From positions 127,401-191,400 of the forward strand of contig NJBH01000004.1 in NCBI GenBank assembly GCA_005223125.1: 64,000 nucleotides of DNA. The letters run 5' to 3'. The notes under the pieces are model-generated. The model was not told the origin of the DNA and ran no database searches. It saw nothing but the letters and a program-made list of their open reading frames with translations. The translations under genes were made by a program, and so were the position numbers. Of this stretch, positions 1 to 64,000 are shown one piece after another (within the stretch, counting starts at the first letter, position 1; each line of letters opens with the position of its first letter). The stretch is from Promethearchaeota archaeon Loki_b32 (GTDB lineage: Archaea > Asgardarchaeota > Lokiarchaeia > Sigyniarchaeales > SOKP01).

Positions 1-103
1 GTTTACCTAATCCCGTTGCAACAAGTTTTGAAGCTTTCTCTACTATTTCTAGTTTCTTTCCATCTTCTACATCTTGATTTGTTTGTATTTTTAGATATGG
101 CAT
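1..103 (-). CDS. MIF/phenylpyruvate tautomerase family protein, runs off window edge
   Basis: Not in ORF track. Minus strand reads MPYLKIQTNQDVEDGKKLEIVEKASKLVATGLGK; catalytic Pro1 after Met removal; AGGAGG SD upstream (cctcct 111-116). Confidence 0.75.
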   Translation of the reverse strand, partial: MPYLKIQTNQDVEDGKKLEIVEKASKLVATGLGK

Positions 104-465
104 AAACATTCCTCCTGATAATAATCATTATTAGAATCCGAAAGAGGGAATAGCAAAATCATTCATTGCGCTAAGACTTTTTGAGACCAAATAGTTATTG
201 TCGGGATTGGCTTTGGAAAATCGATGTAAGAAAAAGAAACTTACTACGGGGATAAAGGTTCCAAGATATATGGAAATAGTTAGTAATAAAGAGAATAAAA
301 TTGCATTTCTAAAATTAGTTGTTTCTGACATGTTTAGATATAGGAAATTTATTATTAAAAAGTTAAGTATCTTTAGTTTTTTAGTAATTCCCAAAACAAA
401 GGTTTTAAATTAAAAAAAAATGAGTTAGGTTTCATTAATTTTTCAGCCTATTTCTTTATTTCTTA

Positions 466-1059
466 TTATCCATAATCAAACTCAGTTTCGAATTGTATTC
501 CAAACTCTACTTCTAAAAATGGGACTATCTCTTTATAGTGTTTTTGGGTAATATAAGTATAATCTTTCCCTAAACTTAATTTAGAGTTAAAACTTAACCC
601 TCCTTGAAATTCAAAGCCGATATGACTAAAGGCATTCAAAGCATTTTTGCGAATATTTAAATCCAAATCCTTAACCCCATCTATGGAATCTAAAACTTCT
701 TCATCATCTCTAATTAAATCAAATATGATTCTCTTCTTAGATGTAGTATTAAAGTAATCAACCCAGGTCTTCCAAATTATATCGACATACAATGTAAGGT
801 ATTCAATAGTTTCCAGATCTAAATTTCTTATGATCTTTAATGCTTCTCTAGCACCATCAATACCAGATGGTAATAGTTGCTTTTTATATTTATAAGGGTG
901 ATTTAGATCTAGTTCTTCTTGATGTTTTTTAATTCGGATTTCTGCAATTTCTTTCTTCTCTAGGTATAACTCATTTAATTTGTTTTTTTCTGCCTCTGGA
1001 CCTTGATGGAAACGATATTGGTTTAAATCATAATCTAAAACATCGAGAAAATATTTATT
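466..1059 (-). pseudogene. 5'-truncated hypothetical protein
   Basis: Frame of ORF 466-792 stays open upstream (DVLDYDLNQYRFHQGPEAEK...) to a TAA near 1060 with no ATG. Confidence 0.4.
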
Positions 1060-1191
1060 TTACTATAGTACTATAAATTTTGATGAAATCGATGAGGTCA
1101 ACTTAGAAGATACCTCACAAGAAATATACGAATATATTTCAGATTTTTTTATTAAAATTCAAAATTTTATTTATCCGGAGTGAGATAAAAA

Positions 1192-1557
1192 ATGGAAAAA
1201 GATATAATCTTGAATGATATGATAGAAAAAATATTACTTGATGATAAAAGTCTAAAGGCAATGAAAGAAGCAATTGATAAGGTAAGTAAAGGAATAATGA
1301 CAGCAAAACATTTTCGTGAAAAATATATTAAAAAACGAGAAAATGAATTCCGCCAGTTATGTAATTTATTTCCTTATTACATGAAGCAGGTGATGAATCA
1401 ACAGCCAATCAAAGACTTTACATAACATACTAACGACCTTCAATTGGAAAAAGAATTACAGGAAAGAAATCAATTTCTTGAGCAGGTTGGATTACGGGTA
1501 AGGATTCTTTATGAGAAATTAAGGAATCTTCAAGAAGCTAATGTTATATCCCGTTAA
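1192..1557 (+). pseudogene. hypothetical protein with one internal TAA
   Basis: ORF 1192-1425 continues in frame after TAA (HTNDLQLEKELQERNQFLEQVGLRVRILYEKLRNLQEANVISR*) to 1557. Confidence 0.45.
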
Positions 1558-1619
1558 ACCTAATTGACAATAGATAAGAATGTATATAAAGGAAATTAAC
1601 CTCATTATTAATTACTTAC

Positions 1620-3392
1620 ATGTATGGCGAAAATAAGATGAAATCAAATGCAAAATCAAATTTAATCATTATGGGAATCCTTTTCGCTTTATTACCAATA
1701 ATTACAACTAATCTTAGTTATAATACGGACAATAATAACAAAAGTTTGAACTATTGCGATGATTTTACTTTAGATAAGAATAATTTGAAAACCTTAGCAG
1801 TTTCGGGAAAAATTCATATTGACAACAATTGGACTGCTGCTGAGGCTGCGGGAATATGTACAGGGAATGGCACTTATTCCAACCCTTATATTATAGAAGA
1901 TTTGGTAATAGATGGCGGAGGTTCGGGAAGTTGTATCATGATTGAAAATTCTGATGTGTACTTTAGGATTGAGAACTGTTCTGTCTATAATTCGGGAGGA
2001 TATCCAAATGCGGGTGCTGGTATCCAATTAAACAATGTTACTAAAGGAAAATTAGTTATAAACAATTGTACATCTAATGCTTATGGGATATCTTTATATG
2101 ATTGTAATAATAACACCATTTCGGGAAATACTGTTGATAATAACAATTTAAATGGGATATATTTAGATTTTAGTGATAATAACATCATCTCGGGAAACTC
2201 CGCTGATAACAATCATTATGGGATATATTTAGATAGCCAATGTGATAATAACAATATTTCAGGAAACTCCGCTGATAACAATCATTATGGGATATTTTTA
2301 TTTGATAATTGTGATAATAACATCATCTCGGGAAACACCGCAAATTACAACTCTTATGGGATATATTTAGTGTATAGTGATTATAACACGGTCTCAGGAA
2401 ACACCGCAAATTACAACACTTATGGGATATATTTATGGGATAGTAAAAATACCACTATTTCGGGAAACATAATGAATGAATGTGGATTAAACTTTTGGCG
2501 TTCTTTTGAAGAACTAAATATTGATACTACAAATTTAGTGAATGGAAAACCTTTATATTATTACAGCAATGACGTAAATTTAGGACCAGCCAATTTTATA
2601 AACGCTGGGCAAGTAATATTGGTCAATTGTAGTGATTCACTCATATCAAACTTGAATGTTTCTTACAGTTCTAATGGAATTTCATTATATTATTGTATTA
2701 ACAACACCATCTCGGGAAATACTGTTGATAATAACAATTTAAATGGGATATATTTACGTTATAGTGATAATAACATCATCTCGGGAAACATCGCAATTGA
2801 CAACGCCAATTATGGGATATTTTTATTTGATAATTGTGATAATAACATCGTCTCGGGAAACACCGCAATTAACAACTATTGGGCTGGGATAGGATTATTT
2901 TATAGTATTAATAGTACGATTTCGGGAAATACTGCAAGTGACAATAAGTATGGGATAGATATATGGCATAGTTATAATAATATAATCTCGGGAAACACCG
3001 CAAATTACAACTCTTATGGGATATATTTAGAGGATAGTGGTTATAACACGGTCTCAGGAAACACCGCAAATTACAACACTTATGGGATATGTTTAGAGTA
3101 TAGTGGTTATAACACGGTCTCAGGAAACACCGCAAATTACAATTATAGGTACGGGATGAATTTGTGTGAGAGTAATTATAACGTTATTTCGGGAAATACC
3201 TTAATAGGAAATGATGCATGCATCGTAGAAGATAATTGTGTAGGGAATGAATTTAGTGATAATGGCTCTTGTACCTATGGTGACGGTGGTAGTAAAGGAG
3301 ATGGAACGATTTCAGGATATAATCTATTCTTTCTGCTTGCCATTCTTTCGGTTGCTGTAATCCTTATAAGCAAAAAACTAAAGAAAGGTTAA
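1620..3392 (+). CDS. NosD/right-handed parallel beta-helix surface protein with Loki-CTERM-type anchor
   Basis: Signal peptide, GxGTYSNPYIIEDLVIDGGGSGSCI motif, many NN(T/I)ISGN repeats, C-terminal SGY + hydrophobic segment + KKLKK. Confidence 0.9.
   Translation: MYGENKMKSNAKSNLIIMGILFALLPIITTNLSYNTDNNNKSLNYCDDFTLDKNNLKTLAVSGKIHIDNNWTAAEAAGICTGNGTYSNPYIIEDLVIDGGGSGSCIMIENSDVYFRIENCSVYNSGGYPNAGAGIQLNNVTKGKLVINNCTSNAYGISLYDCNNNTISGNTVDNNNLNGIYLDFSDNNIISGNSADNNHYGIYLDSQCDNNNISGNSADNNHYGIFLFDNCDNNIISGNTANYNSYGIYLVYSDYNTVSGNTANYNTYGIYLWDSKNTTISGNIMNECGLNFWRSFEELNIDTTNLVNGKPLYYYSNDVNLGPANFINAGQVILVNCSDSLISNLNVSYSSNGISLYYCINNTISGNTVDNNNLNGIYLRYSDNNIISGNIAIDNANYGIFLFDNCDNNIVSGNTAINNYWAGIGLFYSINSTISGNTASDNKYGIDIWHSYNNIISGNTANYNSYGIYLEDSGYNTVSGNTANYNTYGICLEYSGYNTVSGNTANYNYRYGMNLCESNYNVISGNTLIGNDACIVEDNCVGNEFSDNGSCTYGDGGSKGDGTISGYNLFFLLAILSVAVILISKKLKKG
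2113..3142 (+). repeat. intragenic ~66-69 bp tandem repeats and a 660-bp-offset block duplication
   Basis: 2321-2430 is near identical to 2981-3090; ttataacacggtctcaggaaacaccgcaaattacaa occurs three times. Confidence 0.85.
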
Positions 3393-3467
3393 ATTCTATT
3401 TTTTTCTTTTTTATTCTATTTTTTTCAGCTCTCGACTGAATTATATTTAAAGGCAAAATTTTATTTT

Positions 3468-3597
3468 GCCCCCCAAAAATAACCCCAAAACCATTTCCCA
3501 AGAATAATCCAACATACATTGATCCGAATCTTTTTCCTCTTTCATTTGAAATAAATAAATCTCCAATTATAGAAAATCCAATTATTGCATTAGTCTT
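3468..3597 (-). pseudogene. MFS transporter fragment
   Basis: Startless frame NAIIGFSIIGDLFISNERGKRFGSMYVGLFLGNGFGVIFGG resembles MFS TM4-loop-TM5. Confidence 0.55.
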
Positions 3598-3783
3598 TTA
3601 AATTTTTGTTACATTAATCTTATAGGTCTTCAATTTAATCTTTTAGAATGATTAAAGCAATGTATAAAATCTAGAAGATCAATTATTACTTTTTCTTTAG
3701 CTATTCTGGATATTAGAAGTGAGCACACTAACTTTCATACTCACCGATCGTATCCATTATTTATACCAACAAGAGACTTATCT

Positions 3784-5250
3784 TCACACATTATCTGGGT
3801 TCCAAAATGATTTTACTCCATGGAAGTCTTTGAAGTTCTTTATATTATGGATAAGGACCTTGAGCATTGAAAAAAATTTGTAAGAATTTGTGGTACTTCT
3901 ATAAAATGATTTCAGCAAAAAATTAGGATTCATAAAAAACTGCTTTAGCATTACCAGAATTAAATTAGAAATCTTTTCTGTTGGTACTCCATTCGGGTCA
4001 ATGTCAGAGATATGAACTCCTTCTTCCCAATATTTATCTTCATCAAGAATATTTTTCTCAACCATTTCATCCCAAATATCAGTTCCAGGCATTGTTCCAA
4101 GAAGATTATAAACGGGAAAATCAATGTCTATTTTTTGAGCAAACTTTAATGTATTATATATCTCTTTAAAAGTTTCACTAGGTGCACCAACAATAAATGA
4201 ACCTAAGATAAATGGAATTTTTGCTTTTCGTGTTTTTTTTACTGCAGCGATTGATTGTGCCGGTGTAATTCCTTTTTTATAATAGTCAAGAATTCTTTGA
4301 TTTGCACTTTCTACACCAAAAAAAATAATTCTGCAATTTGCTCTTTTCATTTCCCTCAACATTTCATCAGAGACTTGATTTACCCTTCCTTCACATATCC
4401 AATCAAGATCTACTTTATGTTTTTGCATTAATCGACAAAGCCTTATGACTCTTTTTTTCGATACTGTAAAATTATCATCTACAAAATTTAGATATTTATA
4501 TCCTTCACTATCTAAATGTAAGATTTCTTCCATAATATTCTCTACAGAACGGGTTCTAAATCCAACAGTTCTTTTTCCATAACAAAAAGTACAATGATAA
4601 GGGCACCCTCGAGAGGAAACCATAGATGTAAAACCCTTGGGTGCAAATTCCAACCCCCCAAAACTTCCTTTATAATCCATTTTCAAAGCTTTTCTATCCG
4701 GGAGTGGGATAGAGTCAAGATCTTTAATTAGAGGGCGTTGTTCATTTCTCTTGAATTTTCCATTTTCTCTATAAGTTAAACCTTTAATATCTTTTAACGG
4801 TTGATTTCTTTCTAGTGCTTTTACTAATTCTAGGAAGGTATATTCCCCTTCATCTCTTACACAAATATCAACTTGGGAGTATTTATTTAGAATTCTATAA
4901 TCATTATGGTTTGCATGTCGATTTCCAAACACTATCTTAATATTGGGGTTCCACTTTTTTACTTCGATAGAAGTTAAGGCTGCACTAATTCCTGATCCTG
5001 ATACTGTTAAAGTAGAAAATCCTAAAATGTCCGGGTCTTGCTTTTTAATCCATCTTACTATTTGCTGTAAATTAAAACCTCTTGCTGCTTGGTCAATTAT
5101 ATCAACTTGATAATTTTCTTTTTTTAATACCGCACTTAGATAGCAGATACCTAAAGGAGGATATATATGATCTGCATTTACGATAATTCTACCTTTACTT
5201 AGAATTTCTCCTGGCCCTGGATTTACTAACGCGATTTTAAATATCTTCAC
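3784..5250 (-). CDS. B12-binding radical SAM protein
   Basis: N-terminal PPLGICYL cobalamin-binding domain; SRGCPYHCTFC CxxxCxxC. Confidence 0.92.
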   Translation of the reverse strand: MKIFKIALVNPGPGEILSKGRIIVNADHIYPPLGICYLSAVLKKENYQVDIIDQAARGFNLQQIVRWIKKQDPDILGFSTLTVSGSGISAALTSIEVKKWNPNIKIVFGNRHANHNDYRILNKYSQVDICVRDEGEYTFLELVKALERNQPLKDIKGLTYRENGKFKRNEQRPLIKDLDSIPLPDRKALKMDYKGSFGGLEFAPKGFTSMVSSRGCPYHCTFCYGKRTVGFRTRSVENIMEEILHLDSEGYKYLNFVDDNFTVSKKRVIRLCRLMQKHKVDLDWICEGRVNQVSDEMLREMKRANCRIIFFGVESANQRILDYYKKGITPAQSIAAVKKTRKAKIPFILGSFIVGAPSETFKEIYNTLKFAQKIDIDFPVYNLLGTMPGTDIWDEMVEKNILDEDKYWEEGVHISDIDPNGVPTEKISNLILVMLKQFFMNPNFLLKSFYRSTTNSYKFFSMLKVLIHNIKNFKDFHGVKSFWNPDNV

Positions 5251-5415
5251 CGTTTATTTATTGATTATTAGATGTTTTCTCTCTAATTAAAAATAAAAAT
5301 CTTTATTGATTATCTTTCAATTATTCTTAAATAATTTAATTTTAATCAAATATTTGTAGTTTCTTTTAGTTTATGAATACTAAATTAAGGAATTAATTAA
5401 AATTAGTGAATTATA

Positions 5416-6291
5416 TTGTTAAAAGGAAAAAATGTAGTAATAACTGGAGCAGGTAGAGGGATTGGAAAAGCAATAGCATTAGCATGTGCCAAAGAAGGAG
5501 CAAATCTAGGTTTAGTCGCAAGAACAATCGAAGAACTGAATAATATTAAGAAGGAAGTAGAAGATCTAGGAACAAATATGAAGGTTATTGTTCAATCAGC
5601 AGATGTTACTAATTTTCAAGAAGTAATGGAAGCTTTTATGACAATTCATGAAGAAATTGGTTTTTTTAATGGTGTAATCGCAAATGCAGGTTATTCTCGA
5701 ATGTGGGCCACTCATGAATTTATTAACGAAAAATTTGCTGAAATTTTAAATGTGAACGTACTCGGAGTCTTTTACACATTTAAAGCAGCTTATCCTTACA
5801 TGAAGAAGGATGATAAAAAAGATAAAGCAAGATTTATTATAACTGGAAGTGAAGCATATCCAAACGCTCCATCAAGACTTACTGCATATGTCGCAAGTAA
5901 ATTTGCCGTTGTAGGAATGCAAAAAGCCATGTCAGCAGAATATAAAAGAGAGAATATTAATTTTACTATGGTATTACCAACACAAATAGATACACGTTTA
6001 TTGAGAGGAAAGAAAGCAGGAGATGGAAACAAACCGGAGCATGTTTTAAATCCTTGGGATTTAAATGATTATTATCTTTTTCTATTATCTGAAAAAGCTA
6101 ATAGAGTTGATAATGGTCTAATCTTTACCTACGACTTTCAAGAAGTAAAGAAATTATTAGCTGAAGCTCCTTCAGGCAAGAAGGAGAATTGGGAGGTTTT
6201 CAAAGATTTTTTTGAGGAAAAAGCTCCAAAAAGTTATGAAAACGTTAAAAATCTTGGAAAACTCGTTGATTTTATTATTACTCGGTCTTAA
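5416..6291 (+). CDS. short-chain dehydrogenase/reductase
   Basis: TGAGRGIG, ANAG, YVASK (YxxxK). Confidence 0.92.
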   Translation: MLKGKNVVITGAGRGIGKAIALACAKEGANLGLVARTIEELNNIKKEVEDLGTNMKVIVQSADVTNFQEVMEAFMTIHEEIGFFNGVIANAGYSRMWATHEFINEKFAEILNVNVLGVFYTFKAAYPYMKKDDKKDKARFIITGSEAYPNAPSRLTAYVASKFAVVGMQKAMSAEYKRENINFTMVLPTQIDTRLLRGKKAGDGNKPEHVLNPWDLNDYYLFLLSEKANRVDNGLIFTYDFQEVKKLLAEAPSGKKENWEVFKDFFEEKAPKSYENVKNLGKLVDFIITRS

Positions 6292-6453
6292 GAATTAATT
6301 CTATAGTTTTTATTTCTACATTTAAAATTATTATTTTTCATTGAAAAGAATAAAATAAAGTTAAAATAATTTTAAACTCTTATCTAATTGAAGAGTTAAC
6401 ATTTATAAAATAATAGATTAAACCTCCAAGTTAACCTTTGAGGGATAATTATT

Positions 6454-8109
6454 ATGACTGAACACGACAAAATTAAACAAGATAAGGAAGAATGGGAAAA
6501 TTCTATTTCACTTAAAAAAGAAAGAAAACAAAGTTTTAGGAACTTATCTGAAATAGAAATTAATAGATTATATACTCCCAATGATATTAAAGATTTTAAT
6601 TATGCTCTTGATTTAGGATTTCCAGGTCAATACCCCTTTACACGAGGAGCATATCCAAATATGTATAGAGGGCAACTATGGACTATGCGTCAATTCGCAG
6701 GATTTGGAAATGCAGAACAAACAAATAAACGCTATAAATTTTTAATTAATCATGGTAATACTGGTTTAAGTGTAGCTTTTAGTTTGCATACTATTTATGG
6801 CATTGATGCAACTGATCCAAGAGCCTTAGGGGAAATTGGTAAGGAGGGTGTAGCAATAGATTCTCTAAAAGATATGCAAACTTTATTTGATGGGATTGAC
6901 CTTTCAAAGATAAGTACTTCTATGACTATTAATGGTCCTGCTTCAATTTTACTAGCCTTATATATTGTGACCGCTGAAAAACAAGGCCATACTCCAGATC
7001 AGTTAAGAGGAACTATTCAAAATGATATTTTGAAAGAATATATTGCTCAAAAATCGTGGATTTTTCCTCCTGAACCATCAATGCGAATTATAATTGATAC
7101 GATAGAGTATTGTGCAAAATACGTCCCTCAATGGTATACCATAAGTATAAGTGGTTATCACATCAGAGAAGCGGGATCTACAGCAGTTCAAGAATTAGCT
7201 TTTACATTAGCAGATGGTTTTGCATATGTTGAAGCTGCGTTAGAGAGAGGCTTGGACATAGATGATTTTGCGCCTCGTTTATCCTTTTTCTTTAATTCAC
7301 ACAATAATTTTTTTGAGGAAGTGTGCAAATATCGAGCAGCAAGACGAATATGGGCTAGACATATGAAAAATAAATATGAAGCAAAGAAACCAGAATCAAT
7401 GCGATTAAGATTTCATACGCAAACCGCAGGAGTATCATTAGCAGCTCAAGAACCTGAAAATAATATCGCAAGAGTTACTCTACAAGCACTAGCTTCGGTT
7501 CTAGGAGGAACTCAATCATTACACACTAATTCTTTTGATGAGGCATTATGTCTTCCAACAGAAAATGCTGTGAAAATTGCGTTACGAACTCAACAAATAA
7601 TTGCTTATGAATCAGGAGTAACAGATACAGTTGATCCATTAGCAGGTTCTTATTATGTAGAATGGCTCACAAATAAAATGGAAGAAGAAGCAGAAAACTA
7701 TTTTCAACAAATTGAAGACCTTGGAGGTGTGATTCCCGCAATAAAAGCTAATTTCTTTCAAAAAGAAATTGCTAATGCTTCTTATAAATATCAGCAAGAA
7801 ATTGAGAATAGAGAAAGAACAATCGTTGCTGTAAATCAATTTGAACAAAGAGAACCATGCTCTGTACCTCTTTTAAAAATTGATGAAGAGATTGCGAATG
7901 AGCAAATTAGAAAACTTAATAAATTAAAAGAAGAACGAGATAATAAAAAAGTTAATGAGAAATTAGAAAGATTAAAAGAAGCAGCCAAAGGAACAGAAAA
8001 TTTAATGCCATTCATTATTGATGCAATAAGAGAATATGCATCCATAGGAGAGATTATAAATGTTTTAAAAGAAATTTTTGGTGCATATCATGAGGATTCA
8101 ATATACTAG
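6454..8109 (+). CDS. B12-dependent acyl-CoA mutase large subunit (isobutyryl-CoA mutase-like)
   Basis: GQYPFTRG, WTMRQFAGFG, QNDILKEYIAQ, GYHIREAG, HTNSFDEA. Confidence 0.92.
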   Translation: MTEHDKIKQDKEEWENSISLKKERKQSFRNLSEIEINRLYTPNDIKDFNYALDLGFPGQYPFTRGAYPNMYRGQLWTMRQFAGFGNAEQTNKRYKFLINHGNTGLSVAFSLHTIYGIDATDPRALGEIGKEGVAIDSLKDMQTLFDGIDLSKISTSMTINGPASILLALYIVTAEKQGHTPDQLRGTIQNDILKEYIAQKSWIFPPEPSMRIIIDTIEYCAKYVPQWYTISISGYHIREAGSTAVQELAFTLADGFAYVEAALERGLDIDDFAPRLSFFFNSHNNFFEEVCKYRAARRIWARHMKNKYEAKKPESMRLRFHTQTAGVSLAAQEPENNIARVTLQALASVLGGTQSLHTNSFDEALCLPTENAVKIALRTQQIIAYESGVTDTVDPLAGSYYVEWLTNKMEEEAENYFQQIEDLGGVIPAIKANFFQKEIANASYKYQQEIENRERTIVAVNQFEQREPCSVPLLKIDEEIANEQIRKLNKLKEERDNKKVNEKLERLKEAAKGTENLMPFIIDAIREYASIGEIINVLKEIFGAYHEDSIY

Positions 8110-8119
8110 GTGATATCAA

Positions 8120-8521
8120 ATGTCAAAAGAAAGAAAAATCAAGGTTCTATGTTGTAAACCCGGGCTTGATGGTCATGATAGAGGTGTTAAAGTTCTAGCA
8201 AGAGCTCTAAGAGATGCAGGAATGGAAGTAATTTACACTGGCATACACCAAACTCCAGATGATATTGTAAATACCGTTATCCAGGAAGACCCGGATGCTG
8301 TAATGTTAAGTATGTTATCTGGCTCTCATAATGCAATATGCCCTATTATCATGGATAAATTAAAAGAACATGGTATTGATGATGTTCTAGTCGCTGTAGG
8401 TGGCATAATTCCTGATGAAGATAAAACATTCTTAGAAAGTCACGGTCTTAAAGGATTTTATGGTCCTGGTACTGATTTAAAAACGATTGTTGATTTTGTT
8501 AAAAACAACCTAAAAAGATAA
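8120..8521 (+). CDS. acyl-CoA mutase small, cobalamin-binding subunit
   Basis: GLDGHDRG DxHxxG motif, GGIIP. Confidence 0.93.
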   Translation: MSKERKIKVLCCKPGLDGHDRGVKVLARALRDAGMEVIYTGIHQTPDDIVNTVIQEDPDAVMLSMLSGSHNAICPIIMDKLKEHGIDDVLVAVGGIIPDEDKTFLESHGLKGFYGPGTDLKTIVDFVKNNLKR

Positions 8522-8527
8522 TACTAA

Positions 8528-9523
8528 ATGGAATATTCTAATCTTATTTCTCAATTATTAAAAGGACACCCTAGAGCCGCAGCACGTTTAATTACTTTTG
8601 TCGAAAATGATATTGAAGCAGCTGAAGAAATTGTAAATTCTATTTATGAACATACTGGTAATGCATATATTTTAGGTATTACAGGTGCACCTGGAACTGG
8701 TAAATCAACCTTTATTTCAACGTTAATTAAAATTTATGTTGAACAAGGGAAAAAAATTGGAATTATCTGCGTGGATCCAACTTCTCCTTTAACTGGAGGC
8801 GCTCTTTTAGGAGACCGAATCCGCATGAAGCAACTTTTTTCCATTGATAATGTTTTTATTAGAAGTATGGCAAATCGAGGTCAATTAGGAGGACTCGCTA
8901 GAGCAACGGAGGATGTTATAAAAATACTTGATGCATACGGATGTGATATAGTAATCGTTGAAACGGTCGGAGTTGGACAATCTGAAGTAGATATTTTCAA
9001 ATCTGCCCACACTGTTGTAGTATTGTTAGTTCCAGGACTAGGAGATGACATTCAGGCGATAAAGTCAGGTATTATGGAAATTACCGATATTTTTGTGGTA
9101 AATAAAATGGATTTACCGGGCGCAGATAAGAAGATCGCTGAAATACAACAAATGTTAGAGTTTAAGAAGAATTATAAATACGATTCAAAAGAGATAAGTG
9201 AGAAATTTGCTAAAATTGAACAATGGACACCAGAAATTACAAAAGTAAATTCTAAAATTGGAGAAAATTTTGATGAACTTCTGGGACTAATAAAAAAACA
9301 TAAATCATTCTTAGAAGAATCAGGTGTTATTTCGAATTATCTGAAAAATCGAATTACAAATGAGACCATACAGATTTTAAAATATAAATTAACGGAAAAA
9401 GTGGAAGAATTACTGAATTCTGATAAGGAAATAGGTAAATATATTGATCAGGCTATTAAAAAATCGTTAGATCCTTACTCTATGGCAAATCTAATAATTA
9501 AAATGCTAGGTCTTGAGAAATAG
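8528..9523 (+). CDS. meaB: MeaB/ArgK mutase-associated GTPase
   Basis: GAPGTGKS, GGALLGDRIRM, ETVGVGQSE, NKMD; follows the mutase genes. Confidence 0.93.
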   Translation: MEYSNLISQLLKGHPRAAARLITFVENDIEAAEEIVNSIYEHTGNAYILGITGAPGTGKSTFISTLIKIYVEQGKKIGIICVDPTSPLTGGALLGDRIRMKQLFSIDNVFIRSMANRGQLGGLARATEDVIKILDAYGCDIVIVETVGVGQSEVDIFKSAHTVVVLLVPGLGDDIQAIKSGIMEITDIFVVNKMDLPGADKKIAEIQQMLEFKKNYKYDSKEISEKFAKIEQWTPEITKVNSKIGENFDELLGLIKKHKSFLEESGVISNYLKNRITNETIQILKYKLTEKVEELLNSDKEIGKYIDQAIKKSLDPYSMANLIIKMLGLEK

Positions 9524-9619
9524 AAATCTTACCATTTTATTACAAAAAGACAGAAATGAAATGCTTTTAATTTAATCATTCTTTCAGAATTACCAAATAT
9601 TATTTAGGTAGTTTTAAAA

Positions 9620-10255
9620 ATGAAAAACATAACTCTTTCAAATACAAATCTTTTAATTTATCGCATTATTTTTGCGGGATTAAACTGGTTTACTTTAATA
9701 GCAAGCGCAGTTATCTATGCCATTACTTATGGAGTTGTTCTTCCTTGGTTTAATGGCTTTAAAGCCTTCACTATGCAAACAAACTTAATTGTGACTATAT
9801 GGTTTACATTAGCAATTATATGGTATAATAAGCCAGAAACTCTTGATAAAATTTCAGGACCTCTCAAAGGTGCTTTTACACTCTATATTACAATAACTTT
9901 TGTTTTCTTTGCGGTTCTATTGAGCTCCTTTTACCAACCTACGGGATTTGCAGCATTTAGCAATCTAGTTTTGCACTATATTACCCCAATCGCATTTATA
10001 GTCGATTGGGTATTAACAGAAACGAAGGTGAGGTATGAATGGAACTATATGCTCTATTGGATCATTTATCCTATATGTTATGTACTATTTGCTGTTATCC
10101 ATGGTACTTTCACGGGTAATTACTTATATTATTTTCTAGATATAAACGCACTTGGTATTTTTGGGTTTTTTATATATATCTCAATTTTAATTGCATTTGG
10201 GATAGCTTTGGGATGTCTATATATTGCTATTAACAGAAAAAGAACGAAAAACTAA
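9620..10255 (+). CDS. Pr6Pr/FAR-17a-AIG1-like membrane protein
   Basis: FTMQTN, LHYITP, YLYYFLD; multiple TM segments. Confidence 0.75.
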   Translation: MKNITLSNTNLLIYRIIFAGLNWFTLIASAVIYAITYGVVLPWFNGFKAFTMQTNLIVTIWFTLAIIWYNKPETLDKISGPLKGAFTLYITITFVFFAVLLSSFYQPTGFAAFSNLVLHYITPIAFIVDWVLTETKVRYEWNYMLYWIIYPICYVLFAVIHGTFTGNYLYYFLDINALGIFGFFIYISILIAFGIALGCLYIAINRKRTKN

Positions 10256-10309
10256 AAAAAAATCATTTTAAAATGTAGATCTACTTTTATCTCAAGAAAG
10301 GTTTTGATA

Positions 10310-10558
10310 TCATTTTTTTTTAGGATCAATCCATTCAGAATAGATTTCTACAATTGTTAAGGATTTTTTCCTATGACATTTTTCACATTCTTCATCTTCT
10401 ACTTTTTTAAACACAAAATCTCCAGGTTTAAATATTCTTGAAAAGTCTTCTTTACAATTTCCACATTTAAGTACGCTATGTTTTTTTTCAACAAATCTCT
10501 TCTTTCGATCCCAATCCATTATCGCAGGAATTGCAGGGAGTTGCGGTTCTTCAGCCAT
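10310..10558 (-). CDS. small zinc-finger protein
   Basis: CGNC...CEKC; FKPGDFVFK. Confidence 0.75.
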   Translation of the reverse strand: MAEEPQLPAIPAIMDWDRKKRFVEKKHSVLKCGNCKEDFSRIFKPGDFVFKKVEDEECEKCHRKKSLTIVEIYSEWIDPKKK

Positions 10559-10649
10559 TTTTCTTCAATTTATGATAATTAGTATGTTAGATAGAAATTC
10601 AGAATTATTAATCTTTTAGGTTAAATTAAATAAATTTCAAATAATTAAG

Positions 10650-11438
10650 TTATGAACTTCCCTTATCTTTTTCTTTCTTATGCTTTTTGTGTTTTTTATC
10701 TTTATGTTTTTTCGTTTCAGTCTCATCTTGTTTAATTATATCTTCTTCTTTTACTTGTTCTTCATATGCCTTTTTTTCAACCTTTTTTTCTTCTGGTTCT
10801 GGTTCTGGTTCTGGAGGTTTCGGTTTCTTTGATATGATTACTTTCGCATATCTTATAACTACTTTTCCATATTTGAAACCATCTTGAATAATTTCTAATA
10901 TACTATTCTCTGGAACATCACCATTTTCGATTGAGCTTAAAGCTTCATGTATACTATAATTAAATGAATCATTTATCTTTACAGGGATAGGTTCCGCTCC
11001 ATAGGATTTATATACATTCATAAATTGGGTATAAAAATTATTTAGAACGTTTTTTTCTGTTTCATTCGCACTATCAATAGCTTTCTTGAACGAATCATAT
11101 AGTGGTAAGAAATTCTTCAATACCGAAGCTGTATATTCAATTCTCAAATTTTGTCGGTTCTTATTCCAACGTTTTTGAGCATTTTCAAATTCTGCTTGCA
11201 GATGCATATATTTATTTTTAGAATCATTACTCTCTTTTTGTAATTGTTCTACTTTCGCTTTAAGATCGGTTAGTTCTTTCTCATATTCCTCCTTCGAGAA
11301 ATATTCCAATTCGTAGTGCTCCTTTTCTTCTAACATTTTGATATCTTTACTTTCTGGTTCTGCTTCGATATTTCCTGTATCAACAGATATTCCTGGTTTA
11401 ATTTCCTCTTTTATTTCATCGTTGTTATCTTCAGTCAT
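10650..11438 (-). CDS. grpE: GrpE nucleotide exchange factor
   Basis: LQAEFENAQKR, FNYSIHEAL, QDGFKYGKVVIRYAKV; divergent from dnaK. Confidence 0.9.
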   Translation of the reverse strand: MTEDNNDEIKEEIKPGISVDTGNIEAEPESKDIKMLEEKEHYELEYFSKEEYEKELTDLKAKVEQLQKESNDSKNKYMHLQAEFENAQKRWNKNRQNLRIEYTASVLKNFLPLYDSFKKAIDSANETEKNVLNNFYTQFMNVYKSYGAEPIPVKINDSFNYSIHEALSSIENGDVPENSILEIIQDGFKYGKVVIRYAKVIISKKPKPPEPEPEPEEKKVEKKAYEEQVKEEDIIKQDETETKKHKDKKHKKHKKEKDKGSS

Positions 11439-11686
11439 ATCGATTCCTTATTCATTCATAACTATTATTTATGAATAATAAATATATGATTTGAAATTGA
11501 TTATCAATTTTATTTTTTATGATTAAGACATCTTTATAAATAAAATTTTTAACTCTTCTTTAATTACAATTTACTTAGTAAATACAAATTAACAAATTAG
11601 AATAATTAAATTATTAAATTCTAGAAAACCTTTCAAAATTAATAGTATAAATACAAACAAATCCAAGAAAAGAAGATGAGATTGAA

Positions 11687-13693
11687 ATGAGTGAAGAAGA
11701 AACTGAAAAGCCAAAAAGGAAAGAGAAGATAATCGGAATAGATCTTGGAACCTCGAATAGTGCTTGCGCAGTTCTAACTGGAACTGGTAAACCCGAGATT
11801 GTACCAGCTGCAGAAGGTAGAACTCTTGGAGGAAAGGCTTTTCCATCTTATGTGGCTTTTGATGAGAATGGTCGTAAAATAGTGGGTGAACCTGCTCGTC
11901 GGCAAGCGGTTAGTAACCCAGATGGAACGGTGACAGCAATCAAACGTAAAATGGGAACTTCCTACAAGGCAAAATTGCAGGTTGGTGATAAATGGCAAGA
12001 GTTTAGCCCAGAGGAAATAAGCGCAATGATACTTAAGAAAATTAAAACTGATGCATCAGCGTATTTGGGAGAAGAAGTCAAAAAAGCTGTAATAACAGTT
12101 CCAGCATATTTTAATGATGCACAACGTACAGCCACTAAAAATGCCGGTGAAATTGCTGGCCTTGAAGTCGTGCGAATGATTAATGAACCCACAGCAGCCT
12201 GTTTAGCTTACGGTTTAGATAAAGATACTAAAGATAAATTAATGAAAATCTGCGTATTGGACTTAGGTGGCGGCACTTTCGATATAACAATCATGGAATA
12301 TGGTGAGGGTGTCGTTGAGGTCCTCTCCACCGCAGGGGATACTCAGTTGGGCGGAACCGATATGGACAATCAGATAATTGATTGGGTCACTGAAGAATTT
12401 AAAAAGAAAGAAGGTATAGATTTAAAAGGCGACAGTAAAGCATGGATAAGAATTAAAGATGCTGGAGAAAAAGCAAAAATAGAACTATCCACAACTTTAA
12501 CAACTACAATAAATCTACCATATATTTCACAAAAAGAAGGAAACCCTGTTCATTTGACAATGGAACTTACAAGGGCAAAATTAGAATCTCTAATAGAACC
12601 AACCCTTAAACGTCTTGATCCTATAATGCAAAGAGCGGTTTCAGATGCAAAATTATCGGCTGTTAATATTGATAAAGTTATATTAGTAGGCGGTCCAACA
12701 AGAATGCCTTCTGTTCAGCAAAGATTCAAGAAATTTTTTGGAGGAAAAGAACCTGAACATTCAGTTGATCCAATGGAATGTGTAGCTATTGGAGCATCAA
12801 TACAAGGAGGTATAATTGCCGGAGACGTAGAAGATCTACTATTACTCGATGTAACTCCATTATCCTTAGGGGTTGAGACATTAGGTGGTGTCTTCACTAA
12901 ATTAATTGAAAGAAATAGCACAATTCCTACTGAAAAAAGTCAAGTATTTAGTACAGCAGCAGATAATCAACCAGCTGTTACTATAAATGTACTTCAAGGA
13001 GAAAGGGCAATGGCAAAAGATAATATCCCATTGGGAATGTTTCATTTAACAGGTATTCCACCCGCACCTCGAAGTATCCCACAAATAGAAGTTAAATTCT
13101 CTATTGATGCTGATGGAATTGTACATGTCAATGCGAAAGATTTAGGAACAGGAAAAGAAACAGGAATTACTGTAACAGGTGCTAGAGGTTTAACACCGGA
13201 AGAAATTAAGGAAAAAGTGCAAACAGCAGAACAGTTTGAAGAAGAAGATAAGAAAGTGAGAGAGTTAGTTGAAGCTAAAAATAGCGCTGATTCAATGATT
13301 TATCAAACACGTAAATTAATGGAAGACAATAAAGATAAAATTCAAGAAAACGAAAAGAATGAAATTGAAGCAGCGATGGCTTCATTGGAAGAAGATATCA
13401 AAACTGATGATGTTCAGAGAATTAAACTAGGAATTGAGAACCTACAAAAATCTATGTATAGTTTTTCTCAGAGAATATACCAAACTCAAGCCCAAGATCA
13501 GGTTTATCAACAAGCAGCCGACCAAGCTCAACGAGCTGCTAGTGGTATGGGCGGAGTTCCTCCTGGCGGAATGGGTGGAGTTCCTCCTGGTGATATGGGT
13601 GAAACTGGTGCTGGTGGTGCTAGTTATAAATCTGAAAAAAAAGAAGAAAAGGATAAAAAGAAAGTGGTAGACGTTGATTGGGATGAGGATTAA
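11687..13693 (+). CDS. dnaK: molecular chaperone DnaK
   Basis: [36 protein letters not shown]. Confidence 0.98.
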
Positions 13694-13829
13694 AGCCCAA
13701 TTAATATTTCCATCAATTTAATTAAACATTCTTTATATTCTATTATTATTTTATATTTTTAGTTATTTTTAATAGAGATCAATAGTCTTTCCAATAAAAA
13801 TTAAAGAAAATTGGTACATAACCAGCGAT

Positions 13830-14198
13830 TTATAGATTTAAGAATTTTTTTAAAACATTAAATAATTTTTTATTTTGTAGTTTTACATCAGCTTCTATAG
13901 CCGAAAATTCTTCATCTGGATCTTCGTAGGTATACCCTTGGTAAGTAAGATCTGAAACGGCGCAGATATGATAAAATTCACCGGTTTGCATAGTAATTCG
14001 TATTACTTTAAAACGTCGACGGCTTACCATTTCCACACTTTTTACTTGAGTTTTAACTAATATGGCTGAACCTTTTTTGCCATTAAAGTGTAAATTATTT
14101 TCATCAGTAGATAAATTTCCTTCATCCCAATATTTCTTAGAAATCATAGCAATTCCTTTTATCTTTCCTTTACCAAAATAAACATTATCATCTATCAA
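13830..14198 (-). CDS. hypothetical protein, possibly PH-like fold
   Basis: W.EG.L...ENNLHF beta pattern plus C-terminal helix; AGGTGA SD. Confidence 0.55.
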   Translation of the reverse strand: MIDDNVYFGKGKIKGIAMISKKYWDEGNLSTDENNLHFNGKKGSAILVKTQVKSVEMVSRRRFKVIRITMQTGEFYHICAVSDLTYQGYTYEDPDEEFSAIEADVKLQNKKLFNVLKKFLNL

Positions 14199-14390
14199 GA
14201 ATTTTCACCTTAAAATAATACTTATTTCTATATAATAGTCAAATAGTCTAAATTTATATTTAAACCTTTAAGAATCCGATGAAAAGAATTAATTATACTA
14301 TGCTAAATTTGTTAGAATATATCTTTTATGTTTGGTTTTTGAATAAATTAGCGCTTTTAAGATAAAACATTATTGATTTATATCTATATA

Positions 14391-14460
14391 CCTAAAAAAT
14401 TAAATTTTATAAACAATTTTAAATACTTGAGTTCTAAACATATTTCATTATATTAAGAGA
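14391..14460 (+). repeat. copy 1 of a 70-bp direct repeat (duplicate of dnaJ upstream region)
   Basis: 63/70 identical to 16050-16119. Confidence 0.85.
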
Positions 14461-14548
14461 TTATACAATCATAAGCTCTAAGAAAAGATTGTTTGTTTTT
14501 AATCTATTTTATATTAAAAATTAAATATAGCTAGAAATTATTCTAAAA

Positions 14549-15862
14549 TTAAGTTCTTTTATGGCGTAAGAGAAGAATAATTATAGCTAGAACAGAAATA
14601 ATTATAATTATTGTAAATGGAATTATCCAAATAAGAATGTTGTTATCTTTAGTTTCGATACAATCATTATTCTCATATAAATTATCACCATAACAATCGT
14701 CAGTTTCTGTATAACATTTTCTATTATAATGAAGAATATTGTAGGTAATTTCATTTCCATACGAAGAATTAAGGAATATTCCATAATAATTATAATTTAT
14801 GGTGTTTTGAAAGACATAATTTAATATAGATTCTACCATTTTAATCCCATAATAATTTTCGTTAATTTGATTATTTGAAATTTGAATATCTCTACTGAAA
14901 TATAATTCAAGCCCTCCATTTTTATTGTCATTTATGCTGTTATTGATTATATAATTTTCTTGTGTGATATTAAGCATTATACCACATAAATTATAATTTA
15001 CCATATTTTCTGAAATCCAATTATTCGTACAAGACTGTACATATACAGGCTCATCCCATGGATGAATCATTATACTTCCTTCTAAATGAATCCCATTACC
15101 TTTATTGTTATTTATCTCATTTCCAATGATTTCATTATACATAGCTTCAAGAAATAGAATTCCGGTTCCATTATTATTATTTATATAATTATCAACTATG
15201 GAATTATTAAACCCCCAGTATATCCATATTCCATACATATCATTAAAACTTACATTATTTAATGAGATACTTAAATCTTGTCCTCCAAAGATTCCATTCA
15301 CGTTATTAATAACATCATTTTCTAAAATTGTACAATCTCCACTCGCATAAATACCAAATACATTATTAATGATTGTATTTTGGAAAATTGTGTTATTAGC
15401 CCCGAATACAATTATACCAACATTATTATTTGTGATGGTATTTTTTTTAATAAAGCCATTGGATACATTGTATAACTTAACTCCTGCATCAATGTAGTAA
15501 TAATCAACACCAGAGTTATAAATTGTACAATTTTCAATTCGAAAGAATACATCTGAATTTTCAATATGTATACAACTTCCGGAACCTCCCCCATCAATTA
15601 TTAAATCTTCTATGATATAAGGATTAGAATAGGTTCCTGTGCCTGTACAATTTCCTGCATTCCTAAAATCTATCCAATCTAATGTACCATTTATGAAAAT
15701 CTTACTAGATACTTTTGATGTTTTGAGATTATGATTTATCAAACTGGATTCATTACAAATTCGAATATTGACTTTAGAATTATAATTAGCTAGAGGAAAG
15801 AATATTAAATTGAGTATTATTACCATTAAAATTGCGGTTTTATATAGAGCTTTTACTTTCAA
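14549..15862 (-). CDS. NosD/parallel beta-helix membrane-anchored protein
   Basis: CTGTGTYSNPYIIEDLIIDGGGSGSC; Asn-rich beta-helix repeats; C-terminal TM + basic tail. Confidence 0.88.
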   Translation of the reverse strand: MKVKALYKTAILMVIILNLIFFPLANYNSKVNIRICNESSLINHNLKTSKVSSKIFINGTLDWIDFRNAGNCTGTGTYSNPYIIEDLIIDGGGSGSCIHIENSDVFFRIENCTIYNSGVDYYYIDAGVKLYNVSNGFIKKNTITNNNVGIIVFGANNTIFQNTIINNVFGIYASGDCTILENDVINNVNGIFGGQDLSISLNNVSFNDMYGIWIYWGFNNSIVDNYINNNNGTGILFLEAMYNEIIGNEINNNKGNGIHLEGSIMIHPWDEPVYVQSCTNNWISENMVNYNLCGIMLNITQENYIINNSINDNKNGGLELYFSRDIQISNNQINENYYGIKMVESILNYVFQNTINYNYYGIFLNSSYGNEITYNILHYNRKCYTETDDCYGDNLYENNDCIETKDNNILIWIIPFTIIIIISVLAIIILLLRHKRT

Positions 15863-16049
15863 ATCGTTTATACTACTAGTTTCATTGGATTATTGTATTT
15901 ATTATGATCTTTTATTATGAGCACATATTAAAACTTTTTTGTTATTTAAACCAATTTTCTCTGAATGAATGAAAATTTATAATAAAACATGTTAATCAAG
16001 AACTTTGTTCTTGGATAAGTTTAATCTAATTTGATTTAACAAGCACAGA

Positions 16050-16119
16050 CCTAAAAAATTAAATTTCAGAAATAATTTTAATTACTTGAGTTTTAAACAT
16101 ATTTCAATATATTAAGGGA
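16050..16119 (+). repeat. copy 2 of the 70-bp direct repeat, dnaJ promoter region
   Basis: Ends 10 bp before dnaJ ATG; 63/70 identical to 14391-14460. Confidence 0.85.
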
Positions 16120-16129
16120 CTAAGATAAT

Positions 16130-17260
16130 ATGAGCGTTAATAAAAGAGATTACTATGAAGTTCTTGGTGTGAGTAAAGACGCTAGCTTAAATGGCATTAA
16201 ACTTGCCTATAGACGTTTAGCCAGAAAACTCCATCCAGATCTGAATAAAACAGATCCCAAAGCTAAAGAGAAGTTTATCGAGGTTCAAGAGGCTTATGAA
16301 GTTCTAAGTGATGAACAAAAACGGCAAAATTATGATCGCTTTGGATTTAGTGGTGTTCATGTTAATATGGGTGACTTTTTTAGTGGTGGAATCCCTGGAA
16401 TCGATGAGTTGCTTAGAAGCATTTTTGGAGGTTTTTCTTCTTTTGGAGGGTTTGATGATTTTGGATTTGGTGGTTTTGGTTCAAGAGCAAGAAGAAGATC
16501 TGCTCCTCGCAGAGAAGTTGGACAAGATATAGAAGATTATGTTGAAATTACCTTTGAAGAAGCAATGTTCGGAGTAAAGAAGGATATACTTATTGAGAGA
16601 TATACACCATGCGATGACTGCGAGGGTTCTGGGGCAGAAGATCCATCAAGTATAAGAACTTGTCCGCAGTGCCAAGGAACAGGAAGGATTAGAAAAATGA
16701 CGCAATCTGGATTTGGTACAATAATCCGGGAAACAGAATGCTACACTTGTAATGGCGCAGGAAGAGTAATCGAAAAGAAATGTAAAACATGTAATGGAAA
16801 AAAAGTAGTCCCTGAAAGTAAAACAATTCATGTGAGCATTCCTCCTGGAGTTGAAAATGGTGTTCACTTAAAAGTTCAAGGTGCTGGACATGTACCTTCT
16901 GTTAATGCAATACCAGGAGACCTTTATTTAGGGATACGAATAACTGGTGATGAGAAATTTATCCGGCGTGGAAATGACCTTTATACTCCCGCTAATGTGG
17001 ACATTGTAACAGCAATAATTGGAGGGAAGATTAATATTCCAACCTTAAATTATAAGGAAAAGAAATTAACTGAAAAAGAATTAACAATACCCCCAGGTAC
17101 ACAACCTGGAACTGAATTTCGGATAAAAAGTCGGGGAGTTTCATACATGCGAGGAAGAGGAAGAGGAGATCAATACGTGATTGTAAAGATAGAAATTCCT
17201 AAAAAAGTCTCAGATAAGCAAAAAGAATTACTGCAAAAATTTAAAGAATTAAATAAGTAG
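16130..17260 (+). CDS. dnaJ: chaperone DnaJ
   Basis: HPD J-domain, G/F region, four CxxCxGxG-type repeats. Confidence 0.97.
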
Positions 17261-17311
17261 ATTTCTGATAAATAAAAAATGGAAATATTTTTTTTAGAAA
17301 TATATTAAAAT

Positions 17312-18292
17312 TTATAAGTGAGAATCCAACCAATTAATTACGTCCTGAAAGACTTCTTCACGATTTATTTCATTAAATATTTCATGTCGGGCGTCTTGAT
17401 AAAACTTGTAGGTAACATCTTTAATCCCATATTTTTTATAGCGATTAATCATACCTTGCACATATTTAGTTTTATTTCCAATTGGACATAAAGATCCAGA
17501 TATAAAATAAACCGGTAAATCTTTTGGCACTTTTTGTTCATTTTTAGTACCATACATTTTTTCAAATCCATAAAGGAACTCTAACCAAAGATTTGCAGGA
17601 GGAACAAATCCACACCACGGATCATCAATATATTTTTGAACTTCTGCTTTGTCTCTACTAAGCCATTCATATCCAGTTGCGCCTTCTTCTTTTTGCCATT
17701 CACGATTATTAGGTTTAAAATTCATATCATACATTTTTTGACTTGGTTCAGTAGGACCAAGCTTCTTCATTTCACCTTTTAGAAGTAGCTTTCCCGCTTT
17801 AATTACCAAACCTCTTACTTTCCCGTTAGTACCGCTTAGAATGCACCCTTTAATTTCATTACCCCACTCTTGGATATAATCTTGAGCTAGCCAAGCACCC
17901 CAAGAATGTCCGAGTAAAAATAAGGGAAGATTCGGATTTTCTTTTTTTATTATTTTTGATAATTCATATAATTCATTTACTACGCCCCTCCATCCACTAG
18001 GTCCTAAAACACCCGCATTTCCTTTCAACGTAGCTTCAGTCAAATCGCCAGCGGTCAGTCCATGACCCGGATGATCATCTGCATAACAAATGTATCCCTC
18101 TTTGCATAAAGCTTCAGCCACACGAGTATATCTTTTAGCATGTTCTGCTAATCCGTGTATCATCTGTACAACGGCTTTCGGTTCTGATCCAGGTTCCCAC
18201 TTATACACAAAAATCTCAATTCCATCTTGATCTGTAAAGGTAAATGTTGAGCTTTTCATATTTTCATCTCTTTTGTTATTTTTAAAAAACAA
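17312..18292 (-). CDS. alpha/beta hydrolase (lysophospholipase family)
   Basis: HGLAEH, GHSWG nucleophile elbow, RHEIFNE; second Met (MKSS) is the likelier start. Confidence 0.9.
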   Translation of the reverse strand: MFFKNNKRDENMKSSTFTFTDQDGIEIFVYKWEPGSEPKAVVQMIHGLAEHAKRYTRVAEALCKEGYICYADDHPGHGLTAGDLTEATLKGNAGVLGPSGWRGVVNELYELSKIIKKENPNLPLFLLGHSWGAWLAQDYIQEWGNEIKGCILSGTNGKVRGLVIKAGKLLLKGEMKKLGPTEPSQKMYDMNFKPNNREWQKEEGATGYEWLSRDKAEVQKYIDDPWCGFVPPANLWLEFLYGFEKMYGTKNEQKVPKDLPVYFISGSLCPIGNKTKYVQGMINRYKKYGIKDVTYKFYQDARHEIFNEINREEVFQDVINWLDSHL

Positions 18293-18358
18293 ATAATTAA
18301 TTATTTTATAATTTCATTTAAATTTTAGTGATAATTAAACCTTTCATTTATTAAATCT

Positions 18359-18892
18359 ATGACTGAAAAAATACTCATTACTGGTCCACCTAGGTGCGGT
18401 AAAAGTACTCTTATCTCAAAATTAATTGAGTATTATAATAATAAAAAAGAGTGTACAATATACGGCTTTTTAACCCCTGAGATTAGAGAAAGGGGTAATC
18501 GGATTGGTTTTAATATTGTAGATATTTATTCTGGAAAAATATCTCAACTAGCAAGAGTAGGAGATTTTAAAATAAAATACAAGGTTGGAAAATATAATGT
18601 CTTTATTGAAGAATTTGATAAATATATTGAAGATAATTTAAGTCTAGAAGGAAAAAAAATTGATTTAATAGTAATTGATGAGATTGGAAGAATGGAGCTA
18701 TTTTCTGATAAATTTCAAAATTTCATAAAAAATATATTTTCTTTGAAAATATCAATTTTAGCCACAATAGGTTTGAAATTAAGCCATCCTCTAAAAACTT
18801 ATCTTTTGAATCTCCCTTCTGTACTACTATTGAACTTAAATAAGCGAAATTCTCAACTTATATTTGAAAAGATCATTTCGTTAATTCCCTAA
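18359..18892 (+). CDS. THEP1-type nucleoside triphosphatase
   Basis: GPPRCGKST, GFLTPEIR, VGKY, IDEIGRMEL. Confidence 0.9.
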   Translation: MTEKILITGPPRCGKSTLISKLIEYYNNKKECTIYGFLTPEIRERGNRIGFNIVDIYSGKISQLARVGDFKIKYKVGKYNVFIEEFDKYIEDNLSLEGKKIDLIVIDEIGRMELFSDKFQNFIKNIFSLKISILATIGLKLSHPLKTYLLNLPSVLLLNLNKRNSQLIFEKIISLIP

Positions 18893-19025
18893 TTTAATAT
18901 TTAAACTAGGGTTTAATTTTCTTTTCACAAAACTTTAAATTAACTTTCTTTTTATCTTAATAAATAGCATAAGCACATTGATTTATAAAGAGATATAAGC
19001 AATTTTGGAATATAGGTGATACAAA

Positions 19026-19142
19026 CTGAAATGGAAATGTGACAAATGTGGCCATGAGTTTGATCTAGATGACTTTCCAGAAGAGGGTTTCAAATGTCCT
19101 GGATGTGGAGATACTGATTGTACTTTTTCTTTAGCAGATTAG
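19026..19142 (+). CDS. 38-aa rubredoxin-like/zinc-ribbon microprotein, CTG start
   Basis: Not in ORF track: (M)KWKCDKCGHEFDLDDFPEEGFKCPGCGDTDCTFSLAD*; GGTGAT SD at 19015-19020. Confidence 0.75.
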   Translation: MKWKCDKCGHEFDLDDFPEEGFKCPGCGDTDCTFSLAD

Positions 19143-19337
19143 CCCAATTTCTTAGAGAATACTTTGGATATTTTAAGTTTTCTTTTATGTTTTTCTTTCT
19201 CTTAAGAAGAAAAGAAGTTTATTAGATTAAATAAATTCAATCCGTAAGTAAATGACTTAATCTTATGTTTGTCACCTTAGAATGTTCATTTTACTGTTAT
19301 GTGAAAATTTATAAGTCTGAAACTAGGTTAGATTCGT

Positions 19338-20672
19338 ATGAGATTTAATAAAAATTATTAACGGGGTTTATTTTTACTATTTTTACTTCTTTTAATTTTC
19401 TCGGGCATTTCAATAATAAAAAATGTTCCTACAACTGATTCATTTGATGATAACGACATTTCAACAAGCCAACCCGATGATCCATATGAACCCAATGATG
19501 ATTTCGGATCCGCTAGGGATATAAATTCTGAGAACCTAAAATGGTTGAAATTAATTCAGGAAGATGAAGATTGGTTCAAATTTGATGTATTCCCTAATTT
19601 TGACCGTCTAATAGTTAACGTTCTTTTTTCAAATATGGAAGGTGATATAGATATTGAGCTTTATGATCAGTTTTATACCTACATAACTGGTAGTTATTCA
19701 ATCGAAGATGGTGAATTTCTTGACTATATTGTATCTCCTGGATCTTATCATCTTCGCATTTACGGTCCAAACTGGAGACAACCTTATGAATTGTTATGGG
19801 ATGCCATTAACAGTAGCATAGTTTATGATGACAATTATGAACCAAATAATAGTGATACAGAGGCAGATCTTAATGCCGATCTTTCTTTCAATAAAAGAGA
19901 TTGGTTGAGTGAAATAAATGGACTTGGAATTCAAAGCAATTCCGATTATTTTAAGATTGATGTAGATACTACTTATAGAAGACTATTTGTAGAAGTGATT
20001 TTCTGTAATTCTTTTGGAAATATTGATGTAGATATTTACAACAGCAGCCTTAATTGGATTACGGGGAGTTACTCGTTTAATCATAATGAATTTATCAATT
20101 TTGAACTACCCTCTTCCGGCATTTACTTTATTAAAATCTGGGGAGATAATACGGGGATAGAATATGATCTTTGGTGGGATGATCTCCGAACAGATACTAG
20201 AGACGATGATAGTTATGAAGAAAATGACGACCCATTGTCTGCGTATGATATTTCATCTCATCAATACCAGGATCTATGGCGGATTAATGGAACAGCTATA
20301 CAAAGGGATAATGATTGGTACAAAATATTTATAACATCTGGATTTGAACATCTTTTTGTATTTGTTACTTATGATTATCAGGAAGGGCCAATTGGTATTG
20401 AAATTTATGATGGGGATTTATCAAAAGTTACAGAAAATTTCACAAATGAGGATAACGAACTGATTAACTACGATCTTCCATCAAATGGAACATATTATAT
20501 TCGAATTCATGGTTATCATTCGGGAAACATTTATAGTCTAAGGTGGGAAACTTGGGAGCCTCATATAGAAGATATGATACCGGGTTATGATGTAGTTATC
20601 ATACTCGGAGCTATATTTGGTGTTGCTGCTTTATTAACTTTAAAGTGGAAACGAAGTAAAAAACATCTTTAA
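19338..20672 (+). pseudogene. PPC-like repeat surface protein with Loki-CTERM; nonsense codon in the signal peptide
   Basis: ATG 19338 is in frame with ORF 19545-20672: MRFNKNY*RGLFLLFLLLLIFSG; three DxYExN(D/N) repeats; IPGY + TM + basic tail. Confidence 0.75.
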
Positions 20673-20838
20673 AAATTTTTTTTAATTTTTTTTTTCCTTA
20701 TATTTTTAAAGTAGATTAAAAGAAGTTTCTAATTTCTTGCATTCAAGAAAATTATTCTTAATTATTTCAATTTTAAAAGCTTTGTTTTATTTAAACTATT
20801 TAGCGTCATAAAGAGAAATATTATAATCTGATGGAATT

Positions 20839-21045
20839 ATGATTGAATGTATTCAAGAAGACAGAAAAAGTAGCTGTACTTGTACATACGACTGTCACAG
20901 AAGAGGTAAATGTTGTGAATGTTTAGAATATCATCTTTCAATGAATCAATTACCTGGACGTGTATTTGCAAAGATTTCTAAAAATGCTGAGAGAACTTAT
21001 AACAGAGATTTTGAATATTTCGCTAAATTAGTTTTAAGAAAGTAA
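20839..21045 (+). CDS. small Cys-rich protein (DUF6485-like)
   Basis: CTCTYDCHRRGKCCECLEYH...AERTYNRDFEYF. Confidence 0.75.
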   Translation: MIECIQEDRKSSCTCTYDCHRRGKCCECLEYHLSMNQLPGRVFAKISKNAERTYNRDFEYFAKLVLRK

Positions 21046-21076
21046 ATTAAGAAAGTTTAACTCAAATTGACTAGAA

Positions 21077-22363
21077 ATGATTGAATTTATTAATGTTTTT
21101 AAAGAAAAGGCAATTGACTATATTCAATTTCAATTTACGACAATTTTAGGCGAGTTTAAAAGCGTTGAGTTCCCTGTGAAAATTTGGGATGATTTAAAAG
21201 AGGGAACTGGAATTGATGGATCTAGCTTAGGATTTCTTATGACAGAACAAAGTGATATGCGAATTGTTCCAGATTACAATACTTTTGCAGTCTTTCCTTG
21301 GAATCCTAGGATTGGTCGTTTTATTTGTGATTTAACCGATAATAATGGTATTCCTTATCCTACATGCCCTCGAGGGATATTGAAAAAGATTATTTCAAAA
21401 GCCAAGGCCCTTGGTTATGGATTCCAAACAAGACCAGAACTGGAATGGTATTTCATTACGAAAGATTTCAAACCTAGTGATAAAGCAATGTATATGGATA
21501 ACCTACCTAATGATAAACGCCAAGATCTTCGCCGACAAATTACAGATGATATGATGGATATGAATATTGGGGTCAAGACTATACACCATGAGGTTGGTTA
21601 TGGACAACAAGAAGTCGAATTCACAGCAGATAATGCACTACAACAAGCAGATAATGTACAAACCGGTAAACTTATTACCAAAGTCAGAGCTTTTTATAAA
21701 GATATAATAAGTACGTATATGCCAAAACCTTTTGAGCAGATGGCGGGAAATGGTTTGCATATCCATCAATACCTTAACAAAAACGGCGAAAATGCATTTT
21801 CAGATAAAGAAAAGGGTATTAGTGATATCCTTAGATATTATATTGGAGGAATTCAGCATAATATAAATCCCATTTCAGCTATTTTAAATCCAACTACTAA
21901 TTCGTACAAACGTTTAACTCCTCATCATGAAGCACCTGTATATGTTTCATGGGGTGTAGGAAATAGAACTGCGCTAATACGTGTACCAGGCTATGAAAAT
22001 TCAGCTCGTATCGAATATAGAGCGGGTGATGCAATGATGAATATTTATTTAGGAAGTGCAATATTACTAGCAGCGGGTCTAGATGGCATAAAAAACAATA
22101 TCGAGCCTAACCAACCTACAACTAAGAATGTTGATTTACTAACTGATGATAAAAGAAAAGAATTAAAAATTGAAAAATTACCTGAAAATTTGGAGGAATC
22201 ACTAAAAGCTTTTGAAAAAAGTAATTTCATTAAAAAGACTTTAGGGAAAGAATTGATGAAAATCTATTTGAATTTCAAATATACTGAACTTCAGGAGTTT
22301 GAAATTGCAAAATCAAATGGAAATGAAAAAGATTGGGAATATAACAAGTATCTTTTCATGTAA
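21077..22363 (+). CDS. glnA: glutamine synthetase family protein
   Basis: DGSS, HHEVGYGQQE, MPKP, GNGLHIH, NSYKRL, NRTALIRVP, RIEYR. Confidence 0.88.
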   Translation: MIEFINVFKEKAIDYIQFQFTTILGEFKSVEFPVKIWDDLKEGTGIDGSSLGFLMTEQSDMRIVPDYNTFAVFPWNPRIGRFICDLTDNNGIPYPTCPRGILKKIISKAKALGYGFQTRPELEWYFITKDFKPSDKAMYMDNLPNDKRQDLRRQITDDMMDMNIGVKTIHHEVGYGQQEVEFTADNALQQADNVQTGKLITKVRAFYKDIISTYMPKPFEQMAGNGLHIHQYLNKNGENAFSDKEKGISDILRYYIGGIQHNINPISAILNPTTNSYKRLTPHHEAPVYVSWGVGNRTALIRVPGYENSARIEYRAGDAMMNIYLGSAILLAAGLDGIKNNIEPNQPTTKNVDLLTDDKRKELKIEKLPENLEESLKAFEKSNFIKKTLGKELMKIYLNFKYTELQEFEIAKSNGNEKDWEYNKYLFM

Positions 22364-22540
22364 AAAAGGAATTTTGAAAAATTAGTACTAGTAATTATTT
22401 AAATGATTTTTTCTGCCCGAATTTTTTTATATGCTAATTTTCTATAATGTCATAATAATCCAATTAACTAAAAAAACTATTAAAAGTAATTAAAAAAAAA
22501 AAAAAAAATTAATGGAGGGATTGAAATTTCAGATCTTTCG

Positions 22541-23287
22541 ATGATTTTAGGTATTTTTATTGGAGTAGTGCTCATTATTATTGCCATCTGGTTATTGACA
22601 GGGCTTAAAACTGCAACGGAATACAAACGTTTGGTAATTTTTCGTTTTGGAAGATATAAAAGAACTATTGGCCCTGGGATAATATTTGTGTTCCCATTTA
22701 TTGAAAAATCAATAGAGGTTGATATACGTATAAAGACGCTTGATATTGCGAAACAAGACATTATATCTAGAGATAATATCCCAGTTACTGCTGACACAAG
22801 CGTATTTTATAAAGTAATTAACCCACAATACGCTATAACTAAGATCGAAAACCCTACGAGAGCTGTATTTAATTATACCCAAGGTGCGTTAAGAGATGTT
22901 ATTGGTGGAATGGAGTTAGATGAAGTTTTAACTCAAAGAGAAAAGATTTCACAAGAGATACGCGCTGTAGTAGATGAAGAAACAAGAGAATGGGGAATTG
23001 AGATTACCCAAATCAAGATTCAACAAATCGAATTACCAGAAAATATGAAAAGAGCAATGGCAGTACAAGCTGAAAAGGAACGTGAAAAAAGAGCGACAAT
23101 AATTGCTTCCGAGGGAGAACTTGAGGCGGCAAAAAATATAGCAAAAGCTGCAGAATTATTATCTCAAAGCCCAGTTGCTATTCAGTTAAGGTCTTTACAA
23201 ACAATTCAAGATATTTCTCATGAACCATCTCAAAAAATAGTTATATTTATGCCGTCTGATATCGGAAATATACTAAAAAAATTATAA
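22541..23287 (+). CDS. SPFH/stomatin-like protein
   Basis: N-terminal TM, VIFRFGR, LRDVIG, RAMAVQAEKERE. Confidence 0.92.
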   Translation: MILGIFIGVVLIIIAIWLLTGLKTATEYKRLVIFRFGRYKRTIGPGIIFVFPFIEKSIEVDIRIKTLDIAKQDIISRDNIPVTADTSVFYKVINPQYAITKIENPTRAVFNYTQGALRDVIGGMELDEVLTQREKISQEIRAVVDEETREWGIEITQIKIQQIELPENMKRAMAVQAEKEREKRATIIASEGELEAAKNIAKAAELLSQSPVAIQLRSLQTIQDISHEPSQKIVIFMPSDIGNILKKL

Positions 23288-23380
23288 ATATAGAGAGAAT
23301 CGTCTAAATGAGCAATTAAAATTATAATTATTTATTTTTTTTTATTTTCACTTATTTTAGAATAATTGAGGGATAGATGA

Positions 23381-24256
23381 ATGAAAACAATTGCTAAGAA
23401 TTTGATGATTGGGTTTATTAAAGAATCTCAATCAAGAACTCGATATGAAATGTATGCAGAAATTGCAAAAAAAGAGAAATATACATTAATTTCTACCACT
23501 TTTAAAGAGTTGGCTAATCATGAAAAAGAAAATGCAAATTGGTTATATACAATGTTACAACAATTGAAAAAAGATGAGTTCTTTGAAGATATAATTGTAG
23601 AAATCAAATGTGCAACTACTTATGGAATAACAAAGGATAATTTAGAATCTTCTATTAAAGTTGAAGATGAAAAATGGCTCGAGTTATATCCAAATTTCGC
23701 TAATACAGCAGAAGTGGAAGGTTATTTAGAAATTGCAAAAAAAATAAGGAAAATTTCACAACTTAAAAGAAATAATTCTCAGAGATTAAAGATGTTTTTA
23801 AATTTAATTGTAAGTGATACTTATTTTAAAAAAAAAGCAATTATCTTTTGGAAATGCATGGCATGCGGATATGAAGTGGCTATTGATGATTTAGCTAATG
23901 ATTTTAGTTGTCCTTCATGTGGACATTTAAAATCATATTTCCAAAAAAAAACACTACAATTAATACCGGAAGAAAAGTCCTTAGAACAAAAAGCAAACAC
24001 TGGTTGGGTTTGCATGGAATGTGGATATGAAGTTAACCTACCAGAATTACCAGATGATTGGGAATGCTTTTCTTGCGGTCGTTCTAAAGCTTATTTTAAA
24101 AAAAAAGTTTTAAAACAAACAACATATAAAATTTCAACTATACAAACAGAAAAAGCACATTGGAAATGTTTGGAATGTGGAAATGAAGAAGAAATAGAAC
24201 TACCCGCAGGATGGAAATGTAGAAAATGTGGATATCCTGAAGATTTAAAATTATAG
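23381..24256 (+). CDS. rubrerythrin-like protein with three rubredoxin-type domains
   Basis: ESQSRTRY, YPNFA ferritin-like N-terminus; three WxCxxCG...CxxCG units. Confidence 0.82.
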   Translation: MKTIAKNLMIGFIKESQSRTRYEMYAEIAKKEKYTLISTTFKELANHEKENANWLYTMLQQLKKDEFFEDIIVEIKCATTYGITKDNLESSIKVEDEKWLELYPNFANTAEVEGYLEIAKKIRKISQLKRNNSQRLKMFLNLIVSDTYFKKKAIIFWKCMACGYEVAIDDLANDFSCPSCGHLKSYFQKKTLQLIPEEKSLEQKANTGWVCMECGYEVNLPELPDDWECFSCGRSKAYFKKKVLKQTTYKISTIQTEKAHWKCLECGNEEEIELPAGWKCRKCGYPEDLKL

Positions 24257-24278
24257 ATAAATCCTATTAGTAAAGAAT

Positions 24279-25142
24279 TTACTTTGAAAACCTTAATTGT
24301 ACGATTTTTGAAGTATTTAAACGCCTCATTAACTTTATCATTTTTTTTGTTCGATTATTCCAGGTTGGATTGATTTCCGTCCTCGTCCATAATGGAAACC
24401 AATCAACCACTTCGATCTTTTCGGACCAAAGAGGAAATAAATTCTCTGGATTCTTTACACTAAAATATACAGATTCCCCTTTACCGGCTTTTTTAGCTAG
24501 TTGATTAAATTTCCTTAAAGCGAGCTTAGAAATCGCATCAAAAATGATTTCAGCACCAGGAAATTTTAACATTATATTATTAAACAATTCTTTAAGATCC
24601 TCTTGTTTAAAGTAATATACAAATCCTCCAGCAATAAAGAAAATTCCATTTTTTCTAGACCATTCAATGTCATCAAACCAACTAAAATCAAGTACTGATT
24701 TACTAATACATTTATTCCTAGGACCCTCTGGGATAAGTTGATTGCGAAATTCAATCGCATTAGATAAATCTAAATCATACCACTTTATTTTGCCATTATC
24801 AACTCGAAAAAATGTAGTGTCTAGTCCAGCACCGAGATTGACTACGGTAGTGTAAGGATAATTTTCCATATATTTTAATAAAGCATTCTCAAACTTTTTA
24901 GCTCTTACTAAAAGTCCGAATAAACGAAATTCGTTCTTTCCAGTCAGGAATTCTTTAGCTTCTAAGAAGTTATGATCGACTTTTTCAATGATTTCAATTG
25001 CTTTCTCATCATTTAATAACTCTGGATATAATTTACTATAAGTAGCCCGTGCCCATAATGGTCCAAGCATCGTTTCTTGGATAGATCCTTTAGAAATAAA
25101 ATTTTCACTTGTTATTTTTGATTCTTTAGCCAATTTAAACAA
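24279..25142 (-). CDS. class I SAM-dependent methyltransferase (LCM/TcmP-like)
   Basis: QETMLGPLWARA, VVNLGAGLDT, WYDLDL. Confidence 0.9.
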   Translation of the reverse strand: MFKLAKESKITSENFISKGSIQETMLGPLWARATYSKLYPELLNDEKAIEIIEKVDHNFLEAKEFLTGKNEFRLFGLLVRAKKFENALLKYMENYPYTTVVNLGAGLDTTFFRVDNGKIKWYDLDLSNAIEFRNQLIPEGPRNKCISKSVLDFSWFDDIEWSRKNGIFFIAGGFVYYFKQEDLKELFNNIMLKFPGAEIIFDAISKLALRKFNQLAKKAGKGESVYFSVKNPENLFPLWSEKIEVVDWFPLWTRTEINPTWNNRTKKMIKLMRRLNTSKIVQLRFSK

Positions 25143-25220
25143 TTTGAAATTTATAATTTTACCTATAAATACTAAATATGTTCAAATATTTAAAACAAAA
25201 TTATAAAAAAGAAGACGCTT

Positions 25221-25534
25221 GAGATTTATACCCGCCCTTTTGTGCTAGAACTCGTCGCCAAGTTCAGCTGGAGCATCAAACTAAGCGGCCTACCTAAAGC
25301 TAGCTCCAAGTACATTAACGCTTTCATTTGGCCTTGCACCAAGGTATTAGCTCGTTCCAACCATTCCTTCCTACAATTTCTCTGGCTTATATCCAAGTCA
25401 TTAATATGTGTACGAAGGCAGTGTCGTTTCAGTTGCTAAATTACGGTTCTCACCGTAGTAGTTATCTACACCTTGCTTGGAGGGTGGGGCGAGGTTCCTC
25501 AGCGAGTCAAGCTCACCGTCAGCTCACCAATCTC
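25221..25534 (-). ncRNA. rnpB: archaeal RNase P RNA
   Basis: GC-rich island; minus strand has GAGGAACCUCGCCCCACC (CR-I), GCAACUGAAAC, GGUGCAAGGCC and ACAAAAGGGCGGGUAUA (CR-V); ends GAGAUU/AAUCUC pair as P1. Confidence 0.9.
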
Positions 25535-25618
25535 ACTCGTCTCTTTTTAAAAAAGTAAAATAACTATTTAAGTTTTTGTTCAAAATGAGAGATTTTATTA
25601 AAAAGTATAATAGAAATT

Positions 25619-26419
25619 TTATTTCTTTTCAATGTTAGATAAGGCATAAGATATTATATCACAATACTTTTGAAATCCTAATTTTCTGTATACTTTTTCG
25701 CCCAATGATGATGCTTCAAGCACCCCAATATAATATCCCATGCCACAAGCATCAATTAAAGCTGTTCTACTTATAGAGAGTCCAAATCCTTTAGCTCTAT
25801 ATTCAGGTAATGTTGATACAGCATGAAGTCCAGCTACTCCAGAAGAAAGATATAACATTAGTGTAGAGACCGATTTTCCTTCGAATCTACCTAAATAAAA
25901 GTAAACTTCGTCTTGTAAGTATAAAAATTTAAGAAGATCATAATCTACCCTTAAACCGAAGGCTTTTGAGACGACTTCAGACCATTGTGTTAACTTTTCT
26001 TCGCTATCTACTCTTTCAACGATTAAATCACTATTATCTATTGTTTTATCTATTACTTCTTTTAGCTCAACTGACATTCCAGCTTGTTGATAAACGTTAG
26101 AAAAACCACATTTCTCAAGAGTTTTACCCAAATTTTTAGGTCTTGTTAATGGTCCTACGGTCCACCCGTTAGGTGCTTTCCCCTCTTGAATTAACTTTTT
26201 AACCTCAATTATCTGTTTTTTAACATCTAAATTTTCGAAATTTGCTCTAAATATACCATCTGGCCAATCTGCTTTCTTGGCGAAAACCCAACTTATTTTA
26301 TCTTCTATTCGAGAATCGAAATTAGAATGTTTTGAAGATTTAGAATAAAAATCATCTAAGTTTTTTTCTATATACTGATTAATTGATTCTGGAGAAATTT
26401 CTTTTAAAATTTCTTTCAT
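25619..26419 (-). CDS. GNAT family N-acetyltransferase
   Basis: VSTLPEYRAKGFG, YRKLGF. Confidence 0.88.
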   Translation of the reverse strand: MKEILKEISPESINQYIEKNLDDFYSKSSKHSNFDSRIEDKISWVFAKKADWPDGIFRANFENLDVKKQIIEVKKLIQEGKAPNGWTVGPLTRPKNLGKTLEKCGFSNVYQQAGMSVELKEVIDKTIDNSDLIVERVDSEEKLTQWSEVVSKAFGLRVDYDLLKFLYLQDEVYFYLGRFEGKSVSTLMLYLSSGVAGLHAVSTLPEYRAKGFGLSISRTALIDACGMGYYIGVLEASSLGEKVYRKLGFQKYCDIISYALSNIEKK

Positions 26420-26450
26420 TTTTTCTTAAGAGTTAAAAACTATACTATTT

Positions 26451-27458
26451 TTATAAATGAAATTCCGTTCCTACTACCCCCATTACATGAGAGGAATGAC
26501 GATGCATAATTCTATTAAACTCAAAACCTATGCAATGCATACTACACGTTATTTCTGGGTTTAAATCTTCTATAAAGGAAACTACCTCTTCAATATTTTC
26601 ACTAGACTCCCGTTCCTTATGAAATCCACCAATAAGGGCATATATTTTATTTATTCCTGTTAATTTTTGATCATGTTTTACTATATTTATGATGCCCGTA
26701 TGACTGCATCCTGTAATTACAACTAATCCTTTATCTTTAATATTAATATATACTACAATCTCTTCTCTATATGTATGTTTTTCATATTCTGTTTTACTTG
26801 TTCCTAAATATAATCCCTTTGGAAGCTCAGTTTCATTAAATATTTCAATCTCACCACTCGTAATTATACCATTATATAATTTTTCGGGTTTTTTTGTTTC
26901 AATAATTTTTACATTGTTTTCAATTGCTCGATTGTAGACTATATTTCTATTAAGAGGGACTCTTCTTTAATATTGGATTTTCCCTTGTTTTTTTAATTTC
27001 TTCAATGAAGTACCAAAATCCTCAGAAGAAATTTCATTTCCTGATTCAGTTCTGGCGTAATAACCTTTTTTTAGACATAATGGGCTTAAATATATCTCAC
27101 TTCCTTCTTTCATTTCAGAAATAATTGGTATTAAAGCCCCATAGTGATCTAAATGTCCATGACTTATAACTAACTTTTCAATTTCATTCAATTTTATTTT
27201 AAATTGTTTAAAATTATTGATTACAGTCTGCATAAAGCCCGCGGTGTCAAATAAAATGATATGAGATGATTCTCCTTCAAATATTTTAATAGTCATTGCA
27301 ATTCCATGTTCACCAAGTGTCGCGAAAGAATCATGCCCTGGGTGTCTTACTTTCCCTTGTAATTTCTCGTTACTTGGCAAAGTCATACTTGTTCTATTAG
27401 ACGCTATTACTTTTACAATCAGTTCTCCACTTTCTATACTTCCAATATTCATTTTCAA
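26451..27458 (-). pseudogene. MBL-fold metallo-hydrolase pseudogene
   Basis: EHG, LFDTA, SHGHLDHYG; in-frame TAA at 26967-26969, frameshift near 26880, then GLVVITGCSH, GGFH, MHC. Confidence 0.8.
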
Positions 27459-27600
27459 TTTATTTTGATTCTTTGATTTTAATAGTTATGTTAATCCTCT
27501 TTAATTAATAAATTATTGATTCAAAATTTAGTAATTAAATATAAATACTCTTAAAACCAACTCCTTAAATAATATATGCTAAAATTAGGAGATTTTTTGA

Positions 27601-28974
27601 ATGGATAAGAATAAGATTTTAAGAAATTTAGAAAAAATTGTGGGCAAAGATTTTGTTTCAAATAAACCCGAAGATTTATACATCTACTCTCAGGATCCGG
27701 GAGCTTCACTATCTCGCCCGACTGATTTTGTCATAATGCCTAAAACTGTTGAAGAGTTACAAAATATCGTTAAATTGGCAAATGCAGAAAAAATTCCATT
27801 AGTTCCAATGGGTGGTGGATTGACACTTAGTGGACTAGTGATTCCCGTAAAAGGTGGCATTGTAGTTGATATGAAAAGAATGAATAAAATCATAGAAATT
27901 AATGAATATAGTAAATATGCCCTTATTGAAGCAGGAGTTACTACAGGACAGTTATTGTCATATCTAAATGAAAGTTATCCGAATTTACAACCTCCAGTAC
28001 CAGATGCTCCCCCCTCAGCTACAGTGGCTGGAAATGTACTAATTCATGGCTCAGGATATTTATCTCAAAAGTATGGTGATCATGGAGCCATGATAAATGG
28101 TTTAGAAGTTGTATTACCAAATGGAGATATCTGTAAACTCGGTTCTTGTTCAATATCCCCGTTTTGGTTTGCTCGAGGTCCTATTCCAGATTTAATTGGG
28201 TTATTTATTAGTTCTTTTGGTACTATGGGAATTATTTCAAAAGTTTCAATTCAATTATTTGATAAGCCTAAATTTAGGGAAGTTGTCTTTGGATTATTGA
28301 AAGATCCTAAAGATATCCCTAACATTCTCTTAAAAATTACTGAAACTGGATTAGCGGAAGATGTTATACTTGGAATGCAGGATAAACCGGATTGGATGAA
28401 GGGTTATGTATTTGTAATAGCTTATGTAACAGGTGAATCTCAAGAGGAAATTGATTCTCATATTAAAACTTTTAAACGAGTATATCGTAAAGCTAATGCC
28501 AGGTACATGAAAACTCCCGACAGGATTAGAAATGTATATTTAGAGAAGCCTATTTTTGCGGCAGCCGCGGCAGATTATAGAAAAGGTGGAGGTTTTGAAT
28601 ATGTAGGGGCAAATATGCCGTTAGAAAAAATTCCTGAAGCTTATAAAAGAGGTGCGGAAATCTCAAAAAAATATAGAATCGTACCAACATTAGGGTCAAG
28701 ATTAATTGGGGGAACTCATAATATTGTAATGTTTTTCTCTTATTCATTTAATCGAGCTGATACGAAAGATATGGAAAACGCCAGAAATGCTTTACATGAA
28801 ACTAATAAATTAGCGTTAGAATTAGGAGGGATTCCATGGAAAGCAGAATTAGCAGGACAGCAACTAATCCTTGAGAAAATGGATCCTAATTATAAAAAAT
28901 TATTTAATTCAATCAGAAACACTCTTGATCCAAATAGAATAATGAACCCAGGAAATTGGGAGGTGAATCAATAA
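27601..28974 (+). CDS. FAD-binding oxidoreductase (GlcD/D-lactate dehydrogenase-like)
   Basis: PMGGGLTLSG, GLEVVLPNG, GTMGII, LDPNRIMNPG. Confidence 0.9.
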   Translation: MDKNKILRNLEKIVGKDFVSNKPEDLYIYSQDPGASLSRPTDFVIMPKTVEELQNIVKLANAEKIPLVPMGGGLTLSGLVIPVKGGIVVDMKRMNKIIEINEYSKYALIEAGVTTGQLLSYLNESYPNLQPPVPDAPPSATVAGNVLIHGSGYLSQKYGDHGAMINGLEVVLPNGDICKLGSCSISPFWFARGPIPDLIGLFISSFGTMGIISKVSIQLFDKPKFREVVFGLLKDPKDIPNILLKITETGLAEDVILGMQDKPDWMKGYVFVIAYVTGESQEEIDSHIKTFKRVYRKANARYMKTPDRIRNVYLEKPIFAAAAADYRKGGGFEYVGANMPLEKIPEAYKRGAEISKKYRIVPTLGSRLIGGTHNIVMFFSYSFNRADTKDMENARNALHETNKLALELGGIPWKAELAGQQLILEKMDPNYKKLFNSIRNTLDPNRIMNPGNWEVNQ

Positions 28975-30143
28975 TTACTTTAAGTGAAAAACAGGATTGG
29001 AGAGATATTGTTCATAGATGTTTTCGTTGTGGTTATTGCAAATTCACTCTTGAATATTCTGATTTTAATTGCCCAAGTTATAAAAAATATCAATTTGAAA
29101 CTTATAGTACAGGTGGAAGATTGTGGCTTATTTACGGTATTATAAGTGGAGAAATTCAATGGAATGAAGGTATAGCAAACGTTATCTATGCATGCCCAAC
29201 ATGTGGTAATTGTACTGAAAATTGTAGATTTGAAAAATTTAACGATTTTCTTGTTGATATAATTGAAGTAGCCCGAGCTGAAGCTGTTAAAAATGGGTTT
29301 TGTCCTGAAAAACAGAAAGCATTATTAAAACGTACTGAAAATACTGAATATTATAATCCATATGGAGAAAAAAATTCAGATAATACAGAGTTAAAAAAGA
29401 AGTACAACTTACCAGGTAAAGCAGAATGGGTTTATTTTATAGGATGTACGTCTAATTATCGTCAGCAAAATTTAAGGGATGCAACATTAAGGTTTCTGAA
29501 AAAAGCAAAAATTGATTTTACATTGATTGATGAACATTGTTGTTGTAGCCCTATAATAAGAACGGGTCAAATTAAACCTGTAAACGATTTTATAAATTAT
29601 AACGTAGCCCAAATTAAAAATGCAGGAGCAACTAAAATTATTACTTCATGTGCTGGATGTTATCGTACTATAAAGAAAGACTGGTTAAAGTTTGGAGCTG
29701 ATTATGATTTTGAAGTATTCCATACTGTAGAATTAGTAAAACAGCTTTTAGATGAAGATCGATTAAAAATTAAATCTGAATATAAAAATACAGTAACTTA
29801 CCATGATCCTTGCCACTTAGGACGCCATGTGGGTATGTATGAGATCCCAAGAGAAGTGCATAATAAAATTCCTGGAATTAAATTAGTAGAGATGCGAAGA
29901 AATAGAGAAAATGCGTGGTGTTGTGGTGCTGGTGGAGGTGTAAAGATTGGTTATCCAGAGTGGTCAGTAGAAGTCTCACAAGAAAGATTGATAGAAGCAA
30001 AAGAGACAGGAGCCTCTGTAATATCTTCAATATGTCCATTCTGTAGAACGAACTTGTCAGATGCAAATGAAAAGTATAATATGGGTTTTGAAGTAATAGA
30101 TCTTATAGAGTTCTTAGATCAATTAGATATTGAAATCAATTAA
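28956..30143 (+). CDS. Fe-S oxidoreductase (GlcF/HdrD-like, CCG domains)
   Basis: CFRCGYC, CPTCGNC, YHDPCHLGR, CCGAGGG; overlaps upstream stop; true start probably near 28971. Confidence 0.9.
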   Translation: MGGESIITLSEKQDWRDIVHRCFRCGYCKFTLEYSDFNCPSYKKYQFETYSTGGRLWLIYGIISGEIQWNEGIANVIYACPTCGNCTENCRFEKFNDFLVDIIEVARAEAVKNGFCPEKQKALLKRTENTEYYNPYGEKNSDNTELKKKYNLPGKAEWVYFIGCTSNYRQQNLRDATLRFLKKAKIDFTLIDEHCCCSPIIRTGQIKPVNDFINYNVAQIKNAGATKIITSCAGCYRTIKKDWLKFGADYDFEVFHTVELVKQLLDEDRLKIKSEYKNTVTYHDPCHLGRHVGMYEIPREVHNKIPGIKLVEMRRNRENAWCCGAGGGVKIGYPEWSVEVSQERLIEAKETGASVISSICPFCRTNLSDANEKYNMGFEVIDLIEFLDQLDIEIN

Positions 30144-30162
30144 AAAAAAGAAATTTAAATTT

Positions 30163-31176
30163 TTAATAATTTAATTTTTCTCCAAGTGCCATACGCGCTA
30201 AATCACTTAACAAATAATTTTTTAATCCTTTTCTCTCTACTTTCGATCCCAAAACATCTTTACACATGGGACAATTATACACACATGCTTCAGCGCCATT
30301 GTTAATCATATCTTTAATATTTTTATTTTGAGTTGGTCGTACTAAATTACCTTTACCTAACCAACCAAAGGGTCCCCCACAACATAATGCATTTTCTCTA
30401 TCATATTCTCTTGCAACTCTCTCAACTCCTATTAACTCACATATTTTGTCAACCCATTTATCCGTTTCAGGAATAAATCTATTTGAGCAATTTCTTTGAT
30501 AAGCAATTTTCATATTGAGTTTATTTATTTCTGATTCGTGATCTTTTAAGTAATTATAGACATATTCAAAGAGATGAATTGGCTTGAACGGCACATCAAT
30601 ATTATTTCTTTGACAATATGAGGTCCACAATCCATAACATTCATCATGCCAACAAATAAATTCTTGTATTCCATGTTTTTTAATGTTTTCCATTACGATC
30701 GGAAGTCTTTCTCTTATTACTGAATCCCTAGCGACGTGGTGATACATTAAATTACAAAAAAAAGCACGACCACTTATATATTGCAGATTTTCAAACATTT
30801 GTCCTTTCATTTCTTCAGGATTCATTCTTGAAAAAGTGCACTTATGAAAAACTGGTTTATCGGGATCAATTTCCTTTATTCTTAAGTCATCAGGAGGTTC
30901 CATTTGCTTAATTATATTATCTATTAATTTTGGATCAATATTTAATGAATTATATTTTTCCTGTAATTCTGTTTTTAAATCAAATGGATGCGAATCATAT
31001 GGACAATATTCTTCACATGCGAAACAAGTGACACATTCTTTTAAAACGAATGAATCCTCTCCATTTATCATTTTTCCCATTTCAGTCCTAGCTGTCTCTT
31101 TATCAATATCTATCCATTGACACCGTGTCAAACAATCAATATTTTCACATTCAGAACAATGACTTTTATCAAACAT
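30163..31176 (-). CDS. (Fe-S)-binding CCG-domain protein
   Basis: CVTCFACEEYCP, CCGG, CPMC. Confidence 0.85.
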   Translation of the reverse strand: MFDKSHCSECENIDCLTRCQWIDIDKETARTEMGKMINGEDSFVLKECVTCFACEEYCPYDSHPFDLKTELQEKYNSLNIDPKLIDNIIKQMEPPDDLRIKEIDPDKPVFHKCTFSRMNPEEMKGQMFENLQYISGRAFFCNLMYHHVARDSVIRERLPIVMENIKKHGIQEFICWHDECYGLWTSYCQRNNIDVPFKPIHLFEYVYNYLKDHESEINKLNMKIAYQRNCSNRFIPETDKWVDKICELIGVERVAREYDRENALCCGGPFGWLGKGNLVRPTQNKNIKDMINNGAEACVYNCPMCKDVLGSKVERKGLKNYLLSDLARMALGEKLNY

Positions 31177-31437
31177 ATTTATATCAGTTTTGAGTTTTAA
31201 GATATAAAATTTTTAATAGAATAAAAATAAAATTGGTTATTTATTGTTAATTAACTAAAATGTAAGTAATCCAAATCCACCATTGAAAAAAGGAAAACCA
31301 CTTTAAGAATTTTCATTTCTGATTCCATGAGGTTCATTAGACGGAATTGTTTCAAAAAGGTTTTTTAGAAAATGACAGAAATAAATTTAAAATTAGTTAG
31401 AGAATTAAAAAAAATAAAAAATTGATTTATAACTTTA

Positions 31438-33564
31438 TTAAAATATTAGAAGTCCTGCTCCATTACCAAATAGCATTAAGAATCCAAGAAAGATGGAAGC
31501 TGTTAATGACATTACTACTAGTAATGTGTTGATACTTGGACCTGCAGTGTCTTTAAATGGATCTCCTACAGTATCTCCCGTAATGGAAGCCTTATGAGTT
31601 TCAGTACCTTTACCTCCAAGATTACCATCCTCAATCCATTTTTTTGCATTATCCCATGCTCCACCCGCATTAGACATCATAATTGCAAAGACAAAACCAG
31701 ATAAAATCGCACCTGTAAGGAATGATCCTAACGCTGCCACACCAAAAAGTATTCCAACTACAATTGGAATGACTATTGAAATAATGCTCGGTATTACTAA
31801 TTCTCTTAAAGAGCCCTTTGTTGCAATATCAATCGTTCTACTAAAATCGGCAGGTTCCTCACCAGTTAATATTTTTGGATTAGATTCAAATTGTCTTCGA
31901 ATCTCATCAACCATTTTACCAGCATTTCTCTGTACTGCACGAATTAATAACGCTGAAAATAATGCAGGCACAACAACCCCAATAAAAGCGCCTATTAATA
32001 CATTTAATGAAAGAAGATCCATGTATTCAATAGTCCCGGGATTAATATCATTAGCTTCTGTTGTAAATGAAAATAATAATGCAAGAACAGTCAAGTTTGC
32101 AGCTCCTATCGCAAATCCTTTAGTAATAGCTTTAGCAGTATTTCCGGCGGAATCTAAATGATCTGCTGTGCGTATTATATCATCTCCTAAATCTCCTTGT
32201 TCTGCAATAGCTCTTGCATTATCTACAATAGGTCCGTAAGCATCATTAGAAACAATAGTTCCTACTATCGCAAGCATTCCAACAGCAGCCATTGCAACCC
32301 CAAAAACACCACCTAATAGATAAGTAAATACCATAGCAAATATAATTCCAATAGCTGGTGGAACTACACTTAATAATCCATATGAAAAACCGCTCAATAT
32401 AACGACAGCATGCCCCTCTTGGGCGGCTTCCGCCATTTTTCTCGTAGGCTTTCTATCAGCTCTAGTAAAATAATCACTTGTAAAACCAAGTATAATACCA
32501 GCAAGAAGTCCTATAACAGCACATGCACATAATTTCCACAACATTGTTGCTTCTTCTCCATTTAATCCAATAACCATTATTAGAGTAAACAAAGCAGCCA
32601 AAGCTGCAAAAAATAATGTGGATAAATAAGTCCCCGTGTTTAAAGCTTTACCAGGATCATCAGATCCTTTCCATTTTATAAACAAAATACCAAGAAGCGA
32701 TGCCATTAAACCTACACCGCATAAAACCACGGGAAAGATAGTATACACGAATCTTCCATATTCTGTTAAAGTAATATCCCTAATCAGAGGTAATGTTGCA
32801 GCTAACATCATTGCTGCTATGATTGAAGCAACATAGGAGTCGAAAAGGTCACTTCCCATTCCTGCAATGTCCCCAACATTATCGCCAACATTGTCAGCGA
32901 TAGTTGCTGGATTTCGTGGATCATCTTCAGGGAGATTATATTCTGCCTTCCCTACTAAATCAGCACCAACATCTGCCGTTTTTGTAAATATGCCCCCACC
33001 GCACTTCATAAAGAGGGCCACGCTGCTTGCTCCAAAACTAAATCCCAGTACTATCATAGGATCAGGTATAATCCAATATAAAACTGAAACTCCGATTAAG
33101 GCAACTCCAACTACTGCAAGTCCCATAACAGAACCGCCAAAAAATGCTATATCAAATCCTTTTTTAGTACTAACAGTACATCCTTGAGCTGCTCGTGTAT
33201 TTGCCTTAATACCAACATACATTCCTAACCAACCTGCTAGCATAGATCCAACAGCACCAATTATATAAGCTATCATCTGTTCCCAATTCAAAACATCAGG
33301 AAATAACCTTGTGTATGTAGTACTATCTTCAAAAGGGGATGGTAAAAACAACATAGCGACTGCAAGAGCCGCAACAAAGAAACCTAGGACCTTGTATTGG
33401 ACTTTTATGTAAGTCTTCGCTCCTTCTTCAATGTAACCAGCAACTTCTTGCATTCTTTCATTACCAGGGTCTTCTTTTAAGACCAAGTATCTAAAGTACA
33501 TTGCCATAGCAATTGAGAGTATCCCTGCGATTAACGCAACAATTAAAATAAATGGCACATCCAT
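31438..33564 (-). CDS. hppA: membrane H+-translocating pyrophosphatase, K+-independent type
   Basis: GGGIFTKTADVGADLVGK, DNVGDNVGD, GNTAKAITKG, GDTVGDPFKD. Confidence 0.95.
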   Translation of the reverse strand: MDVPFILIVALIAGILSIAMAMYFRYLVLKEDPGNERMQEVAGYIEEGAKTYIKVQYKVLGFFVAALAVAMLFLPSPFEDSTTYTRLFPDVLNWEQMIAYIIGAVGSMLAGWLGMYVGIKANTRAAQGCTVSTKKGFDIAFFGGSVMGLAVVGVALIGVSVLYWIIPDPMIVLGFSFGASSVALFMKCGGGIFTKTADVGADLVGKAEYNLPEDDPRNPATIADNVGDNVGDIAGMGSDLFDSYVASIIAAMMLAATLPLIRDITLTEYGRFVYTIFPVVLCGVGLMASLLGILFIKWKGSDDPGKALNTGTYLSTLFFAALAALFTLIMVIGLNGEEATMLWKLCACAVIGLLAGIILGFTSDYFTRADRKPTRKMAEAAQEGHAVVILSGFSYGLLSVVPPAIGIIFAMVFTYLLGGVFGVAMAAVGMLAIVGTIVSNDAYGPIVDNARAIAEQGDLGDDIIRTADHLDSAGNTAKAITKGFAIGAANLTVLALLFSFTTEANDINPGTIEYMDLLSLNVLIGAFIGVVVPALFSALLIRAVQRNAGKMVDEIRRQFESNPKILTGEEPADFSRTIDIATKGSLRELVIPSIISIVIPIVVGILFGVAALGSFLTGAILSGFVFAIMMSNAGGAWDNAKKWIEDGNLGGKGTETHKASITGDTVGDPFKDTAGPSINTLLVVMSLTASIFLGFLMLFGNGAGLLIF

Positions 33565-33725
33565 AATTTTTCACTTAATTGTTAATTTTTTTTTTAGAGT
33601 TTGTGTAAATCAAATATACAATAATATCACTCAAAATTTCTTAAATCATTAAAATATTTTGAATTTTAAAGTAATATTTAATTCAATCGCAGATTAGATT
33701 ATAAAAAAGAAACTGCATAACAAAG

Positions 33726-34670
33726 GTGGAATTATTTTTGGTTTTAGAAATTTATCATATAATTATTTTGATTTTTATAGGAGCTCTGGTAGGAATAAGT
33801 ATGAGTTTTGTAGGGCAAACTGGTCAAGGAGTGGTAGTTCCTCTTATTCTTTTAATTACTGGAGATGTTCTCCTGGCAATAGCAGTTAATGTTATAAATG
33901 ATTTCATTGCTGCTACTTCTGTAGCTATTAACTATGTAAGGAAAAAGCAATATTATCTCAGTAAAAACATTATAATACTAATTATAATTTCTTTAATAGC
34001 TTCCTTTTTAGGGGTTTTAATTCTGATTACCACTCCATTAAGTACCATATTTGGATGGTTCTTACCTGCCTTCATTATTCTACTAGGGTCCACAATTCTT
34101 TCTAAAGGGTTCCCTACTTCTGAGAGACTGAAGGAGATGGTTCATAAAATTTCTCAAAGATTTTTAAAATATAAAAAAGAAGATACAGGTTTAGAAAAAA
34201 TTGAGAACATGTCCGAAAATATTGACGAGAAATCGATTAAAAATGGTGATTTTATTGAAAGTATAATTGAACCTTATTCAAAATCATTCTTTCTATTAGC
34301 AATTATTATGGGAATTATTGTAGGGCTTAACTCAGGTATGTTCGGGGCAAATTCAGGCTTAATCATTACATTAGTCTTAATAATATTATATGGCTATCCA
34401 CTTAAGAAAAGTGTAGGAACGGCTTTGATCTTAAGTATTATTATGTGCATTTTTACATTTGTTACCTATCAAATATTAGGATATACCTTTAAAGGACAGT
34501 TTTATTTTGATTTGGAACTCATAATCTATCTTGGTATAGGGTCCTTCTTAACTGGTTTTATTATCTCGAATTATGTGCAAAAGCTTTCAGCTAAGGCAAT
34601 GGGAAGAGGAATGGGAGCAGCTATGATTCTATTAGGATTAATTTCGCTAATATTCTATTTTATCACTTAA
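33726..34670 (+). CDS. TauE/SafE (TSUP) family membrane protein
   Basis: Two TM halves with GQTGQG / GANSG motifs. Confidence 0.78.
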   Translation: MELFLVLEIYHIIILIFIGALVGISMSFVGQTGQGVVVPLILLITGDVLLAIAVNVINDFIAATSVAINYVRKKQYYLSKNIIILIIISLIASFLGVLILITTPLSTIFGWFLPAFIILLGSTILSKGFPTSERLKEMVHKISQRFLKYKKEDTGLEKIENMSENIDEKSIKNGDFIESIIEPYSKSFFLLAIIMGIIVGLNSGMFGANSGLIITLVLIILYGYPLKKSVGTALILSIIMCIFTFVTYQILGYTFKGQFYFDLELIIYLGIGSFLTGFIISNYVQKLSAKAMGRGMGAAMILLGLISLIFYFIT

Positions 34671-34754
34671 TAATTAAAAATGAAAAAGAATGGACAGCAG
34701 TACTGCTGTACGGAAATAAAATTAAAATTTTATAATAAAAAAAGAAATTTAGAA

Positions 34755-35195
34755 TTAAGGAGTAACTGTTATTTGCTTCTTATCGAAATCATCAGGATTT
34801 CCTCCATCTTCAAGGAATTCTGCGAAATTTTTTAACCCTTTTAATAGTAATTCAGCAGCCTTCACGAGCATTTTTTCATTCTTCTCATCATCGAACTCAC
34901 CCCATATTGTAGCATTAACCATATCTCCTTTGGGGTTTAATATATAACCCATTGAGTTAAAAACTCCACCTTCAATCCTCATAGAAATTTTATCTGGATC
35001 AACAGTTTCGGTACGAATAGATGTAAAATCTCCTACTGTAGATTTTGCTGCATATGTATTTTCTGAAATTTTGGTTAATTCATTTACCGCGAGATTCCAT
35101 TTAGGACCAAGCATAGCGTCATCTAATATATCAAAAATTCTCTTTTGAGATGCATTAATTTCAATATTTCTCTCGACACGCACCAATACTTTCAC
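34755..35195 (-). CDS. SRPBCC/START-like protein
   Basis: VERNIEINAS...IFDIL...PKWN; C-terminal LKNFAE helix. Confidence 0.75.
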   Translation of the reverse strand: MKVLVRVERNIEINASQKRIFDILDDAMLGPKWNLAVNELTKISENTYAAKSTVGDFTSIRTETVDPDKISMRIEGGVFNSMGYILNPKGDMVNATIWGEFDDEKNEKMLVKAAELLLKGLKNFAEFLEDGGNPDDFDKKQITVTP

Positions 35196-35432
35196 CTTTT
35201 ATTTTTAAATTGGATTAAAACTTGTGCATTATACAATTATAACAATCTCATTTATATACATTTGTGTGAGAAATATCATAATAAAAAATACTTATTATTT
35301 CTTACAGAAATCATCTATATTTCTACCCTTTTTCAATTTTATCTCTAGTTTGAAAATTGAAAAAAAATATAAACCATTATTAAAATTATTATGTGTAAAT
35401 TTGATTATAGCTAAAAGCTAAGGTGACTAAAA

Positions 35433-36377
35433 TTGTCTGATAAAAATGAAATCGAACTTGCTATTATTGGTGGTGGCCCTGCAGGATTGACAGCGGGAAT
35501 TTATGGCGGAAGAATGGGTTTAAAGACTACTCTCTATGAAGGTGAAGCTTTTGGAGGTCTAGCTGGGAAAGCTCCTAAAATCGAAAACTATCCAGGATTC
35601 GGGAGTATCGGTGGTCTTGAATTAACAGAAAAAATGAGGGAACAAGCTGAAAATTGTGGAGTTTCTTTTATTTATGGTAAAGTCTCTGGGATCAATCCAA
35701 ATGAAATGACCGTTACATCATATGAAGGTGAATTAAAAGCAAAAGCTATTATAATTGCTACTGGTTCGAAGCATCAAACACTTGGATTACCTAATGAGTT
35801 CGAATTAGCAGGTAATGGAATTTCTTACTGTGCTACTTGTGATGGTCCTCTATTTAGAGATCAAGTAGTTGCTACGGTTGGTGGTGGTAATGCAGCGGGT
35901 CTAGAAGCGATTTATCTTTCAGGTGTAGCAAGTAAAGTTTATCTGATTCATAGACGTCACTGTATGCGGGCAGAAAAAGCAATTGCAGATGAAGTTATGA
36001 CGTTAGATAATGTTACAACAATGTTTAATTGTACTATTGAAGAAGCTATAACAGAAGATAATAAATTAGGGACGATAAAAATCAAAAATCATGAAACGGG
36101 GGAAGTGACTGAAATAAATACAAAAGCGCTCTTCATTGCAATAGGAGTTGAGCCACAGAGTGAATTAGCAAAAAAAGCAGGCATAGAAACTGATGAATAT
36201 AATTTTATTAAAGTTAATAGCAAGAAAGAAACCAATCTCCCGGGTATTTATGCTGCTGGAGATGTAACTGGGGGAATACGACAAATAACTACGGCAGTTG
36301 GGGAAGCAACAACTGCAACAATGAATGCATATCTATTTATTAAAAAAGGATGGTATGGAGAAGGAGAAAAAAAGTAA
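35433..36377 (+). CDS. trxB: thioredoxin reductase
   Basis: GGGPAG, ISYCATCDG, GGGNAA, IHRR, AAGDV. Confidence 0.95.
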   Translation: MSDKNEIELAIIGGGPAGLTAGIYGGRMGLKTTLYEGEAFGGLAGKAPKIENYPGFGSIGGLELTEKMREQAENCGVSFIYGKVSGINPNEMTVTSYEGELKAKAIIIATGSKHQTLGLPNEFELAGNGISYCATCDGPLFRDQVVATVGGGNAAGLEAIYLSGVASKVYLIHRRHCMRAEKAIADEVMTLDNVTTMFNCTIEEAITEDNKLGTIKIKNHETGEVTEINTKALFIAIGVEPQSELAKKAGIETDEYNFIKVNSKKETNLPGIYAAGDVTGGIRQITTAVGEATTATMNAYLFIKKGWYGEGEKK

Positions 36378-36501
36378 ACTTATTCTTGATTTATATTTGA
36401 TAATTGCGCAAAGACTGTAACTTATATTTATGATAATCACCTAAGAAATAATAATAGATAAAATCAATCAATACTTATTTTAATACTTATAATTTATCAT
36501 T

Positions 36502-37461
36502 TTGAAGTCGAATTATATGGATGAATTTAAATGTGAAGTACTAATTATTGGTAGTGGTCCAGCAGGATTAAGTGCTGGTATTTTTTGTGCCCGTGTAAAC
36601 AGAGATGTAATAATTCTTGATGGTAAAGAGTTGTCAGCTCTAGAGAAGTTAAAAGAAATTCAAAATTGGCCAGGAGAAATTGATATTAAGGGAAAGCATT
36701 TATTAAAAAAATTTAGAGATCACGTTGAAAGTTATTCAGAAAATGTCAGAATTATTAAAGGTGATGTTATATCACTAATGCTTGGGATGGGAGTGAATAT
36801 GATTTCGACAAGAACGGCAACTATAACCGCTGATGTTGTTATTATAGCAATAGGAAGAGGGAATCGAAAGGAAATTATTAAAGGAGAAGAATCTTTACTC
36901 GGATTTGGTGTTTCCTATTGTCCATTACGTGATCACCCACTTTATAAAGATAAAGTTGTGTATATGTATGGCAAGGATGAAGAAATGCTAGAAGAAGCAT
37001 TAATTCTTAAAGAATCGGGTTGTATTGTAAATGTAATCACTGATGTTGGAATTGAAGAGTTACCTGAAAAAGTCAATGAAGTAAAACAGGCGGATATTGA
37101 GGTTATTGAGAACATGGAAGTTATAGAAGCCGTTGCTAATGATGAGGGTATAATTCAGAAAATAATATGTAAATCTACAAAGCCAGGATCTGTAGAGAAT
37201 GAGGAGATCACGGAGTTTGAGTTGAATTGTTTGTTCATCTTATCACATATCTCATCAAATTCTATTTTTAAGAAGGCAGGGATTGAATTAGATGATAAAG
37301 GAAATATTTTTGTTGATGAAGAACAAAAAACCAATCTTAATGGAGTGTATGCTGCTGGAGATTGCACTGGGGGTCTTTTTCAGGTAGTTTTCGCCACTGC
37401 AGAAGGAGCACGAGCAGGATTAAGTGCTTGTAAATACCTTCGACAATTAAAAAAGGAATGA
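36502..37461 (+). CDS. thioredoxin-reductase-like flavoprotein with degenerate active site
   Basis: GSGPAG and AAGDCTG retained; VSYCPLRD replaces CxxCD. Confidence 0.85.
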   Translation: MKSNYMDEFKCEVLIIGSGPAGLSAGIFCARVNRDVIILDGKELSALEKLKEIQNWPGEIDIKGKHLLKKFRDHVESYSENVRIIKGDVISLMLGMGVNMISTRTATITADVVIIAIGRGNRKEIIKGEESLLGFGVSYCPLRDHPLYKDKVVYMYGKDEEMLEEALILKESGCIVNVITDVGIEELPEKVNEVKQADIEVIENMEVIEAVANDEGIIQKIICKSTKPGSVENEEITEFELNCLFILSHISSNSIFKKAGIELDDKGNIFVDEEQKTNLNGVYAAGDCTGGLFQVVFATAEGARAGLSACKYLRQLKKE

Positions 37462-37521
37462 AGCAAATATTATGTCAATATTATATCATAATATGTATTA
37501 TCACGATAATTTCCATATAAT

Positions 37522-38445
37522 ATGGAAAACTATAAAATTTCTGATTTTATAGAAGATTTCTTAATCGCGAAAAACGTAGAGGAAGGCTGCGCATCTTCAA
37601 CGATTAAAGCATATAGATATGATCTTCAGAAATTCATTGAACTTGTCGGAGATCTTCAAATTAATTCCCCTTTACTACGCCAAAAAATACGATTATTCTT
37701 GAAAAAATTAAATGAAATAAACTATACAAAAAAAGGGATTGGTAGGAAAATTGCCTCATTACGTTCTTTCTTTAAGTTTTTAGAATTAGATGAATTCCTG
37801 TCTAAAAACCCTATGCGTACAATTAAAACACCTAAAATTAAACTTGAAGAGAGCTTACCTAAGTTTTTAAGAATTTCTGATATGGAGGAGATTTTCTATA
37901 AGCTAAGAGACCGACGATTATTCAATTCTCGGAAAAGTGAACGATATTATTTGATTGTTAGACTATTATATTCAACAATGGCTAGAGTAAGTGAGTTATG
38001 CAACATAAAAATTAGTGATATTGATTTCGAAAGAGGCTATATTCGGCTACGGGGGAAAGGGAATAAAGAAAGAATAGTACCTGTTGATCAAAAAACCTTA
38101 GATATCTTTAATGAATTTCTAAGAAATAGAATAAAATATGATTCTGAAGATTATTTATTAGTCAATACCAGAAACCAAAAATTAACACCACGTGTTGTAC
38201 AAACAGATATTAAAACAATTAAAGAAAAATGTGGATTTTCTGGTTCTAAAATAATCACACCTCATGTTTTTAGGCATACGGGAGCAACTCATTTAAGACG
38301 TTCCGGAATGGATATTAGTGAATTACAAGATATTTTAGGTCATTCAAGTCCAAACACAACTCGAATTTATGCTAAAAATGATATAACTAAGTTAAAGGAA
38401 TCCTATACAATGATGCATCCACTCAACCATATTGATAGAAGTTAA
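37522..38445 (+). CDS. xerA: XerA/XerC-like tyrosine recombinase
   Basis: ARVSEL, GKGNKER, HVFRH, LGH, TRIY catalytic residues. Confidence 0.88.
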   Translation: MENYKISDFIEDFLIAKNVEEGCASSTIKAYRYDLQKFIELVGDLQINSPLLRQKIRLFLKKLNEINYTKKGIGRKIASLRSFFKFLELDEFLSKNPMRTIKTPKIKLEESLPKFLRISDMEEIFYKLRDRRLFNSRKSERYYLIVRLLYSTMARVSELCNIKISDIDFERGYIRLRGKGNKERIVPVDQKTLDIFNEFLRNRIKYDSEDYLLVNTRNQKLTPRVVQTDIKTIKEKCGFSGSKIITPHVFRHTGATHLRRSGMDISELQDILGHSSPNTTRIYAKNDITKLKESYTMMHPLNHIDRS

Positions 38446-38530
38446 TATTTTATCTTAATCCCTTAATTCATAAAACTCTTATTGTTAATTCAAAGTTTCT
38501 AATTGCAATAAGTAAAAGTGCTAGTAAATT

Positions 38531-39871
38531 TTACTTATGAATAAGAGTAGCTACTGTTTTCATTCCTTCAATCCAATCATCAACATATATATTCTCATTA
38601 GGTGCGTGAGCATTAGATTGAGAATGACTTGTACCAATGGAAATACAAGGAACTCCTGGAAATAAACACATGGGTCCGCTTCCGCCTGCTAAAGGCCAAA
38701 CTACTGGATCATGCCCAGAAACTTCCAATACTGTTCGAATTACAGCTTGAGCAACAGGATTTGTTGGTAAAGTTTTTACTGCTTCATATCCATCCCATTC
38801 TGTTATTTCGATGTGAGAGAAACCATTATCATCCCAGAACTTACGAATCTTTTCAACTAAATCTTTAGCGTTTTGACCAGGAACTAGTCGACAATCAACT
38901 TTAGCAAAAGCTTCATGGGGAACTATTGTTTTACTACCAGGACCTTGATATCCACTCCAGAGCCCACAGATATTTATTGTGGGATCTAGGAAAAATTTCC
39001 TTTTTAATTCTACACCACTTAAACCTAAACGGATTTTATCAATCCCAAATATTTTCTTCAGTTCTTCTTCTTTAAGGTTGAAATTATCTATAATTAGAAG
39101 TTCTTCTTCAGTTGGGTCAAGGATATTATCATAGAATCCAGGTACAAGTATTTTATCGTTTCGGTTTTTTAAAGCTGCAAGAGCCCATGCTAGTTCAAAA
39201 GCTCCATTATCTACAAATTGTGTATAACCAGAATGAACATCTCTTCCAATAGTATCCGTTTTCAGTTGTAAGTAGAGGCAGCCTTTTACACCCAAATAGA
39301 TATTCTGTATACCTTCAGTATCTTTACCACCAAATTCCCAGATGCACAAATCGGTTCCTAGCGCAAATTCTTTATTGTTCTCTACAAAATAACCAAGGTT
39401 TAGGCTTCCTATTTCTTCTTCACCTTCCAAAATGAATTTAATATTAACAGGAATTTTTCCAAATACTTCTCCATAGGCTTTTATTGCTTGTAATCTACAG
39501 ATAATCTCTCCCTTATTATCTGCAACCCCTCTAGCAAATATTTTTCCATTCCTTATAGTAGGTTCAAAAGGTGGCGATTCCCACAGTTCAATATTTACTG
39601 GTTGAACATCGTAGTGGTCGTAGAATGTTATAGTTTTATCTGAACCTGTATTTAACTCTGCGGTAAATACTGCAAAACCATTAGTTTCGAAAATTGAACA
39701 ATCAAATCCCGCTTCTCCAAAGATACGTTCAAGAAAATTTATTGAAGCCTTTTCTCCTAGATTTTGAGCAGCAATACTTGGAATTTTAAGAAACTCAAAC
39801 AATAAATCAATTGACTCTTTTTTATTTTTTAGTAGAACAGAGTAAACTTCCTTCAATGACATATTTATCAC
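38531..39871 (-). CDS. M20 family peptidase/deacylase
   Basis: HYDVQP, RGVADNKG, EGEEEIGS, AHAPNE; likely start ATG 39862. Confidence 0.92.
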   Translation of the reverse strand: MINMSLKEVYSVLLKNKKESIDLLFEFLKIPSIAAQNLGEKASINFLERIFGEAGFDCSIFETNGFAVFTAELNTGSDKTITFYDHYDVQPVNIELWESPPFEPTIRNGKIFARGVADNKGEIICRLQAIKAYGEVFGKIPVNIKFILEGEEEIGSLNLGYFVENNKEFALGTDLCIWEFGGKDTEGIQNIYLGVKGCLYLQLKTDTIGRDVHSGYTQFVDNGAFELAWALAALKNRNDKILVPGFYDNILDPTEEELLIIDNFNLKEEELKKIFGIDKIRLGLSGVELKRKFFLDPTINICGLWSGYQGPGSKTIVPHEAFAKVDCRLVPGQNAKDLVEKIRKFWDDNGFSHIEITEWDGYEAVKTLPTNPVAQAVIRTVLEVSGHDPVVWPLAGGSGPMCLFPGVPCISIGTSHSQSNAHAPNENIYVDDWIEGMKTVATLIHK

Positions 39872-40064
39872 CTATATCATTTCTTGAAGAGCTAATAATA
39901 TTTTAATTTTGAGTAAAATAGATAAAATGTGAATGATAATCTTAATCCTTTAATTAATAAAATTTTTATTGTTAAATCATTGGTGATAAGTATAAGAAGA
40001 TTTATACTTTAACTGTACTATTATTATTTATACATCAAAACTATTTGGGTTTACATGAGTTACC

Positions 40065-41258
40065 ATGGACGAGGATGAATTCAGAAAGCAATTTATGAAA
40101 AAGTCGGTTTTTAGACAAGCGAGTTCTCTTGATTTAAGTTATGTACCAGAAAAATTATTTTGTCGCGATGAAGCTTTAAAAACACTGATATTTAATTATA
40201 GGAGAATTATGGAGGAAAAAGAACAACCTTCTGTTAATTGCTTGATCTTAGGGAAAGGAGGAGTTGGAAAAACATGTACTGCGCGCTATTTTGGAAAAAA
40301 CTTTAGAACTATAGCAATTGAAAAGGATGTCAAATTATTTTTAGAATATTTTAATTGCATCAATTTTCGTTCCAAAAGTAAGATAATCAGAGAGCTCCTC
40401 GCTAAATATCAGCATGGCAGCGGACGTGGGTTCAGTGACGATGAGGCTTTAAAGCTAATTCTCTCGCAATTGATTCGGGAAAAAGGATATATGTTATTAA
40501 TTATTGATGAGATTCATCTTCTCAAACCAGATGAAGTACTTGCACTTTTGGACATTGCTGAAACATTTGGTCATCAAAATGCGAAATTGTCATTATTATT
40601 AATTTCCAGAAGTAAAGATTGGATGACAATTGAGAATGAGAGAATACTTAGTAGATTAAATGAAAAAATTCGACTTAAGCCTTATGATTTTGATGAATCA
40701 AAGCAAATCTTGAAATATCGAAGTGAAATAGCGTTAAAAGAAAATGTTATCGATGAAGAACTTTTAATAATGGTTTCACAAATCGTAGTTGATCATAATA
40801 ATATGAGACATGGGATTGAAATTTTACGTAAAAGTGGATCTTATTGTGATAAGGAAGGTCTCGATCGCATAATTGCTGATATTATTAGAGAGGCTTCTAA
40901 TGATGTATATCCTACATTTAGAAATGATATTGTTGATGAATTAAAAGATCAAGAACTCTTAGCTTTATACGGTATTGTACAATCACTAATTAATAAAGAT
41001 GAACCATTCACGTTAGTTGATGATGCATTTGAAGATTATAATGTAATTTGTGAGAACTATTCTATAGAACCACATGTGAAAATGAGTTTTAGAAAGTATG
41101 TTCGCCAACTTACTCAATTAAAAATTGTTACATCTAAAACAGTAAGAATAGAGGAAGCTACACGTGGAAGACACCTAGAGATTACCCTGCTAGACATCCC
41201 TGTAATAAAATTAGCAGAATTATTAGAGGATATTTTGGAGAGAAAATTTAGGAGTTAA
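40065..41258 (+). CDS. cdc6: Orc1/Cdc6 replication initiator family protein
   Basis: YVPEKLFCR, GKGGVGKT, IIDE, C-terminal wHTH ending RGR. Confidence 0.92.
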   Translation: MDEDEFRKQFMKKSVFRQASSLDLSYVPEKLFCRDEALKTLIFNYRRIMEEKEQPSVNCLILGKGGVGKTCTARYFGKNFRTIAIEKDVKLFLEYFNCINFRSKSKIIRELLAKYQHGSGRGFSDDEALKLILSQLIREKGYMLLIIDEIHLLKPDEVLALLDIAETFGHQNAKLSLLLISRSKDWMTIENERILSRLNEKIRLKPYDFDESKQILKYRSEIALKENVIDEELLIMVSQIVVDHNNMRHGIEILRKSGSYCDKEGLDRIIADIIREASNDVYPTFRNDIVDELKDQELLALYGIVQSLINKDEPFTLVDDAFEDYNVICENYSIEPHVKMSFRKYVRQLTQLKIVTSKTVRIEEATRGRHLEITLLDIPVIKLAELLEDILERKFRS

Positions 41259-41342
41259 TTCAAAAATTAAAATTTTTAATCAAAACGACTCTTTTTTAAC
41301 TAATTTCTAAATAGAATTCACTTATTAACCATTAGCTATAAG

Positions 41343-41573
41343 TTAAAAAGATTCTTTGTCTTTTTTGCTGGAAGAATACCACTCTAACCATTCTTTACGT
41401 CGATTTTTCTTTTGTTGCAAATCATCATCCTCTGTTAAATTTTCACTTCTTACTTTTTTCCAATATCTATCCAATTCATGTCTTGTAAGCGAAAGTCCAC
41501 AAGATTGGCAAACAATTTGTTTTATGGCTGAATGGTATTTCATAAAGCCTCCGCATTCCGGACAGCGAGCCAT
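41343..41573 (-). CDS. small zinc-ribbon protein
   Basis: CPECGG...CQSCG. Confidence 0.75.
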   Translation of the reverse strand: MARCPECGGFMKYHSAIKQIVCQSCGLSLTRHELDRYWKKVRSENLTEDDDLQQKKNRRKEWLEWYSSSKKDKESF

Positions 41574-41714
41574 TATAATACCTAATTATTAAGAGTCATT
41601 TTTGTTATTATTTATTATATTAATAGAATTAATTAGTGTTAAAATATTTTTGGACTTAAATTATAAACTCTAATTATTTACTTGAATTAAACAGAACTTT
41701 TATTTTTAAGAGAA

Positions 41715-42950
41715 ATGACGTCAAACGTGTTTTATTTTACGGCTCGAACTCACTCTCATGAGCAGAGTATGAGCAAGATTAAGGGCCCTTTAGCACTAGA
41801 GAAGCTTGGAATTGAGCAAAAAATTAAAAGTGGGGATAAAATAGTAATTAAAACACATTTTGGAGCATTGGAGAACACTAGGTACCTCCGTCCAAGCTAT
41901 CTGCGATTTTTATGCGATTATGTCAAAAATTTAGGTGGCACTCCTTATGTGGCAGAATCATGTGGATGGGGCGTTCCAGAAAGCATCTCTGGGGCTCACA
42001 CAGAATATAGTGGTAGAGCAACAGAAACTGAATATTTGAAAATTGCCTTATTGCATGGTTTTACTAAAGAAACTATGGGTGCTCCAATTTTAATGTTAGA
42101 TGGTGAAGATGGGACAGATATTGAAATACAAAAAATTACTGGAAAACGATTTGATAAAGTTTTAGTCGCAGGTCGTTTAAGAGAATTTGATTGTATGATA
42201 GTAGCATCTCATTTTAAAGGACATGCTGGAGCAGGGTTCGGAGGAGCAATTAAACACCTTGGAATCGGCGGGGTTTCGAAAGGTGGAAAAGTAGAGGCTC
42301 ACACAGGGAAAACCTTTGATATAAATTTTAATTCTTGTGATCCAGATTGCGAGAATTGTGTAAAGATATGTCCTACAAATGCTTTAACTAAAGATAAAAA
42401 CAATAAATTAAGTTTTAACGTAGATAAATGTAAATATTGCTATATGTGTGCTTCTGTATGCAGTGATAAGGTGTTCAATCTTGGTAATTCTTCACGTGAG
42501 GACTTTATTACTCAGTTTACTGATAATGCTAAGGGAGTAGTTGATTATTTCGGAAAAGATAAAATTTTTTATGTTAATTATGCTATAGATATATGTTACC
42601 AATGTGACTGTACTGGAGGTTCAGATATCCCGTTTGTTCCAGATATTGGAGTTCTAGCTTCATTGGATCCTGTTGCTTTAGATCAAGCGACTGTCGATCT
42701 TGTACATAAATCTTCAATTAGTCCTCATTCAATTCTTTCAGAAGTTAATAACATTCCAACACAAGGTCCTTTTGAATGGCTTTCACATACTCCTCGGTTT
42801 AATCCTGAATCAGGTGAGATGGATATGAATCAAGACGGAAAAGAATCAAGACATTGGGAATTACAATTAAAACTAGCTGAGGAAATAGGTTTAGGAACTA
42901 GAGATTATAATTTAATAAAAGTAGTAATCGAGAAAAAAGAAAAGAATTAA
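41715..42950 (+). CDS. DUF362 family Fe-S protein
   Basis: KTHFG, SHFKGH..AGFGGAIK, two 4Fe-4S motifs, CDC, DPVALD. Confidence 0.88.
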   Translation: MTSNVFYFTARTHSHEQSMSKIKGPLALEKLGIEQKIKSGDKIVIKTHFGALENTRYLRPSYLRFLCDYVKNLGGTPYVAESCGWGVPESISGAHTEYSGRATETEYLKIALLHGFTKETMGAPILMLDGEDGTDIEIQKITGKRFDKVLVAGRLREFDCMIVASHFKGHAGAGFGGAIKHLGIGGVSKGGKVEAHTGKTFDINFNSCDPDCENCVKICPTNALTKDKNNKLSFNVDKCKYCYMCASVCSDKVFNLGNSSREDFITQFTDNAKGVVDYFGKDKIFYVNYAIDICYQCDCTGGSDIPFVPDIGVLASLDPVALDQATVDLVHKSSISPHSILSEVNNIPTQGPFEWLSHTPRFNPESGEMDMNQDGKESRHWELQLKLAEEIGLGTRDYNLIKVVIEKKEKN

Positions 42951-42998
42951 TTTTAATTTATTAGATTTCTAAACTCTAGTCTCTAAATATCGATTCTT

Positions 42999-43460
42999 TT
43001 AAAGAAAAGAATTCCATGCGTTAACGACATCCTCTCCCTTAACTTTATACTTTTTTTCAAGTTTTTTTAAGTTAAGATGAGGTACAATTCCATCATCCCA
43101 TTGAGCATTAAAGCTTTTAATAATTGTCCTTACGTGATCTTCGTTATTTGTGTAAATATCGATTTTACATACATGATTATCTTCACTATACGCGAAATAT
43201 CCCGAAATTTTATCATTTACTTCAACATATAGATTTATTTGAGGTGCCAAATAATAATAATTAGAACTTCTTGCATGTGCAGATTCACTCGTAGTGGTTG
43301 ATGGATCAACACTCTTCATTCAATCTTCTACTATATATGCAAAGTCAGGTTTAATTTTTGAAAACTTCGTTTTAATTTTTCTTGGTTATCCGTAAAATGT
43401 ATATTGTGGCTGATTAGTCAACCCTAATTGCTTGGCTTGACTTTGAACTTGTTTTCCCAT
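42999..43460 (-). pseudogene. hypothetical protein with two in-frame stops
   Basis: ATG 43460 in frame with ORF 42999-43319; TAA at 43386-43388 and TGA at 43320-43322. Confidence 0.5.
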
Positions 43461-43542
43461 TATTCTCACTTTTTTATTAGTTTATTAATTAAACGTTAGA
43501 TTTCTTTGCATAATCACTAAGACATGATAATATATAACATTA

Positions 43543-43767
43543 TTTCATGATGAATCTGCGCACCAAACCGATATAAATAAGTTTTTGTGGAAGGTTGAAC
43601 TTTAAACCGCAAGAAATAGCTTGCGTGAAAGTTTGTATTACCAATTAAAAGAAGCTTTAACCATGGGTATTATCTCTCAGAAAGCGATTATATTAATTGA
43701 TTTCACAGAACATGCATATTATGGAAAATGGGACGATAAGATGATTAAAGTTGAAAAGAAAAATTAA
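43543..43767 (+). mobile_element. ISH3-like transposase remnant
   Basis: HQTDINKFLWKVEL*TARNSLRESLYYQLKEALTMGIISQKAIILIDFTEHAYYGK; the ID....YYG motif matches the first DDE aspartate region. Confidence 0.6.
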
Positions 43768-43781
43768 ATGTTATAATTATT

Positions 43782-45122
43782 TTATGATGTGACAGTTAAG
43801 TTTTCAAATACCATGTAAGGGAATAGTGTATTAACAAAATATTCTCGTTCTTTTGAGATATATAAACAATTTCTTATCATTTTAAAAACATTCCCACTAA
43901 TATTACCAAGCCTAATTGGATTCTCAAATTTACCATTTTTTATATAGTATCCAAACCTTATTTCTGCTCCAAAGTTTCCAGATAATTCACTAGGTCGTAA
44001 CCAAGAAAATTGTTCTACATAATAACCCTCATTAATTTGTGAGATAATTTCTTCTAAGTTCATATCTCCAGGTAAAATCTCTAAGTTACTAACTCCGTTT
44101 TCAACACCACCAGACATCGTTCTTACTCCATTTCCAGTTGGTTCTTTATTTTCTAAAATTGCATACTTCTGATCATACAGCCGTTTTTGAAAAATTCCTT
44201 TCCTTATTATTTCATTTCTTTGATGTGGTGAACCTTCACCATCCCAACCATTAGTATTGAATCCTGATTTCATCAAACCGTCATCAAAAATGGTTATATT
44301 CTCAGAGGCTGCGATTTCATCGATTTTAAATCTAGATAATCCCTGATGAAAAGCTTTTCCAGAAGCATGAGCTCCTATTACAGGGTTTATTGCATTACTT
44401 AATACTTGAGGTGAAAAAATAATAGTTGCTTTATTATTCGATTTTGGAGTTTGTGCTATTAAAGTATCTTGAGCTAACTTTGCCCATTTTTTTATTCTAT
44501 CTGGAAAATTCAATTGATATTTTTCTTTAATGTATTGATACGGCCAATACTCTGCTAATTTACCATTTTCTTGGGCTTTTAACGATAATTCTATTAAAAA
44601 ATATGTTTTTAATGTGCTCAAATCGAGGTTATTACTATTTCTTAGAAATACTTCATCTATATGAACGCTAAAACGCCCAAAAGTAGGTTGTATTTCTTGT
44701 TGTTGTTTAATTTCAGATAATAATTCTTCAGTTGAATCATTTTTAATACCAAGAGGATCCTGAACTATTTTAGCATCAGAGATTGATATATTTGGTATTG
44801 TACCTTTACCGGGAAAATAGTATCCAGAACTCAAATTAGTTTTTGCTAGTAAGATACAAGTATCGATACTTCTCTCAATTTCTTTTGAATCCAGTGAATT
44901 TCCTTTAACTAATCCGATTCCAGTTTTATCTTCCTTCTGAGAGAGTATTCTTAAGATATATTCAAAATTACTAACATTCCTTTCATTATCAACTTTATCT
45001 TTTAGAAGTATCGACTCATAGGCATTTCTTTCAATAAGGAATATTTCATATTCATTAACATTCTTAGATTTTATACTTTTCTCAATTAAGTCTAATTTGT
45101 TATTGTCCATTTTTATTTTCAC
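43782..45122 (-). CDS. pmbA: PmbA/TldE family protein
   Basis: WDGEG, TGNG, SGNF; no HExxH; paired with tldD. Confidence 0.85.
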   Translation of the reverse strand: MKIKMDNNKLDLIEKSIKSKNVNEYEIFLIERNAYESILLKDKVDNERNVSNFEYILRILSQKEDKTGIGLVKGNSLDSKEIERSIDTCILLAKTNLSSGYYFPGKGTIPNISISDAKIVQDPLGIKNDSTEELLSEIKQQQEIQPTFGRFSVHIDEVFLRNSNNLDLSTLKTYFLIELSLKAQENGKLAEYWPYQYIKEKYQLNFPDRIKKWAKLAQDTLIAQTPKSNNKATIIFSPQVLSNAINPVIGAHASGKAFHQGLSRFKIDEIAASENITIFDDGLMKSGFNTNGWDGEGSPHQRNEIIRKGIFQKRLYDQKYAILENKEPTGNGVRTMSGGVENGVSNLEILPGDMNLEEIISQINEGYYVEQFSWLRPSELSGNFGAEIRFGYYIKNGKFENPIRLGNISGNVFKMIRNCLYISKEREYFVNTLFPYMVFENLTVTS

Positions 45123-46501
45123 CCCGGACTAATAAGCACTTCTTTGATTTTTAAATAACTACCTCCATCCGAAACTGGTACATCATCAGCATGCCCCTTT
45201 CCACATACTCCTCCATCTAAATGAGTTGGATCCTTGCTTATTGCATCTATATTTTGTAATACATCTAATACATATCCAGTTAGCGCAATACTCCTCAATA
45301 ATTGAGTTTTTTCCCCATTTTGAATTAAATATCCCTTCTTAGACATGCATTGTAGCCCCCCGCCAATAGGGTCCTCCATACCGAAATATGAGTGATTTAC
45401 CATGACTCCCTCTTTAATTTCTGAGATCATTTCTTCTAAATCATAATCTCCTGGCTCAAAATAGGTATTCGACATTCTTGGATGAACTACATGAGCATAA
45501 CTTTGCCTTCTTCCATTACCCTGTGGATCTCCATTCAGTACTGAGGCACTTCTTCTGTCATAAATGAAATTTTTCAGTATACCATTTTCAACTAACACAT
45601 TTTTACCTGCTCGTATTCCTTCATCATCAAAAAAGTAAAATCCCAATACATCTTCAGTATTAGGAGTGTCGCAAATTACACAAATATCTGAAGCCACTTG
45701 TTTATTTAGTTTTTCTTTTAGATAGCTTCTTTCTCTTAAAACTTGATCAGCTTCTAATCCATGACCAAAACTTTCATGTGCTATAATTCCGGCCATTCCT
45801 GGATCGACTATCACTGGAAACTTACCTAATGGCGGTTTTTTAGCATTTAACATTTCTAATGATGTATTAGCTATTTGTTCTAGTTTGTTATCGGTCAGTT
45901 CGTCGAAAATTTCAAAACCAACTATACCATCAGTAAGAAAATGATCAAAGTCAATCTTCATACCCTCTTTGACAATTGGGATAATAAATAACCGTGTACG
46001 AGGGATAACTTGTCTCAATTGACATCCCTCATTATTTACGAATATACGCGTTGTTTCAGTTTCCATATATTTTATCTTACATAGAACTATTCTTTTATCA
46101 TAGTTTTGAACGAAATTGGAAATATACCTTATTTTCTTTAGTTTATCTTCAATTGAAACTTCTTTAGGGTTAATTTTAGGTTTAATTTCTTTATCTAATT
46201 TCCATCCTTCAAATTCTGCAATTTCTTCTCCTTTATTGATTACTTTTGGTAATTTTTCTGTTACATTATTTAGTTTAGAAAAATCATCAAGAGCTATTTC
46301 TTTCCAAGTTCCATCAAATGTTCTTACAACAATTCCAGATGTTTTTACATTTACTGAAATATCCTCAGCGAAGGGACTTTTTTCAATAAACACAGAAGAA
46401 AAAGAATCGTACAAAATATCAAAATACTGGTTTGATCGTTTAAAGTTACTTGAAATTTCTTCAAAGGAAGTAAAAATTTGATCATATGATTGATCAATCA
46501 T
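45119..46501 (-). CDS. tldD: TldD family metalloprotease
   Basis: HESFGHGLEAD, FDDEG, RMSNTY, CGKG. Confidence 0.92.
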   Translation of the reverse strand: MIDQSYDQIFTSFEEISSNFKRSNQYFDILYDSFSSVFIEKSPFAEDISVNVKTSGIVVRTFDGTWKEIALDDFSKLNNVTEKLPKVINKGEEIAEFEGWKLDKEIKPKINPKEVSIEDKLKKIRYISNFVQNYDKRIVLCKIKYMETETTRIFVNNEGCQLRQVIPRTRLFIIPIVKEGMKIDFDHFLTDGIVGFEIFDELTDNKLEQIANTSLEMLNAKKPPLGKFPVIVDPGMAGIIAHESFGHGLEADQVLRERSYLKEKLNKQVASDICVICDTPNTEDVLGFYFFDDEGIRAGKNVLVENGILKNFIYDRRSASVLNGDPQGNGRRQSYAHVVHPRMSNTYFEPGDYDLEEMISEIKEGVMVNHSYFGMEDPIGGGLQCMSKKGYLIQNGEKTQLLRSIALTGYVLDVLQNIDAISKDPTHLDGGVCGKGHADDVPVSDGGSYLKIKEVLISPG

Positions 46502-46632
46502 AATAAGTGGAATTTGAAATAAATTAATATATTTATGATTTTTATTTTGTTATGATTCTTATTACGAACATAAATTCTAATTGTTCTCTTGTTCAAAATT
46601 TAGAAATTCTTTTATAAAAAAGTTTCAAGCTA

Positions 46633-47550
46633 TTAAGTTTTAAAACTTTCTTCTGAATCTGTTGGATGTGTAAATATTTTTGAGTTATTCTCTAAATAAC
46701 TGATCCGTTTTTCTAAAATAGTCATAGTTTCTATAATGTTATTAAGAACTTTGTTAGTTTCTTTAATCCCATATTGAAGATCACCAAGTAGATTAAGTAT
46801 AAATGTCATAACCTTTGATTCTTTGACTGGAGTTATTAGCCAATTAATGACGTTTTGTACGAATTTTCGATTGTCAAAAGAATTTAATCCTATTCTAGAA
46901 TTTAAAGTAAAAATGTCAATATCTCCAAGTGCTACAACTTTTCCTTGACCAAATTCAGTATAGGCCGCAATTATTTGTTGTTCCTCTTTATCCTTGGTCC
47001 ATTTCTCAGAATTATTATTATAAACCTCAGACCAAACAGAATGATCTTTAGTTTGTAATAATGGTTTTACTTCTTTATTAATAAATAAGGAGCAAGCGCC
47101 TCCAATTATCATCTCTCTTAGATTTTTTGTTATTTGGTGCTTAAGAAAATCTTGAATATGTAATATACTTGTACAGTTTTGATTATTATCATTCATTTCT
47201 TTGATTAGATTCTTTTCGAAAAAGATTCCAAACTTTCCGGAAACATCATTAAGATTTGTTTTTTGAAGAGAATCAGAACCATATTCGCTTAATAACAATA
47301 ATCCACCCCCACTCCTCACATGATCAACAACATGTTTAATTTCTAAGCTTGAAAAAAAATCATCAATAGGATTACCGATGATTAAAAGATCGATATTTTC
47401 TAATATATCTTTCGTAATTTGTCCATTTTCATTTTTTTTTATTTTAAGATCTAATCTTTTAAGGAGATTTAGAAATTCCTTGAATTCATCCTCATTAGTA
47501 TTTAACATTTCATTGTGAGTTAAATCAATTAGAACGCTTTTTTTAAGCAT
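46633..47550 (-). CDS. GIFT/DUF4350 (class I GATase-like) domain protein with C-terminal coiled coil
   Basis: DLTHNE, DLLIIGNP, GGGLLLL, GQGKVVALGDIDIF, NRKFVQNVINWL. Confidence 0.75.
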   Translation of the reverse strand: MLKKSVLIDLTHNEMLNTNEDEFKEFLNLLKRLDLKIKKNENGQITKDILENIDLLIIGNPIDDFFSSLEIKHVVDHVRSGGGLLLLSEYGSDSLQKTNLNDVSGKFGIFFEKNLIKEMNDNNQNCTSILHIQDFLKHQITKNLREMIIGGACSLFINKEVKPLLQTKDHSVWSEVYNNNSEKWTKDKEEQQIIAAYTEFGQGKVVALGDIDIFTLNSRIGLNSFDNRKFVQNVINWLITPVKESKVMTFILNLLGDLQYGIKETNKVLNNIIETMTILEKRISYLENNSKIFTHPTDSEESFKT

Positions 47551-47750
47551 ATCAAAAACGATGAGGGCTTTTAGTAAGAATTATTAAAAATAGTTTGTGA
47601 CTTACAAGAAAATTCAAATATAAAAATCATTATATATCTAATTTTTTTCCGTTCTTACCATACCAAAAATTTTTTAAATTGTATTCAATAATCTTTTTTG
47701 GATTAGATCAAGTGATATAAATATGAAAAATATCAAACGGAAAATGATTT

Positions 47751-49084
47751 ATGACAAATAATCTCGCTATTATCGGTCTCTCCTGGGGAGGAAATATTGG
47801 GAATACCCCCACAATACCCTAAACGAAGGGAAAGGTAAATTTGTTGATTATTTTGCTCAAAAAGCGGATATTGTCGTAAGATATAATGGTGGAAATAATG
47901 CAGGGCACACAATTGTTGCGAATGGAATTAAGTATAAATTTAAGTTAATGCCTAGTGGAGCCCCTTTAGAAAAGGAATGTGTAATAGCGAATGGTTGTGT
48001 AATCGATCCAAAAGTTTTGCTTGAAGAAATTGAAAACCTAAAGAATTTAAATAAAAAAATAAATTTAAAGTTAAGTTCTACCGCTCATGTAATTTTTCCT
48101 TTTCATCGTATTTTAGATGGATTAGAGGAAAAAACCAAAGGAGATTATGCTGCTGGTACTACTAAAAGAGGAATCGGTCCTACTTATTCTGATAAAGCCG
48201 CCCGCTGGGGTTTAAGAATCTTTGATTTAATAAATCCTGAGATATTAAGACCAAAATTGGAAAGGCTATATAAAATTAAAAAAGATTTAATAGCAGTTTA
48301 TGATCCAAGTGTAGATATCGATTTAGATGCTATTTATGAAGAATACAAATCCTATGGTGAACAATTAAAACCTTACGTTATTGATACAGCTTATTATTTG
48401 AATAAAGCTGTTGATTCTGGCAAAAATATTCTTTTTGAAGCAGCTCAAGGCAGTTTACTCGGTATAGATCATGGATTTTACCCTTTTGGAACATCTTCTA
48501 ATGCAAACGCGTTAGGTATATCTGCTGGCACTGGAATTCCTCCTAAAAAAATAGATAAAATAATAGGAATAGTAAAGGCATATACATCTCGAGTTGGCGA
48601 GGGTAAATTCCCAACAGAATTATATAATGAAATAGCTGAAAAAATTAGAGAGCAGGGTCATGAGTATGGTACAGTAACCGGAAGACCAAGAAGAGTTGGA
48701 TGGTTAGATCTTTTCAATATTAAATATGGAATAATGATTAATGGTGTTGACAAAGTTATAATCACTCTTTTAGATGCGTTAGAAGGAATTAACCCAATTA
48801 AGATGTGTATTGATTATGAATTAGATGGTAAAAAACTTGAGAGTTGGCCAATCCAATCAGAGATAATTAAAAATTGTAAACCAATTTATAAAAGTTTTGA
48901 AGGTTGGGAAGAAAAGACAAGAGAAGAATGGACTAATATTGCTCTAAAAGGTTATGATGCCCTCCCAGAGACAATGAAAATATACATTCAAGCAATTAGA
49001 GAGGAACTTCAGACCGAAATTGCATTAGTTTCAATTGGTCCTGATAGAAGAGAAACTATTGAATTAGTAGAGTGTAATTTTTAA
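47751..49084 (+). CDS. purA: adenylosuccinate synthetase, join(47751..47790,47823..49084), 433 aa after removing a 32-nt insert
   Basis: Spliced N-terminus MTNNLAIIGLSWGDEGKGKFVD...RYNGGNNAGHT; GTTKRGIGP, KAYTSRVG, TVTGRPRRVGW. Confidence 0.93.
47791..47822 (+). other. putative BHB/BHL-type mRNA intron (32 nt)
   Basis: GGGG(47785-88)/CCCT(47817-20) 4-bp helix with cuts 2 nt downstream on each strand; internal TATTG/CAATA stem; removal restores the WGDEGKGK motif. Confidence 0.78.
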
Positions 49085-49102
49085 TTTTTTTATTCTTACT
49101 TT

Positions 49103-49675
49103 TTATTTTAGGCAAACTAAACCAAAGCGATAAACAAAATCATTAGGAGGCCATTCTAAATCAATATTTAAATTTTTAACAGTTTTAGTTACATCAACTC
49201 CAACAGCTTCCATTGAATATCTCATTTTGTCTGGATAACGACAAGGATCACCAGAATCATAAGTACATTCTTTATCTGTTTTATTATAACAGACTCTACA
49301 AAATCCATCCCATAAAACAAGTCTTTTTTTAAATAAAACCTGGTCATCTTCAATAAATTTATTTATTTCTTGTTCTAGTTTATCTCGAAGTAGGTTATTC
49401 ATAAAAAATGCGTTTCTTATATTTGTTTCATTTCTTTTTGGATGTTTTGCTTTTACTTCTTGGATATAATTACCCAAATTAAATTGAACATAAATAAGGA
49501 AGAATCTGTGATATTTTGAAACTTCTTGTTCTAAATATGGAGCTTCAGGCGGACACGCCCATGAATGTCCATAGCTAGGGCATTTAAAATTAGGATTCAC
49601 ACAATAGCTTTGCACTTTTGGATCAAAAAATATGTCCTCTAATTTTATTTCGAGAATTGGCAAGAGAAGTTCCAA
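49103..49675 (-). CDS. DUF2284 family metal-binding protein
   Basis: CPSYGHSWACPP, CRVC, CRYP, RYSMEAVGVDV. Confidence 0.88.
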   Translation of the reverse strand: MELLLPILEIKLEDIFFDPKVQSYCVNPNFKCPSYGHSWACPPEAPYLEQEVSKYHRFFLIYVQFNLGNYIQEVKAKHPKRNETNIRNAFFMNNLLRDKLEQEINKFIEDDQVLFKKRLVLWDGFCRVCYNKTDKECTYDSGDPCRYPDKMRYSMEAVGVDVTKTVKNLNIDLEWPPNDFVYRFGLVCLK

Positions 49676-49836
49676 ATTTTACTTTTAAAATGTAAATAAT
49701 TTGATTATTTAAAATTTTTGTTCAACTTAGTTTAGCTTTTATACTCATATAACTCTACTTGAAAAAAGAAACTTTTTTTAAGAAATGAATAATAGATGAG
49801 ATTATTAAAAATATTCAATTATAGTTAAAAGTAAAC

Positions 49837-50493
49837 GTGAATAGAATGAAATTTTTGAAAGATAAAAAAATCAAATTGTTAAATGCTTCAAATGAATTTC
49901 ACGCTCAGGTTTTGAAAGGTTCAGACTTACTTCATGAATGTATTAATGATCTTATTGAAGTAAAACTAAATAAGAAGAAATTAGAAGATGTTCTAAAAAG
50001 CGAACATGATGCTGATGTTGCAAAAGAAAATTACATAAAGCTACTTTATGAAGATAAGCGAGCTCTTCCATTCTTAATTGAGGATCGCTATAGACTAATT
50101 AAATATATAGATATTATCTCTGATAAATCTGAAGAACTTGCTCGTGGATTGCAAGTATTTCCTTTTGATTGTTATGACGATATAAAGGATGATATGAAAA
50201 ATCTAAACAATACTTATGAAGAATCTATAAAACTTCTAATTGAAATGATAAATCTTATGGAGACAGATTTTAAAACAGCTTTCGAAACATCCTTCAATAT
50301 GGAAACTCTAAAGAGAAAGGGGCGTGAATCCAAATATAAGATCTTAGATGTAATATATAAAAAATCAGAAGAAAAGTCCCTTCAAATATATTTGACCTCT
50401 AAAATATGTATTAAATTGTTTGATATGATCGGAATTGCTGAGGAAATTAGTGATTTTCTAAGAAGTTTGATTATAAAATATCCAAGTAAATAA
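49837..50493 (+). CDS. DUF47/PhoU-like phosphate transport regulator
   Basis: EHDAD, EDR...D..SD; directly upstream of pit. Confidence 0.82.
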   Translation: MNRMKFLKDKKIKLLNASNEFHAQVLKGSDLLHECINDLIEVKLNKKKLEDVLKSEHDADVAKENYIKLLYEDKRALPFLIEDRYRLIKYIDIISDKSEELARGLQVFPFDCYDDIKDDMKNLNNTYEESIKLLIEMINLMETDFKTAFETSFNMETLKRKGRESKYKILDVIYKKSEEKSLQIYLTSKICIKLFDMIGIAEEISDFLRSLIIKYPSK

Positions 50494-50508
50494 TAAAAGG
50501 CGATTTAA

Positions 50509-51465
50509 ATGGGTTTTTCAGTTATATTACTTACATTTTTAATAATAGTGATAATAATCGCGTTTGGAATTGGCGCAAATGATGAAACATTTGCAGGAAT
50601 CTACGGTTCGAGAATTCTAAATATGAAACAAATCATGATCTTAGCTGCAATTTTTGGTATAACAGGTGCTCTTATACTGGGTGAGGCTGTAAGTAAAACT
50701 GTAGGTAAAGGCATTTTAGTTAATCTTGATGATGCCATCGTGATAACAATTTTGATTTCTACTGCTATTTGGATAATCTTATCATCTGCGTTAGGATTAC
50801 CGATATCAACTACTCACGCAACAATCGGAGCTGTAATAGGTCTTGGTATAGCTCTTAATTCTAGTCTTGACTGGTTGAAAATACTTGAATTGAGCATTTG
50901 GTGGATATTATCTCCGATTATTGGCTATGTTGTTTCATTTATAGTTTTTAAGCTGATGCATGCTTATAAAGTCAAACATTTGAATGGATTTCAGAGTCTA
51001 GAAAAAACCGAAAAAAGTTTCACATATATTGTTCTAATAGTTATTTGTATCACTGCATTCTCAAGAGCGGGAAATGATTGTTCAAATGCGGTTGGAATTG
51101 TTGTTGGGATAGGAGATTTTCAAATAAATCTTCTTCTTTTAATAACAGGCTTAAGTTTAGCTGGTGGACTAGTTGTTTTAGGAAGAGGTGTGATTAAAAG
51201 TGTTGGAAAAATCACAGAGCTGTACCCAAGTACTGCTTTTGCAGCACAAATTCCTACAGCTGCGATATTATTCCTTGGTACTACATTAGGAATTCCTCTA
51301 TCGGGATCTCATATGTTAGTAGCCTCTCTTGTAGGATTATCTAAGGCAAGCCGTACTCCTACTAAGAAAGGTTTATGGAAAATAGTTTTAGTCTGGTTCT
51401 TAACATTTCCAATGGCGGCACTTCTTTCAATTGTACTATACTTCCCAATAAATGCTGTAATTTAA
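50509..51465 (+). CDS. pit: inorganic phosphate transporter (PiT)
   Basis: GAND, LPISTTHA, GND, IPLSGSH. Confidence 0.92.
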   Translation: MGFSVILLTFLIIVIIIAFGIGANDETFAGIYGSRILNMKQIMILAAIFGITGALILGEAVSKTVGKGILVNLDDAIVITILISTAIWIILSSALGLPISTTHATIGAVIGLGIALNSSLDWLKILELSIWWILSPIIGYVVSFIVFKLMHAYKVKHLNGFQSLEKTEKSFTYIVLIVICITAFSRAGNDCSNAVGIVVGIGDFQINLLLLITGLSLAGGLVVLGRGVIKSVGKITELYPSTAFAAQIPTAAILFLGTTLGIPLSGSHMLVASLVGLSKASRTPTKKGLWKIVLVWFLTFPMAALLSIVLYFPINAVI

Positions 51466-51566
51466 TTTCTGCTTGAATTTTTTAAAGTAAATTATATGGT
51501 CATAATTAAGAAGCGCATGTTAATTATGAAATTGAAAAATTTATAATAAAAACTTATAAAATAATT

Positions 51567-52609
51567 TCAAACCTTCGAAGTTTTCTTAATTTTTCCATAT
51601 GTTTTCTGTGTAACAAGGAACAGGAAGGTCTTTCATTGTTAATAAGCCAGTCTTTGCTTTTATTACTATTGGAATTAAGTTAGCAACCATTGCGGCTGTG
51701 CCCACATCACCGTGAACTCCACCAATAATTTTTTGTCGTATAGAAGGATTACCATTAATTTCTATACAACATATTCTTCATGTTCTCCAGCATAAGCTAC
51801 AAAATCTAAAAATATCAGTTCATTTTCTCCTTTTTTAGCTATTGCCTTACTTTGTAAACCACAAACATATCCTTTAGGGACTTTCTCACCATAAGAAGTA
51901 GTGAATTCTTTTTCAGTAATTACTTCTTTAGGAGGGAATTCTATGATTTCATCATATTGAAAACCGAGAGCGGCAACAATCATCTGAATAGAATGAGTTA
52001 AACCAACGTGGCTAGTTATTTCTTTTTGACTAAATTTTTGATGAAACTCCTCAGGTGATAAGCCAGTCCCGATCTTGCGTTAGAAAGGCTCTCTTCTTTT
52101 CGCTGAATTCATCATTCTCGTTACTTCAATTGATTTAACATTTTGACATGGAGCGGTAATTACAATTGGTAATAAACCCATAAGATAACCGGGATTAATT
52201 CCAGTTCCTACAACTGTAACATTGTTGGATTTTGCTAATGCATCTAATTCTTCAGAGAGTTTGGGATATAGTTTAAATGGATAAGATAATTCTGTACAAA
52301 TAGAAATTACATTGCTTCCCGAATTAACTGCCTGTTTAATTAAAGGGGCAACTTTTTCTAAAAAAGAAGAAGTAGCAATAATGACCACATCAACTTTTTC
52401 CTTAGAAAGCAAGACTTCTAAATTAGATTCGATTACAAGATTTAGTTCATCTTCAATATCACAAAATTTATTTAATTTTTCACCAATAAACTGAGGATCA
52501 ATATCAACTACTCCTTTTACATCAATATTTTTACGTTTAAGGAGGAGGGTTGGTATTAATCTCCCCATTGGTCCTAAACCTACTTGAATAATAGTAATGG
52601 TTTACTCAT
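51567..52609 (-). pseudogene. NAD(P)-binding dihydrodipicolinate-reductase-like / 2,4-diaminopentanoate dehydrogenase-like pseudogene
   Basis: GLGPMG, GTGINPG, RREPF*RKIGTG, GVHGDVGTAAM; frameshift just after ATG 52609, TAA at 52080, frameshift near 51765. Confidence 0.8.
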
Positions 52610-52685
52610 TTTTTCTGCCTTTATTGATATTTTTACTTTAAGTTATCTTCTAAAATTTTCATGTACTAAAATCTTTTTGTTGATT

Positions 52686-54026
52686 TCAGCCAAATCTTGA
52701 TTGTGAAACAGGATGTGCGATTTCTTCGACTACTTCTTGTATTTTAACTATATGATCATGAGTATGTGCCATAGAAATAGATCCCAAGCCATGTAACCCT
52801 GATACATTCCTATTAAAGAGTGACAGTTGTAGTAGAGCTTCTCTTTTTTTATCTTTAAATTTAATAATTTCCTGTATTGAAGGATTTTCGATCCATTTTG
52901 AAAGAGCATGAAGCATAATTATTGATTTATGTCCTTTAGCTAAAATTGGTAATTTTTCATCACTAAATAATTGGTTTAAATTATTTAACAATTTGCTTCC
53001 TTCTTGATTTATTCGATGGTATTCTTGATGAGAATCTTTCAATATTTCTAAGGTTTTTAATCCTGCAACCATACTAAGAGGATATCCTGAAAAAGTTCCC
53101 CCTCCAATTAATACTTGATTCTCTACTTCCGGGCTGGATTGTTCAATAATATCTTTTCGACCACCAACAGCCCCTATTGGCATACCCCCACCAATAATTT
53201 TTCCCATAGTTGTTAAGTCAGGGATTACATTTAATTCATTCTGAAATAAAGAATTGGTAAAACGATATCCCGTGATTACTTCATCAAAAATGAGAAGTAT
53301 TCCATATCGCTCAGTTTCTTCTCGTAGTTTTTTTAAAAATTCTTTCTCAACAGGAAAACCACCACCACCTCCCAATACTGGTTCTAAAATTATTGCGGCT
53401 AGATTATCAGAATTTCTTTTAATTAAATCAAAAGTACGGTCATTGTTAATCTCAAAAGTTAGAACTCCTGCTTCTTTTGCATTAGGAAGCCCTGGAGGTC
53501 CATTTCCACCAAAAATTCCTCCTACGTCATAATACAAAGTATCATTTGCTCCATGCCATCCCATCTGAGCTTTAGCTACAATCCTCCTTTTAGTAAATGC
53601 TCGAGCTAAACGTGAAGCATACATAGTTGCTTCCGTTCCACTCACACAAAACCTTATTTTTTCAATACCTGGATTGTCTTGAATTATTGCTTCAGCTAAG
53701 TTAACTTGGTATTCAGTATTTGTACCAAAATGCCATCCATAAGTTAAATACTCTTTTAAAACTGTTTGAATTTTAGGAGGATTATGTCCTAGAATCATTG
53801 CGAAATGACCATTCCAACAATCAATGTAGTTATTACCGTCAATATCTTTAAGATAAGGACCACTAGCGGAATTAATGAAAACGGGAAAAGCTCCAATCAA
53901 GGGAAGCCCAAATGTTCTGATATTATGAGAAATTCCTCCGGGTAAAACTTTAATTGCTCTTTGCCAGATTTCTCGTGATTTAGGTCTATTTTTTTGATAA
54001 GTATTTATTTCTTCTTTAACAAACAT
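52686..54026 (-). CDS. class III PLP aminotransferase (glutamate-1-semialdehyde aminomutase-like)
   Basis: SGTEATM, LIFDEVITGYR, PDLTTMGKIIGGG. Confidence 0.9.
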   Translation of the reverse strand: MFVKEEINTYQKNRPKSREIWQRAIKVLPGGISHNIRTFGLPLIGAFPVFINSASGPYLKDIDGNNYIDCWNGHFAMILGHNPPKIQTVLKEYLTYGWHFGTNTEYQVNLAEAIIQDNPGIEKIRFCVSGTEATMYASRLARAFTKRRIVAKAQMGWHGANDTLYYDVGGIFGGNGPPGLPNAKEAGVLTFEINNDRTFDLIKRNSDNLAAIILEPVLGGGGGFPVEKEFLKKLREETERYGILLIFDEVITGYRFTNSLFQNELNVIPDLTTMGKIIGGGMPIGAVGGRKDIIEQSSPEVENQVLIGGGTFSGYPLSMVAGLKTLEILKDSHQEYHRINQEGSKLLNNLNQLFSDEKLPILAKGHKSIIMLHALSKWIENPSIQEIIKFKDKKREALLQLSLFNRNVSGLHGLGSISMAHTHDHIVKIQEVVEEIAHPVSQSRFG

Positions 54027-54167
54027 TTAAACTAGACATTTTTTTTGTTTACCTTTGATAAATGACTAAAATATTAAAATATTAGAGTTATTTCTCAATT
54101 CTCCAATATTGAGAATTTTTTAAAATTTGACATTAAAGTTTATATGTGAAATAAATTACTGTAAGTT

Positions 54168-54725
54168 ATGGAAAAGGAGCCAGATAGAGTTGAAGTTGTT
54201 GATTTTTCTGGAGAAGAATTCAACAAAAGATCGGTTCCTTGTTCAGTTGGATTGCTAATAATGCTTACAGTTGCCTTAGTAAATATATTTTTGATGGTTT
54301 TTTTTCCAGGTACTTATATTAGTTTATTTGTAAGTTTAATAATAATTGGGGGATTTGTATTATATTATTCTTTTATCTTAACACAAAATCCTGGAAAAAT
54401 TAGAAAATTCTCAATTTCTGTTGAAAACATTGAAATTATTTTACCATATATTTCCTTTTTTAGAATTAAATGGTCTGAATTTGAAAAATTGGAAATAAGA
54501 ATGAGGAAGTTTAATTATAAACCATATTATCAATATGAACTTCATTTTATGAATCGTGATTCTGATAAAGTAGTCAAGTTAAGCTTATTAGATTTTCATA
54601 AAGTAAAAGTTGATCAAATTTTAGTACTGTTAAAGAATTTTTCTAAAATTATGAAGAAAGAATTCGCAGCTGTTAAAGTAACAAATATTTCAGGAATTAT
54701 CCAGGTTGAAAATTTCAAAATTTAA
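54168..54725 (+). CDS. two-TM membrane protein with probable PH-like domain
   Basis: Two hydrophobic helices followed by IKWSEFEKLEI. Confidence 0.65.
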   Translation: MEKEPDRVEVVDFSGEEFNKRSVPCSVGLLIMLTVALVNIFLMVFFPGTYISLFVSLIIIGGFVLYYSFILTQNPGKIRKFSISVENIEIILPYISFFRIKWSEFEKLEIRMRKFNYKPYYQYELHFMNRDSDKVVKLSLLDFHKVKVDQILVLLKNFSKIMKKEFAAVKVTNISGIIQVENFKI

Positions 54726-54738
54726 AGTAATTTAGAGC

Positions 54739-56016
54739 TTATTCAAATTTAGCACCACACGTTGAACAGTTCTCAACTAGAGCTCCACATGTTGCCCCAC
54801 AAATTTGACAGAATCTTATAGTTCCAGTTCTTCTTTTTTTTGGCGGCTTTAAAGTGGTAATCGATACAGATTTTTCTGGTAGTTCATTAACTTCTGGTAT
54901 TTCAGATATTACTTCTCTTTTCGAATTTCCGGTTTGAATTGTAATTTCCTTTCCAAAAAATCCTCCGACCCTTACTTTTTTTGTTTCTACAGCAGGAACT
55001 GGTTCTGATTCTTCTATGACTTCTTCTTGAATTTCAAGCTCTTCTATGATGGGCTCTGAAATAGGCTCACGCAAATCTACTTCAGGTAATTCTTCTTCTA
55101 AATCCTCTTCATAAACCATATTTACAAATTCTTCGTCCAATTTCAAAAGAGTTTGGCAGTTTAAACATCTAAAGATGTGTTTGAAACCAATATTTTTAGC
55201 AAGTGAATATTTTGCAGCACAACAGCTATGAAATTTAGTATTACAATTAAAACATTTATGTATTTCATCCGAATGAGCGTCACAAATAGGGCATAATTCT
55301 TGTTCACATATATTACACACTTCATTATCTTCGGGAGATAAACTGATGAGGTCTACTGCTAAGCATTCATAAAAAATTTGATCTTCTTTTAAAATCTGTT
55401 CAGATTCATCAGTTTTGATAATCTTAAATTCACTTTTGTTCTGAATTAATGAGCCTATAATATTTTGGAGAAGCTTTTCATTTGGACAATAAAATGTACC
55501 ACCATGGGTTTCACTTGAAATAACTTTAAGTTTAACGTCATCCTCATAAAACTTCTCCTCACCAACACGAATAATGTCTATAAATGCTGAAAATTTTTTG
55601 GCTTTAATTAATAGATCATAGAGGGCATTATAATAATCTTCAGATAATTTACTTGGAGTATCTGAAATTATTATTACTCGATAATTTTTTCTTGTTTCAC
55701 GACTTTTTCTAAAAATATATGCTAAAATCTCATATAATCCATTTTCTAAATAACTACGCTCATTTTCTCGTGTTTCCCATGTTTCATCTATTGTTTTCAA
55801 AATGCCTTCGGATTCTTTTAAATCATAAATATTAATGGGATTTTCATCTTTCTGAAATAATACAATTCCATATGAAGTTAAAGGATTAAATTTATCTTTC
55901 TCTTTAATAAAAGCACTTATAGCTTTCATTACAGTTTTTTTCTTAAGAAAATTAGAAACTAAATCTATGTAAAATATAAACTCTTCAGAATTTATTGTAT
56001 TTGATCTTGGTAACAT
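54739..56016 (-). CDS. vWA domain + PHD/RING-like finger + C-terminal zinc ribbon protein (paralog B)
   Basis: RVIIISD, IDIIRVG, SETHGGTFY; CxxC..CxxC..CxxCxxxxHxCC..CxxC; acidic linker; CQICG..CSTCG. Confidence 0.78.
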   Translation of the reverse strand: MLPRSNTINSEEFIFYIDLVSNFLKKKTVMKAISAFIKEKDKFNPLTSYGIVLFQKDENPINIYDLKESEGILKTIDETWETRENERSYLENGLYEILAYIFRKSRETRKNYRVIIISDTPSKLSEDYYNALYDLLIKAKKFSAFIDIIRVGEEKFYEDDVKLKVISSETHGGTFYCPNEKLLQNIIGSLIQNKSEFKIIKTDESEQILKEDQIFYECLAVDLISLSPEDNEVCNICEQELCPICDAHSDEIHKCFNCNTKFHSCCAAKYSLAKNIGFKHIFRCLNCQTLLKLDEEFVNMVYEEDLEEELPEVDLREPISEPIIEELEIQEEVIEESEPVPAVETKKVRVGGFFGKEITIQTGNSKREVISEIPEVNELPEKSVSITTLKPPKKRRTGTIRFCQICGATCGALVENCSTCGAKFE

Positions 56017-56490
56017 TTTAGCACCAATCGTAAAGCTTTAAAAAAATAATAATAGAAGTATTATAAACCAAATTAAATAATATTATTTTATTTCTAATCT
56101 AATTTTATTATAATTTTAATGTATTATGAATTTTTAAATTTTGATAATCACTAAAACATACTTTTTCTTTGAGATAATCAATTTTTTATTGTTAAAAAAT
56201 TATGATTCCTAAATTATTATTTTTTCAAATCCACTAATGCAATAAAAGAGTTTTGAATTTACATATTCAAAATTATTAGATTTAATCTTGGGCTCAAATA
56301 TGGATAAAAATTAGAATTCTATGATTTTATGGTATTTTTGCTTTAGAATATATTTTATAAATTTGGTTTTTATAAATATTATCCAACAATTTCGCCATAA
56401 TCTTAAGGAATTTAATAGATTTCTTTTAATATATTTTTATTAAAAGATTATAATATAAAAGTATTATAAAACTCATTTTATATCTTAATC

Positions 56491-57816
56491 TTATAATCTA
56501 GATCCACAGTTGTTGCATTTGATTTGTTGAGGATCATTTTGCCTCCCACATTGAGGACATATAAGAAAAGTTGGTTTCTTTCTTGTTCCACTATTAGGTA
56601 AAACAGTTCTTTCTTGTTGTATTACTTCTTTTTTTTCAGATTCTGATTTGAAGGTGGTTTCTGTTGTTCTTTCATATACTATCTTATCGCCAATCTTTTT
56701 AACTATATATGCTTTTCCAAAAAATCCACCAATTCTGATAGTTTTAATTGGTTCTCCTTCTGAGATACTTTCTGATTCTTCTGAAAGAGGTTCAACTTTT
56801 TCTTCCATTTCTGTTGAAAAAGCAGGTGGTTCTTTATCAAGGATTAATTCTGGTATATCTTCAAGTACTTCTTTTTCCATATATTCTTTCACTGTACTTA
56901 CTTCCACTTCCCCATATACTTCAATGATCTCATCTTCATCAATTTTTAAAAGCACATCGCAAGATTTATTAGGACACCGAAAGATGTTAGGTATACCAAT
57001 GTTATGGTTTATAACATGATTTGTAATACAACAATTATGAAAGCTTGTATTACAATCTTCACAAATCGAGGGGACATCATGGACACTAGCACAAACAGGA
57101 CAAATTTCTTCATTGCAAAAATGACAAACCAAATTCATTTCATCAGATTTTTTCAAAGATTTAGCTAAATGATTATAAAAGGCATAATCCTCTGTACTAA
57201 TTGTAATGCGTTCCGGGGAATCCACAAAAGTAGTTGCAAATTGTTTAGTTTTAACTAGCTTTTTAATTGTATCGGTGAATTCTTTTTTATCCTTAATATA
57301 AAATATCCCCCCCTTCGTATCCGATGCTAACATATTTAATTTTACATCGTCACTAAAAAAACGCTCGTCTTTTTCCGATACTCTGATAATATCTATAAAA
57401 GTTGGAAAATTTTTAATTACTGAGACCAAGTTGAACAATGCTTCTTGATAATCATCAGATAAATCAGAAGGGGTATCTGTAATAACTATAATTCTATTAA
57501 ATTTGGATTTTTTTCTCACTGTTTCTGCGATATAAGAAAAGATGTAAAATAATCCATTTTCAAAAAAGCTTTGTTCCTTAGGGCGAGTTTTCCAATTTTC
57601 TTCGATTGAGTTTGTGATTATTTTAGAATCCTTTTTATCAGTTATAAAGATTGGATTTCCTTCTTCTTGGAAAATAAGAAGAGAATAACGACCTTTTAAG
57701 TTTGCTTTATTTTTTTCCTCAATATAATATTTAATTACTTTGATAATATCCTTTTTTTTTAATAAATCCTTAGTTAGATCTAAGTAAAAGCATACATCTT
57801 CATTCATTTTTTCCAC
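56491..57816 (-). CDS. vWA domain + PHD/RING-like finger + C-terminal zinc ribbon protein (paralog A)
   Basis: Same architecture; shares ENGL, DTPS.LS.DY, DDVKL, IFRC and GGFFGK with 54739-56016. Confidence 0.78.
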   Translation of the reverse strand: MEKMNEDVCFYLDLTKDLLKKKDIIKVIKYYIEEKNKANLKGRYSLLIFQEEGNPIFITDKKDSKIITNSIEENWKTRPKEQSFFENGLFYIFSYIAETVRKKSKFNRIIVITDTPSDLSDDYQEALFNLVSVIKNFPTFIDIIRVSEKDERFFSDDVKLNMLASDTKGGIFYIKDKKEFTDTIKKLVKTKQFATTFVDSPERITISTEDYAFYNHLAKSLKKSDEMNLVCHFCNEEICPVCASVHDVPSICEDCNTSFHNCCITNHVINHNIGIPNIFRCPNKSCDVLLKIDEDEIIEVYGEVEVSTVKEYMEKEVLEDIPELILDKEPPAFSTEMEEKVEPLSEESESISEGEPIKTIRIGGFFGKAYIVKKIGDKIVYERTTETTFKSESEKKEVIQQERTVLPNSGTRKKPTFLICPQCGRQNDPQQIKCNNCGSRL

Positions 57817-58008
57817 ATCTTTCTATTCAAGTTCGAACAGTATCTCTATTAGTATTAATAATCATAATGATAAAACCTCCTTAAATATTTATTAGTATCG
57901 AAAATTTTTAGAAAAGATAGAAGAAATAAATATAAATAAAAATACATATGATTTTATAATTCATATAAATTAGGCACAATAAAGTGAAATAAATAGGTGG
58001 AAGATTAG

Positions 58009-60021
58009 ATGGATGACTTTTTAAGAAAGATACAGCTTTCTGAATACGCAATAGAGATTTATCTCAAATCACTTGGTAAATTTCCTCTTACTTATTATGA
58101 ATTATACACATTAGTTCCTAAGGCATCTCCGGAGGAATTCAATGAAGGTTTAGGTGAGTTGTTAGGTGCTGGTTTACTTCTTCAACAAAATTCGAAAAAG
58201 AAAGAAGATATTACTCATTATTTATCTTTACCCCCAATTCTTCCAATTTTAAATTATTATGATAATATTAGTGCAAATTTAGATGATATTAAAAATTCAA
58301 TCCAAGAAATAATGATTAATTCAGTAAACAACGTTTTTCAAGAAAATAATACTATTGAATTGGATTCTATATTACAAAGTTTTCAAGAAATTAGAAAAGA
58401 TATTGAAGAGGATTCTATTATCCAAAAACAGGAAGTAGAAGATATTGTTAAGAGTATGGAAGAATTAAACAATGTTAAGCAAAAATTATCTGTTCTTCAC
58501 CAAAAAATTATAAGTATCACGCAAACTAATTTTGCGGATTTAATTAAAACAATAAATACTCTTAAAACCAATATAGTAGAATCTATAAATTCTTTGGAAT
58601 TCAAAAAACATAAAGAAGAAATTATCTCTCTTATCGAACAGATTTTCAAAGAGAAATTAGATAGTATGGTTGGAGATTTTCTTGATAACTTGCATGAATT
58701 AGTTGAGAAGGAGTTTGAAGAAACAGGAAAACCGGTGGAAAATTCAGCGGATTTAATAATTCAATACCAAAATGACTTTAAAATGCTTTTATTAAACATG
58801 TTGAGTAATTTTGAAACTAAAATGAATAAAATCTATGATTTACTCAAAGAAAATCAAGAAGATCTATTTGCTCGGATGAAAAACTTAGAAATAAAAATCG
58901 CAGAGAATTTAAATAGCATTATCCAGAATTCCATAGATGAAGTTTCAAATTTGAATAATCCCCCTGTAAACTTAATGAAAAAGTACTTTCAAGAGATAAG
59001 AACGATTGATAAACCTTTATTTAATAATATTTGGGTTATAAATAGTGTAACCAAGATTAATGAAATGATTCAACAACTCATTACAAATTCTCAAGAAAGT
59101 GTAACTATTATTATTCCTTTTCTTGAAAACCATTTAGCACTTGAACAATTTGAAGAAATCGCTGCTAATTTAAAGATTAAAATAGCGTCTTCAGAAGCTC
59201 ATACTAATAGTATGGTTAAAAGTTTTAAAGACATTAAGAATATTATATATAGGAATTATCAAAATGAAAATATGGTTGCTTTAAAGGGAGATAATGGTGT
59301 ATTATTTTTTGGAGTAATTCAAGATTCGAAAAATCCTTTAGATGATTTTATTGGAATAGGAACAAGTTATGCACCTTTAATTACTTTATTAAATCCTTTA
59401 ATTCAAAACATATGGGAAAAAGCTTATTCGGATACTTTTCATGGTACACAAAAGGCGCAAACACAACCTAGTAAGACCTCTACAACAACTTCAAAAGTAC
59501 TCACAACTGCTAAACCTATAATATCACCTAAAATTGAATCGAAAAAAGCAGCTAAAAAATCTGTAAAAACAGAAATTAAAGAACCTAAACCAATTATTAC
59601 TATACCAGGTCAAATTCAAGAAATTCCTAAAAACGATATAAGATCTACTAAAAGTCAAACAAAGAAAGCGCCAAGTCCTACTACAGCTAAACCCCAAATT
59701 ACAGATTTAAAGCAAAAATTACAAGAAACAATTGATTTTATATCTGTAGCTCAACCTAAAGCTGGTGATGAAGCAGGTATACAAATAAACACTGCCTTTA
59801 CTAATTTAATTAATAAATTGGATAATATTAAAGGGGATGAATTTGGAAAGATACTACAAGATATTGCTGATTTAATTCTAGAGAAAAAAGGGTTTTCGGT
59901 AACCTTACATAAAGTAAGAAGTACCATAAACAAGTATAAGGAAAAACTTTCTTTATTAGATGAAAGTGATAAAAGAGAAATTTTTGAAAATATTCAAAGT
60001 TGGAAAAAAAAAATATTTTAA
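58009..60021 (+). CDS. TrmB-like wHTH + long coiled coil + PLD-like domain protein
   Basis: LSEYAIEIYL N-terminus, heptad-rich middle, IWVINS..INEMIQQLI...QESVTIIIP, S/T/K/P linker. Confidence 0.6.
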   Translation: MDDFLRKIQLSEYAIEIYLKSLGKFPLTYYELYTLVPKASPEEFNEGLGELLGAGLLLQQNSKKKEDITHYLSLPPILPILNYYDNISANLDDIKNSIQEIMINSVNNVFQENNTIELDSILQSFQEIRKDIEEDSIIQKQEVEDIVKSMEELNNVKQKLSVLHQKIISITQTNFADLIKTINTLKTNIVESINSLEFKKHKEEIISLIEQIFKEKLDSMVGDFLDNLHELVEKEFEETGKPVENSADLIIQYQNDFKMLLLNMLSNFETKMNKIYDLLKENQEDLFARMKNLEIKIAENLNSIIQNSIDEVSNLNNPPVNLMKKYFQEIRTIDKPLFNNIWVINSVTKINEMIQQLITNSQESVTIIIPFLENHLALEQFEEIAANLKIKIASSEAHTNSMVKSFKDIKNIIYRNYQNENMVALKGDNGVLFFGVIQDSKNPLDDFIGIGTSYAPLITLLNPLIQNIWEKAYSDTFHGTQKAQTQPSKTSTTTSKVLTTAKPIISPKIESKKAAKKSVKTEIKEPKPIITIPGQIQEIPKNDIRSTKSQTKKAPSPTTAKPQITDLKQKLQETIDFISVAQPKAGDEAGIQINTAFTNLINKLDNIKGDEFGKILQDIADLILEKKGFSVTLHKVRSTINKYKEKLSLLDESDKREIFENIQSWKKKIF

Positions 60022-60043
60022 CACTTCTTTTGTAATTATTTGC

Positions 60044-60826
60044 TTATTGAGAAGGATTTGTTGTCTTTCTTCTCTTAATAAAAAATAGAATAAATCCCCG
60101 GGTGATCCATGTTAATCCAAATACAAAAAATCCTAAAAAGAATATAGATATTGTAACTGATATTATAAAATTGGGTGAGGTTAAACCAATAATTCCGAAA
60201 ATAGGACAAAGTGGACCAAGAACAACAACAAGTAAATAAGTACTTTTATCTTTTTCATCAACTTGAATATAAGCGGTGATATTAAACCAACCGATAAGGA
60301 TCAAAAATATCGGTAGTAGATAAGATGAAATCTCAAGGAAGGGGTATGTATTGCCTCCTAACGCGAATGCATAGAAATAATTTATATAGAAATAGAAAAT
60401 GAGTAATAAAGCGCTTATTGGAGTTGGTACTCCAGTATATCCTGAACCTTTTAAGATATTAAAACGTGCTAACCTGAGCATTGCTCCAATAACAAAACTA
60501 ATTGCTCCTATTATAATAAAAAGGTCAAATAGAGTCCCTGTTTTAAAAGATTGGTATGTTAAAATCGCTGGTACTATTCCAAAAGTTAATGAATCGCTTA
60601 AAGAATCTAATTCTCTACCCATATCATTCACAGTTTTAGTCTTTCGTGCAATATATCCGTCTATCAAGTCAGTACCAAGGCTGATTGTTATTAAAAAAAA
60701 TCCTAAAGAAAGAAATTCACGACTTCCAATACACGCACATATTAAAGCAACTAAGCCCAAACTCGTTCCTAGGAGAGTTATATAATCTTTGTGTTTCAAT
60801 AATTTTGGAATACTGATGTCTGACAT
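60044..60826 (-). CDS. pssA: CDP-alcohol phosphatidyltransferase (archaetidylserine synthase-like)
   Basis: DLIDGYIAR...GRELDSLSD, RLARFN, GVPTP. Confidence 0.85.
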   Translation of the reverse strand: MSDISIPKLLKHKDYITLLGTSLGLVALICACIGSREFLSLGFFLITISLGTDLIDGYIARKTKTVNDMGRELDSLSDSLTFGIVPAILTYQSFKTGTLFDLFIIIGAISFVIGAMLRLARFNILKGSGYTGVPTPISALLLIFYFYINYFYAFALGGNTYPFLEISSYLLPIFLILIGWFNITAYIQVDEKDKSTYLLVVVLGPLCPIFGIIGLTSPNFIISVTISIFFLGFFVFGLTWITRGFILFFIKRRKTTNPSQ

Positions 60827-60984
60827 GCTAATTTTCTAATTTTTTTATATTAATAATAATTAAGCCTAATAGAATTAAAACATTTTCATGGCGATATAAT
60901 AACCATATATAATCTACCCTAAACTTTATTAAATCATATTATTATTCATAGCATAACTAAATTAAAAAAAATAAGGAAAAAATA

Positions 60985-61725
60985 ATGACGTTTTGCAAAG
61001 AATGTGGAGAAGAGATAAAAGATCTCACCCAAAATTTCTGTGAAAAGTGTGGTTCATCAATACCTGATAGTGTAAAACAGAGTGAAACCGTTTCTAAGAC
61101 AATAACAGCACCAGCAAGACCATCAGGTCAACAATCCTATTATCAACCTGGGAGTTTGTTTGATATTAACCGCAACTACTACATCCTTAAAGAGAAATAC
61201 TGGGATATTTAGAAGGTCCTCCCTTTTAAACTCAAATGGGGTAGTGGGGATATATTGGACGAGAAAAACCAAATTATTGGAAGAATGAAAAGGGTGATCT
61301 TGAGCATTAGACGAAGAGTTGAGTTGCAAGAAGTTGATGGTACTATTGCGGCTACAATCCACGCTAAAATTGTGTCTGCACGTGGAGCGCAAGATTTAAA
61401 AGATCCTCAGGGAAATTTAATTGCTCGAATTAAGAAGAAAATTCTGTCATTTTTCAGACCTGTATTTTACCTTGAAGATCCTGAAGGAAATCAATGGTTC
61501 CGTGCCCAAGGTAAGTTTATGGGGTTTCAATTTAAGGTCTATGACGTTACAACAGGCAATGTCATCGCAGAAATTGAAAAAGCTGATAGATGGAGAGATT
61601 TATTCTTAGGTGGATTGCTTGACTTTAAGGACACTTATGCTTTAAGAATACTTGATAATGAAACCGACAGGAGAATCCTTCTAGGTTTTGTCTTGTCAAT
61701 AGACAATGTCCTTCACGACTACTAA
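60985..61725 (+). CDS. zinc-ribbon + LURP-one/scramblase (Tubby C-like) protein, join(60985..61206,61237..61725), 236 aa
   Basis: ORFs 60985-61212 and 61255-61725 share a frame; splicing gives YILKEKYWDWGSGDILDEKNQIIG; repeats such as ARIKKKILSF and DTYALRI are typical of the family. Confidence 0.85.
61207..61236 (+). other. putative BHB mRNA intron (30 nt)
   Basis: TGGG AT^A TTTAGAAGG tcctc CCTTTTAAA CTCA AA^T: 4-bp helix, two 3-nt bulges, 9-bp intron stem; contains the in-frame TAG. Confidence 0.85.
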
Positions 61726-62034
61726 TTTAATAATATAACCTTTAAGAGTATGATATGAAATACTATCTCCCATTTCTTTTCCCTCATCTTAAAGACGTAA
61801 TAGAACAAAAATTACAGGAACTTTATAAATAAATTAATCTCTTTTTTTTTCCTTATTTTTTCCTTGATTTAACTCAATCTGATGTGAAGAATTGTGCGCG
61901 CAATCGATGTCTTAGGTTAACTTTTTAACATGTAAACGGTTTTGGAGCGATGAATTTAAATATAATCTTAGTTACTTTTTTTAATATCTACATAATCCAA
62001 ATCAATAAAAAAAAACAATAAGGAAGTGATCTAA

Positions 62035-62766
62035 ATGGTTAAAAATATAATAAAGTTAGTAATTGATGGAGAAGAACATTCTTTTTCAGAAGATCATAAG
62101 AATTTTATAGGACCAAAGAAGAAATATACAATTAAAGAATTTCAAGAAGAAAAGTTAAAAAGTATAAAAAATTTTGTAGCACTTAGGGAAGGAACTGTTT
62201 TTGGTTTTTCTGATGAGGAAGAATTTGATAAATGGTTAGTCAAAAAAAATTTATATGAAGAGCATAATAAACATAAAAAACGTCTGAAGAAAGTTCTTGA
62301 GACTAAAAGACCTTCTGAAGAATGGGAGAAAATTAACCAGAACCTAATAAAAGAAGAAAAAAAAGCCACTACTAGATTCAAAAATTTCTTAAAGAAACAT
62401 AATCTTGAGCCAGGTCAACATGAATTAATAAGAGAGAAGATAAAAGAAGATTTTGATCCATATTTACCACCAAAACTAAATACCATGTATCTCTATGAAC
62501 ATATATTTTACGGTGGTAGTTTTATATCCCTAAAAGGGGGCTACATTTATTGTGGTAAGAATTATCCAAAATATTATCCAGATCTTCGTAATTTCAATTT
62601 TAATGACAAGACATCTTCAGTAGATTTTAATTGCGGAAGCCGGGCTTATGTTTATGAGCATATAAACTTTGGAGGAAACTCAGTGTGGCTTTGGGGTCCC
62701 TATTATCCCTTTTTATTATTCGTTGGCCTTGATAATAAAATATCTTCAGCAGTAGTTTACGGTTAA
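62035..62766 (+). CDS. protein with C-terminal beta/gamma-crystallin domain
   Basis: LYEHIFYGG...FNDKTSS and VYEHINFGG...DNKISS Greek-key motifs. Confidence 0.8.
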   Translation: MVKNIIKLVIDGEEHSFSEDHKNFIGPKKKYTIKEFQEEKLKSIKNFVALREGTVFGFSDEEEFDKWLVKKNLYEEHNKHKKRLKKVLETKRPSEEWEKINQNLIKEEKKATTRFKNFLKKHNLEPGQHELIREKIKEDFDPYLPPKLNTMYLYEHIFYGGSFISLKGGYIYCGKNYPKYYPDLRNFNFNDKTSSVDFNCGSRAYVYEHINFGGNSVWLWGPYYPFLLFVGLDNKISSAVVYG

Positions 62767-62987
62767 TTAATAAAAATTCTAGATCTTTTATCCTTCATTT
62801 TTTTTTATGATTAGCCTTTTGTCATTTATTTGATTTGCTATTAGAAGCATAATCATATCTAAATGCTTTACTTACATCAAGCTTAATTGCTTGGTGCTCA
62901 AAAATAATTGCATTATGCTTGTTATTTAGTTCTCTATAAATCTCTCCTAATTTTATTAAAATTTTAGTATCAATAGAATTTAATAGA

Positions 62988-63122
62988 TATCTTATTGATT
63001 ATGTTAGTGGAGTGGAATTTAAAGCGACTCCAGAAGAGATAGAAGCTGTACAGCCCTTCTCAAAGAGATTGGTTGAAGAGTTAGACTATTCAAAAAGCCA
63101 AATTCAAACTCGACCTCAGTAC
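62988..63122 (+). pseudogene. N-terminal fragment of an HsdR_N-type / N-6 DNA methylase (restriction-modification) gene
   Basis: Startless YLIDYVSGVEFKATPEEIEAVQPFSKRLVEELDYSKSQIQTRPQY. Confidence 0.6.
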
Positions 63123-63781
63123 ATCGTTTTTAGTTCCTTTATCATGTATTTCAATGAGACCCTTATCTTCTAATTCTTTAAGTGAGTTTATCGGATTTTT
63201 TGGTATTAAACCTAATTTTTTATATCTCTCATGGAGTTTATCTCTTAATTTAATTTCATTAGGATTATCAAGATCATCAAATATTTCATAATAGGGTATT
63301 TCTTTTTCACTTAGCTCGATATCCCAATAACTCATTTCATTGGACACTAAATCCCATCTCTCAGGGGCTACCGCCAAACAAAACACCATCTCTCAAGCAT
63401 TTTTCCTTTTAAATTACGAAAATATTCATCTTGTTGAAGTTCCTCGAAATATTTAATCATAGATCTCCAGATTAACAAAACTGGAGATTTCATTGTCATT
63501 AAAAGGTAAATACCATGCATTCTTTCTGTATAATCTCTAAAATTTTTCAAATCGTTCAATTGTTCCTCAGTATATTCTTTCCCAGTATAGATTTTATCAA
63601 TTAATTCATGAGCAGGAAAGTAATTTAAGGATATAAAATAATTTAATAGAAAGGTGTTTATTTCAAGTGATCTTATTACTTCTAAACTGATAGTTGATTT
63701 AAGCCACTCAAAAAAATATGGATTTACTTCATCAGCAATATCTAAAAGACTTCTCTCCAAATCCGGATTTTTATCGCTCAA
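63090..63781 (-). pseudogene. hypothetical protein split by a 32-bp insertion
   Basis: Removing one CCATCTCTCA copy plus 22 bp fuses the two ORFs as ...KMLERWDLVSNEM... Confidence 0.75.
63354..63395. mobile_element. 22-bp element between 10-bp direct repeats (TSD-like footprint)
   Basis: CCATCTCTCA (63354-63363) GGGGCTACCGCCAAACAAAACA CCATCTCTCA (63386-63395). Confidence 0.65.
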
Positions 63782-64000
63782 AATTTATATGTTAAGTTAA
63801 ACTAAATTTTTAATTTTTAATAAGTGTCTTATACAATAAAACTACAGAATGTCCTAATATTAATTTTTTTTTTTTTTTTTTTCTCAAAAAATAACCACCC
63901 GACAAAAATAACTAGGCTCGTTAAGCTTAATAGAAAAATTTATCTTCGTTAAATCCTTATCTTATTTAATGCCAGCTAAATCTTATGAAATTAAAAAAAC

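Follow-up and report, generated by a model that had tools for sequence, protein, structure and literature searches.

A 32-nt insert in the Asp13 codon of purA from an Asgard archaeon is very probably an mRNA intron spliced by EndA and RtcB through a relaxed motif

The window analyzed here is a stretch of 64,000 nucleotides (contig NJBH01000004.1, positions 127,401 to 191,400) that belongs to contig C36 of G000, a genome of 4.13 Mb and 95.5% completeness. The gene content of G000, with actin-like and small GTPase genes, tRNA-Sec and two EF-2 paralogs, points to an Asgard archaeon of the Lokiarchaeia type. The window contains an interrupted purA gene, encoding adenylosuccinate synthetase (AdSS), whose features are collected in Table 1. 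The neighbors of purA are an inward-pointing 305-aa gene (minus strand) and a 190-aa gene, and purA apparently stands alone. No tRNA genes were found in the window. Read without splicing, the frame that opens at ATG 47751 encodes 23 amino acids and ends at the TAA at 47820-22, and the ORF caller returned 47948-49084 alone, a 378-aa product in which the P-loop is missing. When nucleotides 47791-47822 are deleted, G is joined to AC to give GAC, and a 433-aa protein containing WGDEGKGK is obtained; the start, stop, caller product and reconstruction given in the preliminary description were all reproduced. Exon 2 matched PF00709 (E 6e-155) and the PDB structures of AdSS (E 6e-122), with both matches spanning its whole length. 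The interrupted codon is that of Asp13, an essential residue that is 99% conserved in adenylosuccinate synthetase (PMC12884076). purA is single-copy in this 95.5% complete genome, where no other intact purA was found, and no second copy of the insert sequence was detected elsewhere in the genome. Because the insert recurs in 29 other genomes, one of them 96% identical, an assembly error is excluded. The genome also carries apt (adenine salvage), so that the earlier proposal that AMP synthesis may depend on splicing is narrowed to the de novo route, which would need it, and does not extend to the whole AMP supply.

Table 1. Features of the purA locus and further inserts in protein genes of the same genome. 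Positions without a contig label refer to the window. The names of the CTP synthase, aldolase, Fe-S oxidoreductase, decarboxylase, metallo-hydrolase and small GTPase genes are presumptive, assigned from sequence motifs.
Feature	Position	Strand	Description
purA exon 1	47751..47790	+	13 codons and G of the Asp13 codon; N-terminus matches insert-free relatives
purA intron (predicted)	47791..47822	+	32 nt; frameshifting, terminal in-frame TAA 47820-22
purA exon 2	47823..49084	+	AC of Asp13 to stop; intact adenylosuccinate synthetase domain
Central helix, 5′ (exon) strand GGGG	47785..47788	+	predicted cut after AG, 47790/47791
Intron-internal hairpin TATTG/CAATA	47795..47816	+	in most relatives begins at the second intron base, leaving a 3-nt bulge
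Central helix, 3′ (intron) strand CCCT, then AA^A	47817..47823	+	second predicted cut 47822/47823
LURP-like gene insert	61207..61236	+	30 nt; helix 4/4, inner stem 6/6
EF-2 paralog insert	C3:75804-75833		30 nt with stops, in G1 motif; PF00009 with one stop inside
CTP synthase insert	C66:7883	+	30-31 nt, same shape; not in G006 ortholog
Aldolase-like (class I) insert	C32:33921	-	30-31 nt, same shape; not in G006 ortholog
Fe-S oxidoreductase insert	C32:11030	+	30-31 nt, same shape; not in G006 ortholog
UDP-glucuronate decarboxylase-like insert	C4:82105	-	30-31 nt, same shape; not in G006 ortholog
Metallo-hydrolase insert	C64:72137	-	30-31 nt, same shape; not in G006 ortholog
Small GTPase insert	C63:17590	+	30-31 nt, same shape; not in G006 ortholog
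88-aa gene insert	C20:13225	-	30-31 nt, same shape; not in G006 ortholog
rpl11 (uL11) insert	C57:12438-12465		28 nt; common to this genome and G006

The 5′ end of purA was read in 132 genomes of the class. An insert at the identical G^AY site is present in 30 of these, spread over four genera: 18/48 genomes of the same genus, and 9/36, 2/4 and 1/7 genomes of three other genera of the family. It was found in 0/17 genomes outside the family. The inserts are 30, 31 or 32 nt long and comprise 26 distinct sequences. Unspliced, every one of the 30 genes reads into a stop within 13 codons, the 30-nt in-frame inserts included, and the 32-nt register (47791-47822) alone restores WGDEGK in all 30. The 29-nt register (47794-47822), which would place Asn at this position, had been judged less likely; since the last intron base varies (T in 18, A in 6 and G in 2 of the distinct inserts), AAC is no common alternative, and this register was rejected. 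Free variation is seen at the first and last intron bases, as bulge bases would be expected to show. At the helix, Gly is encoded by GGA in 30/30 insert-bearing genes vs 37/102 insert-free genes, which indicates that a synonymous position is maintained as the motif requires. Genome G004, 96% identical to this one, retains the insert with its inner stem in register, and purA of G086 carries, besides a 31-nt insert in the Asp13 codon, another of 31 nt that follows immediately on the His41 codon and has a 4/4 helix. On a protein tree of exon 2 with 129 rows (three short rows were left out), the distribution of the insert takes at least 8 gains or losses, 6 of them forced by well-supported branches, and reflects either repeated gain or one gain followed by many precise losses.

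In single-sequence folding, the base pairs of the central helix (GGGG, 47785-88, with CCCT, 47817-20) each had a probability of 0.66, and those between TATTG (47795-99) and CAATA (47812-16) were weaker (0.18-0.36). Taken alone, the 86-nt region folded no better than shuffles (z +0.88), and for this reason the purA copy of this genome alone is weak structural evidence; the case for a putative intron is carried by comparative data. Across relatives, the helix and inner stem of the insert are kept while the interior is variable. The central helix is 4/4 paired in 28/30 genomes, this one included, and the variants CCCC, CTCT and CTTT still pair, via G-U or G-C. In the inner stem, changes are of compensatory type (pair 2: TA 21, AT 5; pair 4: GC 11, AT 7, TA 4, GT 2), although these covariation counts are overstated because related genomes are not independent. 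When the partner strand was slid by 1-3 nt as a control, 2.0-4.9 motif positions paired vs 7.65 of 8 in register (26 distinct inserts), a comparison that, with related genomes, is no formal test.

A 4/4 helix, at least 3/4 inner pairs and a 3-nt 5′ bulge occur together in 23/26 distinct inserts; this genome has a 6-nt loop (47789-94) on the 5′ side and the weakest inner stem of the set, with 2 of the first 4 pairs. The first pairs of a strict exon-exon outer helix are missing in the strict register in 30/30 genomes; about a dozen inserts have a 7-bp helix leaving a 2-nt bulge, and others are without an outer helix. Since the strict exon-exon helix is missing throughout, the purA motif belongs to the relaxed HBh′/BHL class, which is likewise seen in cbf5 introns (PMC2738675). 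The relaxed character noted before is thus borne out by the missing outer helix, but the 6-nt loop cited with it is peculiar to this genome, and relatives mostly have a 3-nt bulge. Compared with the strict hBHBh′ motif, the purA insert has no exon-exon outer helix to close off a 3-nt 3′ bulge. It does have a 4-bp central helix, each strand of which is followed, two bases further 3′, by a predicted splice site, and its removal restores a conserved frame that is under selection.

Exon-2 dN/dS was 0.06-0.11 in three insert-bearing clades, vs 0.095 in insert-free genes. For exon 2 of this genome compared with its neighbors, dN was 0.06-0.085, dS was 0.83-0.90 and dN/dS was 0.07-0.09. Exon 2 is intact and selection is not relaxed, in agreement with the earlier argument against decay. 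These values bear on the idea that most relatives splice the insert but that little or no cleavage takes place at the degenerate copy of this genome with its 6-nt loop, purA being a recent pseudogene in a cell that relies on adenine salvage. Such a history would fit the weak inner stem, the presence of apt and the fact that purA was not recovered with this query in a few relatives (G003, G006, G036 and G140, 90-97% complete), where its absence may be due to assembly gaps or loss. It is hard to reconcile with the dN/dS of the intact exon 2, with G004, from which this genome differs at third positions in 9 of 12 exon-2 differences and which keeps the insert with a registered stem, with the perfect central helix and with an EndA predicted to be of the relaxed type; a recent pseudogene is considered very unlikely.

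Translation could in principle cross the insert by programmed bypass or frameshifting of the T4 gene 60 type. Known bypass sites contain a hairpin and a stop codon, and both lie inside the purA insert. Yet the insert splits a codon, no matched landing codon is present and GGA does not recur ahead of exon 2; the three insert lengths (30, 31 and 32 nt) would require three different frame changes; and the codon preceding Glu would be read as Asn, Tyr or Asp depending on the genome. Skipping by the ribosome also sits poorly with inserts of equal shape and size in tRNAs and with an RNA contig from which the rpl11 insert is absent, and it is regarded as very improbable. A self-splicing group I or II intron was rejected, as a ribozyme core takes some hundred bases and these inserts have 30-32 nt in all.

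To place the purA insert among others, this genome was compared with 2.4 of 3.34 Mb (72%) of G006, a member of the same genus, and 1588 genes were tested. Besides purA, ten inserts of 28-31 nt and of the same shape were found in protein genes (Table 1), giving at least 11 in the genome, a lower bound because of the part of G006 covered. The other EF-2 paralog (C22) is uninterrupted, as is cbf5. Inserts common to both genomes yielded 73 noisy candidates, from which the two top-scoring ones (rpl11 and LURP-like) were accepted and then checked by pattern searches. Among the frame-breaking hits, several of 47-79 nt were dropped, since they look like local duplications or start-site noise. The LURP-like host gene (zinc-ribbon/LURP-one-related, 60985-61725) encodes 236 aa when joined; of the 15 genomes of the genus that match the pattern, 5 carry its insert and 10 are uninterrupted at precisely that position. 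For rpl11, 14/50 genomes of the genus have the insert and 36/50 are precisely without it, and the exon codons GGC ATA are found in 14/14 insert-bearing vs 6/36 insert-free genomes. G006 has inserts of its own of 30-32 nt, in uppS-like, mevalonate-kinase-like, CinA-like and histone-like genes (C1:1505072, 435337, 1410049 and 1223002, respectively). A blind scan of this genome for 20-44-nt motifs, restricted to candidates whose junction is bridged by an intact homolog, gave six hits, all of 30 or 31 nt.

Introns in tRNA genes of this genome and the relative are of similar size, 25/32 being 28-32 nt (boundaries rough); a relaxed ARAGORN run gave mostly noise. A 30-nt hit at C57:28550 (minus strand) was discarded as an mRNA intron because it is the T-loop intron of tRNA-Sec. 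This tRNA-Sec intron is a strict BHB that is not in G006, and a SelB-like GTPase is encoded ~5 kb away. By eye, the word GCA-N2-4-(T)CGC/TGC was noticed in the loops of the purA, aldolase-like and tRNA-Ala(CGC) introns; it might point to a common origin of tRNA and mRNA introns.

Two EndA paralogs are encoded in the genome. The 201-aa EndA is closest to the catalytic alpha subunits of Aeropyrum and Sulfolobus (3P1Z/3AJV/2CV8), retains the Tyr/His/Lys triad and aligned through the Crenarchaea-specific loop, including its lysine. Loops of the Crenarchaea-specific type confer relaxed substrate recognition (PMC12397907). RtcB is intact. Judged by sequence, the host therefore appears to possess a broad-specificity two-subunit EndA, a type that would accept a relaxed motif, together with an RNA ligase. 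Removal by a nuclease or ligase other than EndA and RtcB, or excision of the insert from the DNA of a subpopulation, would be compatible with the precise absence of the insert from many relatives, which shows that insert-free DNA arises (at least 8 changes on the tree). However, the predicted cut sites lie exactly two bases past each 4-bp helix strand, which is the EndA rule; no insert-free rpl11 contig was present in sequencing run X2 at depth 267; and no reverse transcriptase was found in this 95.5% complete genome. Another removal route is given very little credence, on a par with ribosomal bypass.

The RNA evidence concerns rpl11. RNA run X1 contained a 415-nt contig (depth 28, 3 mismatches, 99% identical to the genome) that lacks exactly the predicted 28 nt; it is a lone contig whose 5′ arm measures 25 nt, short of the 31-nt bridging rule. 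In run X2, from a different sample of the same study and of unrecorded kind, the rpl11 insert was retained at depth 257-267 and no insert-free contig was seen. RNA runs X6 and X7 contained no rpl11 locus sequence. One RNA run of the study that includes this species shared 6% of purA-region words; small word shares are no evidence. A template switch during reverse transcription at the rpl11 GCATA repeat was rejected, since it would delete 30 nt, not the observed 28. The X1 contig could possibly derive from an insert-free strain of this species: 36/50 genomes of the genus are without the rpl11 insert, and insert-free alleles occur in other species of the genus, one of which differs by a single base around the junction. 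The contig supports splicing of this intron class in this species, for rpl11 only.

Taken together, the purA insert is interpreted, with a probability of about nine in ten, as an mRNA intron with a relaxed motif that is spliced by EndA and RtcB, splicing of the purA RNA itself being inferred. In the proposed mechanism, exon GGGG of the purA transcript would pair with intron CCCU while the intron folds into a hairpin; two-subunit EndA would cut two nt 3′ of each helix strand, after 47790 and after 47822; and RtcB would join the exons, by which the Asp13 codon is rebuilt. Unspliced purA mRNA would yield the 23-aa peptide. The purA intron would be one member of a population of 28-32-nt elements, found within tRNAs and at conserved motifs of protein-coding genes, that are precisely gained and lost. 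That such introns remain at catalytic motifs is probably due to intolerance of any inexact removal there and to the constancy of the exon strand of the helix. Retention as tolerated elements that are removed precisely would account for the data as well as a hypothetical regulatory role would.

The nearest known system is the cbf5 pre-mRNA intron of Desulfurococcales and Sulfolobales, as described in PMC2738675 (with Watanabe 2002 and Yoshinari 2006 cited there). The cbf5 introns have in common with the purA insert that they are short (16-44 nt), often have an unconventional BHB and occur with a hetero-oligomeric EndA, by which the cbf5 introns are cut. Like the purA insert, the cbf5 intron interrupts a catalytic Asp codon after its first base and has been lost in some lineages. 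By sequence-level tests, the purA insert qualifies as an mRNA intron of the cbf5 kind, its 6-nt loop being a relaxed form of the 5′ bulge. Unlike cbf5, it concerns another gene and another phylum, with at least 11 mRNA introns in this genome that are 28-32 nt long and patchy even within a genus, and cbf5 splicing has been experimentally shown whereas purA splicing is predicted. Unconfirmed predictions for other genes are mentioned in PMC2738675. Non-canonical tRNA introns of Asgard archaea (PMC11291895; 10.64898/2026.10.13.758758) resemble the present inserts in their BHB or relaxed motifs, many positions, repeated gains and two-subunit EndA, but those papers are restricted to tRNA genes, and in the present case the insert interrupts a coding sequence, codons of which form the exon strand of the helix. 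The terms mRNA and cbf5 do not occur in 10.64898/2026.10.13.758758. The BHB intron of Haloferax HVO_1309 (PMC7714728) is also processed from an mRNA by the splicing endonuclease, but lies in the 5′ UTR, and that paper (2020) names cbf5 as the only other example. In the searchable literature, from which subscription journals are mostly absent, no purA or Asgard mRNA intron is reported, and splicing within an archaeal coding sequence is documented for cbf5 only.

Gene callers truncate the genes concerned, so that P-loops or catalytic residues seem to be missing and metabolic or phylogenetic inference for these genomes can be wrong. Close relatives that differ in whether a given site carries an intron provide a natural system in which to study intron gain and loss. 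This lineage very probably splices many mRNAs. It is likely that a mobile population of ~30-nt introns continues to be gained and lost in tRNAs as well as at active-site codons of core genes (purA, CTP synthase, EF-2, uL11 and histone), and that EndA and RtcB gate the production of a dozen or more proteins per genome, with mRNA splicing as a routine. With at least 11 such introns in a single Asgard-type genome, one of them supported by RNA, splicing of mRNA would be a normal part of gene expression in the closest prokaryotic relatives of eukaryotes, by a route that would be protein-only and unrelated to the spliceosome.

Follow-up and report, generated by a model that had tools for sequence, protein, structure and literature searches.

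Two unrelated genes in a 64,000-nucleotide stretch of an Asgard (Promethearchaeota) genome, hereafter the window, are each interrupted by a short insert. This raises the question of whether the genes are damaged or whether, as a first-pass annotation had proposed, they carry introns of the tRNA type in their mRNAs. We found that the two cases have company, as that annotation had expected: at least 16 inserts of this kind were counted across 15 genes of the genome, two of these genes within the window and at least 13 outside it. The inserts are 28–35 nt long and have the shape of tRNA introns, and their hosts include EF-2, uL11, a proteasome alpha subunit, a ubiquitin E2, a RadA paralogue, CdhD, a histone and Sec-HdrA. 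With a probability of roughly 0.88, we read them as bulge-helix-bulge (BHB) introns in pre-mRNA, cleaved by EndA and joined by RtcB, probably as a matter of routine. The proposal of tRNA-type introns in mRNAs is supported; the pre-mRNAs of these genes very probably depend on the tRNA-splicing enzymes for excision of the inserts and joining of the exons.

The first interrupted gene is purA, which begins with the ATG at 47751. Its features are as follows.

47751..47790, + strand: purA exon 1, 13 codons and the first base of the Asp codon of WGDEGKGK, a motif uninterrupted in intron-less relatives
47785..47788, + strand: exon strand of the purA helix, GGGG, followed by the bulge AG/G (the slash marks the cut); invariant in 12 aligned intron-bearing purA genes
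47791..47822, + strand: purA intron, 32 nt, frameshifting, relaxed BHB, with a TAA at 47820–47822
47817..47822, + strand: intron strand of the purA helix, CCCT (47817–20), and the AA of the 3′ bulge AA/A
47823..49084, + strand: purA exon 2, adenylosuccinate synthetase, PF00709 positions 10–416

Among 13 registers tested, only one restored WGDEGKGK, giving a product of 434 aa. In this register the cuts fall 2 nt beyond each helix strand and all four helix pairs form. The motif is relaxed, since the intron stem begins 3 nt late and the 5′ bulge therefore becomes a 6-nt loop. The BHB is the minimum-energy fold in contexts of 72–110 nt, where the probability of the helix is about 0.66; in shorter contexts of 55–62 nt it is not, and other folds compete. 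Inserts of differing sequence occupy the same site in 12 of 27 readable purA loci.

The second gene, which starts with the ATG at 60985, encodes a zinc-ribbon/LURP-one-related protein.

60985..61206, + strand: exon 1, 74 codons, PF13240
61170..61263, + strand (approximate): tract of allele differences, about 15 protein-silent substitutions between intron-bearing and intron-less near-identical strains; likely a recombination patch
61201..61204, + strand: exon strand of the LURP helix, TGGG, followed by the bulge AT/A
61207..61236, + strand: LURP intron, 30 nt, in frame, with a TAG at 61210–61212 and a 9-bp stem (61208–61216 with 61222–61230)
61231..61236, + strand: intron strand of the LURP helix, CTCA (61231–34), and the AA of the 3′ bulge AA/T
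61237..61725, + strand: exon 2, PF04525 LOR and a weak PF03803 Scramblase match

Here too a single register gives the sequence of intron-less relatives, KYWDWGSGD, with four of four helix pairs. Homologues are single proteins of 230–245 aa with both domains, and some relatives lack precisely the insert. Public records divide the gene into a 75-aa and a 156-aa protein, the split annotation that had been anticipated. Records of the exon-1-only product come from six close-strain assemblies, and all five of those read at the junction hold the insert. Inserts of differing sequence are present in 7 of 30 LURP loci, and a second intron site lies 9 nt upstream of the first. The helix covaries: 103 of 104 cells (99%) are paired and five pairs have changed on both sides, compared with at most 67% paired in slid-alignment controls. 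Strains that are 95–97% identical carry the intron at one or the other of these two sites or lack it altogether, and their flanks at the junction differ at silent sites only. The silent substitutions peculiar to the intron-bearing allele lie up to about 40 nt upstream and 30 nt downstream, which would let spliced RNA be distinguished from intron-less DNA. A protein of 246 aa, P0286, was considered as a case of a stop-free insert and rejected; the public record reads the TGA of the insert as Trp.

The two inserts are genuine. At both sites the register fixed by homology coincides with the BHB cut register, which upholds the proposed rule of helix plus 2 nt. A splice position after the second bulge base on each strand also matches the other homology-fixed registers tested. 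Neither window site has the strict BHB of two 3-nt bulges and both flanking helices (site 2 has the intron helix and an exon helix of just 1 bp); both fit the relaxed forms described previously (PMC5829648). The 4-bp central helix pairs fully in 12 of the genome's 16 inserts and at three of four positions in the other four. Of random registers, 2.5% show a 4-bp helix by chance and 0.29% a helix with an A opening both bulges; adding a hairpin of −5 kcal/mol leaves 23 of 300,000 random registers. Folding energies at the two window sites were no better than those of shuffled sequences (z of +1.2 and +0.4) and were therefore left out as support. The common Trp/TGGG design suggested from the window did not extend beyond its two sites, as the genome's other inserts follow other helices.

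The RadA-paralogue site holds an insert in 28 of 81 loci, and its helix varies across the exon–intron border, GGGA occurring with TCTC and GGAA with TTCT or TTCC. EF-2 has four different insert sites among three genomes. The exon pieces are contiguous on Pfam profiles. An in-frame stop codon is present in 11 of 12 homology-found inserts of length 3n, against 6.4 expected (P ~0.004), and all three stop codons are represented. The comparison with the host's own tRNA introns had been recommended; a tRNA-Ala intron of this genome is 30 nt long, with the same bulges and the same design.

The predicted enrichment of frame-restoring motifs depended on the direction of the search. In a motif-first scan of the genome the count (33) did not exceed those of the frame-shifted controls (27 and 32), the few dozen true sites being lost among chance matches; such scans served only as a source of candidates, and the result places the number of inserts in the tens, not the hundreds. 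In contrast, a homology-first census that ignored the motif recovered 39 distinct inserts between conserved flanks, and a full 4-bp helix was found in 34 of the 39 on the sense strand versus one on the antisense strand. Relatives do not count as independent cases, and several of the census sites had been chosen for having the motif. There are 16 independent sites, 15 of which are 27–36 nt long with at least three of four helix pairs. A nucleotide-level indel census recovered site 2 and one new site, and since it is blind to introns shared with the comparator the protein-level census was used instead. No insert was found in the genes sampled from MK-D1, B-35 and H. repetitus, three named Lokiarchaeia; that census covered 165 kb of homologue-covered coding DNA, much of it from H. 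repetitus.

The enzymes required by this reading are encoded in the genome. Neither endA nor rtcB was found in the window, as had been noted, and we located both on other contigs: two EndA paralogues (subunits), near 184,500 of C18 and near 78,500 of C2, and one RtcB, near 37,300 of C48. One EndA paralogue carries the catalytic Tyr/His/Lys and an N-terminal loop; EndA alpha has its nearest PDB entries in 3P1Z/3AJV and retains the loop with its Lys. Asgard EndA has an L1 loop that is linked to relaxed motifs (PMC5829648), and the host enzyme is of the type predicted to cut them. We also searched public contigs for a spliced transcript and found none; where the junction was read in LURP contigs lacking the intron, the flanks were those of the intron-less allele, and none was a joined copy with intron-allele flanks.

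Could the interrupted genes simply be broken? The source is a metagenome bin and intact paralogues exist for some hosts (RadA, EF-2, HdrA), as pseudogenes or assembly errors would allow. However, this explanation is largely refuted by the recurrence of the site-2 insert across close-strain assemblies, by their silent-only flank differences and by the compensatory changes in the LURP and RadA-paralogue helices. Moreover, purA and uL11 have a single match each in the genome, with the limit that the bin is 95.5% complete and may have missed second gene copies. We likewise consider it very unlikely that ribosomes pass over inserts retained in the mRNA, by bypassing or frameshifting. Bypass sites can feature hairpins and stops as well, but many of the inserts interrupt a codon (phases 1 and 2), most have no matched take-off and landing codons, and the conserved feature is an exon–intron helix with cuts at bulge position 2, which is the rule of EndA. 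Equally doubtful are tiny mobile elements excised from DNA in part of the population. Presence and absence among close strains would fit such elements, yet every insert is single-copy in the genome, the motif is strand-specific and depends on G-U pairs, and intron-less alleles have their own diverged flanks. Pairwise comparison of 15 mRNA inserts and one tRNA intron against shuffles detected no kinship (best score 18 versus a shuffled mean maximum of 17.2), and a MITE-type family was rejected for want of a multi-copy set of related inserts. Group I and II self-splicing introns were also rejected, as 28–35 nt holds no large catalytic RNA core; the sole Rfam match within the window is RNase P RNA.

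A further possibility would add to the BHB-intron reading rather than replace it: at least some of the introns could serve, as those of HAC1/XBP1 do, for regulated switching after transcription, as first suggested. The stops kept in in-frame introns, the persistence of certain sites across many species and the competing folds at the purA junction are compatible with this. We nevertheless regard it as improbable, since the hosts share no common pathway, EF-2 differs in its sites from genome to genome, and the variation among 95–97% identical strains speaks against site 2 being a switch that the cell requires.

Under the preferred reading of BHB introns, four exon bases would pair with four bases near the 3′ end of the intron, leaving one bulge per strand. 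The two-subunit EndA would cut each bulge after its second base and RtcB would seal the exons as it does for tRNA introns, probably as routine processing. In-frame introns almost always hold a stop, so that translation of an unspliced message would break off early instead of giving a protein whose active site is disrupted. The introns appear to have been repeatedly gained and lost within one Promethearchaeota family, may persist wherever the exon can provide the helix, and may move between close strains on short recombination tracts. We think it likely that in this family dozens of mRNA introns spliced by EndA make up a standing, still-changing set, that they occupy both housekeeping and eukaryote-like genes, that stops within in-frame introns are selected for, and that recombination spreads the introns.

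If this is true, routine splicing of mRNA would be a requirement of gene expression in this prokaryote, which would offer a living model of introns spreading through protein genes ahead of any spliceosome or nucleus. Core genes of these genomes would be mis-annotated as split or truncated, which would affect marker phylogenies and claims of gene loss. A prokaryote with two enzymes for the task would allow tests of intron gain, intron loss and the cost of unspliced messages. The finding would also raise the question of how splicing precedes the arrival of ribosomes on the message, which connects to the ribosome–DNA separation reported for Asgard cells (PMC8776820).

The description of the host as the lineage closest to eukaryotes was overstated: the relatives are Promethearchaeota, whereas Hodarchaeales is the proposed sister of eukaryotes (PMC12077186). 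These inserts do not demonstrate an ancestry of spliceosomal introns. The likeness to HAC1/XBP1 holds as an analogy of chemistry, a protein enzyme excising a short frame-breaking intron free of the spliceosome, with XBP1 ligated by RtcB in animals. It implies neither regulation nor common descent. IRE1-dependent splicing uses another nuclease and a two-stem-loop substrate and is stress-regulated.

Closer comparisons come from archaea. A study of non-canonical Asgard tRNA introns (bioRxiv 10.64898/2026.10.13.758758) describes BHB boundaries, repeated gains, no clear arrival route and a two-subunit EndA, all as here; it covers tRNA genes only, the word mRNA is absent, and its most intron-rich classes are Jordiarchaeia and Atabeyarchaeia. 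A 2026 Asgard review mentions neither introns nor splicing (PMC12993045), and our literature search, which left most subscription journals outside its reach, returned no report of such introns in Asgard mRNAs. In Haloferax volcanii, the archaeal splicing endonuclease likewise acts on an mRNA, cutting the BHB intron of HVO_1309 in vitro (PMC7714728); this intron differs in being a single case of 46 nt in a 5′ untranslated region, where the reading frame is unaffected. That 2020 paper names cbf5 as the only other reported example, and in the papers searched splicing within archaeal coding sequence is reported for this one gene (PMC7714728, PMC2738675), in Desulfurococcales and Sulfolobales (PMC2738675). 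Like the inserts described here, the cbf5 intron is short, lies within coding sequence, often has a relaxed BHB, is associated with a hetero-oligomeric EndA and shows lineage-specific loss. It falls behind the first base of the catalytic Asp codon, just as the purA intron does in the Asp codon of WGDEGKGK. The cbf5 case is one gene and one site with cDNA support, whereas here at least 15 genes of one genome are involved, known from DNA, with several sites per gene among relatives and presence or absence among near-identical strains. We regard the inserts as a probable variant form of cbf5-type mRNA splicing, one that involves many coding genes in a single Asgard genome.

The first-pass annotation had reported short inserts in two genes of the window, and both were confirmed:

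47791-47822, plus strand: 32-nt insert in purA (gene ATG at 47751)
61207-61236, plus strand: 30-nt insert in a zinc-ribbon/LURP gene (gene ATG at 60985)

At each site we found that one of 13 registers rebuilt the conserved motif, and this register, the one given by homology, was that predicted by the rule for a bulge-helix-bulge (BHB), the archaeal tRNA-intron-type motif. The LURP site (site 2) combines a 4-bp helix and bulges of 3 nt with an intron stem of 9 bp; its exon helix is weak. In purA the motif takes a relaxed form whose 5' loop is 6 nt long, and it was the best fold in 72-110-nt contexts and not in shorter ones. Helix, A-opened bulges and hairpin occurred together in 23 of 300,000 random-register trials. 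A census of the homologue-covered window genes found no third insert.

At the same base of purA a 30-32-nt insert was present in 12 of 27 readable loci of the genus, the window's own gene included, while 15 read through. For LURP, 7 of 30 loci carried a 30-nt insert at the window site (site A) and three carried a 27-30-nt insert 9 nt upstream (site B). Eight site-2 introns kept 103 of 104 pair cells, with five pairs altered on both sides, and slid controls were at most 67% paired; because the sequences are related, shuffle counts cannot be read as probabilities. Over 2.9 kb, one contig of 95.7% identity differed by a single gap, the 30-nt site-2 insert. The LURP gene is stored as two proteins in public collections, and the exon-1-only product was recorded from six close-strain assemblies, with the insert present in all five read at the junction. 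The site-2 insert is therefore not an assembly artefact. One public call of the gene (locus L435, 131-871) takes TGA as Trp, apparently due to a stop inside the site-B intron; such introns can thus mimic an alternative genetic code.

In strains 95-97% identical, LURP is found in three states: with a site-A intron, with a site-B intron, and intron-less. Intron-bearing and intron-less alleles are separated by about 15 protein-silent changes near the junction and none over the next 210 nt. This pattern does not fit an intron loss by way of a copy made from the strain's own spliced RNA; it does fit transfer on a short recombination tract, which need not be intron-driven since the gene is mosaic elsewhere too.

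Further inserts were found across the Loki_b32 genome bin (4.13 Mb, 71 contigs, 95.5% complete, 30% G+C), in which the window occupies 127401-191400 of contig C36.

Inserts elsewhere in the bin (contig, script index counted along the strand named)
C3 75803, plus: EF-2, 30 nt
C57 12437, plus: uL11, 28 nt
C4 22684, plus: proteasome alpha, 29 nt
C30 11079, plus: ubiquitin E2, 31 nt
C45 47177, plus: CdhD, 33 nt
C33 1017, plus: RadA paralogue, 31 nt
C63 17589, plus: Rab-like GTPase, 30 nt
C60 7052, minus: acyl-CoA dehydrogenase, 30 nt
C27 24936, minus: histone, 30 nt; two stops inside, minimum-energy fold a complete BHB
C36 112467 and 112775, minus: Sec-HdrA, 30 and 35 nt; BHB
C32 11029, plus: Fe-S protein, 31 nt; restored motif
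C4 12750, minus: NAD-dependent epimerase/decarboxylase, 31 nt; restored motif
C64 35432, minus: metallo-beta-lactamase-fold hydrolase, 30 nt; restored motif

The last three are putative inserts, called from the restoration of familiar motifs rather than by comparison with a homologue. For five catalogue genes the exon pieces adjoin when placed on Pfam profiles, as with UQ_con, covered at 15-55 and 56-139. Within the first 140 codons of the HdrA gene (C36 near 78,600-79,000, minus strand, upstream of the window), three TGA codons stand at positions of Cys motifs in paralogues, so the product is probably a selenoprotein.

The inserts are single-copy and without sequence kinship to one another. 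Those found by homology and lying in frame contain a stop in 11 of 12 cases, where shuffles would give 6.4 (P about 0.004, a rough figure as some sites are related), and those in other frames in 12 of 24. The one in-frame insert without a stop is the first intron of HdrA, and the second intron after it shifts the frame.

The test proposed in the first-pass annotation, enrichment of frame-restoring motifs over background, failed when run motif-first (33 versus 27 and 32 in shifted-frame controls), which makes hundreds of sites unlikely; despite this, the best candidates were recognisable genes. In the census, inserts were found by protein homology alone and the motif was scored afterwards. The full helix was on the sense strand in 34 of 39 distinct inserts (flanks at least 80% identical) and on the antisense strand in one. 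Merging these by position left 16 sites, of which 15 measure 27-36 nt and have at least three of four helix pairs. Six census genes had been chosen because of the motif; the extra EF-2, uL11 and LURP sites and those in the Rab-like GTPase, acyl-CoA dehydrogenase, histone and UppS had not. Because homologues cover only 0.79 Mb of the bin, its 16 inserts are a floor, and we roughly estimate a few tens in total.

In other genera of the family, the first part of EF-2 held three additional sites and uL11 one. The RadA paralogue carries an insert at one base in 28 of 81 loci (80 of the 81 metagenomic); its helix was complete in all 26 fully readable inserts, and its exon and intron strands change together. 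Exon codons at the helix are restricted relative to intron-less genes. Samples of the related genome G006 yielded two more BHB-like inserts of 30 nt that hold in-frame stops, one in a gene without assigned identity and the other in the DGNRRW motif of UppS:

index 337487 (joined loci L064-L083)
index 105071 (L084-L103)

From other families, 165 kb of homologue-covered coding DNA yielded no BHB insert, a small sample that does not establish absence there. It includes three genomes of another family in the same order, identified by uL11 look-up as Ca. Harpocratesius repetitus (G044), Promethearchaeum syntrophicum (G050) and Ca. Lokiarchaeum ossiferum (G055). A crude rule found the N-terminal motif missing in 34 of the 120 close uL11 homologues P0160-P0279. 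Many of these are 126-128 aa, the C-terminal domain alone; the short forms are probably intron-split genes.

Most of the nearest named purA loci come from Promethearchaeota MAGs. With the uL11 look-up, this makes the host a Lokiarchaeia-type Asgard archaeon. The purA of records titled Thor-, Odin-, Hermod- or Hodarchaeota (L169, L174, L180-L183, L188, L189) is 76-88% identical to that of the window, like the purA of Promethearchaeota records; these titles may be misassigned. Other window features were as follows:

25217-25538, minus strand: archaeal RNase P RNA (RF00373, 127 bits)
43782-46501, minus strand: tandem 446- and 460-aa ORFs, by eye like a PmbA/TldD peptidase pair
54739-57816, minus strand: neighbouring paralogous ORFs of 425 and 441 aa, Cys-rich centre, zinc-ribbon-like C-terminal end
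62035-62766, plus strand: 243-aa ORF, C-terminal part presumably like a beta/gamma-crystallin motif; close strains have longer, different ORFs here

The bin has genes for two EndA paralogues and a single RtcB. In one EndA the catalytic Tyr, His and Lys are retained, and its best alignment, N-terminal loop and loop Lys included, is to PDB 3P1Z/3AJV; the other lacks the His. Asgard EndA is reported to be the two-subunit type with a loop tied to relaxed-motif cleavage (PMC5829648). ARAGORN found only 15 tRNA genes in the 4.13 Mb; a T-arm pattern search found several whose D-arm or anticodon arm carries an insert of about 30 nt, which ARAGORN misses or misreads. A tRNA-Ala intron matches the mRNA inserts in length and bulges.

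Most likely, then, the pre-mRNA would fold into a BHB or relaxed BHB, EndA would cleave both bulges and RtcB would ligate the exons. We infer this cleavage and ligation from what is established of EndA biochemistry and from the case of cbf5. purA and uL11 each had one match in the bin, so barring unassembled copies a cell would be without both unless the inserts are removed. No spliced RNA was found in the public contigs searched. The proposal of an mRNA splicing layer is partly supported: the inserts in many genes and the EndA and RtcB elsewhere in the genome favour it, and the motif-first enrichment does not.

The literature searched has no description of such introns spread across many genes and still being gained and lost, and the Asgard tRNA-intron preprint (bioRxiv 10.64898/2026.10.13.758758) leaves mRNAs untreated. 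The splicing chemistry is already known. The other mRNA case is a Haloferax 5' UTR intron (PMC7714728), and the published coding-sequence case is cbf5, in a paper which remarks that earlier predictions of introns in other genes lacked confirmation; the cbf5 intron, like that of purA, splits an Asp codon after its first base (PMC2738675).

Follow-up and report, generated by a model that had tools for sequence, protein, structure and literature searches.

A 75-codon open reading frame starts at position 60985 of the window analyzed here (a 64,000-nucleotide stretch of the Loki_b32 genome) and is closed by a TAG at 61210-61212, after which the same frame opens again and runs to 61725. The locus thus raises the question of whether two short proteins, a decayed gene or a single interrupted gene is encoded, and, in the last case, how the interruption is overcome. 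The names of homologs place the host in the Promethearchaeota/Lokiarchaeia. The original prediction proposed that the two same-frame ORFs are separated by a bulge-helix-bulge (BHB) intron of 30 nt, and its coordinates all check. The claimed TGGG/CTCA central helix (four of four pairs, one of them G-U), the 3-nt bulges AT^A and AA^T, and the 9-bp intron stem (61208-61216 with 61222-61230, including one G-U pair) with its 5-nt loop are all present, and excision of the insert joins YWD to WGSG in an open frame of 236 aa. The features of the locus are collected in Table 1.

Table 1. Positions of the insert, its host gene and associated features in the window
Feature	Position	Strand	Description
BHB intron, site A (candidate)	61207..61236	+	30 nt, phase 0, Asp74/Trp75 boundary, in-frame TAG 61210-12
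Exon 1	60985..61206	+	Zinc ribbon (PF13240), linker, first beta-strand of LURP-one/tubby-C barrel
Exon 2	61237..61725	+	Remainder of LURP-one-related (PF04525) barrel; predicted spliced product 236 aa
Central helix, 5' (exon) strand	61201..61204	+	TGGG
Central helix, 3' (intron) strand	61231..61234	+	CTCA; CCCA, CTCG or CCTG in orthologs, 4/4 paired throughout
Intron hairpin	61208..61230	+	9-bp stem, 5-nt loop; both-side changes in 5/9 pairs, 10 species
Distal exon-exon helix, predicted with BHB constraint	61176..61247	+	61176-82 plus 61184-86 with 61238-47
Divergent exon patch linked to intron	61149..61260	+	15 synonymous differences vs intronless close strains, flanks nearly identical
Site B position, empty in Loki_b32	61194..61195	+	Glu70/Lys71; filled in 8 congeneric genomes and some close strains
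purA insert, BHB-like	47791..47822	+	32 nt, frameshifting, SWG-D-EGKG motif, central helix GGGG/CCCT
Divergent neighbor, CDP-alcohol phosphatidyltransferase (PF01066)	60044..60826	-	Conserved synteny, basis for ortholog calls

When each bulge is cut after its second base, the host gene is restored exactly, and this is the single best-scoring excision. The resulting 236-aa product is identical to the proteins of intronless strains at 231-232 of 236 residues (98%). A 4/4 helix combined with a stem of at least 9 bp at the fixed junction occurs at a frequency of 2e-5 among random genomic 30-mers and of 5e-6 in shuffled versions of the insert. Assembly error is excluded because seven further contigs, drawn from JGI, ENA, NCBI and Logan assemblies, contain the site-A insert with a single nucleotide changed in the loop. 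At 30 nt the insert is too short for a group I or group II intron, and the insert region has no Rfam match at E values up to 1. In line with the claimed zinc-ribbon/LURP-one identity of the host protein, its PF13240 and PF04525 domains are both matched, the latter with 37.7 bits against a cut-off of 24.5, and its predicted fold is that of tubby-C (best structure match 1zxu, E 4e-6, followed by TULP1). This model is alignment-based, single-sequence structure prediction having reached a pLDDT of only 39; it places the intron junction within the hairpin joining beta-strands 1 and 2, with the result that neither fragment would be a whole barrel domain. Upstream in the window, positions 54739-57816 of the minus strand carry two tandem paralogous vWA-like/Cys-rich/zinc-ribbon genes of 425 and 441 aa, and next after them, at 58009-60021, lies a gene of 670 aa without a Pfam match.

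The short, interrupted frame is found in 18 of the 50 genomes of the genus that have a clear ortholog, approximately a third, and all 18 were examined. Ten of them carry a 30-nt insert at the same position (site A), and eight carry an insert of 27-30 nt at a second position, site B, located 12 nt upstream between LKE and KYWD. A stop codon or frameshift is present in every one of the 18 inserts, as is a 4/4 central helix at EndA cut spacing; in one strain-level site-B allele only three of the four pairs form. The intron-side helix measures 6-10 bp across the site-A alleles. When the site-A structure was compared across 10 species, 98% of positions were paired and six pairs (19 cells) were changed on both sides, against only one or two pairs when the partners were slid by one column as a control, although these covariation counts overstate the signal because related sequences are not independent. 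The orthologs examined from other genera are all intronless, and the expectation that orthologs would read straight through YWDWGSG was borne out, 122 of 125 full-length proteins matching the junction motif. No ortholog was found to carry a 10-aa sense insert in place of the intron. Two 246-aa database proteins (P0127 and P0128; L054 and L065) were considered as such inserts and rejected, as they translate only with TGA read as Trp across a site-B intron; they are gene-caller artefacts, the public gene calls having switched to this code over the intron and produced false proteins. At their 3' end, four site-B introns (L009, L012, L014 and L037) repeat in inverted orientation 8-10 nt of the exon directly upstream, and because of this copy their bulges can also pair. 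An origin of these four by inverted duplication is compatible with this arrangement, if speculative.

Selection on the downstream exon was assessed over codons W75-R90, the 16 codons from the insert to the first downstream Met. The ratio of synonymous to non-synonymous changes is 290:79, and 3618:1254 in intronless alleles. Exon 2 of the interrupted alleles is under purifying selection, at a ratio like that of intronless alleles, and from sequence and the structural model the interrupted gene appears to function as one protein.

The insert had been described as a near-canonical BHB with an outer exon-exon helix of about 1 bp. The geometry is present, but in a relaxed rather than a canonical form, because the 10-bp exon-exon helix that is predicted when the BHB is forced (Table 1) forms only beyond a 14-nt loop. 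The exon-exon helix directly adjacent to the BHB is indeed at most 1 bp, but pairing between the exons is predicted not to be limited to it, given the distal helix. Such an arrangement would fit the relaxed BHB form reported for cbf5. The 81-nt region folds no better than its shuffles (z 0.66). The BHB is 1.2 kcal/mol less stable than the minimum-energy fold, and its central helix has a probability of 0.16 in a 110-nt fragment. In most site-A alleles, too, the BHB differs from the minimum-energy fold (central-helix probability 0.00-0.55). The codons for Arg64 and Ser77, which are able to pair across the intron, are complementary in 10 of 10 site-A alleles versus 17 of 33 intronless alleles, a difference that is suggestive only with respect to distal pairing.

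The host genome encodes two EndA paralogs and an intact RtcB. EndA copy C18 carries the catalytic residues Tyr/His/Lys, its closest match being the crenarchaeal-type alpha subunit (3ajv/3p1z, E 2e-35), and copy C2 is without the catalytic His. By their sequences, the two fit the alpha and beta subunits of an (alpha-beta)2 enzyme, the EndA type for which cleavage of relaxed motifs in cbf5 has been reported (PMC2738675). We propose that the transcript would fold into the relaxed BHB, that EndA, as an (alpha-beta)2 enzyme of two subunits, would cut each 3-nt bulge after its second base, that RtcB would ligate the exons, and that the 236-aa zinc-ribbon/tubby-C protein would then be translated. Among JGI metagenome contigs, the exact spliced-junction pattern with the flanks of this allele gave 0 matches and a variable-gap junction pattern retrieved only an unspliced copy; no database protein identical to the spliced window product was found. 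Of the claim of an EndA-spliced mRNA intron, the comparative part and the presence of the enzymes stand, whereas splicing itself is still what we infer, RNA support not having been found.

Inserts of the same kind interrupt other genes of this genome. The sole pyrG gene, which encodes CTP synthase and was found in one copy in a genome that is 95.5% complete, contains a TAG-bearing BHB insert of 30 nt at C66:7883-7912 (G000, L111). This insert lies in the P-loop, between GGVMSGI and GKG, with a 4/4 helix and a 10-bp stem, and the same site is also occupied in six congeners. Within the window, purA (47751-49084, plus strand) is interrupted after codon 13 by a BHB-like insert (Table 1) with a 4/4 central helix. 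Its removal restores the conserved motif, the inner stem departs by about 3 nt from its place in strict BHB geometry, and 8 of 29 congeners carry an insert there. When about 370 kb were scanned by homology, only the site-A insert and that in pyrG were recovered, a lower bound, since purA was missed because of its short first exon. In a reference-free genome-wide scan, BHBs were no more frequent than control geometries and the known site was overlooked, so that the scan gives no count. The best explanation of these observations includes several such introns in this genome, one of them in the essential pyrG. Over the whole genome, ARAGORN called only 23 tRNA genes, 12 of them with an intron, which suggests that further intron-hidden tRNAs are present.

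Several other readings of the interrupted frame were weighed. The insert is absent from about two thirds of congeners and from many close strains, and the gene has no known essentiality, as might be expected of a pseudogene in which a chance insertion had inactivated a dispensable gene. However, all 18 interrupted copies are intact apart from the insert, every insert is BHB-shaped with compensatory changes, exon 2 is under purifying selection, and the sole pyrG carries an insert of the same kind, so that we regard inactivation as highly improbable. Only slightly less improbable, in our judgment, is the arrangement given in database annotation, a 75-aa zinc-ribbon peptide followed by a separately initiated protein of 146-156 aa. 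Gene callers do output these two ORFs, and Met91, at which the second would start, is conserved; against such a split, residues 75-90 upstream of Met91 are conserved as protein, and the barrel would, in the model, lose beta-strands 1-3. A split would also fail to account for the conserved RNA structure or for pyrG and purA being built in the same way.

Translational recoding, by stop readthrough or by ribosomal bypassing over the hairpin, likewise seems very unlikely, even with a hairpin following the stop codon and a site-A length divisible by 3. Readthrough is disfavored because the stop codon varies between alleles (TAG, TGA or TAA) and the site-B and purA inserts of 28, 29, 31 and 32 nt shift the frame. 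Bypassing is disfavored because nine of the ten site-A alleles lack matched take-off and landing codons, the codon before the insert being the same as the last codon of the insert in only one. Least probable of all, to the point of being negligible, is excision at the DNA level, by which the insert would be cut from the chromosome in some cells and the intronless contigs would be the products. Alleles with and without the insert do co-occur in the same metagenomes (ERZ27251131; JGI 3300024432), but the intronless contigs carry another flanking haplotype (about 15 differences) and never that of the insert allele. Near-identical intronless contigs were also considered as spliced cDNA, and this was rejected, since they are genomic with another haplotype; as none of the intronless contigs bears the flanks of the site-A allele, they represent neither cDNA of a spliced message nor products of excision. 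We therefore return to splicing of the message. We consider it highly likely, on comparative sequence evidence that is strong for a BHB mRNA intron candidate, that these 30 nt constitute an mRNA intron of the tRNA type. Very probably the tRNA-splicing enzymes must cut the message and rejoin it, events that we infer to take place in the cell.

Close strains differ very little along most of the locus and show three alleles, with no intron, with the intron at site A or with the intron at site B. Compared with an intronless strain, the window has 15 differences in 90 positions around the junction and 3 in 660 in the flanks (Fisher p 3e-12), and the site-B allele has a patch of its own with nine differences. 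The junction region is not generally more variable (0.19 versus 0.25 between species). On a gene tree of exon 2 from which the patch was left out, nine changes are required to account for the 10 site-A carriers, and intron state shows no clustering beyond that of shuffled labels. The patch signal is weak or absent in several between-species pairs. We think it reasonably probable, from these sequence comparisons, that the intron moves between lineages on a short homologous-recombination patch of about 80-110 nt; a long-standing allele that the indel protects from local recombination would produce an identical peak of differences. A search of the genome for a source copy of the intron found none, the best match being 15 nt. 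The 3' end of the gene has divergent patches as well, so that what is seen is ordinary mosaicism that includes the intron, with no dedicated homing mechanism shown. The intron is an optional allele and probably a near-neutral one.

A second stretch that diverges from close strains covers about 61475-61725 of the window and continues downstream, at the 3' end of the gene. The gene that follows is a 243-aa ORF here (62035-62766, plus strand; repeated motifs in its C-terminal part and a weak Pfam match to Inhibitor_I36, E 0.04), in place of a gene of 338-355 aa in other strains. The divergent 3' stretch and the differing downstream gene likely mark a recombination or replacement boundary.

Taking these results together, we lean, if only slightly, toward a broader view in which mRNA splicing by EndA and RtcB is routine in the genus, affecting tens of genes per genome, some of them essential, and mini-introns segregate and move between strains and species on short patches that include the motif-forming exon bases. 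If one Asgard genome has several such introns, among them one in its only CTP synthase gene, splicing of mRNAs with the tRNA machinery would be routine in these relatives of eukaryotes, and the broader view, if true, would make population-level intron gain and loss observable in the closest archaeal relatives of eukaryotes. The presence of three alleles among close strains and in the same samples makes the arrival and spread of archaeal introns testable by population metagenomics. The databases misannotate such genes as split, truncated or code-4 proteins.

An intron in a coding sequence has been published in archaea only for cbf5, whose pre-mRNA is interrupted in Desulfurococcales and Sulfolobales (Watanabe 2002; Yokobori 2009, PMC2738675), and cbf5 is named as the only BHB intron in archaeal mRNA besides the 5' UTR case of Haloferax (PMC7714728). 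For Asgard archaea, we found no report of an mRNA intron in the searchable literature, which leaves most subscription journals outside. The Haloferax volcanii HVO_1309 intron (Schwarz 2020, PMC7714728) is likewise an EndA-processed BHB intron in an mRNA, but it lies in the untranslated region and, unlike the insert described here, leaves the reading frame uninterrupted. The tRNA introns of Asgard archaea (PMC11291895; bioRxiv 10.64898/2026.10.13.758758) share with the present inserts the BHB motif, a similar size, repeated gains and a host with two EndA paralogs, and their route of arrival is stated to be open. Both of these studies concern tRNA genes only, whereas the present case concerns mRNA, and the terms "mRNA" and "cbf5" are absent from the bioRxiv paper (10.64898/2026.10.13.758758). 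In a Caldiarchaeum population, intron presence in a tRNA-Thr gene likewise varies within one archaeal population (Sugahara 2012, PMC3293823), linked there to a 1.8-kb recombinase element; here an mRNA is concerned, only a short divergent exon patch accompanies the intron, and a recombinase element was not seen in the aligned flanks.

The closest parallel is cbf5 itself (PMC2738675). In both systems a short intron (16-44 nt in cbf5, 27-32 nt here) lies in coding sequence at a conserved motif, the BHB is often relaxed, the cut falls after the second bulge base, and the host has a hetero-oligomeric EndA. The cbf5 intron, however, occupies one site in one gene, is inherited from an ancestor with a few losses and has been confirmed by cDNA (PMC2738675), whereas the introns proposed here, predicted from genomic sequence, are found in an Asgard host, in several unrelated genes (LURP-one-like, pyrG and purA). 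In one of these genes they occupy two sites 12 nt apart and are present or absent among close strains. The proposed mechanism is that of the crenarchaeal cbf5 intron, and what is new here is the segregation of three alleles among close strains.
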